Positions 1 through 64,000 of a DNA stretch of 64,000 nt are shown here, in pieces; within the stretch, counting starts at the first letter, position 1, and each line of letters opens with the position of its first letter. The notes beneath the pieces were generated by a model. That model saw only the letters and a program-made list of their open reading frames with translations, was not told the origin of the DNA and searched no databases. The stretch is from Octopus sinensis. Lineage: Eukaryota. Both the position numbers and the translations under genes were made by a program. The stretch is taken from contig NC_042998.1 of the NCBI RefSeq assembly GCF_006345805.1, forward strand, positions 194,680,001 through 194,744,000. Direction: 5' to 3'.

Positions 1-78
1 ATCATGATTATGAAGATGATGATGATTATGAAGATGATGATGATGATGATGATGATGAAGATGATGATGATGATGATG

Positions 79-157
<79 letters not shown>
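1..157. repeat. (GAT)n microsatellite
   Basis: Imperfect GAT trinucleotide run visible directly. Confidence 0.95.
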
Positions 158-1138
158 GTGTGTGTGTGTATGTGTGCGTGCGCTTGTGCTTGTCTCCATC
201 ATTGCTTGACTACTGGCTCAGCTTGTTTACATCCCTATAACTTAGTAGTCCAGTAAAAGAGATCAATAGAATAAGTACCAGACCTGAAAATAAGCACTGG
301 GGGTTGATTTGCTCGACTAACCACTTCAAGGTGTCCCAGTATGGCTGAAACAAGTAACTGGAAAAAATTAAATGACAAAGATGTAAAAATGTGCATTAGT
401 AACTTACAGATTCACAATATATTAAAAGTGTGCCTTAATTTTTCCTGCATATTAACACATTTAAATACTGTTTTAAAAGCCTGATTTAATAAGTATTTTA
501 AATTTTGTCTGCTTGTCTTTTAAAACCCTGCAATGTTCTACATCTTTCGTAGTAAGCATTGTTAAATCTCACAAAGTTTGGATTGTAGCTTCATCATCCC
601 TTATATTTGCTGTTCCACATGAATGCACACATTTAACTAGCATAACACCTTCAAACTTAGGGGCAATATTAGTCAACAAAATTTAGAACATTAAGTATTG
701 TAAGAAAAATGCCTCAAAATGACATTTCAACTTTTCTTCATGCAAAACTAATGAAAAAAATAATTGTGATAGGATAAAGTGTTTGCAACTTGGGAAATTT
801 CTCTGATATAAGGGAAGAGAAAAAAATCAGACCATTAACTAACCAGGTTTCCTGTTTTATTTTTAGCTGCCCTTTGTTACAAATTATTTCAACTAAAAAT
901 AGTTACTGGTTCTGTGTTGCCAAAATAGCTTCGATAATTGTGTTAACTGTTGCCAATAATCGACTACAACTGGAAACAATTATCAGCTCTGGTGCCAGTC
1001 AATGAAAGTCAGAACTTAAGTTCAGTTAAATGAAACACAACTCTTGCCAGTTTAAAAACAGCACATTACTAGTTTCTGACACCATTTCTTTAGAATATAC
1101 AATGAATGGATATCACTTGTAGTTGCATATTTATGAGG

Positions 1139-1156
1139 GACATCTTATAAGCAGAA

Positions 1157-1214
<58 letters not shown>

Positions 1215-1230
1215 GCACACGCATGCACAT

Positions 1231-1286
<56 letters not shown>
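1139..1286. repeat. (CA)n microsatellite
   Basis: Long CA dinucleotide tract; source of the HT/CV pseudo-ORFs. Confidence 0.95.
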
Positions 1287-1287
<1 letters not shown>

Positions 1288-1429
1288 ACAGTATCATGGT
1301 ATCAACCAGATGATCAAATATTGTTATACACTACTAGTTACAATGCTGTTCCTTGCATTTTCAAATGATGCTGCCCCACTGGCTAGGTGGGCAGGCCAAC
1401 ATTCTCCCTGAACAAGATGCCAGTCCATT

Positions 1430-2280
1430 TCATTCCAGGGCTACATATCTACAATTGAATGCACTGGGGCAATGTGAAGTTACTCTCACTTTACTTGCTG
1501 TGTCCTTGTACATAGCTTGTATAGCCTTCACAAGCCATTCTTGTACACCTAATTTCTTTAGTGACCACCAAATTGCTGAGAATCGTATACTGTCAAATAC
1601 CTTCTTGAAGCCAATGAATGTCAGGAACAGTGGTTTACTCTTAATCAAGTATTTTCCCTGAAATTGCCTCACTTGAACTATTGCATCCATGGTACATCTT
1701 CTGGGCATGAAACCAAATAGCATCTTGTCTAAATGTATCTATTTCTTTACTACCCACAAGGGGCTAAACACAGAGGAGACAAATAAGGACAGACAGATGG
1801 ATTAAGTCGATTACATCGACTATATAGTGTGTAACTGGTACTTAATTTATCGACTCTGAAAGGATGAACGGCAAAGTTGACCTCGATGGAATTTGAACTC
1901 AGAACGTAGCAGCAGACAAAATATCTATTTCTTTACTACCCACAAGGAGCTAAACACAGAGGAGACAAACAAGGACAGACAGACGGATTAAGTCGATTAT
2001 ATCGACCCCAGTGCATAACTGGTACTTAATTTATCGATCCCGAAAGGATGAAAGGCAAAGTCGACCTCGGCAGAATTTGAACTCAGAACGTAATGGCAGA
2101 CAAAATATGGCTACGCATTGCATCCGGCATGCTAGCGTTTCTGCCAGCTTCTTGCCTTAATCTTGTCTAAATGTATCCTGTCATGAATCAGTTGTGCTAG
2201 GACTCTCCCCATGACCTTCATAACCTGGTCTAGTAGTTTGAATCCTCTATAGTTTCCTGTGAGGCATCTCCTTTATTGCA
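1430..2280 (-). mobile_element. Decayed RTE-clade LINE reverse-transcriptase fragment, interrupted by a SINE
   Basis: Translation ...KVMGRVLAQLIHDRIHLDK|MLFGFMPRRCTMDAIVQVRQFQGKYL...FKKVFDSI...WWSLKKLGVQEWLVKAIQAMY matches the RTE RT motifs QFGF and DLEKAFDRV. Confidence 0.85.
1740..2159 (-). mobile_element. tRNA-derived SINE (family A) with internal ~185-bp tandem duplication and 18-bp TSD
   Basis: B-box GAGTTCAAATTC and core GCCTTTCATCCTTTCGGG..GATAAATTAAGTACCAG; TSD ATCTTGTCTAAATGTATC at 1722-1739 and 2160-2177. Confidence 0.9.
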
Positions 2281-2439
2281 TCTGAGTCTACTCTGTCATG
2301 AATTCATTATACTATGACTCTCTCTGTCTCTGTCATAACCTGATCTAGTAGTTTGATTCCTCTAAAGTTCCCACTCACTAAGTTATCTCGTCTGTCTATG
2401 TTGTAGTTTTCTTCTAGCTTAGCAGTCCTACTAATCTCA

Positions 2440-3190
2440 AAAGTTAGTCACTCCAGTGTTTTCAATCCTGAAAATTTCTCTCCCAGTTCTCAGTGTCAAT
2501 ATAACATTTCTTGAAGTTAACTTTCAGGATATCTTTTAATCTTTTCTTTTGCCCTCCTCTTCATTTTCCTTCTTTTAGTATGGATAGAGAAATTGCTTTG
2601 GTACATGGTTGTTATTCATCTGGGCAACATGATCAGTCCATGTCAGCTGTTTCTGGATGGTTATATCTTCAATAGAGGTCATGTTGGCTTCTTTCAACAC
2701 ACTAATGTTTGTCCTTCTTTCTTCCCAGCTCGATGTTGAGAATACTTTGAAGGCAGCATTGGTGGTACCTTTCAAGAGCTTTTATGAGTCCTCCGCATGT
2801 GGTCCAGGTCTTGGATGCATAAAGAAGTGTGGGGATGACTACTGTCTTGCATACCATCATTTTTGTGTCAGTTCAAATGTCTCGATCCTGGGACACTCTC
2901 ATTTGGAGACAGCCAAATGACAGCACTGGCATTTTTGAGATAATGTTTCTACAGTCAGTGTTTTGAGTTTGGATATTGTTATGAGGCTTTGTATTTGTTT
3001 TTATGGCAAAATGAGGTATTGGTAATCACCAGATAATGCTTAGCACACTTGTTGAGAAGAAGTGCCCTGTTGGCATTGGCCCTGCCAATTCCTTCTCTTC
3101 CAGTGATTCCTGTCCACAGCTGTGATCTCTCTTGACTCTGGCATTAAAATCACCAAGTAGTACAATATTGTCTTCTATCAGATTGGAAGA
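2440..3190 (-). mobile_element. Internally deleted RTE-BovB-like LINE
   Basis: APE motif VLLGDFNARV (~3140-3170) joined to C-terminal WEERRTNISVLKEANMTSIE...QLTWTDHVAQM...PKQFLY...GGQKKR. Confidence 0.75.
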
Positions 3191-4459
3191 GAGTATTTAT
3201 AAATAAATGGATTGATTGGAAGTTGGAAGCTCAAAAAATTAAGATTAATAACAGAAAAAAGAACCTACGTATATGTTTCAGTTGAACTATCTAGATGATG
3301 GGAATCTCCAAGCATATTGTTTAATGCCAGGGAAGCTCTCATATTCAAATCTATATTGTGGTAGGACTTCTTCAGGGTTCAAAAAAGAGCTAACACAACT
3401 TAAGTGATCATTTTATCTTTAGAGGGAAATGTATAAGTATTAGCAGGTTAAAGTTAAAAGCTATATATTCAGGTTTAATTTCATTGGTAGGTTTTGAATA
3501 TTGATAGAACATCAAAACAGAAAACAAAGTGAAATAAAGAAATTCACTGTTTCTACTTGTCTATTTTTTATATGACACCTATCTGACCCAGATATCATAT
3601 CTATAACCATTGTATTCATATGAAACATGCTCCACCTATTGATAGTCCCATCTTGTACTTTAATATTCTCATAAACATTAACTTTATTTGCAACAATAAC
3701 TACTCAATATTCACATCATATTTCTATTTATTTTTAGACCCAACACCTACTACCTTTAATAAATTACTGAACACAAATCCTAATTTATTAGATACATACA
3801 GGATGTAAATATATATATGTATGTTTGTGTGTATGTATGCTCATATGTGTGTATGTACATACAGTTGTATGTAAGTATCATCATCATCATTTAACGTCTG
3901 TTTTCCATGCTAGCATGGGTTGGACGGTTCGACTGGGGTCTGGTAAACCATGGAGGCTGCACCAGGCTCTAGTTTGATTTGGCAGTGTTTCTACTCCGTG
4001 AGTGTAGTGGGTGTTTTTTACATGCCACCGGCAGAGGAACCAGAGCAGGCTGTATGTGTGTATGTATGTATGCACACACACATATATACATATACACATA
4101 CATACATATGTGCATGCTTTCATACATGTATAATACAATTCATATTGGAATTGAGTATAAGCCTAAATTTTTATCAGTTAGCAAAGAAGTTAAGTGAATA
4201 ACTGAAATTATATGTATTTTTCCTTGCTCTTCCATACACGATTTTTTGCATTAAGAATGTAATGCATAACAATATTTTCCTTCTTTTCTATGAAACAAAC
4301 AAAAAAAATATACAAAAGAATCCAAAGCTTTTTGGAAATTTGAAAAATGTTGAGTATCATACAGATATGGTTTCATGTGACTGCTTACTTATTTACAAGT
4401 CAAGTAGAGGATTAGAAAAAGTAAAGTATCATATGCACGAAAAGCAGGATAATGTGTGT

Positions 4460-4737
4460 TTGTATTCATACAGACACATATATATATATATATATACATG
4501 CATACATGCACATATAAATATATATATATAAGCACACACACACACATACATACACACATACATACATACATGCATGCATACATACACACATACATACATA
4601 CATCATCTGCATCATATATATATAAATATATATATATATACAAGCACACACACACACATACACACATACATACATACATTCATACATACATACATGCATA
4701 CATACGCACATACATACATACATACATCATCTGCATC

Positions 4738-4790
<53 letters not shown>

Positions 4791-5045
4791 CAAGCACACA
4801 CACACATACATACACATATACATACGTTCATACATACATACATATATACATACATGCATACATGCATGCATACATACACACATACATACATACATCATCT
4901 GCATCATATATATATATATATACAGACAAGCACACACACACACATACACACATACATACGTTCATACATACATACATACACGCATACATGCATACATGCA
5001 TGCATACATACACACATACACACATACATACATATATCATCTGCA
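4460..5045. repeat. Compound (CATA)/(TA)/(CA) satellite with a higher-order unit marked by CATCATCTGCATCA
   Basis: The marker recurs at ~4601, 4725, 4893 and 5035; it is the 5' junction of the adjacent LINE fragment. Confidence 0.8.
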
Positions 5046-5640
5046 TCACAAACAGTTGCCCAAAAATGTCATCATGGTATTATCTACTGATGAGACACGA
5101 TGTCGTAGCTAGGATACTATATAACGAAATTTGTCAGAAGGATAACCCCAAGGACAAAGAAATAAAAACCCACAGTATGGTAGAAGCCATAGCCACTCAT
5201 AATAAAAAGGAGTACTCATGGAATGTCTTAGCGAAAACCTCAGTAAAATGTAAACACAATAGACCTGACATAATGATTTGGGATAGAGAAGAGAAACTGA
5301 GTACAGTTGTGGAAATCAGCTGCCCAGCAGATGTTATCATAAAGCTGAAGATCAGTGGAAAAGAAAATACCTCTGCTGAACTATTGAGAAATTTGCTGTT
5401 ACTATCCAGATTACAAGTTCAGGTTTGTACCTGTAATTATTGGGATACTGGGATATGTAACACACTGCCTAAATACTAATCTTGAGAAATTAGGAATGGA
5501 GAAAGCTTGTTCAAGGACTACAGATCCAAGCCATCATTGGAACTGTAAAAATCTGTAAAACTTTCCAGAAGTTTATCATTTAAGTATATATGAGCATGTC
5601 TAGACATGCATGTATATCCTTGAGAAGACATACAGAAAAC
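5035..5640 (+). mobile_element. 5'-truncated R4/Dong-like (RLE endonuclease) non-LTR retrotransposon
   Basis: SCPKMS...RHDVVARILY...KHNRPDIMIWD...VVEISCP: end of the CCHC knuckle, RHD motif and PD-(D/E)xK-type nuclease; frameshifted. Confidence 0.8.
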
Positions 5641-5963
5641 AAAACATACATACATACATACATACATACATACATACATACATACATACATACATACATG
5701 CATACATACATACATACATACATGCATACATACATACATACACATACATACATACATACATACATACATACATACATACACATACATACATACATACATA
5801 CATACATACATACATACATACACACACATACATACATACATACATACATACATACATACATACATACACATACATACATACATACATACATACATACATA
5901 CATACATACATACACATACATACATACATACATACATACATACATACATACATACATACATAC

Positions 5964-6460
5964 ATCAGTGAAAAAGAGAACACCTATACTGAACTATTGA
6001 GGAATCTGCAGTTACTTTATCCAGATTACAAGTTCAGGTTTATACCTGTAATTATTGGGGCCCTGAGATATGTAACACGCTGCCTAAATACCAATCTTGA
6101 GAAATTAGGCTTCTCAAAACCAGAAAGGAGAAAGCTAATTTGAAGACTACATATCCATTCCATCACTGGAACTGTAAAAATCTATAAAACATTCCAGAAG
6201 TTTATCATTTAAATATATATAATCATGTCGAGATATGCAACTATATACATGAGAATACATACATAAAACATACATACATACATACATACATACATACATA
6301 CATACATACATACATACATACATTACATATATACATATATACAAACAAAATTACCCTGCTGTTGATGTTGAAATTCCAAGGTGTCTTGGATCTAGGTTAG
6401 AAGCTGACTTTTTCGTTATTGGCAAGAAATCTTGAAATAAAACTGAATAATGACATACAT
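5964..6460 (+). mobile_element. Second, shorter 3' copy of the same R4/Dong-like element, including 3' UTR
   Basis: ISEKENTYTELLRNLQLLYPDYKFRFIPVIIGAL duplicates 5350-5640; it starts in and ends on (CATA)n (...AATAAAACTGAATAATGACATACATAC). Confidence 0.8.
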
Positions 6461-6500
6461 ACTTACATACATATTACATATATGTGTGTGTATACATATA

Positions 6501-6733
6501 CCTATTTCTTTACTACCCACAAGGGGCTAAACACAGAGATGACAAACAAGGATAGACAAACGGTTTAAGTCGATTATATCGATCCCAGTGCATAACTGGT
6601 ACTTATTTAATCGACCCCGAAAGGATGAAAGGCAAAGTCGACCTCGGTGGAATTTGAACTCTGAACGTAACGGCAGATGAAATACCGCTAAGCATTTCAC
6701 CTGGCGTGCTAACGTCTCTGCCAGCTCGCCGTC
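6501..6733 (-). mobile_element. SINE family A, full length
   Basis: Same head (GGCGAGCTGGCAGA), B-box and core as 1925-2159. Confidence 0.9.
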
Positions 6734-7551
6734 TTAATATATATACCTATGTATACATATACCTGTTACATGGTTGGTTTGGTGGTGACTAAACTGGCAA
6801 CCCCACCGAGCTTGCTTGGTGTGGAGGGTGATTGTTGGAGACCGATGAAAAGTATAACCTATCATGAAGGGCGAAGGAACTCACGAGTAGTCAACAGCCA
6901 CCCAACTATATGTGTATATACTTATTTTTTTAATTAAATTTGATGCATTAGTGGGGAAAGATGGGGCTCCTTAACTGTTGTGAAGGCATCCCATCTAGGA
7001 AAGGGAAACCACCACCACCACCATCACCAGTCTCAATGTGGACTGTCAAAATTAATCCTAAGACTTTGTGGGAAAAAGCAAGGAAGCATGACATGGCCCT
7101 TATTGTTCATGATCCCCCAAGACAATAGGAACTTGGTGTACATAACAGTGGAGATTTCAGTTGGGCTGGCTGCTGGCACAAAGCCATCTGTCATTCCTCC
7201 AGTTCACTTTTGATCATGACAAAGTTCATATTTCCTCAGGATACTTGAGAAAGCACTTCAACCAGATCACACGATTCTCCTGGGTCTTATCAGACTGCTC
7301 TCTTCTTATAGCATAGGATCTGTGCCTGATGTCTTCGCACACCACACATCTAACTGATATCTAATTGATATTGCCAAGATAGACTTATTTACATCCACAA
7401 ACACACATTTACATATATGCATACCCACCTACCTATATACTTATATAAATATGTATATGCATGTGAAAGGTAGATTGTAGAATGCATATGTGTAGAATGC
7501 AAACTGTGACGTCGCAATGTAGTGAGACATGACCATTGAATAAAGAGGATG

Positions 7552-7815
7552 ATTGGCAATGACCGGCATCTTGCCAGGATTCTCGGTAAAGGTTTCCTGG
7601 ACTTGATGAACAAACTACTCAACTTTTCTGACTATGTGTGACTATTATTGAGAATAGATTTTTCTCCTTTCTTGGCCAAAGAAGGCACATTCTCACAAGA
7701 GGTCAGGAGCTCTCTTCTGATTTTAAATGCAATCGCAGAATCACTGTGGTTGGTGGATAAGATGATGAGAACAGCATGCCTTCTCATCATCTGCATTAAA
7801 TTCGAATCTTCCATG
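7552..7815 (-). mobile_element. Highly decayed Tc1/mariner-type transposase N-terminal fragment
   Basis: RRHAV...KIRREL...AKK and FVHQVQETFTENPGKM resemble paired HTH regions; stops and frameshifts present. Confidence 0.4.
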
Positions 7816-8688
7816 TTGGATATTTATATGTATCCTTACCTACATACATACTTATGTAAATATGTATATGCATGTACATACTAAATTAGAAGATATTTAA
7901 TTAAAGTTTGTTCTTAAAGGACATGTTGGACTATTTAGTCTGAATGGTTTTGCTTGAAATGACTTTAATCAAAGGTCTGCTTTTTAAGGGTCAACCTAAG
8001 GTCATCGGTGTCACCTCCTTGGCTATAACTAAGCAATGAAAAGAAAAAATTAAATAAATAAAAAGCAACTATAACCCGTGCTAGCGCGGAAAACGGATGT
8101 TAAACGATGATGATGATTACTCAGAATTCCTGAGTTTTGAACATTTTTTCATATTACAAACAGCAGCTATGATTTCTTTCAATTTCCCATTTTTTACAAA
8201 TAAAAGAAAGTATTTTCCACCAGAAGCACCTAATTACATAATTACTGAAATGATTTATTCTTAAATTTCATTGCTTAAATTGAATCAATTTTTGGCAGCA
8301 ACCTCAATAACATCTCTTTTTTCTTGTTTTCCTGTAACATTCGAACAATATTGTTTTTTAGGTCAAACATGAATATTGAAAATCTCATGAAGGATATAAA
8401 AATTGTTTCCTTCACTATGCATATGTTTTGGATGTGCATACATGAGTGTGAGAGAAAGGGAGAGAGAGAGAGAGAAAGAGAGAGGGTACTGAGAGAGAAA
8501 GAGAGAGGGTACTGAGAGAGAAAGAGAGAAGGGACAGAGAGAGAGAGAGAGAGAGAAGTAGAAAGAGGAAGGAAGGGAAGGGAGAGAGTTTGTATCAGTG
8601 TGTACATATGTGTCATTGCCAACTTTTATGTATATATATTCTATGTATGTACATCTATGCTTGTGTGTTAAACATATGTAAATACCAT

Positions 8689-8720
<32 letters not shown>

Positions 8721-10129
8721 ACAGCGGTGGCAGCATTATTTTTACATCCATTTTTCCATGCTTGCATGGGTTGGATGAGATCTTTCTAACATAGCATCCT
8801 GTCACACCCTTCTTACATCCTCTTTGTTCAATGGTCATGCCTCACTACATTGCGACATCACAATTTGCATTCTACACACATGCAATCTACAATCTACCTT
8901 TCACTTGGAGAGGGCTCTTATCTAGTATGCACATGCATATACATATTTATATAAGTATATAGGTAGGTGGGTATGCATAAGTCTATCTTGGCAATATCAT
9001 TTTCAGTAACAGCAGCATCATTTTACTTGTTCTTCTGTTCCTCCACACTGAAATAAGTGGACTATTTTTACAGTCCACATTATCTTGCACACAAACTAGC
9101 AGAGTAAAATCAATCAACACTCTCTCTCTCTCTTTCTCTTTCTCTGCACACCGACATATGCATGTGCAAAACATACAGAGTGGAACACTTAAGCATAGTG
9201 AAGGGAATACTGCTTGTATTTTATTGTGTCTCCATCACTAGAGTGCTGGTTGACCCATTCAATAGGTATTAATAGAATACCTTGTACTCTATATCAGATT
9301 CTATTCAAAGCAACTGCTGTAGTGAGACACTTCCTAAACTGCTGAGTAGTTTGTAACGTAGCTTGTAGAGCCTACATCTTGTTTCTAAATTCTACTTTTG
9401 GCATATTTTCTCTAGCTGGATGCCATTCCAATCACCAATAACTTCACAGAGTGTACAGAATGCATTTTATCATGGCACTAACCTCCTAAAAAGGTTGTCC
9501 TATGTAATCAGAATTAGACAAAAAAAGGTTGTCCTATGTAATCAGAATTAGAGATCCACCCTCAACGCTGTATCAGTTCTAATTGGAGCTACTGCACTCT
9601 TAGTTTACACCATTTGCTACAATATTTCATCTCATTATATCTTCCACTGAAGCAACAAGCTGACAGAATCATTAACACCCCAGGTGAAAAACTGAGGTAT
9701 ATTTTATCTGTCTTCACATTCTGAGTTCAAATTCCACTAGGGTCAACTTTGCCTTTCATCCTTTTAGAGTCAATAAAATAAGTACCAGCTGAGTACTGGG
9801 ATCAATGTAATCAACTATTTCCCTCCCCAAAATTTCAGGCCTTGTGCCTATGGTACAAAGGATTATATCCTCCACTGCAACCCTATACATTGCCACACCA
9901 CACATCGTGGTATTTTGTCTTGCTACATGCACTGGTCTTTTGCCATGCAATCTTGATACAGCTCTTTATCTCAGTCTGTTACCTGGTATGCCTTTTTTGT
10001 CTTGACTGAAGCCTGGTGCAGCCATCTGGTTCACCAGCCCTCCGTCATTCGTCCAACTCATGCTAGCATGGAAAGCAGATGCTAAACGATGATGATAATA
10101 TACATCATATTCATCATACTATACCACAT

Positions 10130-10465
10130 CATCATCATCATCATTGTTCGACCGTGGTCGAGACAATGGAATTTACCATGCTACGCCAGACTTCATGGTC
10201 CATCATGGCATTACAGAGGTCCTGTTGCTGGATGCCTGTATCCTTGGAGATTACATCAGGGTAGGAGAGTGTGCGCCCTCTGGTATTGCGAGTAGATGGC
10301 TTCCAGAAGAGTAGAAATTACCTCTTTTTCAGCTCTACAACAATGTCCAGCAAACTGGACTCTCCTACCTTTCACAAGAGATGACACAGGTGGTAGTTTC
10401 CCATTTATTTGCATTTTGGTTGGATGGCGCTTCCACGAGAGATTTTGAGCTCTCATATACCACAC
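10130..10465 (-). mobile_element. RTE/RTE-X LINE 3' fragment with (GAT)n tail
   Basis: RAQNLSWKRHPT...LPPVSSLVKGRRVQFAGHCCRA is a typical RTE C-terminal motif. Confidence 0.65.
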
Positions 10466-11409
10466 CACACTATATTCTTCAATACACTACACAACATAAC
10501 ATCATGGTGTACCACACTATCTCACTATACACACACTACATCACACCATACTGCACTATACTTCACGTCACCACATCATACCCATACACATTATACCACA
10601 TCACACTACAACACATCACATTGCATTATATTACGTCACCACTTACATTTCACTACATCAAACCTTACAACTATACTATTCCACAATGTTGTTGATAATG
10701 TTATATAGAGAGGTCAACCCTGACCAATCAGACTTATGATCCTATAATTTTCCTATGTGCAGGGAACACAAGATCACATTATCCAACATGTTTATTTTGA
10801 AGAAGATAAGTGTGCGATTTGATGGTATTTGGCTGCTATTTCTGACAGGTTAAATGACTACATAGAGGCTTCCTTGCTGGCTCAACCACAATACTGTAAT
10901 GCTATCAGGCATCCATATTTCATGTAATATTAAAATGCTTACAACAACAACAACACTACCAATGACAACAGCATCAAAATCAAATCTGTGAAGAGATAAT
11001 GTCATTATTTCCAAAGAGAAAATATATTTTCATAAATATTATTAACCATATATACATTTTTATAAAGATTATCAACCTTATATACACTATAAACAATGCT
11101 CTCCTTTCCTATGGACAAAAATAAAATTCTTTTACTTGTAACATCATTGGAATGTAGCCATGCATTGTAGGCTTTACAATGTAAAGCCTACATTAGGGTT
11201 TAGTCAAACAAATCAAGACCAGTATTTTTTTAAAGTATAGTACTTATTCTATTGATCTATTTTGCCAAACTACTAAGTTACCGGGATGTAAACAAACCAA
11301 AACTGATTGTCTGGTGGTGTGGTAGGGACAAGCACAAAAGCAAAGACATGCACATATGTAATACATAAAAAAAAAAAAAAGATTCGAGCCAGGTCGTCGA
11401 CAAAAAGAT

Positions 11410-11660
11410 TTGAGCAAGGTCGTTGCTAGTACTGCCTGACTGGCCCCCATGCCAGTGGCACGTAAAAAGCACCCACTACACTCTCAGAGTGGTTGGCGTT
11501 AGGAAGGGCATCCAGCTGTAGAAACTCTGCCAGATCAAGATTGGAGCCTGGTGCAGCCATCTGGTTCACCAGCCCTCAGTCAAAATCGTCCAACCCATGC
11601 TAGCATGGAAAGCGGACGTTAAATGATGATGATGATGATAATGATGATGATGATGATGAT
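11410..11660 (+). mobile_element. SINE-like family C (GTGGCACGTAAAAAGCACC...CCATGCTAGCATGG...(GAT)n tail)
   Basis: Dispersed family with many copies in the window, e.g. 3878-4040, 25847-26030, 41422-41580, 48972-49222, 49768-49922, 52025-52370, 52585-53000, 57995-58253. Confidence 0.85.
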
Positions 11661-11713
11661 GCATATATATATACATACATGTATAAACATGCATGCATGT
11701 GTGTGTGTGTGTT

Positions 11714-11757
<44 letters not shown>

Positions 11758-11987
11758 ATGTTGGATCGTTAGCCCCTACACGCAAATTTTTTTTCTCTCC
11801 TTGTTTCTCTCCTTGTTTCTTTTCTGTCTATCTTTCTGTTGAAGAGCGTAGGCTCGAAACATAGACTTGTTTTATTTCTATTCCTGAGCGCCATACTAAT
11901 ACATTGTTTGTACTCCACCTATCTTCGTCTTTTGTTTATTTTCGTAAACCTGCCTTCGTCCTTTGTTTATCTTCGTAAACCTTCCCG

Positions 11988-12025
<38 letters not shown>

Positions 12026-12094
12026 TATATAGTTATGGTATATTCTGTTAAGATCATAGTAGAGTACAGCATAAAGCTTAGCCACCTTCAGATT

Positions 12095-12194
12095 NNNNNN
12101 NNNNNNNNNNNNNNNNNNNNNNNNNNNNNNNNNNNNNNNNNNNNNNNNNNNNNNNNNNNNNNNNNNNNNNNNNNNNNNNNNNNNNNNNNNNNNN
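12095..12194. other. Assembly gap (100 N)
   Basis: Run of exactly 100 n; true size unknown. Confidence 1.
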
Positions 12195-13020
12195 AAAGAG
12201 AGAGAGAAAGTTAATGCTTGTGTAGGTATGAGAGAGTGGGGAGACTCAAATCGTGAGAGGGAGAGAGCACGAGGGAGAGTGAGAGAGCGCGAGGGAGAGT
12301 GAGAGAGCGCGAGGGAGAGGGAGAGAGCGCGAGGGAGAGGGAGAGAGCGCGAGGGAGAGGGAGAGAGCGCGAGGGAGAGGGAGAGAGCGCGCGGAGAGGG
12401 AGAGAGCGCGAGGAAGAGGGAGAGAGCGCGAGGAAGAGGGAGAGAGCGCGAGGAAGAGGGAGCTAGAGAGCGAGGAAGAGGGAGCTAGAGAGGGAGGAAG
12501 GGGGAGCTAGAGAGGGAGGAAGGGGGAGCTAGAGAGGGAGGAAGAGGGAGCTAGAGAGGGAGAAGAGGAGCTAGAGAGGGGGAGAGGGAGATAGAGAGGG
12601 AGGAAGAGGGAGATAGAGAGGGAGGAAGAGGGAGATAGAGAGGGAGGAAGAGGGAGATAGAGAGGGAGGAAGAGGGAGATAGAGAGGGAGGAAGAGGGAG
12701 ATAGAGAGGGAGGAAGAGGGAGATAGAGAGGGAGGAAGAGGGAGATAGAGAGGGAGGAAGAGAGACGGATGAAGAGGGAAAAGAGAGAAGCGAGAGAAAT
12801 AGCGAGAGACTGAAGTGAGAGAGGAGGAGGGAAGACAGAAAGAGAGGAAGAAAAGCTGGAAGGAGAAGAGAAGGAGGGAGAAAGATAGAGGGAGAAAGAA
12901 AGAGGGAGAGAAAGAGGAGATAGGGGTCAGAACTTTGAGCGAGAGCGAGGGAAGAAAAAGACGGATGAAGAGAAGAGAGGGAAGGAGAAAGAAAGAGAGA
13001 GAGAGAAAGAGAGAGAGACT
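12195..13020 (+). repeat. Polypurine GA minisatellite with evolving 20-22 bp units
   Basis: GAGGGAGAGGGAGAGAGCGC units grade into GAGGAAGAGGGAGATAGAGAGG units. Confidence 0.9.
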
Positions 13021-13276
13021 GAGGTCAGAAGTTCCTTGATTCTAAGCCAGGATCCAAAACTGAATCTTGCATTTCTCTTACCAGTTCCTTTAGTTCCGAC
13101 TTTGCTGAACTTGAACGAACTGATTTATTCTTCCAAACTTTCCTTGCTGTTAAATCAGCATAGTTTTTCATTGATGGGAGTTTGTTTTCAACCTTTGAAT
13201 ATTTTCAACCTTTGAATTAAGCGACCCACGCAGTTCAGCCCAAACAATAAAGACAAAACAAATTTTCGGAAACATT

Positions 13277-13282
13277 TTTATT
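13277..13282 (-). terminator. Poly(A) signal AATAAA of the protamine gene
   Basis: AATAAA ~160 nt after the stop codon, followed by a GU/U-rich downstream element (TTTGTTTTGTCTTTATTGTTT). Confidence 0.75.
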
Positions 13283-13442
13283 AATCGTCTTATATTCTTA
13301 ATTCCACGTGCGGTAAGCAATAATGGCCAACTTAAGAAGCGAAAGTCCTAGAGATGTTAAATTGTCTCATTTTTGTGAAGTCGCAAAAGCCAACCGAGAA
13401 CTATTTTTATAGAAAATAGTTTCTAATTCACTTCTGTCGTCT

Positions 13443-13757
13443 TCATCGTCGCCTCCTTCGGCCGCCCCTCCTTCGTCTTCGCCTTCTCCCCCTCCTTCGT
13501 CCCCTCCTTCGCCCCCTCCTTCGTCCTCTCCTCCTCCCCCTTCTTCCTCTCGATCGTCGCCGTCGTCGTCGCCGTCGTCCACCAATGGAATACACTCGTC
13601 TACGACTTAATCTGCCTCCGTTAAAACTACCATGACTTCTCACACTGGATAAACTGCGCTCTCGTCTTCCGCCACCGACCAGCAGACTCTGCCGGCTCAT
13701 GGATGGGCGTATTGCTCTACGCGTCCTCGAACGCGATGCGTTTTCTTTAACAATCAT
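13443..13757 (-). CDS. Sperm protamine precursor (104 aa; contains Po1/Po2-like 56- and 44-aa Arg-rich products)
   Basis: Intronless ORF MIVKENASRSRTRRAIRPSMSRQSLLVGGG-RRERSLSSVRSHGSFNGG-RLSRRRVYSIGG-RRRRRRRRSRGRRGRRRGRRRGRRRGRRRGRRRRRRRGGRRRRR*. Core is 35 R, 8 G, 1 S with mixed CGA/CGG/AGA/AGG codons. ATG has A at -3; CpG-rich; TATA upstream and AATAAA downstream. Confidence 0.9.
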   Translation of the reverse strand: MIVKENASRSRTRRAIRPSMSRQSLLVGGGRRERSLSSVRSHGSFNGGRLSRRRVYSIGGRRRRRRRRSRGRRGRRRGRRRGRRRGRRRGRRRRRRRGGRRRRR

Positions 13758-13854
13758 CCTTGTGTCTGTCGTCACTCAAGGCTTCCGAAAGTGTCTCACC
13801 CCTCTCTCTCTCTATTGCAGCGAAAGTTAGAGCAAGATTGAAAATCGGTACGAC

Positions 13855-13955
13855 TATGAAGTAACTCGCCGAAAGTCGTGTTTTATATAAGGTATGTGTA
13901 GCACGTGATCTGCCAGATCAAAGATATTATTGGTTGAAAAGAAAGGTCACGTGAC
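13855..13955 (-). promoter_or_regulatory. Protamine gene promoter
   Basis: TATATAAAA 13889-13881, E-box CACGTG 13902-13907, palindrome TGATCTG-C-CAGATCA 13906-13920, CCAAT 13933-13929, GTCACGTGAC 13946-13955; inferred TSS near 13857. Confidence 0.75.
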
Positions 13956-14083
13956 AGGAATGGTACATTGATATTCCCATTTCCAGACACTTACCTGGCA
14001 CAGGGGTAAACCATGATCACCATACAGACACACGTTCGCAATCGTATACACACACATGTACACGCTCACACACACACACACGT

Positions 14084-14115
<32 letters not shown>

Positions 14116-14395
14116 GCGCGCGCACACACAAAGGGTTCTTTGAAAGTTCCAGCGTTTCAAGTTCTGACGCAATTCTTTATGACATCACTGGAATTATGAT
14201 TTCCTTTGCGTATGCTCCCCGCCATAGTGTTTTGAAAGGAAAACAAATTCAGTTTCAAGAAATAAAAAAGAAAAAATGTAGGAAATACCTTTTGTGGACA
14301 GACATGATTAGATGCATTCACTTTGTCCATAGCAGCTACTTAAATTATGTTTGGTGGTCGGTAAAGAGGCGCACACACACACGCACATACGTATG

Positions 14396-14429
<34 letters not shown>

Positions 14430-14459
14430 TGTATGTATGTATGTATGTATGTATGTATA

Positions 14460-14893
14460 TCAGGAGGGATGTCAGGAAGGGCATCACTGTTACACTTCCA
14501 GATGGGAAGGGTCTCCCTATGATGCTGACATGCAATGCCTGTGCAAGACCCTGCCTCAGTAAAGCTGGACTCAAGAGTCATCTTCGTAGTCATAAAACGA
14601 GACAGATGAGTGATAGCCTGGCCACTGGTGGTGGTGTAACACACCATACTAATCATATCTGTCAGGCATGTGGAAGAGAGTGTAATTTGGCAAGAGGACT
14701 TAAACGACATGCAAAGGTACATGAAGCCCAGTTACAACTACAGCCGGCTATTACCAGTAAAGGTTTTAGCTGCCAATTTTGTACAAGACATTGTAGATCT
14801 TTAGCTGGGCTAAAAAGTTACATTCGATCACAGCACCGATAACAGTTAAACTTCGTGCAATGGCCATACTCGATAACGAGGTGGCAGCCATCA
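14460..14893 (+). mobile_element. 5'-truncated RTE-type LINE 3' end encoding three C2H2-like zinc fingers, with (TATG)n tail
   Basis: CNACARPCLSKAGLKSHLRSH, CQACGRECNLARGLKRHAKVH and CQFCTRHCRSLAGLKSYIRSQH*; no TGEKP linkers; 3' end shared with 17945-17990. Confidence 0.7.
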
Positions 14894-15008
14894 TGTATGT
14901 TTGTTTGTATGTATGTATGTATGTATGTATGTATGTATGTATGTATGTATGTATGCATGCATGCATGCATGTATGTATGTATGTATGTATGTATGTATGT
15001 ATGTATGT

Positions 15009-15356
15009 CACTTCTATTTTTTTAATTATCATAAATCTTCCACTGAGGAGGGAGCTGGTTTCCAACAAAGATACAAGGCTTCATCTTTGGGATGTAGTTA
15101 ACACAGACAAATTCACATTTGGAACGTGTGAGGAGTGTAGCATATTTTTTCTGTTCGACTCAAAGATTGCACTTGTAATGTTACGAATTAGCTGCTCCAT
15201 TTCTCTTTCTGAAAATCCCAGTTTATCCAGATTCTCCTGTAAGCTTTTACAGAATTCATAGTCTGGATATAGAAGCTGAAGGTTTCGAAGCAGTTGTCCA
15301 TAGGTATCCTCTTTGATTTTCAAAGAGATATTTAAATCTGCAGGGCAGCTGACATC
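15009..15356 (-). mobile_element. R4/Dong-like RLE LINE 3' fragment
   Basis: DVSCPADLNISLKIKEDTYGQLLRNLQLLYPDY is homologous to 5964-6140; it ends ...TGACATACATAC. Another fragment lies at 20650-20833 (-). Confidence 0.75.
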
Positions 15357-15804
15357 TAAATGTTGCTTCGTACAACTTGGCTACACAAGCCTTATTTCAT
15401 ACAACTTCTCTTGACTTAAACGCCAAGTCGAAAAACAGCCAGTGTATACATAAGTATACGTATTTTTACAGTTCTATCTAAAGATCATATTTTCTCTATT
15501 GCTGTTCTTTTCTCAGCCCGTCCATATCTGTCCGTTTTTCCTGTCTGCTCATCTTATACCCCAGCAGCTTCTGCTGCTGATATTTCCATATTGAACAATA
15601 TTGACAGAAGGTGTCAAAATCGTGATGGTATTTAGTCGTCGACTGATGAAGAGAAGAGAGGGAAGGAGACAGAAAGAGAGGGAGAAAGAGAGGGAGACTG
15701 AGGTCAGAAGTTCCTTGGTAGGATAGAGCATATTTGCGTTTATTTGAGTGTATGTAATTTTTGTTCTTCACGTAAATTTATTACTCGGCCAAACTGTGAT
15801 ATGT

Positions 15805-15807
<3 letters not shown>

Positions 15808-15836
<29 letters not shown>

Positions 15837-16556
15837 CATACATACATACATACATACACACACACATACATACATACATACATACATATATACATACGTA
15901 CGTACATACAGACATACGTATATGCATTCATACATACACACATACATTAATACTCCATACATACATACATGCATGCATACATACATACATACATACATAC
16001 ATACATACGTATATGCGTACATACATACATACACACACATACAAACATACATGCATGCATGTATGCATGCATACATACATACATGCATGCATGCATACAT
16101 ACATACATACATACATACATACATACATACATACACACTACATACACACACCACATACATACATACATACATATATGCGTACATACATACATACATACAC
16201 ACATAATACAAAAACATCATGCACATGTATGCATGCATACATACATACATGCATGCATACATACATACATACTACATACATATATGCGTACATACATACA
16301 TACACACACACATACAAACATACATGCATGCATGTATGCATGCATACATACATGCATGCATGCATGCATGCATACATACATGCATGCATGCATACATACA
16401 TACATACATACATACATACATACACACATACATACACACACACATACATACATACATACATATATGCGTACATACATACATACATACACACACACATACA
16501 AACATACATGCATGCATGTATGCATACATACATGCATGCATGCATACATACATACA

Positions 16557-16589
<33 letters not shown>

Positions 16590-16724
16590 GCGTACATACA
16601 TACATACACACACACATACAAACATACATGCATGCATGTATGCATGCATACATACATACATGCATGCATGCATGCATACATACATACATGCATGCATGCA
16701 TGCATGCATACATACATACATACA
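15808..16724. repeat. Complex (CATA)n/(CATG)n satellite
   Basis: ~0.9 kb of tetranucleotide repeats with higher-order blocks marked by TATGCGTACATAC and TACAAACATAC. Confidence 0.95.
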
Positions 16725-17127
16725 ATTAAGGTTAAATTAGGTTTATGCAGATAAGAGACAGAAAATCATTTGTCTAGCCTGACCTCATTTACTTAGAAGT
16801 AAATATAAATACGGAATTTAAACTCGGTTCCATCTTGTTGATTACTCGGGCCCTGGTCAAAGAGTATCTTCTTGCCCTCCCTTATGGATTGCCATCGCCT
16901 GACAATACAACTTTCACCCTCTATCTACTTGTCATCCCAGAGAGGTAAACTCCCTTACTCCCGTTTTCTCACCAGTCCTCCCGCAGTCATTCGAAGATAT
17001 TGAATCCTGCATTGTATCGATGAAAATAAAGGTCAATTTCAATAAATAATATTTCGTTTTGGGATTTGGTTTGCAAGATTCTTTATGTGAGTTCGTGTGT
17101 TGAAGCATATTCTGTTGTGTCTGGGGA

Positions 17128-17343
17128 GAGTCATTTTCTTTTTGTGCCTTATTATGTAACAGACTCACCGTAAAAATTCCACGTTTTTCTTATTTTTATT
17201 GCAACCTTTTCAATAGTTTTGAGTCAAAGCTATTGAAAAGATTGGAAGACGCAACGAAAATTTTAGGACAATAAAAATAAGAAAAAAGTGGAAATTTTAC
17301 CGGTAAGTGTGTTACATAATAAGGCACAAAATGAAAATGACTC
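17128..17343. mobile_element. Foldback/MITE-like palindrome
   Basis: ~75-bp inverted arms (GAGTCATTTTC...TTATTG / CAATAA...GAAAATGACTC) plus an inner hairpin CTTTTCAATAG...CTATTGAAAAG. Confidence 0.75.
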
Positions 17344-17436
17344 AATAAATAATATTTTCCCCCTTTCATTTATTTGCTACATGCAATTGTTATACATACA
17401 TGCATATGTATGTATGTATGTATGTGTGTATGTATG

Positions 17437-17990
17437 TCAGGTCACTTTCGAGTGCTACTGGTAACATGTAACCCAGTACAACCTGTTGCATGGTCGGGTC
17501 GTCGGCGACTAAACCGGCAACCCTACCAAGCAAGCTTGGTGAGGAGGGTGTTTATTGGACACCCTGCGGGATGAAAAACAAAACCTGTCGAAGGGTGGAG
17601 GAACTCTTGAGAGTCAACGGCCATCCAATAAATGTCTTAAGGCTGTATCATGCGCGGGGACATAGAAATAATCGGACTGAATACCCGATCGCGCGGTTAA
17701 ATTATTGGGAGTGAAGGACTCCTAGCTTTGTTAGGGCATCCTTCTAGGAGAAGGTAACTCAGGTAACTGGGATAACTCCGAGATAAAACCTGCGGCTCAG
17801 TGGTTACCGATGATGTTGACTTGTTCTTCTTTTCGGATTATGGCTGCTGTTGCTTAGTGAGTGGGATTGACTCAGTGCACAGCCTTTCCTCACTTTAAAA
17901 AAAATCTTCTTGCACAGGCATTGCACGATAACAACATTGATTAAGCTTCGTGCAGTGGCCATACTCGATAACGAGGGGACAGCCACCATG
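17437..17990 (+). mobile_element. Non-autonomous bipartite RTE-derived element embedded in (TATG)n
   Basis: 3' end CTTCGTGCA.TGGCCATACTCGATAACGAGG...GCCA.CATGTATG is shared with 14851-14893; its 5' part has an older copy at ~6762-6905. Confidence 0.65.
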
Positions 17991-18250
17991 TATGTATGTA
18001 TGTATGTATGTATGTATGTATGTATGTATGTATGTATGTATGTATGTATGTATTTGAACATTTTGAACTTCTTGAGTGCTTTGTTACTTCGTATGTTACT
18101 TACTTTGCTACTATCTTTCTTTATCCTCTATTTCTTATTCAAACATACTTGATCATACACCTTTCCTCTTCTGCTTATACCACCGTCTCAAACATTACTT
18201 CACCATGTTTCCTGCAAGCTCCAGCCCTCTCTCAACCTTTTCTTATACAT

Positions 18251-18932
18251 TAACTTGCAGCTAAGCCCGGCTTCACCCGGTCTGTTTGGATGATGTGGTT
18301 GTGATCGTTTTCGGTTAGGCATAATCTATAACACCTAATCATTTCGGATCCCCTGTTTCGATTGGAGTTTCCGGCTGTATGAAAATTTCCTGCCCCTCCC
18401 TCTTGTCAGAAAACAGCTTCAGGAGTTGTGAAGAACGAATTTGTACGTATTCTGTTTCTGAGAGCTGTTCTATTGGACCTCTGTCTAATTAAAACATTGG
18501 GAGATCTTTCGATATGGGAACACACGACTGTCACTTACAAACCACTTATAAACCACGTGTGTTTATTTACATTTTTGAAGATAATCATCGGTGTCCGTAA
18601 AAAAATTTTATTTTTTTAGAATGAAGTTCTTTTGAAGTTGGTGTGAAGCAGAAGAATTGATGTGTGTGTGCTTGATGGGTTGTGCAAGACAGAATGTGTG
18701 GTGTGTATGTGAATTGCTTTTGATAGTGTGTGTGAAGAGACAGAGAGTAATGTTGCTGGTGTGCGTATGAGAGAGAGAGAGAGAAAGAAAGTGGGATATA
18801 ACTGAAATTTTTTATTCACTTTTTGTAGTGAGGGAATGTGTGAGTGATTGGCAATGAAAAAGCGAGAGAGAGAGAGAGAGAGAAAAAGAGAGAGAGAGAG
18901 AGAGAGAGAGAAAAAAGAGAGAGAGAGAAAAA

Positions 18933-18964
<32 letters not shown>

Positions 18965-19279
18965 CGTTATGTATGTATGTATGTATGAATGGCTTTGGTT
19001 GACTGTCAACCTGTACTCCCCTTGTTGCTAGTGAAATGGTATATGCCGGCTGTGTGAGCAACTGGTTGTTTTAATGGCGGGGGAATTCCATTAAAAATAG
19101 TTTTAATCGATTTTTTCGCTAACTATGGGGGCTATGAATATATACAAACAGCATTCCAATCTATGCACACGTCTCCACATGTATGCTATTTTTCACACGA
19201 ATCCACCCAGCCGTTTGGTTGTGAACCTCAAGACAAGAAAGAATACAACAATCACCCATGTCCAATTTATATTATAGAT
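18251..19279 (+). mobile_element. Putative Helentron-type non-autonomous element (HINE/DINE-1-like)
   Basis: Begins AACTTGCAGCTAAGCCCGGCTTCACCCGG, contains internal microsatellites and ends TTTATATTATAGAT. Confidence 0.45.
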
Positions 19280-19549
19280 AAAAAAAAAAATTTCTCTAAC
19301 CCTATTTCCTTCTTAGTCACTGCCTTCACTTCAACCTTGTCCCCAAACGCTTCCACCTCTATTTCCACCCTACCTTCCATTCTGCTTCCACGATCTTACA
19401 CATCCTCGCACCACTTCCTGTCACCTTATGCATGCAATCATCTGTTCTAATCTCTCTAAAATACGCAACCTTGACCGCCTTCTCACTTTCACTTACTCCA
19501 TCTTCTTCGTTGCTCCTCTACTACTTTGCACTTATTATACATGGCTCTA

Positions 19550-20334
19550 GTAACACAGGCTGAAAATTTTCACGATTACACAACCCCTGACATCTGGCCT
19601 CCTAATTCCCCAGATCCCAATCCATTGGACTATTACATGTGGGGAATTGTTGAGAGCTCAATGAACATGCCGATGACACCAAAAGATTCTTTGAAAGCTG
19701 CTATAGTTTGAGTAATGTCCAAAATGAACCAGGACCACTTGATCTGAGCATGTAGATGATGTAGATCTCATATAGAAGCAGTTGTTGAAGCTGAAGGTGG
19801 CTTTATTGAATAACATTATAGAAAAGGTTTATTTTTATCCTCATAGCATTTTTTGATAAATTAAGTTATCTGTTATTACTCTTTTACTTGTTTCAGTCAT
19901 TTGACTGCGGCCATGCTGGGGCACCGCCTTTAGTCGAGCAAATCGACCCCGTACTTATTCTTTGTAAGCCTAGTACTTATTGTATCGGTCTCTTTTGCTG
20001 AACCACTAAGTGACGGGGATGTAAACACACCAGCATCGGTTGTCAAGCAATGCTAGGGGGACAAACACACACACACAAACACACACACATACACATATAT
20101 ACATATATATACATATATACGACAGGCTTCTTTCAGTTTCCGTCTACCAAATCCACTCACAAGGCATTGGTCGACCTGGGGCTATAGCAGAAGACACTTG
20201 CCCAAGATGCCACGCAGTGGGACTGAACCCGGAACCATGTGGTTGGTTAGCAAGCTACTTACCACACAGCCACTCCTATGTATCTGTTTTTTATAAACAT
20301 AAAACTGTCCTCTAATATCTTACGCACCCTGTAT
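19550..20334 (+). mobile_element. Tc1/mariner transposase 3' fragment with nested SINE
   Basis: WPPNSPDPNPLDYYMWGIVE...IEAVVEAEGGFIE*; probable right end ...CGCACCCTG-TA near 20332. Confidence 0.75.
19880..20278 (-). mobile_element. tRNA-derived SINE family B (CORE-like), full length
   Basis: Reverse complement of 27606-28006. Confidence 0.9.
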
Positions 20335-20419
20335 ATATTTTCTTAACATGATTTACCTTATCCTTATTTTAATTTTCATATATTTATCTTATTCCAAAAA
20401 CAATTTCCATTATTTCTAC

Positions 20420-20455
<36 letters not shown>

Positions 20456-23266
20456 TTTTATTTGAGTTTTATTTATGTTCTTAAAAGAGCTCAAAGCACT
20501 TGCTAACAAACTGACAAAACCTTCCGAGTTAAGAGAATTCCTGGGGTTTAAAAATATGTGATTGCATTGGTGAGTTGATTGAGCTGTCAAAGCAATAGTA
20601 TGTGTATCTTTCCATCTAAAGAATCTCAGATGGAGAATCATTAGAATGGCTTACAAATCTTCAATGTGCCACTGATAGATTGGATTTGGAGAATCAGCCT
20701 TAGTTTCTTTTGCTCTTTCTTCGAAAATCCTTGTATTTCTAGGTTTTTGTGTAAATTTGTAGATACATAACCTAATACACCTATGATGACAGGTACAAAT
20801 ATAGTCAGGGTATAAGAGCTGTAAGCTCCGCATTATGTATGAATGTATAGCGGGCTGGATGAAAGATGTGATATCAGGTTGATATGATGTGGCCCACTAC
20901 TGAATGTAGCATGTAGATGTAACGCTTCAAAGTTCTCACATCAGAGTACTAGTAAACATCGAAGAATCAATACCAAAAAGAAGAAAAATTATTTACATAT
21001 GTTTATTCATTTTCCCAACAGGTAGTTAAAGAGACAGTAGCAATTCTAATGATAGGGACAACAAAGTTGGCTTGCCGGTTAGTAGTTGGTAGTGTAGAAA
21101 AAGGTTGTCTGTCAGTAGAGAGTGAAAGAGTAAGGAATGCACGGTGCTGACTAGAAAGGAAGAAAAGATAAAGGTGGCATTGCCTTTCTTGTGGCCGAAA
21201 GCCTCTCTTTGCATGTTGAGTAAAGGGTGAAGGGAAGTGCTGCTCTTGGTTAAGGCTGACACAAAAGCTGGTGCTGCTCCTCAGTCTGGCTCACATAAAA
21301 GAGCATGTTGCTCGGTAGTCTGGCTGGCACAAAAGAGAGGGTGATGCTCCTTGGTCGTAGCTGACACATAAGAGAAAGAGATAAGAAATTCTCTGTTATA
21401 TAGGCTATGGTCAGTAATGTAGGTCAAACCTACATTAACAAAGGACTGACCTTTCCTTGACCAGCACAGGTCCTGGAGGGTCGAGTGTTTCCTCATCAAT
21501 CATCTAGTGTAGAGAGGATTTCCCACTTGTTTTGACTAGCAACAAGTGGGTGGATTTGGTTTCAAATCTCAAGCAAAGTCAAGCTAGATCCCTACATATA
21601 TGTATGTATGTATGTAAGCATGTATGTAAGTATGTATATATGTATGCATGTATATATGTAGGTATGTATAGTTTAAAGGCATGAAAATAAGTTGCTTTTA
21701 CCTCAAGTTGCAATCACGTATCATAGCCAAATCATTCAGTTGTTATCACATATTGATCCAACCGATCTCTTCAACTTGGATCCCTTGACACCCCTTCTAA
21801 CAGCATGACTTGCCTCATCTGCAGATAGCATAAAAAGAGGCAGACTTGCCCTGTCACTTACCAACGTGACATCATCTGGCCCCTTCTGATCTTCCTGTGC
21901 TGTCTCTCCTTCTCCCTTCTGATCAATTACACCTTCCACCACACACCCCCTTGATCTAAAGATTTCTGCTCCCCTTGTTCTGATTTATAATTATTCCGAA
22001 ACAAAGAAAATGATTGTATCACCATTGAAGGAGTGAATGAAGATGATGTGGATGTGTATGAAATTGACAATTAGCTGCCATATGATATAAAGTAAGTATT
22101 AAATTCTGTATTCATTTTGTCACATTTTATCATTAAATTACCAATTATATACCTATTTTATATAATAGGATCTGGGTTTTTTGCAACAAATAATCTGGGT
22201 GTTTTATTATTTGATGAGTGGCAACCCTGGTTACAGGGCTGGCTTCTCCCTCCCCTTCATCATCAGAAGAGCTAATCACCCTTCAAATATTGGTGCTGAA
22301 GATCATTGTGAACGTCTTTAAGGTGATTTTGGGCAAATCTGCCTCTTTGCCCAGTTTTCCTGTGCCATCTTACCTGCTCCCTTCCAGTCAATTACCCTTC
22401 CACCACAGTATGTATGTATGTATGTATGTATGTATGTATGTATGTATGTATGTATGTATGTATGTATGTATGTATGTATGTATGTATGTATGTATGTATA
22501 AAAAGGGTTTGTTGTTGTTGCTCTTTTTTTTCTGCTGTTGATGAAGTCTAATTTCCCATTTATTCCAGCATTTAATGCTCCAGTGTGAAATCTCTGACTG
22601 AATCAGATCATTCAGAAGTGGTTGTCATCATTGTTCATTTTCGTGTTAAATGAACAAGCCAAAATATTTTTTTAAAGGTAGCCAAAAGTAAAATTTAACT
22701 AAAAGAGTGTTCTAAACACTACATTTTCATTGTAAACCAAAATACCACACACACCCACAAAGTTAAAACATCTTTACTGGCCACCAAATGAAATCATACT
22801 CGCTATAGATTGACAAAAGGGAAATCAGAGGTATAAACCATTGATTCATATGAATATTATATTGGGTTTTTGTATTCCACACTTTTGTACCTCCAGATGT
22901 CAGTTTGAGACGACTATTGCTGATATACTTGTAGAATTTTAACATTCTGGTTAATTTTCTGATTGTTGGGACCTTTCATGTGTATCTTTTTTATGTTTTT
23001 ATCCAAACCATTGTCTTTGTATTAGAGGAACAGGTTTTATTAATAGAATTGTAGCCTTTGATAGAATCGAAGGATTTCCTTCTTTTTTCTCTTTATTTTT
23101 ATTGTTGTCATACTGGATTGTTTCCATCAATTTTCTTTGTTCTTTTACCATTGAAATACATCTTTAATTTGATCTTTTTTCTTGGCAATTTTTCGTATTA
23201 TGTACATAAAATGGTGAACAACAAAATGAAAAGAAGTGGAATGAATAAAAATGAAAGAAAATTATA

Positions 23267-23833
23267 TTGGGTTGTCCAGAAAGTTCGTGCTGATTTATAG
23301 TAGCTTACCTTTCGACTTATTTTAGAACTTGGTTGAGTCCATAAAATAGGATTTGACTACACCTCCATTTAGAACACAGTTTAAGCTATCTTTTCATGGA
23401 AGAAGGTTTATGTTCCTATAACCTGTGTTAATTCTGTAACCCTTTAAAACCGAAGATAAGAAATTTCATTTTCAGCACTTGATGCTTTGGGAACCAGACA
23501 AAAATTGCTGCAGCTCAGCTGGGATGTGTTACTCCACCCACCATATTCACCAGATATTGCTCCTTCGGATTTCCACTTATTCAGGTCTCTACAGAATAGT
23601 CTTAATGGTAAAAAATTCAATTCCTTGGATGACGTAAAAAGATACCTTTTATGAATTCTTTGCCATGAAACCACCTCAATTCTGGGAAGAGGGTATTTTC
23701 AAGTTAAAGGAAAGATGGAGATGCATTGTGCAACAAAATGGTTCATATTTGGTTGATTAAAAATGTAATGGCAAGTATTTATTGACCTTTTTCTTTCCTT
23801 TAAAAATCGGCATGAACTTTCCGGACAACCCAA
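23267..23833 (+). mobile_element. Internally deleted mariner element with TIRs and TA TSD
   Basis: TA-TTGGGTTGTCCAGAAAGTTC ... GAACTTTCCGGACAACCCAA-TA; internal HPPYSPDIAPSDFHLFRSLQN...ERWRCIVQQNG. Confidence 0.92.
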
Positions 23834-24419
23834 TATTTGTTGATATTTGGCATTACATACAGTAGTAAGCTCTAATGCAGGTGCTAAATAATGTGAATAA
23901 GTTATGTTTGTGAAAATGACACCAGGTAATCCGAGAACAGAATGAAAAGAGATTGTCTGAACTTCCATGCATGGAGCGATTTATATTTTTGTTAAAGCTC
24001 TGGATTTTTGTACGCAATGTTGCATCTTTGAGATCTATGAACTGAAGACCATGGTTTACCATGTCCATCATTTCAAATACATAAAATGGAAGATCATTTT
24101 TTCTCCTCTCCAGTATATCATTTCAGTTCTGCTGTTTTCGTACAACCTCAAAGAAAGTATAAGAAACTATTACTAAATCTCTCCCTGTATTCTTAAGTGG
24201 AAGACAGTTGAAGGTCAGGGTGATCTTTGATCTGTGAAGTTGGCCTTAAATGGAGGTCCACTAGGATTAGGACATTATCACCTATGTATTCATAAATTAA
24301 TATACAATATATTCTTTTATCTCATCCTTTTTCTTTCCTCCTCATCCTTTTTAGGTAATCCTTATCTTTGCAATGCTTCCCATGTTCATTTCAAATAATG
24401 CTTCCTTATTATTTTCATA

Positions 24420-25704
24420 TACGCACAACAGATTAGACTGTTGGAAAAGAAAAAATCCTGACATTGGGCCAAGAACCCTCCTAAGTATCCTAGCTGTCCC
24501 CTAATAACACTGTTTTCTGGAGTTGTACTAAACTGGGTTTTATGCCTATTTCCTCTATCCATCTATTCAAATCTTTAGGGATAGTTCCCAATGCACCTAT
24601 AACCACTGAGATACATTTTACCCACACTTTCCATTGTCTCTGTAATTCAATGGCTAGGTCCTGGCATTTGACTATTTTTTATATACTTCTCATATTGATT
24701 TTTTTTTCATCATTTGGGACTGTAAAATCAATTATCTGGCACTTTCTATTTTTTTTATCTACTACTACTAAATCAGACCTTCTAGCTTCTATTACTCTGT
24801 CAGTCTTAATGTTAAAGTCCCACAACATCTTGTATTTCTTGCTTTCTAGTACTTTACTCAGTTCATCTTCACACCATTTATCAGTATGTTCAAATCCTAG
24901 CTTTCTACATCACTCCCAGTGGATTACTCTCCCTAGGTTGTCATTTCTTTTCTTGTATTCTTTCTGTGCCAACATGCTACATTCACTTACTATATGAATA
25001 ACATGAGTAACGCTTTCCTCTTTTGATTTGCATAACCTACATTGAGAATCTACTTGGTTTTTGTCCAGGACCAGATTTAGTTCAAGGGTATTGGTAAAAG
25101 AAAGTTAATAGTTTACATGGGAGGCTGAGGGAACAACTTTAGGATTGCCTTAATGGAATAATACCAGATTGGATGACTAGAGGGAGGACAATACTTGTTA
25201 TGAAAGCTAAGAGCAAGGGTAATGCAGCTAGCAACCATAGACCAATCACTTACTTACCACTAGTGGGGAAGCTTTTAATGGGAATGCTTTCAGAAAGCAT
25301 TTTCAGGAACCAGAATTTGCTGCCAGAAGAACAAAAAGTGCAGGAAGAATGCAAGAGGAACGAATGATCTATTATACAAAGACAAAGCAGTTCTAAATGA
25401 AGTAAAAGCTAGAAAGAAAAATCTAACAATAGCATGGATAGATTATAGGAAGGCCTATGACATGATCCCACAGTCATAGGTTATTCAAATCAAAAGAGGG
25501 AAGCATTACATATATAAGTGAATGTAGCATGTTGGCACAGAAAGAATACAAGAAAAGACATGACAACCTAGGAAGAGTAATCCACTGGGAGTGATGTAGA
25601 AAGCTTGGATTTGAACATACTGATAAATGGTATGAATATGAACCTAGTAAAGTACTAGAAAGTAAGAAATGCAAGATTTGCTGGACTTTAACATTCAGAC
25701 TGAC
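24420..25704. mobile_element. Rearranged R4/Dong-like LINE (minus-strand 3' part; plus-strand RT and endonuclease parts)
   Basis: HRPITYLPLVGKLLMG and AWIDYRKAYDMIPQS (RT); SECSMLAQKEYKKRHDNLGRVIHWE occurs in both orientations. Confidence 0.75.
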
Positions 25705-26149
25705 ATGTGGCTGTATATTCTGTGTTCAAAGCCATTTGAAGTTAACTCTCCAGAGTTGAGAAAAAAAAGTACCAGTTGAGTACTGAGATCAATGGTATGA
25801 GCAAACCACTTCCCTAAAAATTGCTGACATTGTACCTAAATCAGAAACATCATCATCATCATCAATTAGCGTCCGCTTTCCATGCTAGCATGGGTTGGAC
25901 GTTTCAACTGGAGTCTGTGAAGCCAGAAGGCTGCATTAGGCCCAGTCTGATCTGGCAGTGTTTCTACGGCTGGATGCCCTTCCTAACGCCAACCACTCCG
26001 TGAGTGTAGTGGGTGCTTTTTACGTGCCACCATTATTAGTATTATTATTTCATATTTCAAAGTTCTCCAGTCTTTTTAATTATTTCTGTGTTTGAAGTCA
26101 CACTAGTTGTAGTTAAGTAGTTGTTGTTAATTGCTTTCATTCCATGTGG

Positions 26150-26680
26150 AGCTAGGGCACCAACAAGAGATTGCCATCTGTCTTGATCTTAGGCAATGGT
26201 TTGCAGCTATTCTTCAGATTGTAGTTGCCTGCCTGTGCTTCAGTTTCTGCAGACATTCTCCACATTTTTTTTTTTGGTCTGTCACACTTGTCCCTTCTTT
26301 GGGTGTCCATCGGAGGGATTACTTTATAATATTGGAAACAGTTTCCATAGGGTGTGTCCCAGTCAAACCACATTTTCTCTACTTGATTTGGGCTTTGATA
26401 GGTTGCTGGTTCACCTTTTCCTGAGAAGGCATTTGATAATGTGGACAGGGTGACACTGGAAATTGCTTCAACATTTTGGTACCGCTGCCATCATACTTTG
26501 GGAGATTATTACTTTGGTCAGATTTGCTTATGATTGATTAACATGTCAACATGTACATAGTGAAACTTTAATGCAATTAATCTCTGTCCTGATGTGCGTT
26601 AGGTGGGTGAGACAAGGATGTCTGCTATATCCTTTTCTTTTGCTAATGACAATTGACTAAGTGATGAATGAAACAACCGA
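26150..26680 (-). mobile_element. Decayed RTE-type LINE fragments
   Basis: W.W.G.T.R...QRRDKCDRPKKKMWR-like C-terminal motif; VRQGCLL.PFLF RT motif on the plus strand near 26600-26650. Confidence 0.5.
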
Positions 26681-26779
26681 AGCACAAGATTAAACAGTAA
26701 CATCATTAATAATCATGGTTGTTTGCCTAGGACTGTTGACAATTCTCATTTGCAATGTTTTCTTCATATCTGAACATTA

Positions 26780-27213
26780 AAAAGAAAGAGAGAAAGAAAG
26801 AAAGGAAAAAAGAAAGAGAGAAAGAAAGAAAGAAAGAGAGAAAGAAAGAAAGAAAAAAGAAAGAGAGAAAGAAAGAAAGGAAAAAAGAAAGAGAGAAAGA
26901 AAAAAGAAAGAGAGAAAGAAAGAAAGAAAAAAGAAAGAGTGAAAGAAAGAAAGAAAGAGAGAAAGAAAGAAAGAAAAAAGAAAGAGTGAAAGAAAGAAAG
27001 AAAGAGAGAAAGAAAGAAAGAAAAAAAGAAAGAAAGAAAAAAAGAAAGAGAGAAAGAAAGAAAGGAAAAAAGAAAGAGAGAAAGAAAAAAGAAAGAGAGA
27101 AAGAAAGAAAGAAAGAGAGAAAGAAAGAAAAAAGAAAGAGTGAAAGAAAGAAAGAAAAAAGAAGAGAGAAAGAAAGAAAGGAAAAAAGAAAGAGAGAAAG
27201 AAAAAAGAAAGAG

Positions 27214-27263
<50 letters not shown>

Positions 27264-27295
27264 GAAAGAAAGAAAAGAAAAAAGAAAGAAAGGAT
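26780..27295 (+). repeat. (GAAA)n-type polypurine tract
   Basis: ~515 bp almost free of pyrimidines; source of the KKER/FFLS pseudo-ORFs. Confidence 0.95.
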
Positions 27296-27605
27296 GGTAG
27301 AAAGACATATTTTACTCTCAAGTTCTATTACAGTTGAATGAAGATCTGGGTTTAAGAGAAACAACAAATACTACAGACAGAAATGCAGCAAAGTGAATCC
27401 ATAGACCCAGTTTTCAGTGACATGATGGTACTACTACTACTATTGTATACTATTACAAACACTTAATTAGCAATATTTCAGGTAACACCCTGCTAACTTC
27501 AACTTTGTCATTTCTCTTATTCAACAAAGTACCTGTAATGTATTGTGGGAAATTACGCTGGTTGTATCCGCTTCTCTAGAAATTGATCTGTGTATTGTGT
27601 ATTTA

Positions 27606-28006
27606 GGCGCAGGAGTGGCTGTGTGGTAAGCAGCTTGTTTACCAACCACATGGTTCCGGGTTCAGTCCCACTGCGTGGCACCTTGGGCAAGTGTCTTCTA
27701 CTATAGCCTCGGGCCGACCAAAGCCTTGTGAGTGGATTTGGTAGACGGAAACTGAAAGAAGCCCGTCGTATATATGTACATATATATTTATGCGTGCGTG
27801 TGTTTGTGTGTCTGTGTTTGTCTCCCTAGCATTGCTTGACAACCGATGCTGGTGTGTTTATGTCCTCGTTACTTAGCGGTTCGGCAAAAGAGACCGATAG
27901 AATAAGTACTGGGCTTACAAAAGAATAAGTCCCAGGGTTGATTTGCTCGATTAAAAGGCGGTGCTACAGCATGGCCGCAGTCAAATGACTGAAACAAGTA
28001 AAAGAG
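27606..28006 (+). mobile_element. tRNA-derived SINE family B (CORE-like), full length
   Basis: A-box TGGCTGTGTGG, B-box-like GGTTCAGTCCC, CORE-like CCTTGGGCAAGTG, tail ...GACTGAAACAAGTAAAAGAG. Other copies at 42300-42547 and 42920-43560. Confidence 0.9.
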
Positions 28007-28405
28007 TCATGTATATTTTGTGTGTATGTGTTTTGGTGTGTAAATTTACGTGTGGTATCTGAGTATTTGCATGTGTTAAAAGTATTCATTCAGACTTGTC
28101 TGGTTCTCTTTCTGTTCGCATTTTCCACAAATAACTTAACCTACAAATGTTCAAGCTGGACATTGGCTGTATCACTGACATTACTCCTACCCACATCGCT
28201 CCTCTAACTAGCTCATAAAAAATAGTACGCCATGCATGTGTGCACATGTGTGTGTGTGTGTGTGTGTGCATATGTATGTGTCAGAGAGAGTATGACGGAA
28301 GGTGAGTAAGTTGTGTGAATGACTGAGCTGGTGAGTGTAAGCAAAAGCAAAAGGAAGCCAAAATGCTTTGTTGTCCCTGATCAAGCAAACTACTGGTGCA
28401 TAAGG

Positions 28406-28640
28406 AAGGCAGTGAGTTGGCAGAACCGTTAGCACTCCGGGTGAAATGCGTAGCTGTATTTCGTCTGCCGTTACGTTCTGAGTTCAAATTCTGCCAAGGT
28501 CGACTTTGCCTTTCATCCTTTCGGGGTTGATAAATTAAGTACCAGTTACGCACTGGGATCGATATAATCGACTCAGTCCCTTTGTCTGTCCTTGTTTGTC
28601 CCCTCTGTGTTTAGCCCCTTGTGGGTAGTAAAGAAATAGG
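28406..28640 (+). mobile_element. SINE family A
   Basis: Full head, core and tail; further copies at 33277-33505, 41604-41840, 62843-63078 (+) and 63305-63488 (-). Confidence 0.9.
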
Positions 28641-29084
28641 TATATAAGTGTTTCAATATATTGTGCATCACACTGCCCACAAACAATCCTACCTCCTAAA
28701 TAACAGCAGATCCTTTTGGGTCCTTGCCAAAAAATTACCACCAGCTTTTTAGAAACTGCTTTCCCTCCATTTCTGAACTGTAACAGTTTTGTGAGCAGTA
28801 TTCCAAAGAATAAACTCCACATTTACTGCCTGTCTTATATCCAGCTCTACACTGTACGCATTTAGTAAATCTTTAAAATATTCATTTGCGCTCCACCAGG
28901 CTCCCCACCGCACATAATATGAGTGCCAAGTGGGAAAGTACCCCCAGATGCTTCAAATCAATAAATCACCAGCCCAATATACTGCTCCAGTGGGTCTTGA
29001 TATGACATATCATGCTACTTACATCAAAAAATTAGACCTCGGTCTCTGTTGCAATTCTTTTCTACCATCACAATTTTGTGACAT

Positions 29085-29297
29085 GCTGTCATCCTTCAAA
29101 ACTTCCATGCTTTCTGAGATTCGCCAACACTACACCTGATTTTCTCCCCTCCATACACACGCAAGCATTATCTGACTCATACACTGTTCACTTCCCAGAC
29201 ATTTGTACTTTACTGCATATACTTTATACGCACTTTTGACAAGTTGTGGTGCACCTGAGCACTGTGTACAATAATTTCATTATTATTATTATTATTA
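29085..29297 (+). mobile_element. CR1/L2-type LINE 3' end with (ATT)n tail
   Basis: SFKTSMLSEIRQHYT* plus 3' UTR, homologous to 55895-56220 (-). Confidence 0.75.
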
Positions 29298-30835
29298 TCT
29301 TTTGCTGCTCAGGTCAGGTCAGTTGCTGAATCTTTTATAACCTTACCTCAATGGATGTTAAAATTTAAATAGGGCCTCAAAGTTTTCCATCTTGATTATT
29401 CTCAAGGCAATTCTCCATTTTCATCTCTCTTAATGAGAAGAAGAAGGAGGAGGTGTACATTCTGGGCTGTCTTATTAAAAGAATAACTTGGAAAAAATAC
29501 CCAGGAATGCCTACTGAATGAATGCTCAATAGTAAAGTGGGGACCAGCATACTTGAGAAGTCAAGAATAGTAAATATACTTACAAAAAGAAAGGCTTGGT
29601 AAAGAAGAAAAAATAGTAAAGAAAGCATAGAAAATGAGTTATTTTATGGACAGCTTTTGTGGCATAGAGAAGCTCGGTATTGTTGTCTGTGACCTAAAAA
29701 TGAGGCTGGATTAACTTCCTGATTAACATTTGTGTATATCAATTAAGAAAAGAAAATGTGAAATAAATAATAAATGAAATAAAAGAGAGTAAAAAAAATT
29801 AGATTGTTTTTTTTTTTTTAATCAAATGGTGGATTGATGAATGTGTTTGACGAATGTGACATTAAAGAGAAGATAAGTAATGACACAATTAGTAGGGAAC
29901 GAATGTATAATTAATCGGATGTTTTAATTCTCTCAAGCTGAAGTATGAATGTATGTATGTTTGTATAAATATGTATGTATGTATGTATGTATGTATGTGT
30001 GTGTATGTATGTGTGTGTGTGTGTATGTATGTGTGAGTGTATGTATGTATGTATGTATGTGTGTGTGTGTATGTATGTATGTATGTATGTATTAATGTAT
30101 GTATGTATGTATGTATGTATGTATTAATGTATGTATATATGTATGTGTGTATGTATGTATGTTAATACATGTGCATGCACACACACATGCATGTATGTAT
30201 GTATGCATATGCAAATACTTTCCTCAAACACATATATCTAATACACTTAAACATACATATACACTCTCTCTGACACATACATATGCACACACACACGTGC
30301 ACACATGCATGGCGTACTATTTTTTTATGAGCTGGTTAGAGGAGCGATGTGGGTGGGAGTAATGTCAGTGATATAGCCAATGTCCAGCTTGAACATACAC
30401 ACACATATATATATATACATATACACAGATTCCCACATACCCATTTAGATAAACATACACAGATGCTCACACACAACACACACACACACACTCACACACA
30501 CTATAAAAAAAAGAAATATGAGGACAACGTGACGCCATTTTACAAGTTATAGAATGTTTTCGAAGTGTCATAATAAAGTCTTTCTCCTTCTGTGATGTTA
30601 AAATATTCATAGACCCATTTAAATTTACTATGATTATCCTAAATGAAGACAAAACAAAGGATAAACAACAAGAAGACAAATCCCTCTTTTAGGCTTGTGC
30701 TAAAGTATGAGGTGGTGAACTAAGAGATTTTAATTCATTCAAATTAGACTCTTGGTAAAGAGTACAGCTAATTAGTCTAATGAGTAATTCTGGTTAAGAA
30801 ATGTTGGGGAGAGAATAATGAAATTTAAAATAACA

Positions 30836-31320
30836 AACACCATCCGAGCGTGGCCATGCCAGCCCCGCCTGGCCATGCCAGCCCCGCCTGGCCATGCCAG
30901 CCCCGCCTGGCCATGCCAGCCCCGCCTGGCCTCCGTACCGGTGGCACGTAAAAAACACCATCCGAGCGTGGCCGTTCGCCAGCCTCGTCTGGCACCTGTG
31001 TCCGTGGCACAAAAAAAAAACACCATCTGAGCATGGCCGTTCGTCAGCCTCGTCTGGCACCTGTGTCCGTGGCACAAAAAAAAACACCATCCGAGCGTGG
31101 CCGTTCACCCGCTTCGTCTGGCACCTGTATCGGTGGCACATAAAAAGCACCCACTACACTCATGGAGTGGTTGACGTTAGGAAGGGCATCCAGCTGTAGA
31201 AACACTGCCAGATCTGACTGGCCTGGTGCAGCCTTCGGGCTTCCCAGACCCCAGTTCAACCGTCCAACCCATGCTAGCATGGAAAGCGGACGCTAAACGA
31301 TGATGATGATGATGATGATG
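30836..31320 (+). mobile_element. Family C element with 5' tandem array of ~60-bp units and a nested 19-bp x4 repeat
   Basis: GTGGCAC.TAAAAA.CACCATCCGAGCGTGGCC units; (TGGCCATGCCAGCCCCGCC)x4 at 30851-30926; (GAT)n tail. Confidence 0.85.
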
Positions 31321-31614
31321 AAATTCATAAAAATTATTTGAATTAGAATATGAAGTTTGAGTTTTTTTTTTAATTTGATGATATTTGTGTTGATATTAAA
31401 GGACATTAATAATGCAAAAGAGATGGTTCTAACCAGAAGCTGATACAGGGTCATGGACAATAGTGTCCATTATACATGCTAAAAAAATAAAAATAAAAAC
31501 ATCCAGACTGCATGACGTGTGTGTGTATATGTGTTTCTGTGTGTGTGTGTGTGTGTGTGTGTTGGGTGTGTTGAGTAGTTTTTGTTATAGTGGTGTAGCA
31601 CCAGGCTAAACCTG

Positions 31615-31829
31615 TTTCTTTACTACCCACAAGGGGCTAAACACAGAGAGGACAAATGGATCAAGTCGATTATATCGACCCCAGTGCGTAACTGGTACTT
31701 AATTTATCGACCCCGAAAGGATGAAAGACAAAGTCAACCTCGGCAGAATTTGAACTCAGAACGTAGCAGCAGATGAAATACCGCTAAGCATTTCGCCCTG
31801 CATGCTAACGTTTCTGCCAGCTCGCCGCC
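31615..31829 (-). mobile_element. SINE family A with 18-bp TSD
   Basis: TSD AGCACCAGGCTAAACCTG at 31597-31614 and 31830-31847. Confidence 0.92.
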
Positions 31830-32016
31830 AGCACCAGGCTAAACCTGATGGAGCAAGCATATGATATGAAAGTAAATGGCTAAATGACAAGGTACAACTC
31901 ACACTTTTGTCTTCCTAGTTGTACCATGTCACTCTGTCTAGCTGGACTTGTTTCTGACCAGTCTCACATACGATGATGAACCACATGGTAATAATTATTC
32001 TTTCTACTGTCTAATC

Positions 32017-32235
32017 CAGTGGTTTTCAACCAGGGTTCCGCGGAACCTTAGGGTTCCGCCAGTACAGTCCAGGGGTTCTGCAAGAAGTTACAAAACTGCT
32101 AAAATCGGCAGTAATTTTTAATTCTCCTGTGCAGATATGTGTGCATAGAACTATTAAATTATTGCACAGGGGTTCCTCGAGCCAGTGGAGTGTTTCCTTC
32201 GGGTTCCGCTCCAGCAAAAAGTTTGAAAAGCACTG
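32017..32235. mobile_element. hAT (Charlie-like) MITE, 219 bp
   Basis: TIRs CAGTGGTTTTCAAC / TTTGAAAAGCACTG; perfect 8-bp TSD GTCTAATC at 32009-32016 and 32236-32243. Confidence 0.92.
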
Positions 32236-34606
32236 GTCTAATCTATTTCTGTATGCATTTAGATTTTGGTGGTGGCCACAGGGAAGATGGTTGGGTGTGA
32301 CAGTTGCTGTTCTTCAGTAGTTATTATTGATGGTGTACTTTCCAGGGCAATGTTTGGGATCACTGAAACCATTAATGTTGCAGAAAACAATGTTTTTAGG
32401 ATATTGTTTGCTCTGGTGTATGGTATATGGGCCTAGATAACTGGTGATGGGTTTTCATGTGGTGACCTCGCCTGGTCCCTGTGCTGGTGGCACGTAAAAA
32501 GCACCATCCGTTCGTGGTCGTTGCCAGCTTCGCCTGGCCCCCGTGCCGGTGGCACATAAAAAGCACCATCCGATCGTGGCCGTTTGCCAGCCTCGTCTGG
32601 CACCTGTGCCGGTGGCACGTAAAAAGCACCCACTACACTCATGGAGAGGTTGGCGTTAGGAAGGGCATCCAGCCGTAGAAACATTGCCAGATCAAACTGG
32701 GCCTGGTGCAGCCTTCTGGCTTCCCAGACCCCAGTTCAACCGTCCAACCCATGCTAGCATGGAAAGCGGACGTTAAATGATGATGATGATGATGATGATG
32801 ATGACAAAGACTGATATTGAATCTTGCTACAGCAACAAACTGTGCCCCTCACATGTTCAGGTGGCTTTTCATTTTTAGAATTTTTGTTTTGTTGTGTAGG
32901 TTTTCTGTGGGACTAGTTTGTGAATAACCTGTTGTGATGGCAGTGTGTTGTTTTATGCTTCTCATAGTTTATGGTCTTTGATTGTAGAGTGATTGAGATC
33001 CCAGGTAGAACTTGGCATTATGTATTGTTTGTACACTTTGGAAGTCTCTATGTGGTTACACAACTGGCCAGAAATTTCAACCAGATCTTCTTTAAATGCT
33101 ACCCTACTGTCTTGAAAAATGGTCAAAGAAACTGGGAACATGAATACTGAAAGTGTCAGTAAGAAGGAATGGTTATGGTTAGAATAGCAGTTTTGCTAGA
33201 ATAGGGATAAATTCTCAGCTTAAGAAATATTTAAGTAGTGTATGGAGGTGTGGAGTGGTGTGTGAAATAGTGTGTGCGGCGAACTGGCTGAAACATTAGC
33301 ACGCTGGGTGAAATGCTTAGCCGTATTTCGTCTGCCGTTATGTTCTGAGTTCAAATTCCGCTGAGGTCAACTTTGCCTTTCATCCTTTCGGGGTTGATGA
33401 ATTAACTACCAGTTATGCACTGGGGTCAATGTTATCGACTTAATCCATTTGTCTGTCCTTGTTTGTCCTCTCTGTGTTTAGCCCTTGTGGGTAGTAAAGA
33501 AATAAGTGTGTGCATGTGTGTTTGTGTGTGGTATGGAGTGGTGTGTAGAAGTGTGATAAGTGCTCTGAATATGTGGAGAGTGATATGTATACATAGTGGC
33601 ATATAGTGATGAGATGTGTAATGGTGCCATCTGAAGTGATGTAGTGGCATGGAATGGTATGGAAGTGTGAAGTGGTGGGGGATGAGTAGTCTGAATATGT
33701 GGAGTGGAGTTGTGTAAGATGTTGGACAGTCCCGATCAACAAAACCTATGACAGAAAGGATTCTTTGAATGACTTTCCAGATACAATCATCCTATCTCTT
33801 TCTATATTTAGGACAACATTGTCCAATACAGCCTTAGTTAGGGTTTGATTTGAGGGAAATTTGGTTTCTATTTATAGCAAGTCAAGCACCTGTATAGAAG
33901 CTGCACTGCTAGCTTGCAGTAGTCCTTTGGTAGTATGTGGAAGTGGGGTGAAGCATGATGTACTGTGTTGTGTATGTGTGCGTGTGTGTGTGTGTCTGTG
34001 TGTAGTGTGGGTGTGATGTTGTTGGGGGAGAAAAGGTAACAATATAAATAAAAGTATGAATCACTGAATGAACAAAAGGAAAAAAATAGATGTAAAAAAA
34101 ATATCACAAAATACATAAATAAATCTAAAAAGAAAGTTTAACATAACAAGATGAAGTAATGGAGAAACTGGTTCATAGAAAAATTGTTGAAGAATGAGAT
34201 ATATTCATTGATTTTTATCGATTTATTTTCTGATCAAAACTCCCTGCAGCAGATGTTTCAGATGTTAGCTTCATTAATGTCTGGGCTATTCAGCTTGACT
34301 CAGTCGAAATGAAAAGATATTCGTACAAGGTTGCATATGATGTACAAAAAACATGGGATGGTCATAGCTGGAACGTCTTTAATTATAGGTTGACTTCATC
34401 GAAGCTGACCTGGGTTAAACAACAACAACAACAACAACCAGAGAATAAAACAGTGATAAAATAGTGATGAATTGCTTAAGAGGTGAAGTACTGAAGGATA
34501 TCCTCAAAAACTTCTCTCTTGTTTGATATTTGCTTCCAAGTAACACATTGATAGCCCTAGTAAAGGGAGTGGTCCAACAGGTTCAGACAAGCCCCTAAGC
34601 AATATT

Positions 34607-35137
34607 GTGGCACGTAAAAAGCACCATCCAAACGTGGCCGATGCCAGTGCCGCCATGTCTGGCTTCTGTGCCGGTGGCATGTGACCTGTTGTGCTTGAGG
34701 AGACCTATTGAGTCAAGTACATCAACATCAAAATAAATATCAAATGGAAATTGTAGTTGTGATACCTGTGCCGGTGGCACGTAAAAAGCACCATCCGAAC
34801 GTGGCCGGTGCCAGCGCCGTCTTGACTGGCACCTGTGCCGGTGGCACGTAAAAAGCACCATCCGAACGTGGCCGGTGCCAGTGCTGCCTTGACTGGCACC
34901 TGTGCTGGTGGCACGTAAAAATCACTAACCGATCGTGGCCACTGCCAGCCTCCCCTGGCACCTGTGCTGGTGGCACATAAAAAGTACTCACTGAGTGGTT
35001 GGCGTTAGGAAGGGCATCCAGCTGTAGAAGCACTGCCAGATCAGACTGGAGCCTGGTGCAACCTCCTGGTTTCCCAGACCCCGGTCGAATCATCCAACCT
35101 GTGCTAGCATGGAAAACGGACGTTAAACGATGATGAT
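34607..35137 (+). mobile_element. Family C element with multiple ~60-bp internal units
   Basis: Repeated GTGCCGGTGGCACGTAAAAAGCACCATCCGAACGTGGCC, then the family C body and GAT tail; a similar copy lies at 32470-32803. Confidence 0.85.
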
Positions 35138-36504
35138 CTAATATCTATTATAAGTGTTTCTACAATTGCAGAGTTGATAGTGGGGATATGACCATCATCC
35201 TTGATATCATCATCATCATCATCATCATTGTCGTCACCACTGCTGCCATTGCCATCATCATCATCATCATTTCAACGTCTACTTTTCCATGCTTGCACGA
35301 GTCAGTATGCTGGGTTACAGTATTCTACAGCTGGATGCCCTTTCTGCTGTTAACCCCTATTTGTTTCCAAGTGAGGTAATAATCTCTCAATCTGTTGAAC
35401 AACCAACAGCCCAGACATGTTTACATGAGGAGCTGGAAACAAACAACATTGTATGGAAGAGCCTTTTGTTAACAAAGATTGTGCAATATGTCAAGAAAGC
35501 TGGATATTATTTCATAGTGGACGGCAAGTAAATGACACCACTGGTGAAGCCATTGTTTATATCTGATGTCTTCTATCTTTTACTTGTTTCTGTCATTTTG
35601 ATTGTGGACATTTCTTGAGGAATTTTAATTGAATGAATCAACCACAATACTATTTTTTTTTTTGAGCCTGATACTTATTCTGTCGGTCTCTTTTGCCAAA
35701 CTGCTAAGTTACGAGGATGTAAGCATACAAACACCAAATGTCAAGCAGTGGTGGGAGACAAACACAGATACAAACTCACACACACATGCATGCACTTGCA
35801 CATGTGCACACACACACATGCACTTGCACACACACACATACATGCAAGCACATGTACACACACACACACATACTTAGAGGGTAGACCCAGGAAGACGTGG
35901 AATGAAGTGGTGAGAAGGGATTGTCAGATGCTGGGCCTCACTGGGATGACAAAGGATCAGGACTTGTGACAATTTACTGTATTCGAGAAGACATGCCAAG
36001 CTAAGTAAAATTATGGCCATCCATACAGACAGGCATGTCCTTTATGGTCATGCCCCCACTCTCTCCGCCAATTGAGAGTTTTTGTCTTGTAAGTGCTGGT
36101 GCCACATACAATGCATTTGTGCCAGTAGCACATAGACTGCACCCATGCTAGTGGCACATAGAAAGCACCCAGTACACCCTGTAAGTGGTTGGTGTTAGGA
36201 ATTGCATCCAGCCATAGAAAGCATATCAAAACAGACAATTGGAGCCTGGACAGCTCCTGCCAAACTGCCCAACACATGCCAGTATGGAAAATGGACATTA
36301 AACGATGATGATGATGATGATGATGATGATATATATATATATGATGGGCTTCTTTCAGTTTCCCATCTGTCAAATTCACTTCTAACATAGCCTCAGGCCA
36401 ACCAAGGCGCCATTTTGTGGGACTGAATTTGCCACCATGTGGTCAGGAAGAAAACTTCTTATCACTCACTCTTGTAAAGGGCTTCTTTCAGTTTCTGTCA
36501 ACCA

Positions 36505-38885
36505 AATTCACTCCTAAGGATTTCATTAGATCAGGGCTGTGATATTAAATACTTGCCCAAGGTGTCAGCAGTGGGACTGAATCCATAACAATGTGGTTGG
36601 GAATACTAGCCATGTTTGTGAGTCAAGAGAAGAAAACAAAATTCTAGTAATAATTTTTTCGAAATTAATTTTACATTAATTTACTTGTTTAAGGAAAAAT
36701 TTGATTTTACTTTACAGGCAAAGGAGCAATTACAGATTTGTTTCAGTTTTAGTAAATCTTGTCAACTTAGTCTACTCAAGCTTGTTTTTGATCAGTTGAC
36801 AGTTGTTTTTATATAATGCAAAAAGGTTTAGGAAAATTTTTGATGTAGATGCTTCCTCATTGGTTTGAAATTGGTTTATTTGTTTATCCACAGGTTGATG
36901 TTGATTAAGAATTTCTATGATCAAAGGTATTCCAGCTATGATCATACTGTCATATTCCAAAGATAGTTTATCCCAAACTATATGTAACTTGCTTTTTTTT
37001 TTTAAAGATGATTGCGTGATGTTTGAGAGTGAATTGGCTGTTATTTCTAGTTAGCTGAATGACCATGTAGGAGCTACCTCATTGATACCGAAATTAGTCC
37101 AGTAGTTCAGATTCCAATGTAATTTGAAGCCTTAGCTATGGCAAAAATTGTTCAGTAGCAGGAGTGGGTCAGAGGGAGAATCTTTCCTAATCTTATTTGC
37201 TATTTCAGTTTTCTTCTCTAAATACGTAAATAAAAACTGACTTTAGAGAGTAACATGGCATAGACCGAAGTTTTAGTCCTTACACACTGAAGTGAAAGTA
37301 TGCAGACAAGTACACACACAAACGCACAGAAGCACTGTTATACAAACAGACATAAACATGGAAAAGCCTTCACACATCACAAACTTATGGTGTATTAAGT
37401 CTAGGGAAAAATGCCAAGTTTAGTTGAATTCCAGTTTCTACCCCAGATTAATTCCTTAAGAAAACAGATACGTAACTCCATGCATTTGCGTGTGCAAGTG
37501 TCAGTGTGTAGGTATATGTATATGCACACACACAAGTAATTATTTTAACTTTCAGTCTAGATGATTCATCTATAACATTGCCTTATTTTCCTTTCTCCTC
37601 CTCTATCATCATGTCTTGTATTTCCTCACCACCTCCATGCACACACATACACATACAACAATCTTACACAACAACCACCAGCCCTTGCACACACGCACAA
37701 CCACCACATACCATCACCATCATTGTCATCAGTACCCCCACCACCACCACCACTACCATTATCATCATCATTATCATCAGGAAGCAATTAAAGATACGTA
37801 GACAGGAAAGACATCTGGTCCATCAGGAATCACCATCTGGTTGAGTAGGACAACCAGATGTCTAGCTCACCATCTGGTTGAGCTAGACACTCTCGTAGTC
37901 AATCAGGTATTGTAGGAAGGTGCCAATAGCAAATGGTTGGCATAGCATCATCATCATCATCATCAACTGCTACAAAGAGACTGAGAGAAATAATTGCAGA
38001 GGTGTTAAATTGTTGGACCATGTTGTGACAGTTACAGAAAGAGTTAACAAGTTCAATTGATTAGGAAGAAAATCAACCAAAATGAAATACAGTTTGGCTT
38101 CATGCCTTGGAGAAATATGAGGGTGGGTTGTAAAGTTCATAGGCTGACTATGAAGGTGTGATGGTAAAGCTGTGTAATCTTGCATGCATTAATTCACTCC
38201 TAAGGATTTCGTTAGATCAGGGCTATGGTATTAAATACTTGCCCAAGGTGTCAGCAGTGGGACTGAATCCATAACAATTTGGTTGGGAATACTAGCCATG
38301 TTTATGAGTCAAGAGAAGAAAACAAAATTCTAGTAATAATTTTTTCAAAATTAATTTTACATTAATTTACTTGTTTAAGGAAAAATCTGATTTTACTTTA
38401 CAGGCAAATGAGCAATTACAGATTGCACACACGCACAACCACCACCACTACCATCATTATCATCATCATCATCAAGAAGCAATTAAAGATACGTAGACAG
38501 GAAAGACATCTGGTCCATCAGGAATCACCATCTGGCTGAGTAGGACAACCAGATGTGTAGCTCACCATCTGGTTGAGCTAGACACTTTCGTAGTCAATCA
38601 GGTATTGTAGGAAGGTGCCAATAGTAAATGGTTGGCATAGCATCATCATCATCAACTGCTACAAAGAGACTGAGAGAAATAATTGCAGAGGTGTTAAATT
38701 GTTGGATCATGTTATGACAGTTACAGAAAGAGTTAACAATTTCAATTGATTAGGAAGAAAATCAACCAAAATGAAATACAGTTTGGCTTCATGCCTTGGA
38801 GAAATATGAGGGTGGGTTGTAAAGTTCATAGGCTGACTATGAAGGTGTGATGGTAAAGCTGTGTAATCTTGTATGCATTAATTTC
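36505..38885 (+). repeat. Local tandem duplication with internal deletion in the second copy
   Basis: 38190-38425 repeats 36505-36739, and 38425-38885 repeats 37686-38195. Confidence 0.88.
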
Positions 38886-40148
38886 AACTCATTAATAACT
38901 GCATTGTTTCTTTCCAGCTAAATTGACACCTGATCATTCAAAGAAGTCTTCAAAAGTAGCAACTTCTCTTGTAAATGGACAAAATTAGCATTGTTGTGTT
39001 ATCAAGTACCTGCAGAAAAAGGGGTTTAGCCCCCAAGGAAATTCATACTGACATTGTTGCTACATAAGGGGATGATGTTCCAGCTTTGCCAATGGTGTAA
39101 AAGTGAGAGGTTGAATTTAGGAGGGGAATGGAGAGTCTTGAAGAAGACTCAAAATCTGGATGTCCTGCAACTGCTACCACCAAGGAAAAGAAGTAGATGT
39201 TTACAGTAGTAGTCAAAGTAAAGAATTTAGGGTGAAGGTTGGAGTATATCAAGGCTCAGTTCTCAGTCCTTCTAATCAATCTTAGACCTACAAGCCAGCA
39301 TACAGAAGTTTAAGGCTGACTGTCCTTAGAATCTCCTATATGCTAATGACCGAGTTTCTGCAGGTTCTGTCTATGGCTCGGTCAATCTTGTAGAGCCAGT
39401 ACTTGAGGTTCGTGTGATGACCACTTCTAAGTCTGCTGAGTGTTACCTGCTGCTGCCTGGTTAGAGATGAATCAGCGGTTCTGCTCACTCCATGGCAACA
39501 AAGGTCTTTTCCCTCAGAGTGAAAGCCAGATTATATGGTGCTTGTGTTAGAAATGCTGTGCTGCATGGTAGTGAGGCATGGGCCTTAAATACAGAGGACA
39601 TGAAAAGACTGGAAAGGAATGAAGCTAGCATGCTCTGTTGGATGTGCAATGTAAGTGTGCATGAATGCCATAGTATAAATGTGCTGAAAGACTGGGCAAA
39701 AGAGGAATCAGATGTAGTGTGCAAGAAAGAAGACTGTGCTTGTATGGACATGTGATGCATATGGATGAGGTCAGCTGTATATAGAAATACCAATACATCT
39801 TTTTCCCCTATACATTCTTGCAAACCCCATTCCTCCCACCAGCTTTTGCCCCTGCTACCCAAGGTGTCACCTGGATACTTTATCACTACTGACTGTCTCT
39901 AATTTACTCTAACTCTCTCTTCTGTGTGTGTGGGGGTGGTGGAAAGTTCTTGGTTTTAAGGGTAGTGCAAAAGGCCTGGTTGGAGGCCCAACCTTCCCAG
40001 TTCTTTTACAGGGCTTTGAAAAACTGAAGGACCGCTGCAATAAGTGTGTGAATCTGAGAGAGGAAAATGTTGAATAAAATCATAATTATCTGATCCTCCT
40101 GTATTTTCTTTTACCGAAAGCCAGGAATTTTTCAGTACCCCCTCATAA
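38806..40148 (+). mobile_element. Decayed mariner element (5' and 3' ends) with nested RTE fragments
   Basis: TATGAGGGTGG... left end; MDKI...VIKYLQKK...EFRRGMESLEEDSKSGCPAT; right end ...TACCCCCTCATA. RTE fragment 39200-39800 (KARLYGACVRNAVLHGSEAW). Confidence 0.65.
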
Positions 40149-40149
40149 A

Positions 40150-41400
40150 TGTGAATAACCATGTAGTCCTCGAATAGTAGCTGCTCTATTCCAGCCTCTT
40201 CCCTCATACCTTCATTCCCATCTAGCATACAGAGGCAACATCCTTCCTCTCTTGTTGACTTGTGAATTCTAATAATGGTTTTGCTGGAGTCACCTCCCAA
40301 AAGTTTTTAAATACCATCAAAGTAATATAGAAGCTGTGTTAAACAACCTCAGCATCACTGAAAACCATGATTGCCGGAATTTAAGAGACCATTGTTCTCT
40401 AGAATGCCAGGTCACCACCTTATCACAGTTTCAAATACTTTAATGCGATCAGTTGGCAGTAACCGCAAACAACATATTTCCTATTTTAAAAACTGGGATA
40501 ACTGATTGGGATACAAAAAATTTAGGCATACAGTATGTGTCCTGTGATTTTCTCCTGAGATTAGCTACAGAAAACACAAATTGGTGTTGGCATTTCTTTG
40601 GAACACCCACGAGAATTTTATTGAGGTTTACTGTAGAGTAATGTTTAATTTTATTTATTATTGTAATGAAGTCTGATGTGTTGAAAATTATGTCAGAGAC
40701 AATATATTAGGGATTGACTCAATTTATACTGCCTAAGTCAATGTCAGAAGGACCACAGAAGACAGCAGTATTGTTTCTGTAGAATGTCTGACATTTCTTA
40801 GGCAGTGGACCAATGAATATTTATGATCCATTATGTCTATTGTCAAATGAGAACACTTTAGGGTTATGTCTGATTTTCTCAATGGCCCAGTTCTTCTTTA
40901 TAATTTTTGGCTATTCTGAGATGTTTTTTCTATTCAAGCATCATTATCGTTGTTGACTGTGGATACTGCTGCTGGTAGTATTTCAGTTGATAAATTGTAT
41001 ATGCAATCTTATGATTTTTCAGATGAAGGTTTTTTTCTCTCTTGGGAACCTACTCCTGCTTTTGTTTATGAATGTGGTTGGGGTGTGGCTTGAACATATA
41101 CTAGTAACTATATCCTCAGTTCTGCCAAGTCTCTTTGATGTCAGAGAAAGTGTATATGAAAGATCAGTTAACAAGTAATTGGTCATGTTTAATCCTCAGT
41201 TTGCTTCGCGTAGGCCTGTATTGTCAAATGGGTGTGTGGGAAGTATATGTGCTTGGTTGGCTTTTGTAATGTTGAAAACTAGGATTACAGAGTATCGTAT
41301 CATGGAGTGAGAGAAGAATTTTCTTAATTGAGTTGTAATGGATTTTGATAGGTCAGTTGGTTAATACAAAGTTCAAAATACTTTTGCTTACAACAAAATA
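40150..41400 (-). mobile_element. Highly decayed CR1-type LINE fragment
   Basis: LENNGLLNSGNHGFQ..RGCLTQLL-like RT motif at ~40330-40400; boundaries approximate. Confidence 0.45.
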
Positions 41401-42332
41401 TCAAGTGTCTTTAACATCACTGGCATGGGTTGGACGGCTTGACTGAGGGCTGGCAAGCCAGAAGGCTGCACCAGGTTCCAATCTGATCTGGCAAAGTTTC
41501 TACAGCTGGATGCCAACCACTCCAAGAGTGTAGTGGGTGCTTTTTACGTGCCACCGGCATGAGGACCAGTCAGGTGGTATTAGTTAGGACAATTGGTTAG
41601 GTTAAGGCGGCGAGCTGGCAGAAACGTTAGCACGCCAGGCGAGATGCTTAGTGGTATTTCGTCTGCCGTTACGTTGTGAGTTCAAATTCCGCTGAGGTCG
41701 ACTTTGCTTTTCATCCTATCGAGGTCGATAAATTAAGTACCAGTTACACACTGGGGTCGATGTAATCGACTTAATACCTATGTCTGTCCTTGTTTGTCCC
41801 CTCTATGTTTAGCCCCTTGTGGGTAATAAAGAAATAGGTATTGGTTAGGACAAATATGCTTTGCAAGAAGGGCTTGATGTGTATGGAGGTTAATAGCTAT
41901 GTAAACAAAGTGCTGTGTGCTCAAAGTAAATGAAACCTATGGAAGAGCAAGACTGGAGAAAACTTGGAACAAAGTGGGGAAAATGATTCTAGAATGTTGC
42001 ATTTCACAATGAGAACACAGGATTATGATGAATGGGGACATGCAGTACTGGGGAAGACCTGCTCACTCATGCAAGCATGGAAAAACACTCCTAAAAATGG
42101 GAGTAGCAAATGCAAGCTGGGATATATGATATATCCACAGCAGCCTTTTGCCTATTTTGTTCCTGCTCTCCATCTCCATGCTGTTTCTCTTGCTTATTTA
42201 ACACTCGCATATCCCTCCATCATCTCCTCTTCCCTAATTACTGTAATATTTCATCCACTACACTCTTATTGTTGACCATTTCAAACAACTATACAACACT
42301 CTTTTACTTGTTTCAGTCATTTGACACACACA

Positions 42333-42375
<43 letters not shown>

Positions 42376-43076
42376 TACATATACGACGGGCTTCTTTCAG
42401 TTTCCGCCTACCAAATCCACTCACAAGGCTTTGGTCGGCCCGAGGCTATAGTAGAAGACACTTGCCCAAGGTGCCACGCAGTGGGACTGAACCTGGAACC
42501 ATGTGGTTGGTAAACAAGCTACTTACCACACAGCCACTTCTGCGCCTATTCAACACTCTTCCCATCAAATATGTAGCTGCCACTAGTGTTTCTCTCCCAT
42601 ATTAATGCTCGAGTAATGTGGGATTGCCTTGGATTGATTGGTATCCAATGCACCTTGCCATCTACCCTCCTGTGCTACCTGCCATTACCTCTCTCTCAGT
42701 TCAGTTTTTATATTGACAACCATCACTATTCCTATGGACATTGTGACTATCCGTCATTTGTGCTTTCTCAACTCCTTCCAAGGTCAATGAATCGAAATTA
42801 GATAGTGAAATAACTATTTTTGCTCCACAGTCAAACACATGCATTCTGTTGTGCTCTATCTATTTGGCTTATACTGCTCAAAATGATAATGTGTACATAT
42901 GAAATGTATTTATATACTCTTTACTCTTTTACTTGTTTCAGTCATTTGACTGCGGCCATGCTGGAGCACTGCCTTTAGTCGAGCAAATCGACCCCAGGAC
43001 TTATTCTTTGTAAGCCTAGTACTTATTCTATCGGTCTCTTAACACACACATAAATATATAGACACACACACCACAC

Positions 43077-43108
<32 letters not shown>

Positions 43109-43229
43109 TATATATGTGTGTGTGTCTATATATTTATGTGTGTGTTAGAGACCGATAGAATAAGTACTAGGCTTACAAAAATAAGTCCTGGGGTCGATTT
43201 GCTCGACTAAAGGCAGTGCTCCAGCATGG

Positions 43230-43275
<46 letters not shown>

Positions 43276-43366
43276 TGTGTGTGTGTGTTGTCTGTGTTTC
43301 TCCCCCCAACATCGCTTGACAACTGATGTTGGTGTGTTTATTATGTCCCTGTAACTTGCCGAACTG

Positions 43367-43397
<31 letters not shown>

Positions 43398-43766
43398 GAC
43401 AGGCTTCTTTCAGTTTCCGTCTACCAAATCCACTCACAAGGCTTTGGTCAGCCGGAGGCTATAGTAGAAGACACTTGCCCAAGTTGCCACGCAGTGGGAC
43501 TGAACCCGGAACCATGTGGTTGGTAAGCAAGCTACTTACTATACAGCCACTCCTGCGCCTATCATTATCATTTGGTTATTTTAATTGCACTACATAATTA
43601 TTTGACAGTGTTATCATTTAACAATGACAAAACCAACATATTAACTCTTGATTTCAATTCAGATTCTAATAGAATGCACATAAAAAACCTGCACAATAAA
43701 AATATGCAGGTTTTTTTTTGTACTACTCTGCAAGTGCATATTATTAAAGTGATTACTACTGATTAA

Positions 43767-43992
43767 ACCATTAGCATTTAAACCGGCCATAACTGGCTCA
43801 AATATTCTACCTATTTTATGCTCAAACCAGCCATATCTCAAACTCTCACACCTACCCTATGATATCATTCTTAAAATATACAATTATATCATCAAAATCC
43901 TAAAGCTACAAGGTAAGGTAACACATAATTAATTCAAAACAGTGTGAGTAAATAAGCATTACATTTGACAAAGTAATCTGAACGCTTAAGGG
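43767..43992. mobile_element. piggyBac-type MITE
   Basis: TTAA on both flanks (43763-66, 43993-96); imperfect TIRs ACCATTAGCATT / AACGCTTAAGGG. Confidence 0.65.
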
Positions 43993-44139
43993 TTAAGAAG
44001 GAACTTCTTTTTCATAAGGTACAAATGCCTCTAAATTATAAGGAAAAAGGATTATTGAAACAGTAATATCTTTTCAAATGACATGATGGTCTTTGGGGAA
44101 CGAAATAACTTTAATTAGAAACAAACTACTTTCTTTGGT

Positions 44140-46100
44140 TCGGTGGCACGCCTCCATCAATGTTGGTACAATGAAAGGAAGGACTGGTGAGATTATTGAA
44201 ATGCTGGAGCAATAGCATGTAGATGTGTGTGGTGTACAAGAAGATAGAGAGGAGGCTCCACTAGATTCCTCACGGGTAAGAAACAGAAGTTCAAATTCTT
44301 CTGGGTAGGCAGGAGTGATGGGGTGGGTGGTGTAGGCATACCTTTGGTGGGAAGATGAATAGATAAGGTGATTAAGATAGTCAGAGTACGTGATAGAGTA
44401 GTTAAGCTGAGATTAATCTCAGATAAATTAACAGTTCCATTTATCTTGAATATCAGCATTTATCTTGGCCTATGTTCTGCAGTCTGGGCTGGCTGATGAC
44501 CAGAAGGACCAATTTTACAAGGCCTTTTTGTAGACTACTTCAACAACAAATGACAGAAACTTGGTTATTGTGACTGGTGACTTCAATGGACATGTTGGGC
44601 AGCACTCCCATGGATTTCATGGTTTGCATAGAGGTTAAGGCTTTGGCTCTAGGAATGTGGATGGAACAAGACTGCTGGAGTTCTGTAATGCAAATCATTT
44701 CATATATCTGCAACACTAACTTCAGGAAATCAGCCAGCCACCTGGTCACCTATCGGTCTGCTGGGCATATACACCTGATGATTACATCCTCACCAAGCAG
44801 CAAGACAGAGAGATGCTTACAAATGCAAAGTTTTTCCCAAAGGAAGAATGTACAACCCAACATAGGTTACTAGTTAGTGACTTCAAAATTAGAGCTAGAA
44901 GGGCTCTGAGAAATAAACCAGTTTGGAAAAGGTTGTGAGAGCTCAAAAACCCAGCAAAATGACAGAAATTTAGAGATATTCTAATGGAAGCTTATGATGA
45001 TGAGGAGGAGGAGTTGGGGACACATAGCTTAGAGGATAACTGAAAGTTCCTGTGGGACAACCTACTGAGAGCCAAAGACCAAATTTATGGCTGGGACTTT
45101 GTACCAACCAGGCTGAGGGTAACATGGAGGTGGAACAAGTAGGTTAGACAGCACTATAAAAGCAAAGAGACAAGCCTGGAGAGACTGGAAAATTGCAGAA
45201 GTGGAGATATATACAAGGTAGCCAGAAGGGAAGCTAGGTGACAGGTTTACATAGCAAAAAGAATAGGATATGGCCTAGTCACTCATATAGTTAACCAGGT
45301 TATCTGGGAAGCATCATCCCCAATGACTGGTGTAGGAGTATTTTAGTTAGCTACTACAAGGGTATAGGTAATGCCTCAGAAACAACTAGAGGCATCAAAC
45401 TGCTGGACCAAATAATGAAAATTACAGAGAGATTTATAGCTCAATTAATTAGGAACAGAAGTAAACTAGATGAGATGCAGTTGGTTTTTTTTGCCTGGGA
45501 AGAGTACCACAAATGCCATCTTCTTAGTGAGACAGCTGTAATAGAAGTATATGGTCAAAAGTAAATCACTGTATTTGGCTTTTGTCGACCTTGAGAAAGC
45601 TTTTGAGAGAGTCCCACGCTGTTATCCGGTGGCCTCTAAGGAAATTAGGGTTATATGAATGGCTTGGTAGAGCTGTACAAGCTATGTACAGCAGTGCTGT
45701 TAGTAGGGTGAAAGTCAGCCAGGAAGTAATGAATTTGGTATACATGCAGAGGTTCGCCCGTGCTCAGTTCTCAGTCCACTGTTATTCCTCATAGTCCTCC
45801 AGGTCATAACAGAAGAGTTTAAACCTGGCTACCAGTGGGAACTACTATATGCTAATGACCTCGCTCTTATTGCAGAGTCTGGGGCAGAACTGGAGAAATT
45901 CTAGATATGGAAACAAAACCTGGGATCAAAGGGCCTGAAAATGAATCTAATGAAGACCAAAGTTGTTGTCAGCAAGAAAGTGGATAAGATTTTTTTTCTA
46001 CAAAGTAAGTAATGGCCCTGCTCAAAATGTAGGAAAGGTATTAGGAGGAATTACATTCACTGCACTCAGTACCAGCTGTGTACACATAAGAGGTGAAGTT
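44140..46100 (+). mobile_element. Decayed RTE-clade LINE (APE endonuclease + RT)
   Basis: NVGTMKGRTGE, VCGVQE, VTGDFNGHVG, ICNTNFRK, AFVDLEKAFERVP, GSVLSPLLF, ELLYANDL; many stops and frameshifts. Confidence 0.9.
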
Positions 46101-46218
46101 TGTTGCTGAAATTTAGTAGATAGAATCTGCACACACACATGTATCTATGTGTGTGTGTGTGTGTGCGTGCGTGTGCGTGTGTGTGTGTGTTTGTGTGTGT
46201 GTGTATATATATATTGCA

Positions 46219-46296
46219 ACAAAATTTTATCTTGAGTTACCCAAGATTTCGCACCCACAAAGCCCAAGCCTTGTGGACAGCTCGTCAGACTCTATA
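46219..46296 (-). ncRNA. Type I hammerhead ribozyme candidate in the 3' pseudo-LTR
   Basis: CUGACGA - stem II (GC-U-GUCCACAAGGC/UUGG/GCUUUGUGGGU-GC) - GAAA - stem III (UCUUGGG/UAA/CUCAAGA) - UA; stem I AUAGAGU/AUUUUGU pairs only with a 2-nt offset. Confidence 0.7.
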
Positions 46297-49253
46297 TGAA
46301 TACAACATTTTAAAATATCTACGTCGCAGACATGAGGAAACGCTCAGACTTGAGGAATATGAAAGGATGTTAATGAGAACAGATTATTTCCCCTTAATCA
46401 GAAGGAAAAAAAAAAACTTTTATAGACTTGGAGAGGCCTAATGAGCAAATAGGGAGATTCAATTTTCTAGTAAGTGGCGCTTGAAATGGATACATTGAGA
46501 AAACACTTCTTTACAGCTGTTTAATGTGCCAAGCTTCTTATAGTCCTAAAGAATTTTGGTTCTCTCTATGATGCAGATCTTGCAACAGGCACTTTCATTA
46601 ATATACGGGCCTGGATAATCAATTAATTTCCACCTGATATCACATGGGGGTTCCTTAATCTTTGAAGTGTCACATATGGCAGGCCTAGGATGCGATGAAC
46701 CGTTTTTCTGGGTCTCTGAAGGATGACTGGTGGTTAAGAAAATGTTTCTTGAATGAAGTACTTACCAAACCAATATTTTTATAAACATGGGATGTGGCCC
46801 TATTCGCACTCATCGTAACATATGGTGCGGGGTTGGTTATCCCATCAGTGATGAAGATGAATTTTTGGTCCTCATCCGAGGTGGCGGAACTGGGAACAGC
46901 AGATACCTCCTCCAAGTCATTGGTTCTGGATAGGTCGTTATTTCTGGGTGCAGCATTTGCACTCATATTCACATACATTGTGGGCCTGGCCACTCTATCT
47001 GCATCTATAGTTTGTTCATTATCCATGGCAGGGTACTGCGGTCTTTGGTGGCGCTGGTCCGACTTGGTTATCTCTGGGCGTGACAACTATATTGGTTACT
47101 GGTGTGAGACATGGTTAATCTGCTAATAATATTGCTGTTTGATGTTACATTACTGTTATTATAGATATTAGGTCTAGGTATCACCATAGCCTCATAGATA
47201 AACCCTTTAACCTCGCATTGGCCTGCTGCTGAACAGTTATTATACACCCAGCAAGAGCAACCTACCTCCTCCTTTGTATTGTGGGTACTTGATAAAATGC
47301 TTTTTATGTTAGGTGCACAACTAAAGAAGATTTTTAGGTTGTGTGTGTTAAACAAGTGCCTGTACCTATGTGTGTAAAATGTTTTCCCACATAAGTCGTG
47401 ACATTGAATGACAAGGGTGGAGTAAACCAAATGACATTTCTGCAGCTTTTCTTTTTCTGGATGTTAGGGCCAGGCATGTAGGAGATGTAGTCCTTAAACC
47501 CACTCGATGCCAGTGCCTTATTGTAGTAGGGAGCAGCACCATTAAAGATATCTTGGCTCGAGGATAGATTCAAGATCCTTTCACTATGTTTTGAAAACTA
47601 AGGGGTGGTGGGGTGGAAGGAGGCTGCGCTAATATAAGACAGTCTCTCGTTTGGTTTGTGATAGGGCCTGTATGTACCAGAGCCTAGGTCTAAAAACATC
47701 TACTGTGGTGAGATTAGTCGCAATGGTGACCTTGAGTCCCATTGAGCCTAAGGTGCTAATTAGGTCCTTTTTGAGTCTAATGTGTGGCTGTTGGCTCCTC
47801 TAGAGATGGCTAGGGCATCATCTCTGTAGAAGCTGAAGAAGATCAGAGGAAATCTCTTCTCTAAGGTGTCCAGGATGTACAGTCCGATAAGATCACAGAC
47901 GTTGGGGCAGTCATATGCTCCCATAGCTACATCAATGGAGCCCTCGGGATCAGATTGCTTGACCCAAGTAAAATCTTTGCTGGCATGCATGATGACTAAC
48001 ATTACTATCACTAATATCTGTGAAGCCCTTGGCAAAGGAACGTGCCTTCAATAAAAACTCCTTAGAAAAAGATGGATAAAAGTCAACAATGTGAAACTGT
48101 GTAAATCTAACCCTGCCTCTGTCCTGGTTGGAAAAGAACCACGAGGTTATTTCATTGGTGCTATGCCACAGAAGGAAGCTCATGTGTCTTCTTATGACAT
48201 CATTAATCCTCCTCAGTATATATTTACTCGCCTGACCAATCTCAGACTTGGCTAGGTTCATCAGGCAGCATTTGGGATTAGAGGCAAAATTTGGCTTGTG
48301 ATCTTTCAGAGTTATAAAAGCATTTCTCTTGGCCAAGATCTCTACTCTGCCTGCTATACCTAGATTAACTGCTATTTGTTTAGCCTCACAGTTATTGTTA
48401 TTGTGTGGAGAGAAGTCTGTCTGTATTTTTGTATGATTGAATAATTTAAAAGCCAATGTAAATGAACGCATCTATCATGTATAAGTTCTTAGTCTTATCC
48501 GAGAAGATTAAGGACCTGTTAGAGTTTCTTATTTTATAACTTCACAGAGTTTGCAAGGGGAAAAGGACTTATGGAATTTTGGCCTGGGTATTATGCTCAG
48601 TAGGTCTGCTTTGAAGGCCTTGAGTTTCTCGATTCTAGATGGGAACTTCCAAGACTTGATACCTATGTATTAGCCTCAGAAGGTGGCGTGCTTTGATCAT
48701 AGAAAAACACCTTCCATCTCATAAGTCTTATAAGGTCTATCATTTTCTCCAGTAACATTTCGTGTAGAATTCATTAGAAGGTATAGGGATTCTTTTGTAG
48801 AATATCCTAAATCGAAATGTTCCATGTTATCCTTGAGGTAGCAATTGATAATACGTAGAAGCGCAGGTCTCCGTATAGTAATCAAATGTAGACGATGTAG
48901 TGGACTTCATAAGACACTGTAACCAGGTTGTGGATAGACAGTTAATAAAAAACACGTATCAGAAAGAAGCACATCATCATCATCGTTTAATGTTCGCTTT
49001 CCATGCTAGCATGGGTTGGATGGTTCGACTGGGGTCTGGGAAGCCAGGAGGCTGCACCAGGCCCAGTCTGATCTGGCAGTGTTTCTACAGCTGGATGCCC
49101 TTCCTAATGCCAACCACTCCGTGAGTGTAGTGAGTGCTGTTTACGTGCCACTGGCACAGGTGCCAGGGGAGGCTGGCAACGGCCACAATCGGTTGGTGCT
49201 TTTTACGTGCCACCGGCACGGACATTCTAAGAAATAGAGCAGTAGTTATTACA

Positions 49254-49331
49254 ACAAAATTTTATATAGAGTTACCCAAAGTTTTGCATCCACAAAGCCA
49301 CAGCCTTGTGGACAGCTCATCGGATTCTATA
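49254..49331 (-). ncRNA. Mutated hammerhead copy in the 5' pseudo-LTR
   Basis: CCGAUGA-stem II-AAAA: core substitutions U4C and G12A, with stem II retained. Confidence 0.55.
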
Positions 49332-49706
49332 TGAATACAAAATTTTAAAATATCTACATTGCAGATGTGAGGAAACGCTCAGAACTCGAGGAATACGAAA
49401 AAACGTTAATGAAGATGGGTTATTTTCCCTTAATAGACTTGGGGAGGCCTAACGATTAAACAGGGAGATCCAATTTACTAGTAAGCAGTGCTTGAAGTGG
49501 ATACATTTAGAAAACCCTTCTTTACAGCTGTTTAATGTGCCAGGCTTCTTATAGTCCTTAAGGATTTTGGTTCACTCCATGATGCAGATCTTGCAATGGC
49601 CACTTCCATTAATATATGGACCTGGATAATCAATTAATTTCAACCGGATACCACAGCTCTATTTTTTAAAGTGTGCTTCTTTCTGATATATGTTTTTTAT
49701 TAACTA

Positions 49707-49757
<51 letters not shown>

Positions 49758-50802
49758 TATATATATCTCATCATCATCATCATCATCATCGTTTAACAAC
49801 TGCTTTCCATGCTAGCATGGGTTGGACGATTTTGACTGAGGTCTGGCGAACCAGACTCCAATCTGATCTGACAGAGTTTCTACAGCTCGATGCCCTTCCT
49901 AATGCCAACCACTCTGAGAGTGTATGTATATATATATATATATATAAATGTATGTATGTATATATATATGTGTGTGTGTATATATATATATGTATATATA
50001 TGTGTGTATATATGTATGTATTATTACACATACAAATATACAAACCAATACGTAACTCAAGGGAGGAAACTACTTTCTAACAACAGGTACATCAATCTGG
50101 GGTGGATAAAAACGCTACCCCAGCATAGAGACAGTTCTACAATCATAACCAGTGCAAGAATTTCTAGAAATTTTACCTAAACAGTTTTTTTGCCTGTGTT
50201 TGGTCCATATCGTTTCATGAATGAACTAGTAATGTATTAACAATTGAGATTCAGAGGTGGGTTTTGTAGCATTAAACAAATAAAAGACAAATCTTCATTA
50301 GGAAAGGAAGATAGCCTTTTTACAGGTAATTTTTCAAGAAAATTCGACTTGTATTTACTACAGCAAGTGAATAAAGAGTTCAGGCAAGAAATGCTGCAAA
50401 ATCACTGCAGTAGACACTGAACTCCCAATCCAGGGGCCAGTAGCCTAACACTATTGATTTAACTTTGTTTCTAAAAATTCTAATACTTGCATGCTGTTAG
50501 TAGTTGATTTCTTTTTTACAACAGCTAGATGCTCTTCCTAATGCTGATCCATTACATTCATAATTGCTAGATAGTGGGTTTGATTCCCTGACTGGGTAGC
50601 ACATTGTTTTTTTTTCAATAAAACATTTCATTTGATGTTGTTCCAGACCCCACTTGCGATCAGGGGGGATGTTGACCCTCTTGCCTAGCCAACAGGGTGG
50701 CATTATTTGAAGGCTAAATCAATGCAAAAGTGTATTGTAACCAATGATGTGTAACAATATCTGACAGCCTGGCCGGTCATATGAGCATGATATATATATA
50801 TA

Positions 50803-51300
50803 TACTACACTCACGGAGTGGTTGGCATTAGGAAGGGCATCCAGCCGTAGAAACACTGCCAGATCAGACTGGGCGTGGTACAGCCTTCTGGCTTCCCAGA
50901 TCCCAGTTGAACCATCCAACCCATGCTAGCATGGAAAGCGGATGCTAAACGATGATGATGATGATATATCATCATCATCATCATCGTCGTTTAACGTCCG
51001 TTCTCCATGCTAGCATGGGTGGACGGTTCGACCGGGGTTCTGGGAAGCCAGAAGGCTGCACCAGGCTCCAGTCTAATTTGGCAATGTTTCTACAGCTGGA
51101 TGCCCTTCCTAACGCCAACCACTCCGTGAGTGTAGTGGGTGCTTTTTACGTGCCACCTGCACAGGTGCCAGGCGGGGCTGGCAACGGCCACGGTCAGATT
51201 GGTGTATTTTATGTGCCACCGGCACGGAAGCCAGTCGAGGCGGTGCTGGCATCGGCCACGAGTCGGATAGTGCTTTTTACGTACCACCAGACCAGGGATC
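50803..51300. mobile_element. Two family C elements tail-to-tail
   Basis: (GAT)n-ATAT-(CAT)n centre at ~50966 with inverted bodies on either side. Confidence 0.85.
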
Positions 51301-51808
51301 CTGGTCTATACTAGAATATATCTTTGGCTGTCAACCCCATGCAAACATGGGAAAACAGATGAATGGTGATGACGAGGATGATGATGATGAGTATGGCAAA
51401 GGCTTAGCAAAGTCCTTCTGAGCTCAAATACCACCGAGGTCAACTCAGCCTTTCAAATCTTTTGCCATCAACCAAAAGAACCAATCAAGCACTGCAGTTG
51501 ACACAGTCAACTATCCTCCTCTCCCCAAAATTTTGCTGGCCCCGTGCCAAAATTAGAAAGAACTATTACCATTGTTATTATTATCATTATTATTATTATG
51601 GCGAGCTGGCAGAATCACCAGCACGCCGGGCAAAATGCCCAGCGGCATTTCATCTGCTACTACATTCCGAGTTCAAGTTCCGCCGGGGTCGACATTGCCT
51701 TTCATCCCTCCCAGGTCAATAAATTAAGTACCAGTCAAGTACTGGGGTCGATTATCCCCCTTCTCACAAATTTGCTGCCCTTGTAGCAAAATTTGAAACC
51801 ATTATTAC

Positions 51809-51842
<34 letters not shown>

Positions 51843-53366
51843 AATGCAGCCAGCTTAGAGCATGCAGTAAAAAATGGCATTTTGTCCAAGTTTAAGTTTC
51901 GACCTCCCATTCCACCGAGGTCAACCGTGCCCCCCATCCCCTGTGGATCAACAGAACAAGCACCAACCGAGCAATGGGGTCGATGTCACTGACTATCCAC
52001 CTCCATATATTTATATGTATATCGTAGCTGTGGCCAGTATTCCCTGACTGGCTCCCATGCCAGTGGCACATAAAAAGCACCATCTGAACGTGGCCAGTGC
52101 CAGTACCTCCTGACTGGCCCCCATGCTGATGGCATGTAAAAAGCACTATCTGATCGTGATCGATGCCAGGCCTACGTGACTGGCTACTGTGCCGGTGGCA
52201 CATAAAAAGCACCCACTACATTCTCAGAGTGGTTGGCATTAGGAAGGGCATCTAGCTGTAGAAACATTGAAAGATCAGAATGGAACCAGGTGCAGCCGCT
52301 GGCTTTCTAGACCTCAGTCAAACCATCCAACCCATGCCAGCATGGAAAACGGATGTTAAACAATGATGATGTCTCTTTTATTTTTTATCTTGTTTCATTC
52401 ATTAGACTGTGGCCACACTGGGATATCACCTTGAAGAAATTTTTTGTTGAATGAACTGACCCCAGAACTTATTATTTTTAATAAATTCTATCAGTCTGTT
52501 TTGCCAAACTGCTAAGTTATACGGATGTAAACACATCAACACTGGTTGTCAAGCAGTGCTGGGCAACAAACAGACAAAGATATACACATCATCATCTTTT
52601 AATGTCCGCTTTTCATGCTAGCATGGGTTGGACCATTTGAATGAGGTCTGGTGAACCAGATGGCTGCACCAGGCTCCAATCTGATCTGGCAGAGTTTCTA
52701 CAGCTGGATGCCCTTCCTAATGCCAACCACTCCAAGAGTGTAGTGGGTGCTTTTACGTGCCACCGACACAAAGGCCAGTCAGATGGTACTGGCAACGGCC
52801 ACGCTCAAATGGTGCTTTTTACACACCACCTGCACAGGAGCCAGTCCAGCGGCACTGGCAACAACCTCGCTTGAATGTTTTTTCATGTGCCATCAGCACA
52901 AGTGCTAGTAAGGTGACGCATATAATGATCACACTCGAATGGTTTTTTTTAACATGCCATCGGCATGGAGGCCAGCTTGTTGCTCTGGCAACGATCTCAC
53001 TCGTATGGTATATATATATATATATATATATATACACGCGATGGGCTTCTTTCCATTCCTGCTTACCAAATCCACTCACAAGGATTTGGTTGACCTTAAG
53101 CCATAATAGAAGACACTTGTCTAAGATTCCATTCAGTGGGCCTGAGCCTGGAATCCTATGGATGAATAACAGACTTCTTACCACACAGCACACCTGCATC
53201 CATTTTCCATGTCAGCATGAGTTTGACAGGAGCTGGCAAGCTGGAGAGTTGCACCAGGCTCCAACTATATGTTTTGGCATCATTTCTACACCTGGATACC
53301 CTTCCTAATACCAGTAACTCTGCAGAGTGTATTGGGTGCTTTTTACATGACACCAGCAGAGGTATG

Positions 53367-53411
<45 letters not shown>

Positions 53412-55028
53412 ATACATATCTGAAATTTCAAGTAATTATGTAAAATTCCATTTTATCAAGTTTTATAAATTTCTATCATAAATTGAGTTATTTTACAGAA
53501 AAAAGTAACAACACAACAATATCACTGGGTTATATGCCTAGGTATATATTTGATACTGATATCAGCATAACGATGATGGTGAATGAAGATGACTGAATGA
53601 TGCTTCTTTAATGTATTTCTAAAATTCTACCTCAAGGGAAAGTATGGATTTTTCAAAATGTTGAAATTCTGTTATTCTTCCATTTAAGTCAATTAAATTG
53701 AGACTGTATCAAAATTAAAAGCACTGAATCAAAAGAATCTCCTAATGTAAAAAAAAATCACCACCAAAGATAATTCATGTTCCTAATCATTCTTTCCCTG
53801 TTGATAAGACAAATTAGTTTAGAGAACAGTTTCCCCGGCTATTTTTATTGATTGTTATAAAAATTGCTGTTAAACTGGTGGAGGCGATTCAAGCAAAATT
53901 ATGTTTTTTGTTTGAGAATTGAAGTTTGATTAAATAAAGAATTTTTGCAGAATCTGATTGAAATTTTAGTCATAGATAAAAAAATTCCATTTTAAAATTT
54001 AGTAATAACTGAAAATTATATTGTAGAACAAGCATCAAGCACTCATATCATATTGAGAGAGAGAATTACCATGTGCCATAGTGGGAGATTCAGCAGAACT
54101 AACCAGAAGTGTCTCATGTTAGCATACTGTATATCACATGAAGATATAGAAAAATATGTTGTCATGTTTTCAGTTAAGATTCAACTGAGAACTAATTTTT
54201 CTGAAACCTATTATGTAAACTGCATGGGTTGCCAGTGCTAACATATCTAGATAAATTAAATATTTGATGGTACAGCACTGGTTTTCAGGATAAGAGAAGA
54301 TATACCAAATAGATGATATTCAATATCCTAAATATCCATTGCAATCACAACAAATAATGATACTATGCTAATAAAGGAAATCTGTTCCATAAATATTGTT
54401 GATAGATATGGATAAATTTAGGCATGAAGTATTTTAGAACTGTTCTGGTCTGAATATCACTCAATAACAAAAACAATGTCATCTCAAATTCCAAATTAAA
54501 AAAATATATAGTACCAATATATTTTGACTTTGAAATCTTGTGAATGAAAGGGCTAACTCAGCAGTCGTCAATGGATGGTAGATTTACATTCTGGGAATTT
54601 GTGACAGTAGAAGCTTGCATGGAATAATGAAAGTGAAATTGGAAGAGGTACAGAAATATAGAGCAGATTTTTGAGGAAAAATAGATTAATAACAATCTGT
54701 ATTTACAAGATGATGAAATAAGTTTGATGATCGGGATGTTTATCACTGAATGAAACTGGTTTTAACGGTAGTCTGTGTCATTCTTAAGTTACACAATTAG
54801 CATCACAGATGAAGAAAGAGACTTCAGTGATTCTGAGAGGTTTATGTCAATTGAGTAAAACAGCACACGTATAGACAATATCTTGCTCCAGAAGCTAGAT
54901 ATAAATTGTATACTGAAGCACTGATGTCAGTTTAGATATTTATTTTAACAATGTTTCAAGTGTGTTTGACACCTCATAGAATCAAGTTAGGAATTTTGGC
55001 TTCAATTATTAATGTAATAATCTAATAG

Positions 55029-55726
55029 TTATCTTTGATTGTATTCATATAAAGGCCTTATAGAAGAAAAAGGAGCAGAGTATTTGTCCATCCAGGGAAG
55101 AAATTCATCCTTACGCTTAATGATAATTGTCATTAACATCATGGAATCAGACTCAGCAGAATGTGCATTTACAGGTTCGCTTCCAGTTTCTCGCCTGTAA
55201 ATGTCTCCCAGTTTGTATGAGATTTTGTCCTTTTTACAACGAGGTTCATCATCAACCAATGATTCATCTGAATTGTATGTATCTGAATTATTGACCTTTT
55301 CAGGGCTTGATTTTGGGGTCAGAAAAACACTGTCGCCCATACCTTTCCAAAGCCAAGTTTTTGCTTTATCAACTCCTTGAATTTGTGAGTTATTGGGGGT
55401 TTGGGAAGGATCATCGTTATTTCTTTTTGGTTCTTTTCTTGGTGTAACTGGAATCGTTTTTGAGTTTTTAGTTGGAGTGGTCATAATAGACGGTTTTTTG
55501 GTGTCCAAATCCTTCACTGCCTTCAGTGAATCAACACAGAGAAGATCCAACATCAGTGTTGCCTGCACATAACGAAGTTCAGCTTGTAAGAGACCGAAAT
55601 CATAATCATTTCCTCCATGGGCCACCAAACAGACTGGTTTCTTTAGTCTGGTTAAGAAACAGTTGAGAAGCTGAGAGGCATTAATATCAAAGATGCTTTG
55701 GTCCTGCAATGCATCATTGAAAAGAC
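55029..55726 (-). CDS. TREX1: TREX1/TREX2-like DEDDh 3'-5' exonuclease, coding exon 2
   Basis: Acceptor TTTTACTTTTGCAG|GT at 55727/55726; ExoII PVCLVAHGGNDYDFGLL, CVDSL, SYKLGDIY, ExoIII AHSAESD; stop at 55031-55029. The phase-1 join with exon 1 is in frame (975 nt, 324 aa). The symbol denotes family, not strict orthology. Confidence 0.92.
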
Positions 55727-55894
55727 CTGCAAAAGTAAAAACAAAAGCATAAAAATCATTAAAATGAAATTAACAATGTTAGTATTAAAGCAGTAATATA
55801 GTGGCCTTCATTTGTTTTTACAAGTCAGTCAGAGAAAGAACAAGTAATGCTCACAAGCCTTAAACATGTGCTGAATAAAGTTTTGTACATATAT

Positions 55895-56220
55895 AATAAT
55901 GAAATTATTGTATAAAGTGCTCAGGTGCACCACAACTTGTCAGAAAGTGCGTATAAAGAATATGCAGTAATGTACAACTGTCTGGGAAGCGAACAGTGTA
56001 TGAGTCAGATACATGCTTGTGTGTGTATGGAGGGAAGAAAATCAGGTGTAGTGTTGGCGAATCTCAGGAAGCATGGAAGTTTTGAAGGATGCAGTGCTCC
56101 GACAACTAACAACTGATGCCGGCAGTCTGTTCCATGCTTCAGCAACTCTTAATGTGAAAAAAATGTTTTCGAAAGTCATGGGAGCTGTGCTGTTTTCTGA
56201 CTTTGTAAACATGTCCACGG
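55895..56220 (-). mobile_element. CR1/L2-type LINE 3' end inside the TREX intron
   Basis: FFTLRVAEAWNRLPASVVSCRSTASFKTSML; same family as 29085-29297. Confidence 0.8.
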
Positions 56221-59200
56221 GTAGACATGTAAGGTTACAGTGTGGACACATAAGAGTTACAGCATGGACAAGTATGGGAGTTACAGTGGGGACACAGGTG
56301 GGGTGTACAGGGTTGACATGGGGTTACAGCGAGGAGACTTATGTATGAGAATTAAAGTGTGAACACATGCACAAATGATGAACAGACAAAACAAAAAAAA
56401 CATTTTATTTATATAGCGATTGAATGAGGTAAAATAACAATTTCAGGTAGTTAATTACATGAAGTACTTAACTAAGTATCTTTCATGATTTGTGTTCTTT
56501 AATTACAGAAGCATACGAATGTTTGTCATAGTTGTAAGAACTGTTTTGTAAATGCAAATTGAAAGTTTGCTCTTTTATTTTAATCCATAACTAGCCAATA
56601 TTGCAATGGGTGGTACTTTTTCTACTAGTCTCTGGATGCAGGAAAGCCTAGTTAACACTAAAACTTAGATTACAAAACAGAAAAGCAGTAAAGTTTGGAT
56701 GCCACAAAACATTAAGCCAGACTAGATTACATTTAATGAACATTCACTTCCTTAGATATAAGTAATAGGGTTTTCTTTTGACTGATTCACTCTCACCTCT
56801 ACCATCTGTCTCTAACCATTCCTCACCCTCCTCATACACTCTTGCAATCTCTGCACACTCACACTTCCAGTTCTGTCTCCACTCCTATTTACATTCTTGT
56901 ACCTTGAGAGCTCACACTGATACCATGTCACCACCTTTACCTCTCTTTCCAACTCCACTCTTCATTACTCATACCCATTCTTGTATAACGTAAATAGGCA
57001 TGTATCTCTTCTGCAGCAAGAAACCTCTTCCAGCCCTTTCTTTCACACTTTAATCTTGCATTGTCTAGCATAAAACTGCCTCCTCCTCCTCCTCTTCTCA
57101 ATACAGTCCCAGCTCAATTAAAAAGGATCTTAGCCTGAGCTCTGAGATTCTCACCCAGTAACACAGAATTGATGAATGCCACCCAGTACAAAGGTGGCCT
57201 TTGTTTTATTGCCTGTAAAAGGTTAAGGCACAAAACCAACATGAGCTGAAATAAACAATCCAACAGAAGAATGACTCTTGTCATCTACTTTTAATGCCAC
57301 TATAAAAATAATAATTTTTATTAAAGGCTTATGATTAGAAATTCTGGGGAAGGATATTATTTACTATATCAACCCAGTACTTGACTGGTAAATTTTTATT
57401 GGTTCTGGAATAAGAATAGGCAATAGATAAGCCCTACTTTCCCGGGAATTACTGGGTACGTCATCTAATGTGTGTGTGTGTGTGTGTAGGCAAGTGTCTT
57501 CTACCATAGCCCAGGGCTGATCAAAGCCTTGAGAGTGGATTTAGCAAAGAGAAACTGAAAGAGACATTGTATATGTATTTATGTGTGTCTGTGTATTTAT
57601 GTGTACCCTTGTCTTGATACCATCATCACTGTCACACAAACGATGTGTTTCCAGTTTTCCATGAAAAACATGTCTGGCTATGAGAAATATTACCTAGCTT
57701 GTAAAAATAAGTTAGACTTGGCAATGGGAGCGGCATCCAGCTTTTCCTGCTGCCAAGCCTCACCTGTTTATAAGCAAGGTAATATTTCCTATAGCCAGAC
57801 ATATTTTTCATGGAAGTTTCAAAACCAACATATACAGAAATGGTGAAATAGAATAGCCTTGAAAACTAAGTGCAGTTTCAGAATGACCATGTAGAATGCA
57901 CACCAAGTTGATGCCACTGCATAAAATAGACCCAGTACATAGAACCAAATTCTTCAAGAACATTTACAAAATCAAACTTTCCTAACTACTCTGCAATTAT
58001 CATATACACGTAAAATGCACCAATCCGATTGTGGCCGTTGCCAGCCTCGCCTGGCACCTGTGCAGGTGGCACGTAAAAAGCACCCACTACACTCACAGAG
58101 TGGTTGGCGTTAGGAAGGGCACCAAGCTGTAGAAACATTGCCAGATAAGACTGGAGCCTGGTGCAGCCTTCTGGCTTTCCAGATCCCCGGTCAAACCGTC
58201 CAACCCATGCTAGCATGGAGAACGGACGTTAAACGATGATGATGATGATGATGAGAAGTTGGTGGTGCATTTATTTGGACCATGGAAATCTGTGGTCACA
58301 AGCATTCCAAACCTGATCATCTTGCCTTTTAGCTCTATATTATCCAATATGTCATTCCATTTTTAAGACGAGAAGGTATGATTTAAAGATTTCGCTACAA
58401 TTTCCAACAGATTCCTTACAACCACCACAAAGAGTCGAGTTCGGTAGTGAAGGAACTTATTTAGAACAAATGGTATTGCATCTCCCATTTGAAGCAACTT
58501 GTACTAACTTCTGTGAACATTTGGGTAGTCCTTAACTATGTTTTCATTATGTTCATTAAGTATGTTAACATAAAATATTTAGTGACTCCAACTGAAATAA
58601 TGGGAACGACACTGGATGTTTTATAGTATCTAATCCGCACTTTGCAGTCCATTATTGAACATTATCGAACACTTTCGTTCATTAATACTTCTGTGTGAAC
58701 TCAGAAACGAAAAAGTGTCAAGTAATTTGTAAGTGTTTGTACTCCCACTTAATGTTTATTTAACCTGTTAGGTTAACATATAGCTTACCGTCGTAAAAAA
58801 GTGAAAGTAAATTATCTTTGCAAAAACAAAAAAAAAAGAGAAATAAAATGGAAGCGATGACAGTCACACTAAAATTTCACCAAATACGTTTGATATCTGA
58901 TGGATAGGCTTCTTATGTGGGTTCTTGGCAACTTCTAAAACAAGAGTTTAGTATTTAATTTCATATATACTTATATGTGAGTGTGAACTTGATAAAATTT
59001 CTACAAGGCGTATTTGTAGAAAATTTCATTTAAGAATATCTATTTTTCTGGAAGTTATGAGGCAACAAAGTCATGCACACCTGTGGAGGTGTGTCCAATT
59101 CTGTGTATGTACATGTCTTTACAGCAAAATTTACCGTATTTACGAGATAGCTGGCATTTATCGATAGTTTCTCTCGGTGTTTTGATGCACTGTTTTCTAT

Positions 59201-59505
59201 CATTTGACCATTAATAGAACTGTTAGCATTTTTGTCGACACGAGTATGACAGTCTTATATAAAATATGGGGCTAATGCAGAATCGCATCTCTCTTTGAAA
59301 AATGCCTTTAAAAAACTATTCACCCTTTAATTTCTTTTAACGACAATGAGCATACATGACGGTAAATTACATTTGTGTACATGTGTGCTTGTAAATGTTT
59401 CTTATTGATAAGCGTGTGTGCAATATAAGTACGTCTCCTTCTCTCAGCCAAGCACAAAGCGCAGATTCACCAACAACAGGGCTAAAAAGAAAAACTTTTA
59501 CTTAC

Positions 59506-59782
59506 GAGTGAGTTTAGAGGCAGCTGGAGCGATTAGTTTGTTGGGATAAAAACAGAGGCGAAGGTTGTTTAATACTCGAGGGCGGGTGTACGATAGTTCG
59601 CTCCGGCTTACAGCAATCATAGCTAATTCAGTGATTTTAGGTCGGTTTCCAGTCTCGTTCAGTCCAGTGGCTTCTAAGTCGAAGAAAACGAACGTGTTGA
59701 TCTTTCGGAATGAAAATGATGATGATGAAGACGACGACGGTGATGTTGTTATTGACGATGTAGACGACGATGGAGTGGCCAT
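59506..59782 (-). CDS. TREX1: TREX1/TREX2-like exonuclease, coding exon 1
   Basis: ATG at 59782 (MATPSSS...); ExoI TFVFFDLEATGL, PKITELAMIAV, PRVLNNLRLCFYP, AASKLT; donor C|GTAAGT at 59506/59505; intron of 3779 bp. Confidence 0.92.
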
Positions 59783-60100
59783 GCTTTGAACCCAGAACTT
59801 CCGCTTTTGTATAAATAACAAACACCGACAGCTTCAATAACTAACGAATAAACATTATTCTGACGGAAATAGAAAAGGAAAAAAAAAAAGATTATTTGAC
59901 AGCTATACTAAATGTGTTATGCAGTATTATATAAAGTGAGGTATATATACATATACGCGTGTGAATCATCAAATAATCTGTGAAATTTCAATTGCGGTCG
60001 TTCCATGATTCATAACAATCAGAAAATGTGTAACACAGAATGCGCACACACAGACACGCATACGGGAGATAACTGTTGTACGCAATTTATGAAGAGCTCT
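59783..60100 (-). promoter_or_regulatory. Probable TREX 5' UTR/promoter region
   Basis: CpG-retaining and TE-free; ETS-like GCGGAAGT at ~59797-59804. TSS not determinable from sequence. Confidence 0.4.
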
Positions 60101-60739
60101 TTAATTCCTTGGTTGTCAATGAGCTTCTCCTGCTCATATTCGTTTTTCGCTATACTAAAGGGGTCACGGTGTTAGGTATAACTGATTATATAAGTCAGTA
60201 GTCCTCGAAAGACTACCAAAATATTAGACTTTTTTTTTGTCTCGCTTCTCTTCTTTAACGAAAGAAGAGAGAGAGAAAAAAAGTTGGCGATCTTTCGTCT
60301 CTAAGGTCTACAAGAGACGAAAGATTGCCAAAAAGTTAGAGATTGCGACCATGTAACTTACATAAATTTTTCTCTCTTCTCCACGTTGTTGAACTAACTA
60401 ATCATTATAATATGTATTTTATATTATGTAATCTCACATATAAATCAAAGTATTTCACACTGATTACTGTGGAGGAAAAAACTAAAACGACAAACGGAGA
60501 TGGAGTGAATGACAGAGACACTAAACGTGAGAAATTCGGCCGTGGTGTCGCTGGTATTTTAATCAAAATAAAACTAAATTTTTATCTTGAATTATTTCTA
60601 ACTTATCAATTTCATAAATATACACGCATTCACACACATACACACACACGAAATTAAATACTAAATTCTTTTCAAAAATCGACCATGTAACACAAATAAA
60701 AGAAAATGGAATGAACTATAATCTTTATTGTAAATCATT

Positions 60740-60977
60740 ACAATTGTTTCGACACATTTTTTACCTTTAGTACATTTCACCCGATATTGTGTAATCATTA
60801 TCATGCATTCAAAGTGTAACAATTGTTTCGACACATTTTGTACCTTTAGTACATTTCACCCGATATTGTGTAATCATTATCATGCATCCAAAGTGTAACA
60901 ATTGTTTCGACACATTTTGTACCTTTAGTACATTTCACACGGTGTTGTGTAATCCTTATCATGCATCTAGGGTGTAA
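60740..60977. repeat. 79-bp tandem repeat x3
   Basis: ACAATTGTTTCGACACATTTT... starts at 60740, 60819 and 60898. Confidence 0.92.
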
Positions 60978-61385
60978 GATGCGCCTCCTCGGGTGATTGG
61001 TTAAATAAATTCTTCTTATGATCCCTTCATCATCACAGTGTGTTGACGCATATCCAAAGTGATGTGTCATATTTTCAACAGTTTACAGACCATACTAAAT
61101 CCACATACAAAATACAATTACAATCAAAATACAAATAATGAAACAGACAAAAGAACGGAAAAGGTCTAGGTTGACTATAAATTACCACAATGGTCAGATT
61201 ATAAGGAAGCAAATTCTAAACCGCCTGAAGAATAACATAAAGAATAATATTAAGTATTCAAAGATAATAAAGTGGTGAAAACTGACCAGGAAAGAAATAG
61301 TATAATAAATTAAAATATAAATTATTTTAATTTATATTATTTAATGTCTGCTTTCCATGCTGGCATGGGTTGGATGGTTTGACAG

Positions 61386-61616
61386 GTGGCGAGCTGGCAG
61401 AAACGTTAGCACGCCGGGCGAAATGTTTAGCGGTATTTCGTCAGCTGTTACGTTCTGAGTTCAAATTCCGCCGAGGTCGACTTTGCCTTTCATCCTTTCG
61501 GGGTCGATAAATTAAGTACCAGTTACGTACTGGGGTCGATATAATCGACTTAATACCTATGTCTGTCCTTCTTTGTCCCTTCTATGTTTAGCCCCTTGTG
61601 GGTAATAAAGAAATAG
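61386..61616 (+). mobile_element. SINE family A nested in a family C copy
   Basis: Flanked by duplicated GGTTTGACAGG; the host element continues on both sides. Confidence 0.85.
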
Positions 61617-61769
61617 GTTTGACAGGGAACCAATGAACTGCAGGGCCTTGCCAAACTCCAGTGTCATCTTTCGTGTGATTTCTACAGCTGGATGTCCTTC
61701 CTAATGCTGACCACTTTACAGTGTGTATACTGGGTGCTTTTCTCATGCTACCAGCATTAGTGAGGTTGT

Positions 61770-62120
61770 GGCACTCGGTCAGTTACGATGATGAGGGTTC
61801 CAGTTGATCTGATCAATGGTACAGCCTGCTCTTGAAATTAACGTGCAAGTGGCTGAGCACTCCACAGATATGTGTACCCTTAATGTAGTTCTGGGGGAGA
61901 TTCAGCATGACACAGAGTGTGACAACAGAAACAGGAAGAAAGGGTGAGAGAAAGTTGTGGTGGAAGAGTACAGCAGGGTTCACCACCACCCCCTGCCGGA
62001 ATCGCTGGGAGCTTTTGGTGTTTTCGCTCAATAAACATTCACAATGCCTGGTCTGAGAATTGAATCCACGATCCTACAACCGTGAGTCCGATGTCCAAAC
62101 CATTGGGCCATTGCGCCTCC
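61770..62120 (-). mobile_element. tRNA-derived SINE (fourth family)
   Basis: Head GGAGGCGCAATGGCCCAATGGTT...GGATTCAATTCTC with A/B-box similarity. Confidence 0.6.
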
Positions 62121-63489
62121 AATGAGGTAGAGTAGCTTGCAAGACAAAAGGAAAGGGAAAAAGCACCCACTACTAAGAAGAAGTATTTTGTGGGCAAAAT
62201 GTAGGTTGTTGGCTTTCTGTTAGGTGATGAAAGGTTTAAGCATGATAGATGGACAGGCACAGGTGTGCCTGTCCCTCTATACATGGCTGAAGGAGATTAA
62301 AGGAAGACAGTGGTAGAGTGCTAGGGCAAACTCTCAGGGAACAAGATTAGCATAAGAGATAATACAGACAGTGTGTCATAGGGGATGAGAGAGTGGATGT
62401 TTTCATAAGAGTGTGAGGTGGGGGTAAAGGTTAATGTATTGAGTAATGAAGAAGGGGGCGGGTGCAGATGATGGGAAAAACCAGTTTGTAGTGGGATAAG
62501 GTGGGAAATATCGGAGTGGTTCAGGAAAAATAGAACAGAAAGTAGTGGGATGATATGCAAAATGTAAGATCAGTGGGAAGGCAGATATAGAGATATAATA
62601 AGGTGGGTCATGATGGTAGATATTAGAGGGCATTGATAATGATAGCAGGTAAGGAAGTTGTTAAGGATAGAGTATAGCAGATGGGAAGGGAGAGAGCAGT
62701 GGCTAAAGGCACTGAAATGAGGTGATTGCTGGAAATAGAGTGGGCAAAAATGATAAAGTAGTTCAGAGATGGGGCGAGACCACTAGGGATAGGATGGGAT
62801 GTAATATGTGCTGATTCTGCTCTCAGGTGAGCATCACAGCTAAGGTGGCGAGCTGGCAGAAATGTTAGCACACCGGGCGAAATGCTTAGCGGTATTTCGT
62901 CTGTCGTTACGTTGTGAGTTCAAATTCTGCCAAGGTCGACTTTGCCTTTCATCCTTTCGGGGTCGATAAATTAAGTACCAGTTACACACTAGGGTCGATG
63001 TAATCGACTTAATACCTATGTATGTCCTTGTTTGTCCCCTCTATGTTTAGCCCCTTGTGGGTAATAAAGAAATAGGTACCACAGACTTGGGAGGAATGAA
63101 AAGGGGAGTGGGGTAATGCTTGATGTGTCAGAAAGAGGGGAGAGACGAGTGGGACACAGGGTCTTACATATACAAGCATAACTAATATTTTAGGATATCA
63201 TTTTTGCTGTAATGAACAGATATTTTTGAGCACAGTAAAACTCAATCATCTCAGTCCTTTGTCATCTCCTCTGATCAGCCTTCAGTACTTTGTCCCAAGT
63301 CTTCTTATTTCTTTATTGCCCACAAGGGGCTAAACACAGAGGGGACAAACAAGGTACTTAATTTATCGACCCCTAAAGGATGAAAGGCAAAGTCGACCTT
63401 GGCAGAATTAGAACTCAGAATGTAAAGACAAGCGAAATACAGCTAAGCATTTCGCCAGGCGTCCTAACGTTTCTGCCAGCTCGCCGCCC

Positions 63490-64000
63490 TGTCTTCTTGA
63501 GTCTCCTTCTTCCGTGATTTCCATCCACTTTAAGTGATCAGTATTTATTTATGCACCTGTCCTCATCTATATGCATCACATGGCTAAACCAGTGCAGTCT
63601 TCTTTCTTGCACACTGCATCTGGTTCCTCTTATGACTAACTTTTCTCTCAATACATTTGCACTTGCCATACATGCACATTAACATAGCACATTCAGCAGA
63701 GCATACTATCTTCATTCTTCTCTAATCTTTGTATGTCCTTTGCATTCAGGGCCCATGTTTCACTGCCATGCAGACTTGCTTTACATAGGCGTTCACGAGA
63801 TACACGCGGTCGATACGGCGACGTGGTCCGTCCTGTAAAATCCCGAAAGATGGCAACTATAAAATGACAATTATAAAATCAGCCTTTCACTCACAGAGAA
63901 CATCTTTTTTTGCCAACAGAAGTAACAGCTATCTGATTGTTCTCCATCCTATTCTTCTTCTAGTAACCACACTTTCAGACATCCTCCTCCACTGCTAATT
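63490..64000 (-). mobile_element. RTE LINE fragment (post-RT region)
   Basis: LHGSETWALNAKDIQRLEKNEDSMLC...QERRLHWFSHVM; same family as 39500-39780. Confidence 0.75.

Follow-up and report, generated by a model that had tools for sequence, protein, structure and literature searches.

Trimming of protamine precursors occurs in mammals, insects and molluscs; to our knowledge, few of the proteases that carry it out have been identified. In cephalopods, the pro-protamines of squid and cuttlefish reportedly carry a cleaved N-terminal leader with the junction after Gly-Gly (work attributed to Wouters-Tyrou, 1995); these decapod precursors are said to have a leader about 20 residues long with a single junction, in contrast with the three junctions and 60 residues of the octopus protein described here. 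The sperm protamines of Octopus vulgaris, Po1 (56 aa) and Po2 (44 aa), were reportedly sequenced by Gimenez-Bonafe et al. in 2004, Po1 being, as the account goes, Po2 with a 12-residue N-terminal extension, and Po2 being about 79% Arg and made only of Arg, Gly and Ser. In mouse, the PRM2 precursor is successively cleaved over days during condensation (PMC9273070). Mammalian protamine 2 (cP2 plus mP2) has a conserved leader and an N-terminal domain successively cleaved during condensation, likewise as predicted for the octopus protein, but its printed cP2 peptide holds no Gly-Gly, no sequence relation is detectable between the two proteins, and the word "protease" is absent from the main text of that article (PMC9273070). 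Other papers describe N-terminal cleavage of protamine precursors as common in vertebrates and invertebrates, squid included, with mention of a Loligo protamine precursor (PMC12216123), and discuss sequential cleavage as a trigger of chromatin patterning (PMC13251019; PMC11607694). Stepwise protamine trimming is therefore already known (PMC9273070, PMC13251019), and the initial annotation went too far in presenting a multi-step Gly-Gly cascade as new; what stands of that proposal is a protamine precursor whose GG|R junctions, which persist in relatives, coincide with upward steps in Arg density. The distinctive point here is that one and the same dipeptide closes every predicted step.

The gene in question lies in a 64-kb stretch of Octopus sinensis DNA (64,000 nucleotides, hereafter the window), of which it is the sole Arg-rich open reading frame (ORF). 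We put at roughly one half the probability of our overall explanation, namely that it encodes a protamine precursor whose leader is removed stepwise at Gly-Gly|Arg bonds by a host protease reading Gly-Gly. The components of this explanation are of unequal strength and are graded below; the features on which they rest are collected in the table.

Features of the predicted protamine precursor gene (window coordinates)
Feature	Position	Strand	Basis
Predicted protamine precursor ORF, intronless, 104 aa (60-aa leader + 44-aa Arg-rich domain)	13443..13757	(-)	ORF translation
Leader segment 1, aa 1-30, ends LLVGGG; 6 Arg, 6 Ser/Thr/Tyr; cut at its end predicted	13668..13757	(-)	ORF translation
GG site 1, G28-G30, then R31	13668..13676	(-)	translation; bond ambiguous
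Leader segment 2, aa 31-48, ends SFNGG	13614..13667	(-)	ORF translation
GG site 2, residues 47-48	13614..13619	(-)	translation
Leader segment 3, aa 49-60, ends YSIGG	13578..13613	(-)	ORF translation
GG site 3, residues 59-60	13578..13583	(-)	translation
Predicted mature domain, aa 61-104, built from a 12-nt repeat	13446..13577	(-)	translation
Fourth GG, residues 98-99, then Arg	13461..13466	(-)	translation; inside mature domain
TATA box (TATATAAAA)	13881..13889	(-)	read by eye
AATAAA polyadenylation signal	13277..13282	(-)	motif scan

The gene is present as a single copy in genome G000 (one match each by DNA and by protein search), and no second protamine copy was found in the 20 kb preceding the window start or in the remaining window. 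Its first ATG has an A at position -3; M20 was considered as an alternative start and discarded because it is replaced by Glu in one of the relatives (X9). Upstream of the TATA box, a motif scan located CACGTG boxes starting at 13953 and 13907 and a CCAAT box at 13933, the two CACGTG palindromes flanking the CCAAT box. The protamine stretch, or part of it, is carried by 20 of 24 listed sequencing runs (11 organisms), none of them recorded as RNA. Contigs were compared for four of the 24 runs (X3, X9, X10 and X13), their RNA nature being a guess. Those of X3, X9 and X10 (three of the four runs) end at 13843, 13838 and 13844, that is, at a distance of 37-43 nt downstream of the TATA box. On the other side, the X10 and X9 contigs stop at 13274 and 13285, by the poly(A) signal, and both span the ORF without any splice joint. 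These ends look like mRNA ends and would then outline an intronless mRNA, if the contigs are indeed RNA.

Several other features occur in the surroundings of the gene. Observed/expected CpG is 1.54 in the protamine coding region, compared with 0.41 for the whole window. An assembly gap (100 N) and, after it, a 22-nt GA-rich satellite occupy 12095-13018, starting about 0.4 kb downstream of the protamine stop codon. Elsewhere in the window, 59782-59498 (-) holds the start of an ORF with a DEDDh-type exonuclease motif, which we take to be TREX-like and which matched Pfam RNase_T below the cut-off (E=0.002); 55553-55029 (-) might be a later exon and has no Pfam match. Short frames at 1430-1723, 14333-14842 and 47950-48471 resemble, by eye, decayed pieces of LINE reverse transcriptase or zinc fingers, and four arrays of related 62-67-nt units (30950-31146, 32466-32630, 34764-34984 and 52043-52213) look like one dispersed repeat family.

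Typical protamines contain 60-80% Arg in clusters split by neutral residues (PMC3073880), and the C-terminal domain of the octopus protein falls within this definition, its 44 residues being 35 Arg (79.5%), with 8 Gly and 1 Ser as spacers. It has no Tyr, in contrast with the 4-5 Tyr given for squid Sp1/Sp2 (PMC3073880). We consider it very likely that the 104-aa protein is a protamine precursor, and likely that the main protamine of octopus sperm derives from it. The last 56 and the last 44 residues presumably correspond to Po1 and Po2: the lengths agree, 79.5% Arg compares with the reported value of about 79%, and the composition matches. R49 would then be the N-terminus of Po1, and residues 49-60 its 12-residue extension. 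Compared with Po1 and Po2, the gene product extends the 56-aa form upstream by 48 residues, with Gly-Gly right before the N-terminus of that form, and has a third junction. If this correspondence holds, cuts 2 and 3 follow from N-termini already on record, which leaves cut 1 as the sole new prediction.

Direct searches for related proteins returned little. None of the exact 104-, 56- and 44-aa sequences (0/3) was in the protein collection, and no match came from homologue searches in which the query was the entire 104-aa protein, its residues 1-63, or residues 1-40 of the 56-aa piece, because low complexity defeats such searches. Two kinds of hit were set aside: a 958-aa repeat protein, the sole match in a representative library, was rejected as due to chance, and two bacterial clusters scoring 0.79 in an Atlas search were below the useful range. 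At the DNA level, a pattern of Gly-Gly plus Arg codons matched genome G000 351 times, against 179 times for the reversed control, mostly in microsatellites among the 100 matches listed. No convincing second protamine gene was found in 30 loci drawn from these 351 matches together with two stretches of C3. The locus L036 (G000:C3:85208500-85218400) comprises three or more units of about 3.2 kb in tandem, most of whose blocks are 90-100% alike, around a triplet-repeat tract reading as runs of Thr and Pro; it is not a protamine. The literature searched, which left out the primary cephalopod papers, yielded no description of this gene, nor of a protease that cuts protamines at Gly-Gly.

The ORF might in principle be a chance reading of a CpG-rich simple repeat rather than a gene, as it has no Pfam family (0 found) and no protein homologue, and as Arg-rich pseudo-ORFs derived from microsatellites occur throughout this genome. 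This explanation is largely refuted and we give it hardly any credence: the ORF uses all six Arg codons in mixture, unlike the common microsatellite pseudo-ORFs of the genome, its TATA box and AATAAA signal coincide with contig ends, and the relatives show synonymous changes and length changes that keep the frame. We conclude that this is very likely a real gene, and a probably unannotated one.

The three GG|Arg junctions that the initial annotation saw dividing the protein into 30+18+12+44 residues are confirmed as a sequence motif, the cuts themselves being predicted, and so is the climb in Arg density along the predicted series of species: the 104-, 74-, 56- and 44-aa forms would have Arg fractions of 0.47, 0.58, 0.70 and 0.795, the successive segments having 0.20, 0.22, 0.33 and 0.80. 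Each of the four GG runs in the protein (after residues 30, 48, 60 and 99) precedes Arg, and the three leader runs hold seven of the eight Gly of residues 1-61; the leader also holds 14 of the 15 Ser/Thr/Tyr of the whole protein. In 200,000 composition shuffles, at least three GG+R occurred in residues 1-61 with P=2.4e-4, at least three GG runs irrespective of Arg with P=0.012, and at least four GG+R in the whole protein with P=0.009, all of these post hoc values being optimistic because the pattern was chosen after the sequence was seen. The cluster is thus unlikely to arise from composition alone, which is supportive of the ladder without being exact. P1' is Arg at all three sites, in dibasic form at sites 1 and 3 (G|RR) and monobasic at site 2 (G|RL). 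By contrast, P4-P3 differ at every site: V-G or L-V at site 1, where three Gly leave the bond ambiguous (G29|G30 or G30|R31), F-N at site 2 and S-I at site 3.

Cuts after G48 and G60 are highly probable, and a cut at site 1 is favored to a lesser degree. A doubtful alternative is that only sites 2 and 3, or a single site, are used, or that an exopeptidase or the proteasome trims the leader and pauses at Arg blocks, site 1 then being a hinge or relic and the 74-aa species not existing. We know of no product starting at R31, Arg density is nearly flat across site 1 (0.20 to 0.22), and the relative X9 has a 3-letter gap in or beside this site, all of which speak for such partial use. The same can be said of the uncut GG hinges that are normal in protamines (PMC6523547): salmine ends RRGGRRRR, as does the octopus mature domain, and GG|R alone is hence no cleavage signal. 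This mature domain contains six single G|R bonds besides the fourth GG|R (G98-G99). On the other hand, site 1 has the most hydrophobic upstream run and conforms best to LXGG, resembling in this the single junction of decapods, and the clustering of GG+R exceeds chance. We retain stepwise removal at all three sites as the preferred reading.

Comparison with relatives is consistent with this reading, but it does not decide on cleavage. X3 is identical to the window over 13559-13843. In X9, X10 and X13, no substitution falls within the seven leader Gly codons among the variants listed (three substitution rows and 19 indel rows stand outside that list), whereas leader residues 8, 15, 20, 36, 42, 45 and 51 change across these three runs in the same list; F45, the P4 residue of site 2, is replaced by Leu in X10 and X13. 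Depth points to a loss of three letters in X9 at some place within 13666-13687, and any single 3-letter gap within this bin leaves GG|R in place when worked out by hand. Leader length is constant within about one codon, while the mature domain varies by whole repeat units, from 44 aa in the window to about 36 aa in X9 (24 letters missing, as seen in depth bins) and 28 aa in X10 (84 letters replaced by 36). The conservation of GG sites to which the initial annotation had looked is thus borne out insofar as the sites persist in three diverged relatives, but this persistence is not significant: the eight non-synonymous base changes, distributed among 135 sites, would miss the 14 Gly sites with P=0.41. 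For the fourth GG, too, the variants listed for X9 and X10 contain no change. We accordingly rejected the argument that GG conservation proves cleavage, both for this P value and because the supposedly spared fourth GG is equally conserved; this fourth GG is the C-terminal RRGG|R that the initial annotation held to be spared.

These features suggest the following course of events. The precursor would be made in spermatids and deposited on spermatid DNA, where its phosphorylatable and weakly charged leader would dilute the charge and damp condensation. A host enzyme would then trim this leader stepwise at GG|R, so that the Arg content climbs from 47% through 58% and 70% to 80% and charge density rises with each cut. 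Within the Arg domain itself, G|R and GG|R bonds would survive by being DNA-bound and by having no run of non-basic residues upstream.

As to the enzyme, we lean towards one that reads the Gly-Gly itself. The main alternative, less favored, accepts the same cuts and has them made by an enzyme reading the P1' Arg, such as an N-arginine endopeptidase (e.g., nardilysin, M16A) or another basic-site protease, the Gly-Gly being a flexible DNA-free linker that exposes the bond. The P1' Arg at 3/3 sites, dibasic at sites 1 and 3, fits such an enzyme, as does the lack of a common feature at P3-P4. Moreover, genome G000 encodes two multi-exon M16A-type genes (on C15 and C19; the analysis does not distinguish between IDE and nardilysin), and nardilysin is present in late mammalian spermatids. 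However, site 2 is monobasic, nine other X|RR bonds would need to be spared (T12|R13 and S51|R52 in the leader and seven G|RR in the mature domain), and the occurrence of two Gly rather than one at all three leader junctions is left unexplained.

Among proteases that cut after Gly-Gly, the adenovirus enzyme adenain offers a parallel in working, if the octopus cuts are real, as it cleaves Arg-rich DNA-condensing precursors, pVII and pMu, after Gly-Gly (PMC7998265). The initial annotation extended this parallel to the motif, where it fails: the adenain consensus is (M/I/L)XGG-X or (M/I/L)XGX-G (PMC7998265), and the M/I/L that it wants at P4 is found at none of the three GG|R bonds in this genome, site 3 having Ser at this position; there is no sequence relation to pVII or pMu either. 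The sole match to the consensus in the protein is L26-V27-G28-G29|G30, whose product would be 75 aa and not 74 aa, and site 2 fits only in X10 and X13, thanks to the F45L change. A further suggestion was that a Maverick/Polinton element supplied the protease (adenain, family C5) by co-option. Profile searches of G000, weak tests in themselves, matched 0/7 candidates for the C5 protease (PF00770; control silent, 0/14 genomes), 0/4 for pPolB (PF03175; control 0/14 genomes) and 0/32 for the A32 ATPase (PF04665; control 1/14 genomes); for PF00770 and PF03175 absence is not demonstrated, because the control matched in none of the 14 genomes. The consensus fit of site 2 in two relatives, the published statements that pVII mimics protamine and that adenain also cuts some non-consensus sites (PMC7998265) and its activity on Arg-rich substrates all speak for such a co-option, whereas the misfit of the 3 GG|R bonds and the empty profile searches speak against it; we judge it very improbable.

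Our best guess is that the enzyme would most plausibly be a host cysteine protease of the SENP/Ulp1 or deubiquitinase (DUB) type; taken separately, membership in clan CE is a tentative assignment, and the deubiquitinase type is more doubtful still. SUMO and ubiquitin precursors are cut after Gly-Gly in the nucleus by SENP/Ulp1 (C48) proteases or DUBs, and such enzymes are encoded in G000. By contrast with the octopus protein, in which no ubiquitin-like (beta-grasp) fold was detected by Pfam and whose segments preceding each GG are 12-30 aa long and Arg/Ser-rich, these precursors have a beta-grasp domain before the Gly-Gly, and the piece that they keep is the one ending in GG, whereas the product kept here would be the C-terminal piece. 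As a rule, SENPs and DUBs act on substrates that carry a folded ubiquitin-like domain, which Arg/Ser-rich segments of 12-30 residues cannot provide.

The C48 profile search of G000 gave 3 matches among 16 candidates. The best is an intact intronless SENP1/2-like ORF of 864 aa (G000:C5:127995666-127998260, equal to L003:757-3351 (+)), with a SENP1-like domain in mid-protein (residues 215-428; PF02902 E=7.9e-39; best PDB match SENP1, E=2.3e-61) and 436 further residues without Pfam match. A spliced SENP1/2-like paralogue lies on C10, and its domain is 51% identical to that of the C5 copy (109/212, over six exons picked by alignment score). In both genes the catalytic His, Asp and Cys align with those of SENP1 and are intact. 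The lack of introns suggests that the C5 copy is an old retrogene that has been kept intact, and retrogenes are often expressed in testis. Its catalytic domain has a net charge of -7, against +4 in the spliced C10 parent. Two residues are inserted ahead of the catalytic His, a run of acidic residues follows the YYDS motif, and a Glu precedes the catalytic Cys; in SENP1/2 structures, the corresponding loops lie towards the substrate residues downstream of the cut bond. Such an acid-shifted SENP would suit an Arg-rich substrate. None of the three possible start choices of this ORF (0/3) is present in the protein collection. Two further C48-like stretches, at G000:C8695:100242-100945 (-) and G000:C1794:1038088-1038363 (-), have internal stop codons and are probably decayed. 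That the intronless copy might be a spermatid retrogene adapted to cleave an unfolded, Arg-rich substrate at Gly-Gly|Arg, a dedicated offshoot of the SUMO proteases that would mature the protamine of cephalopods, is an improbable idea.

The N-termini reported for Po1 and Po2 and those that we predict would all follow Gly-Gly, an unusually clean recognition motif for a precursor, so that the class of the enzyme can be determined directly with short peptides, GG mutants and inhibitors of each protease class. The full-length gene also provides the 48 residues that would escape sequencing of sperm proteins. In itself the ladder would be a modest addition to a known theme, but a SENP retrogene as the enzyme would be a real surprise: if that reading were true, it would name a protamine-processing enzyme and show that a host protease of clan CE had converged on the role played by adenain in adenovirus cores.
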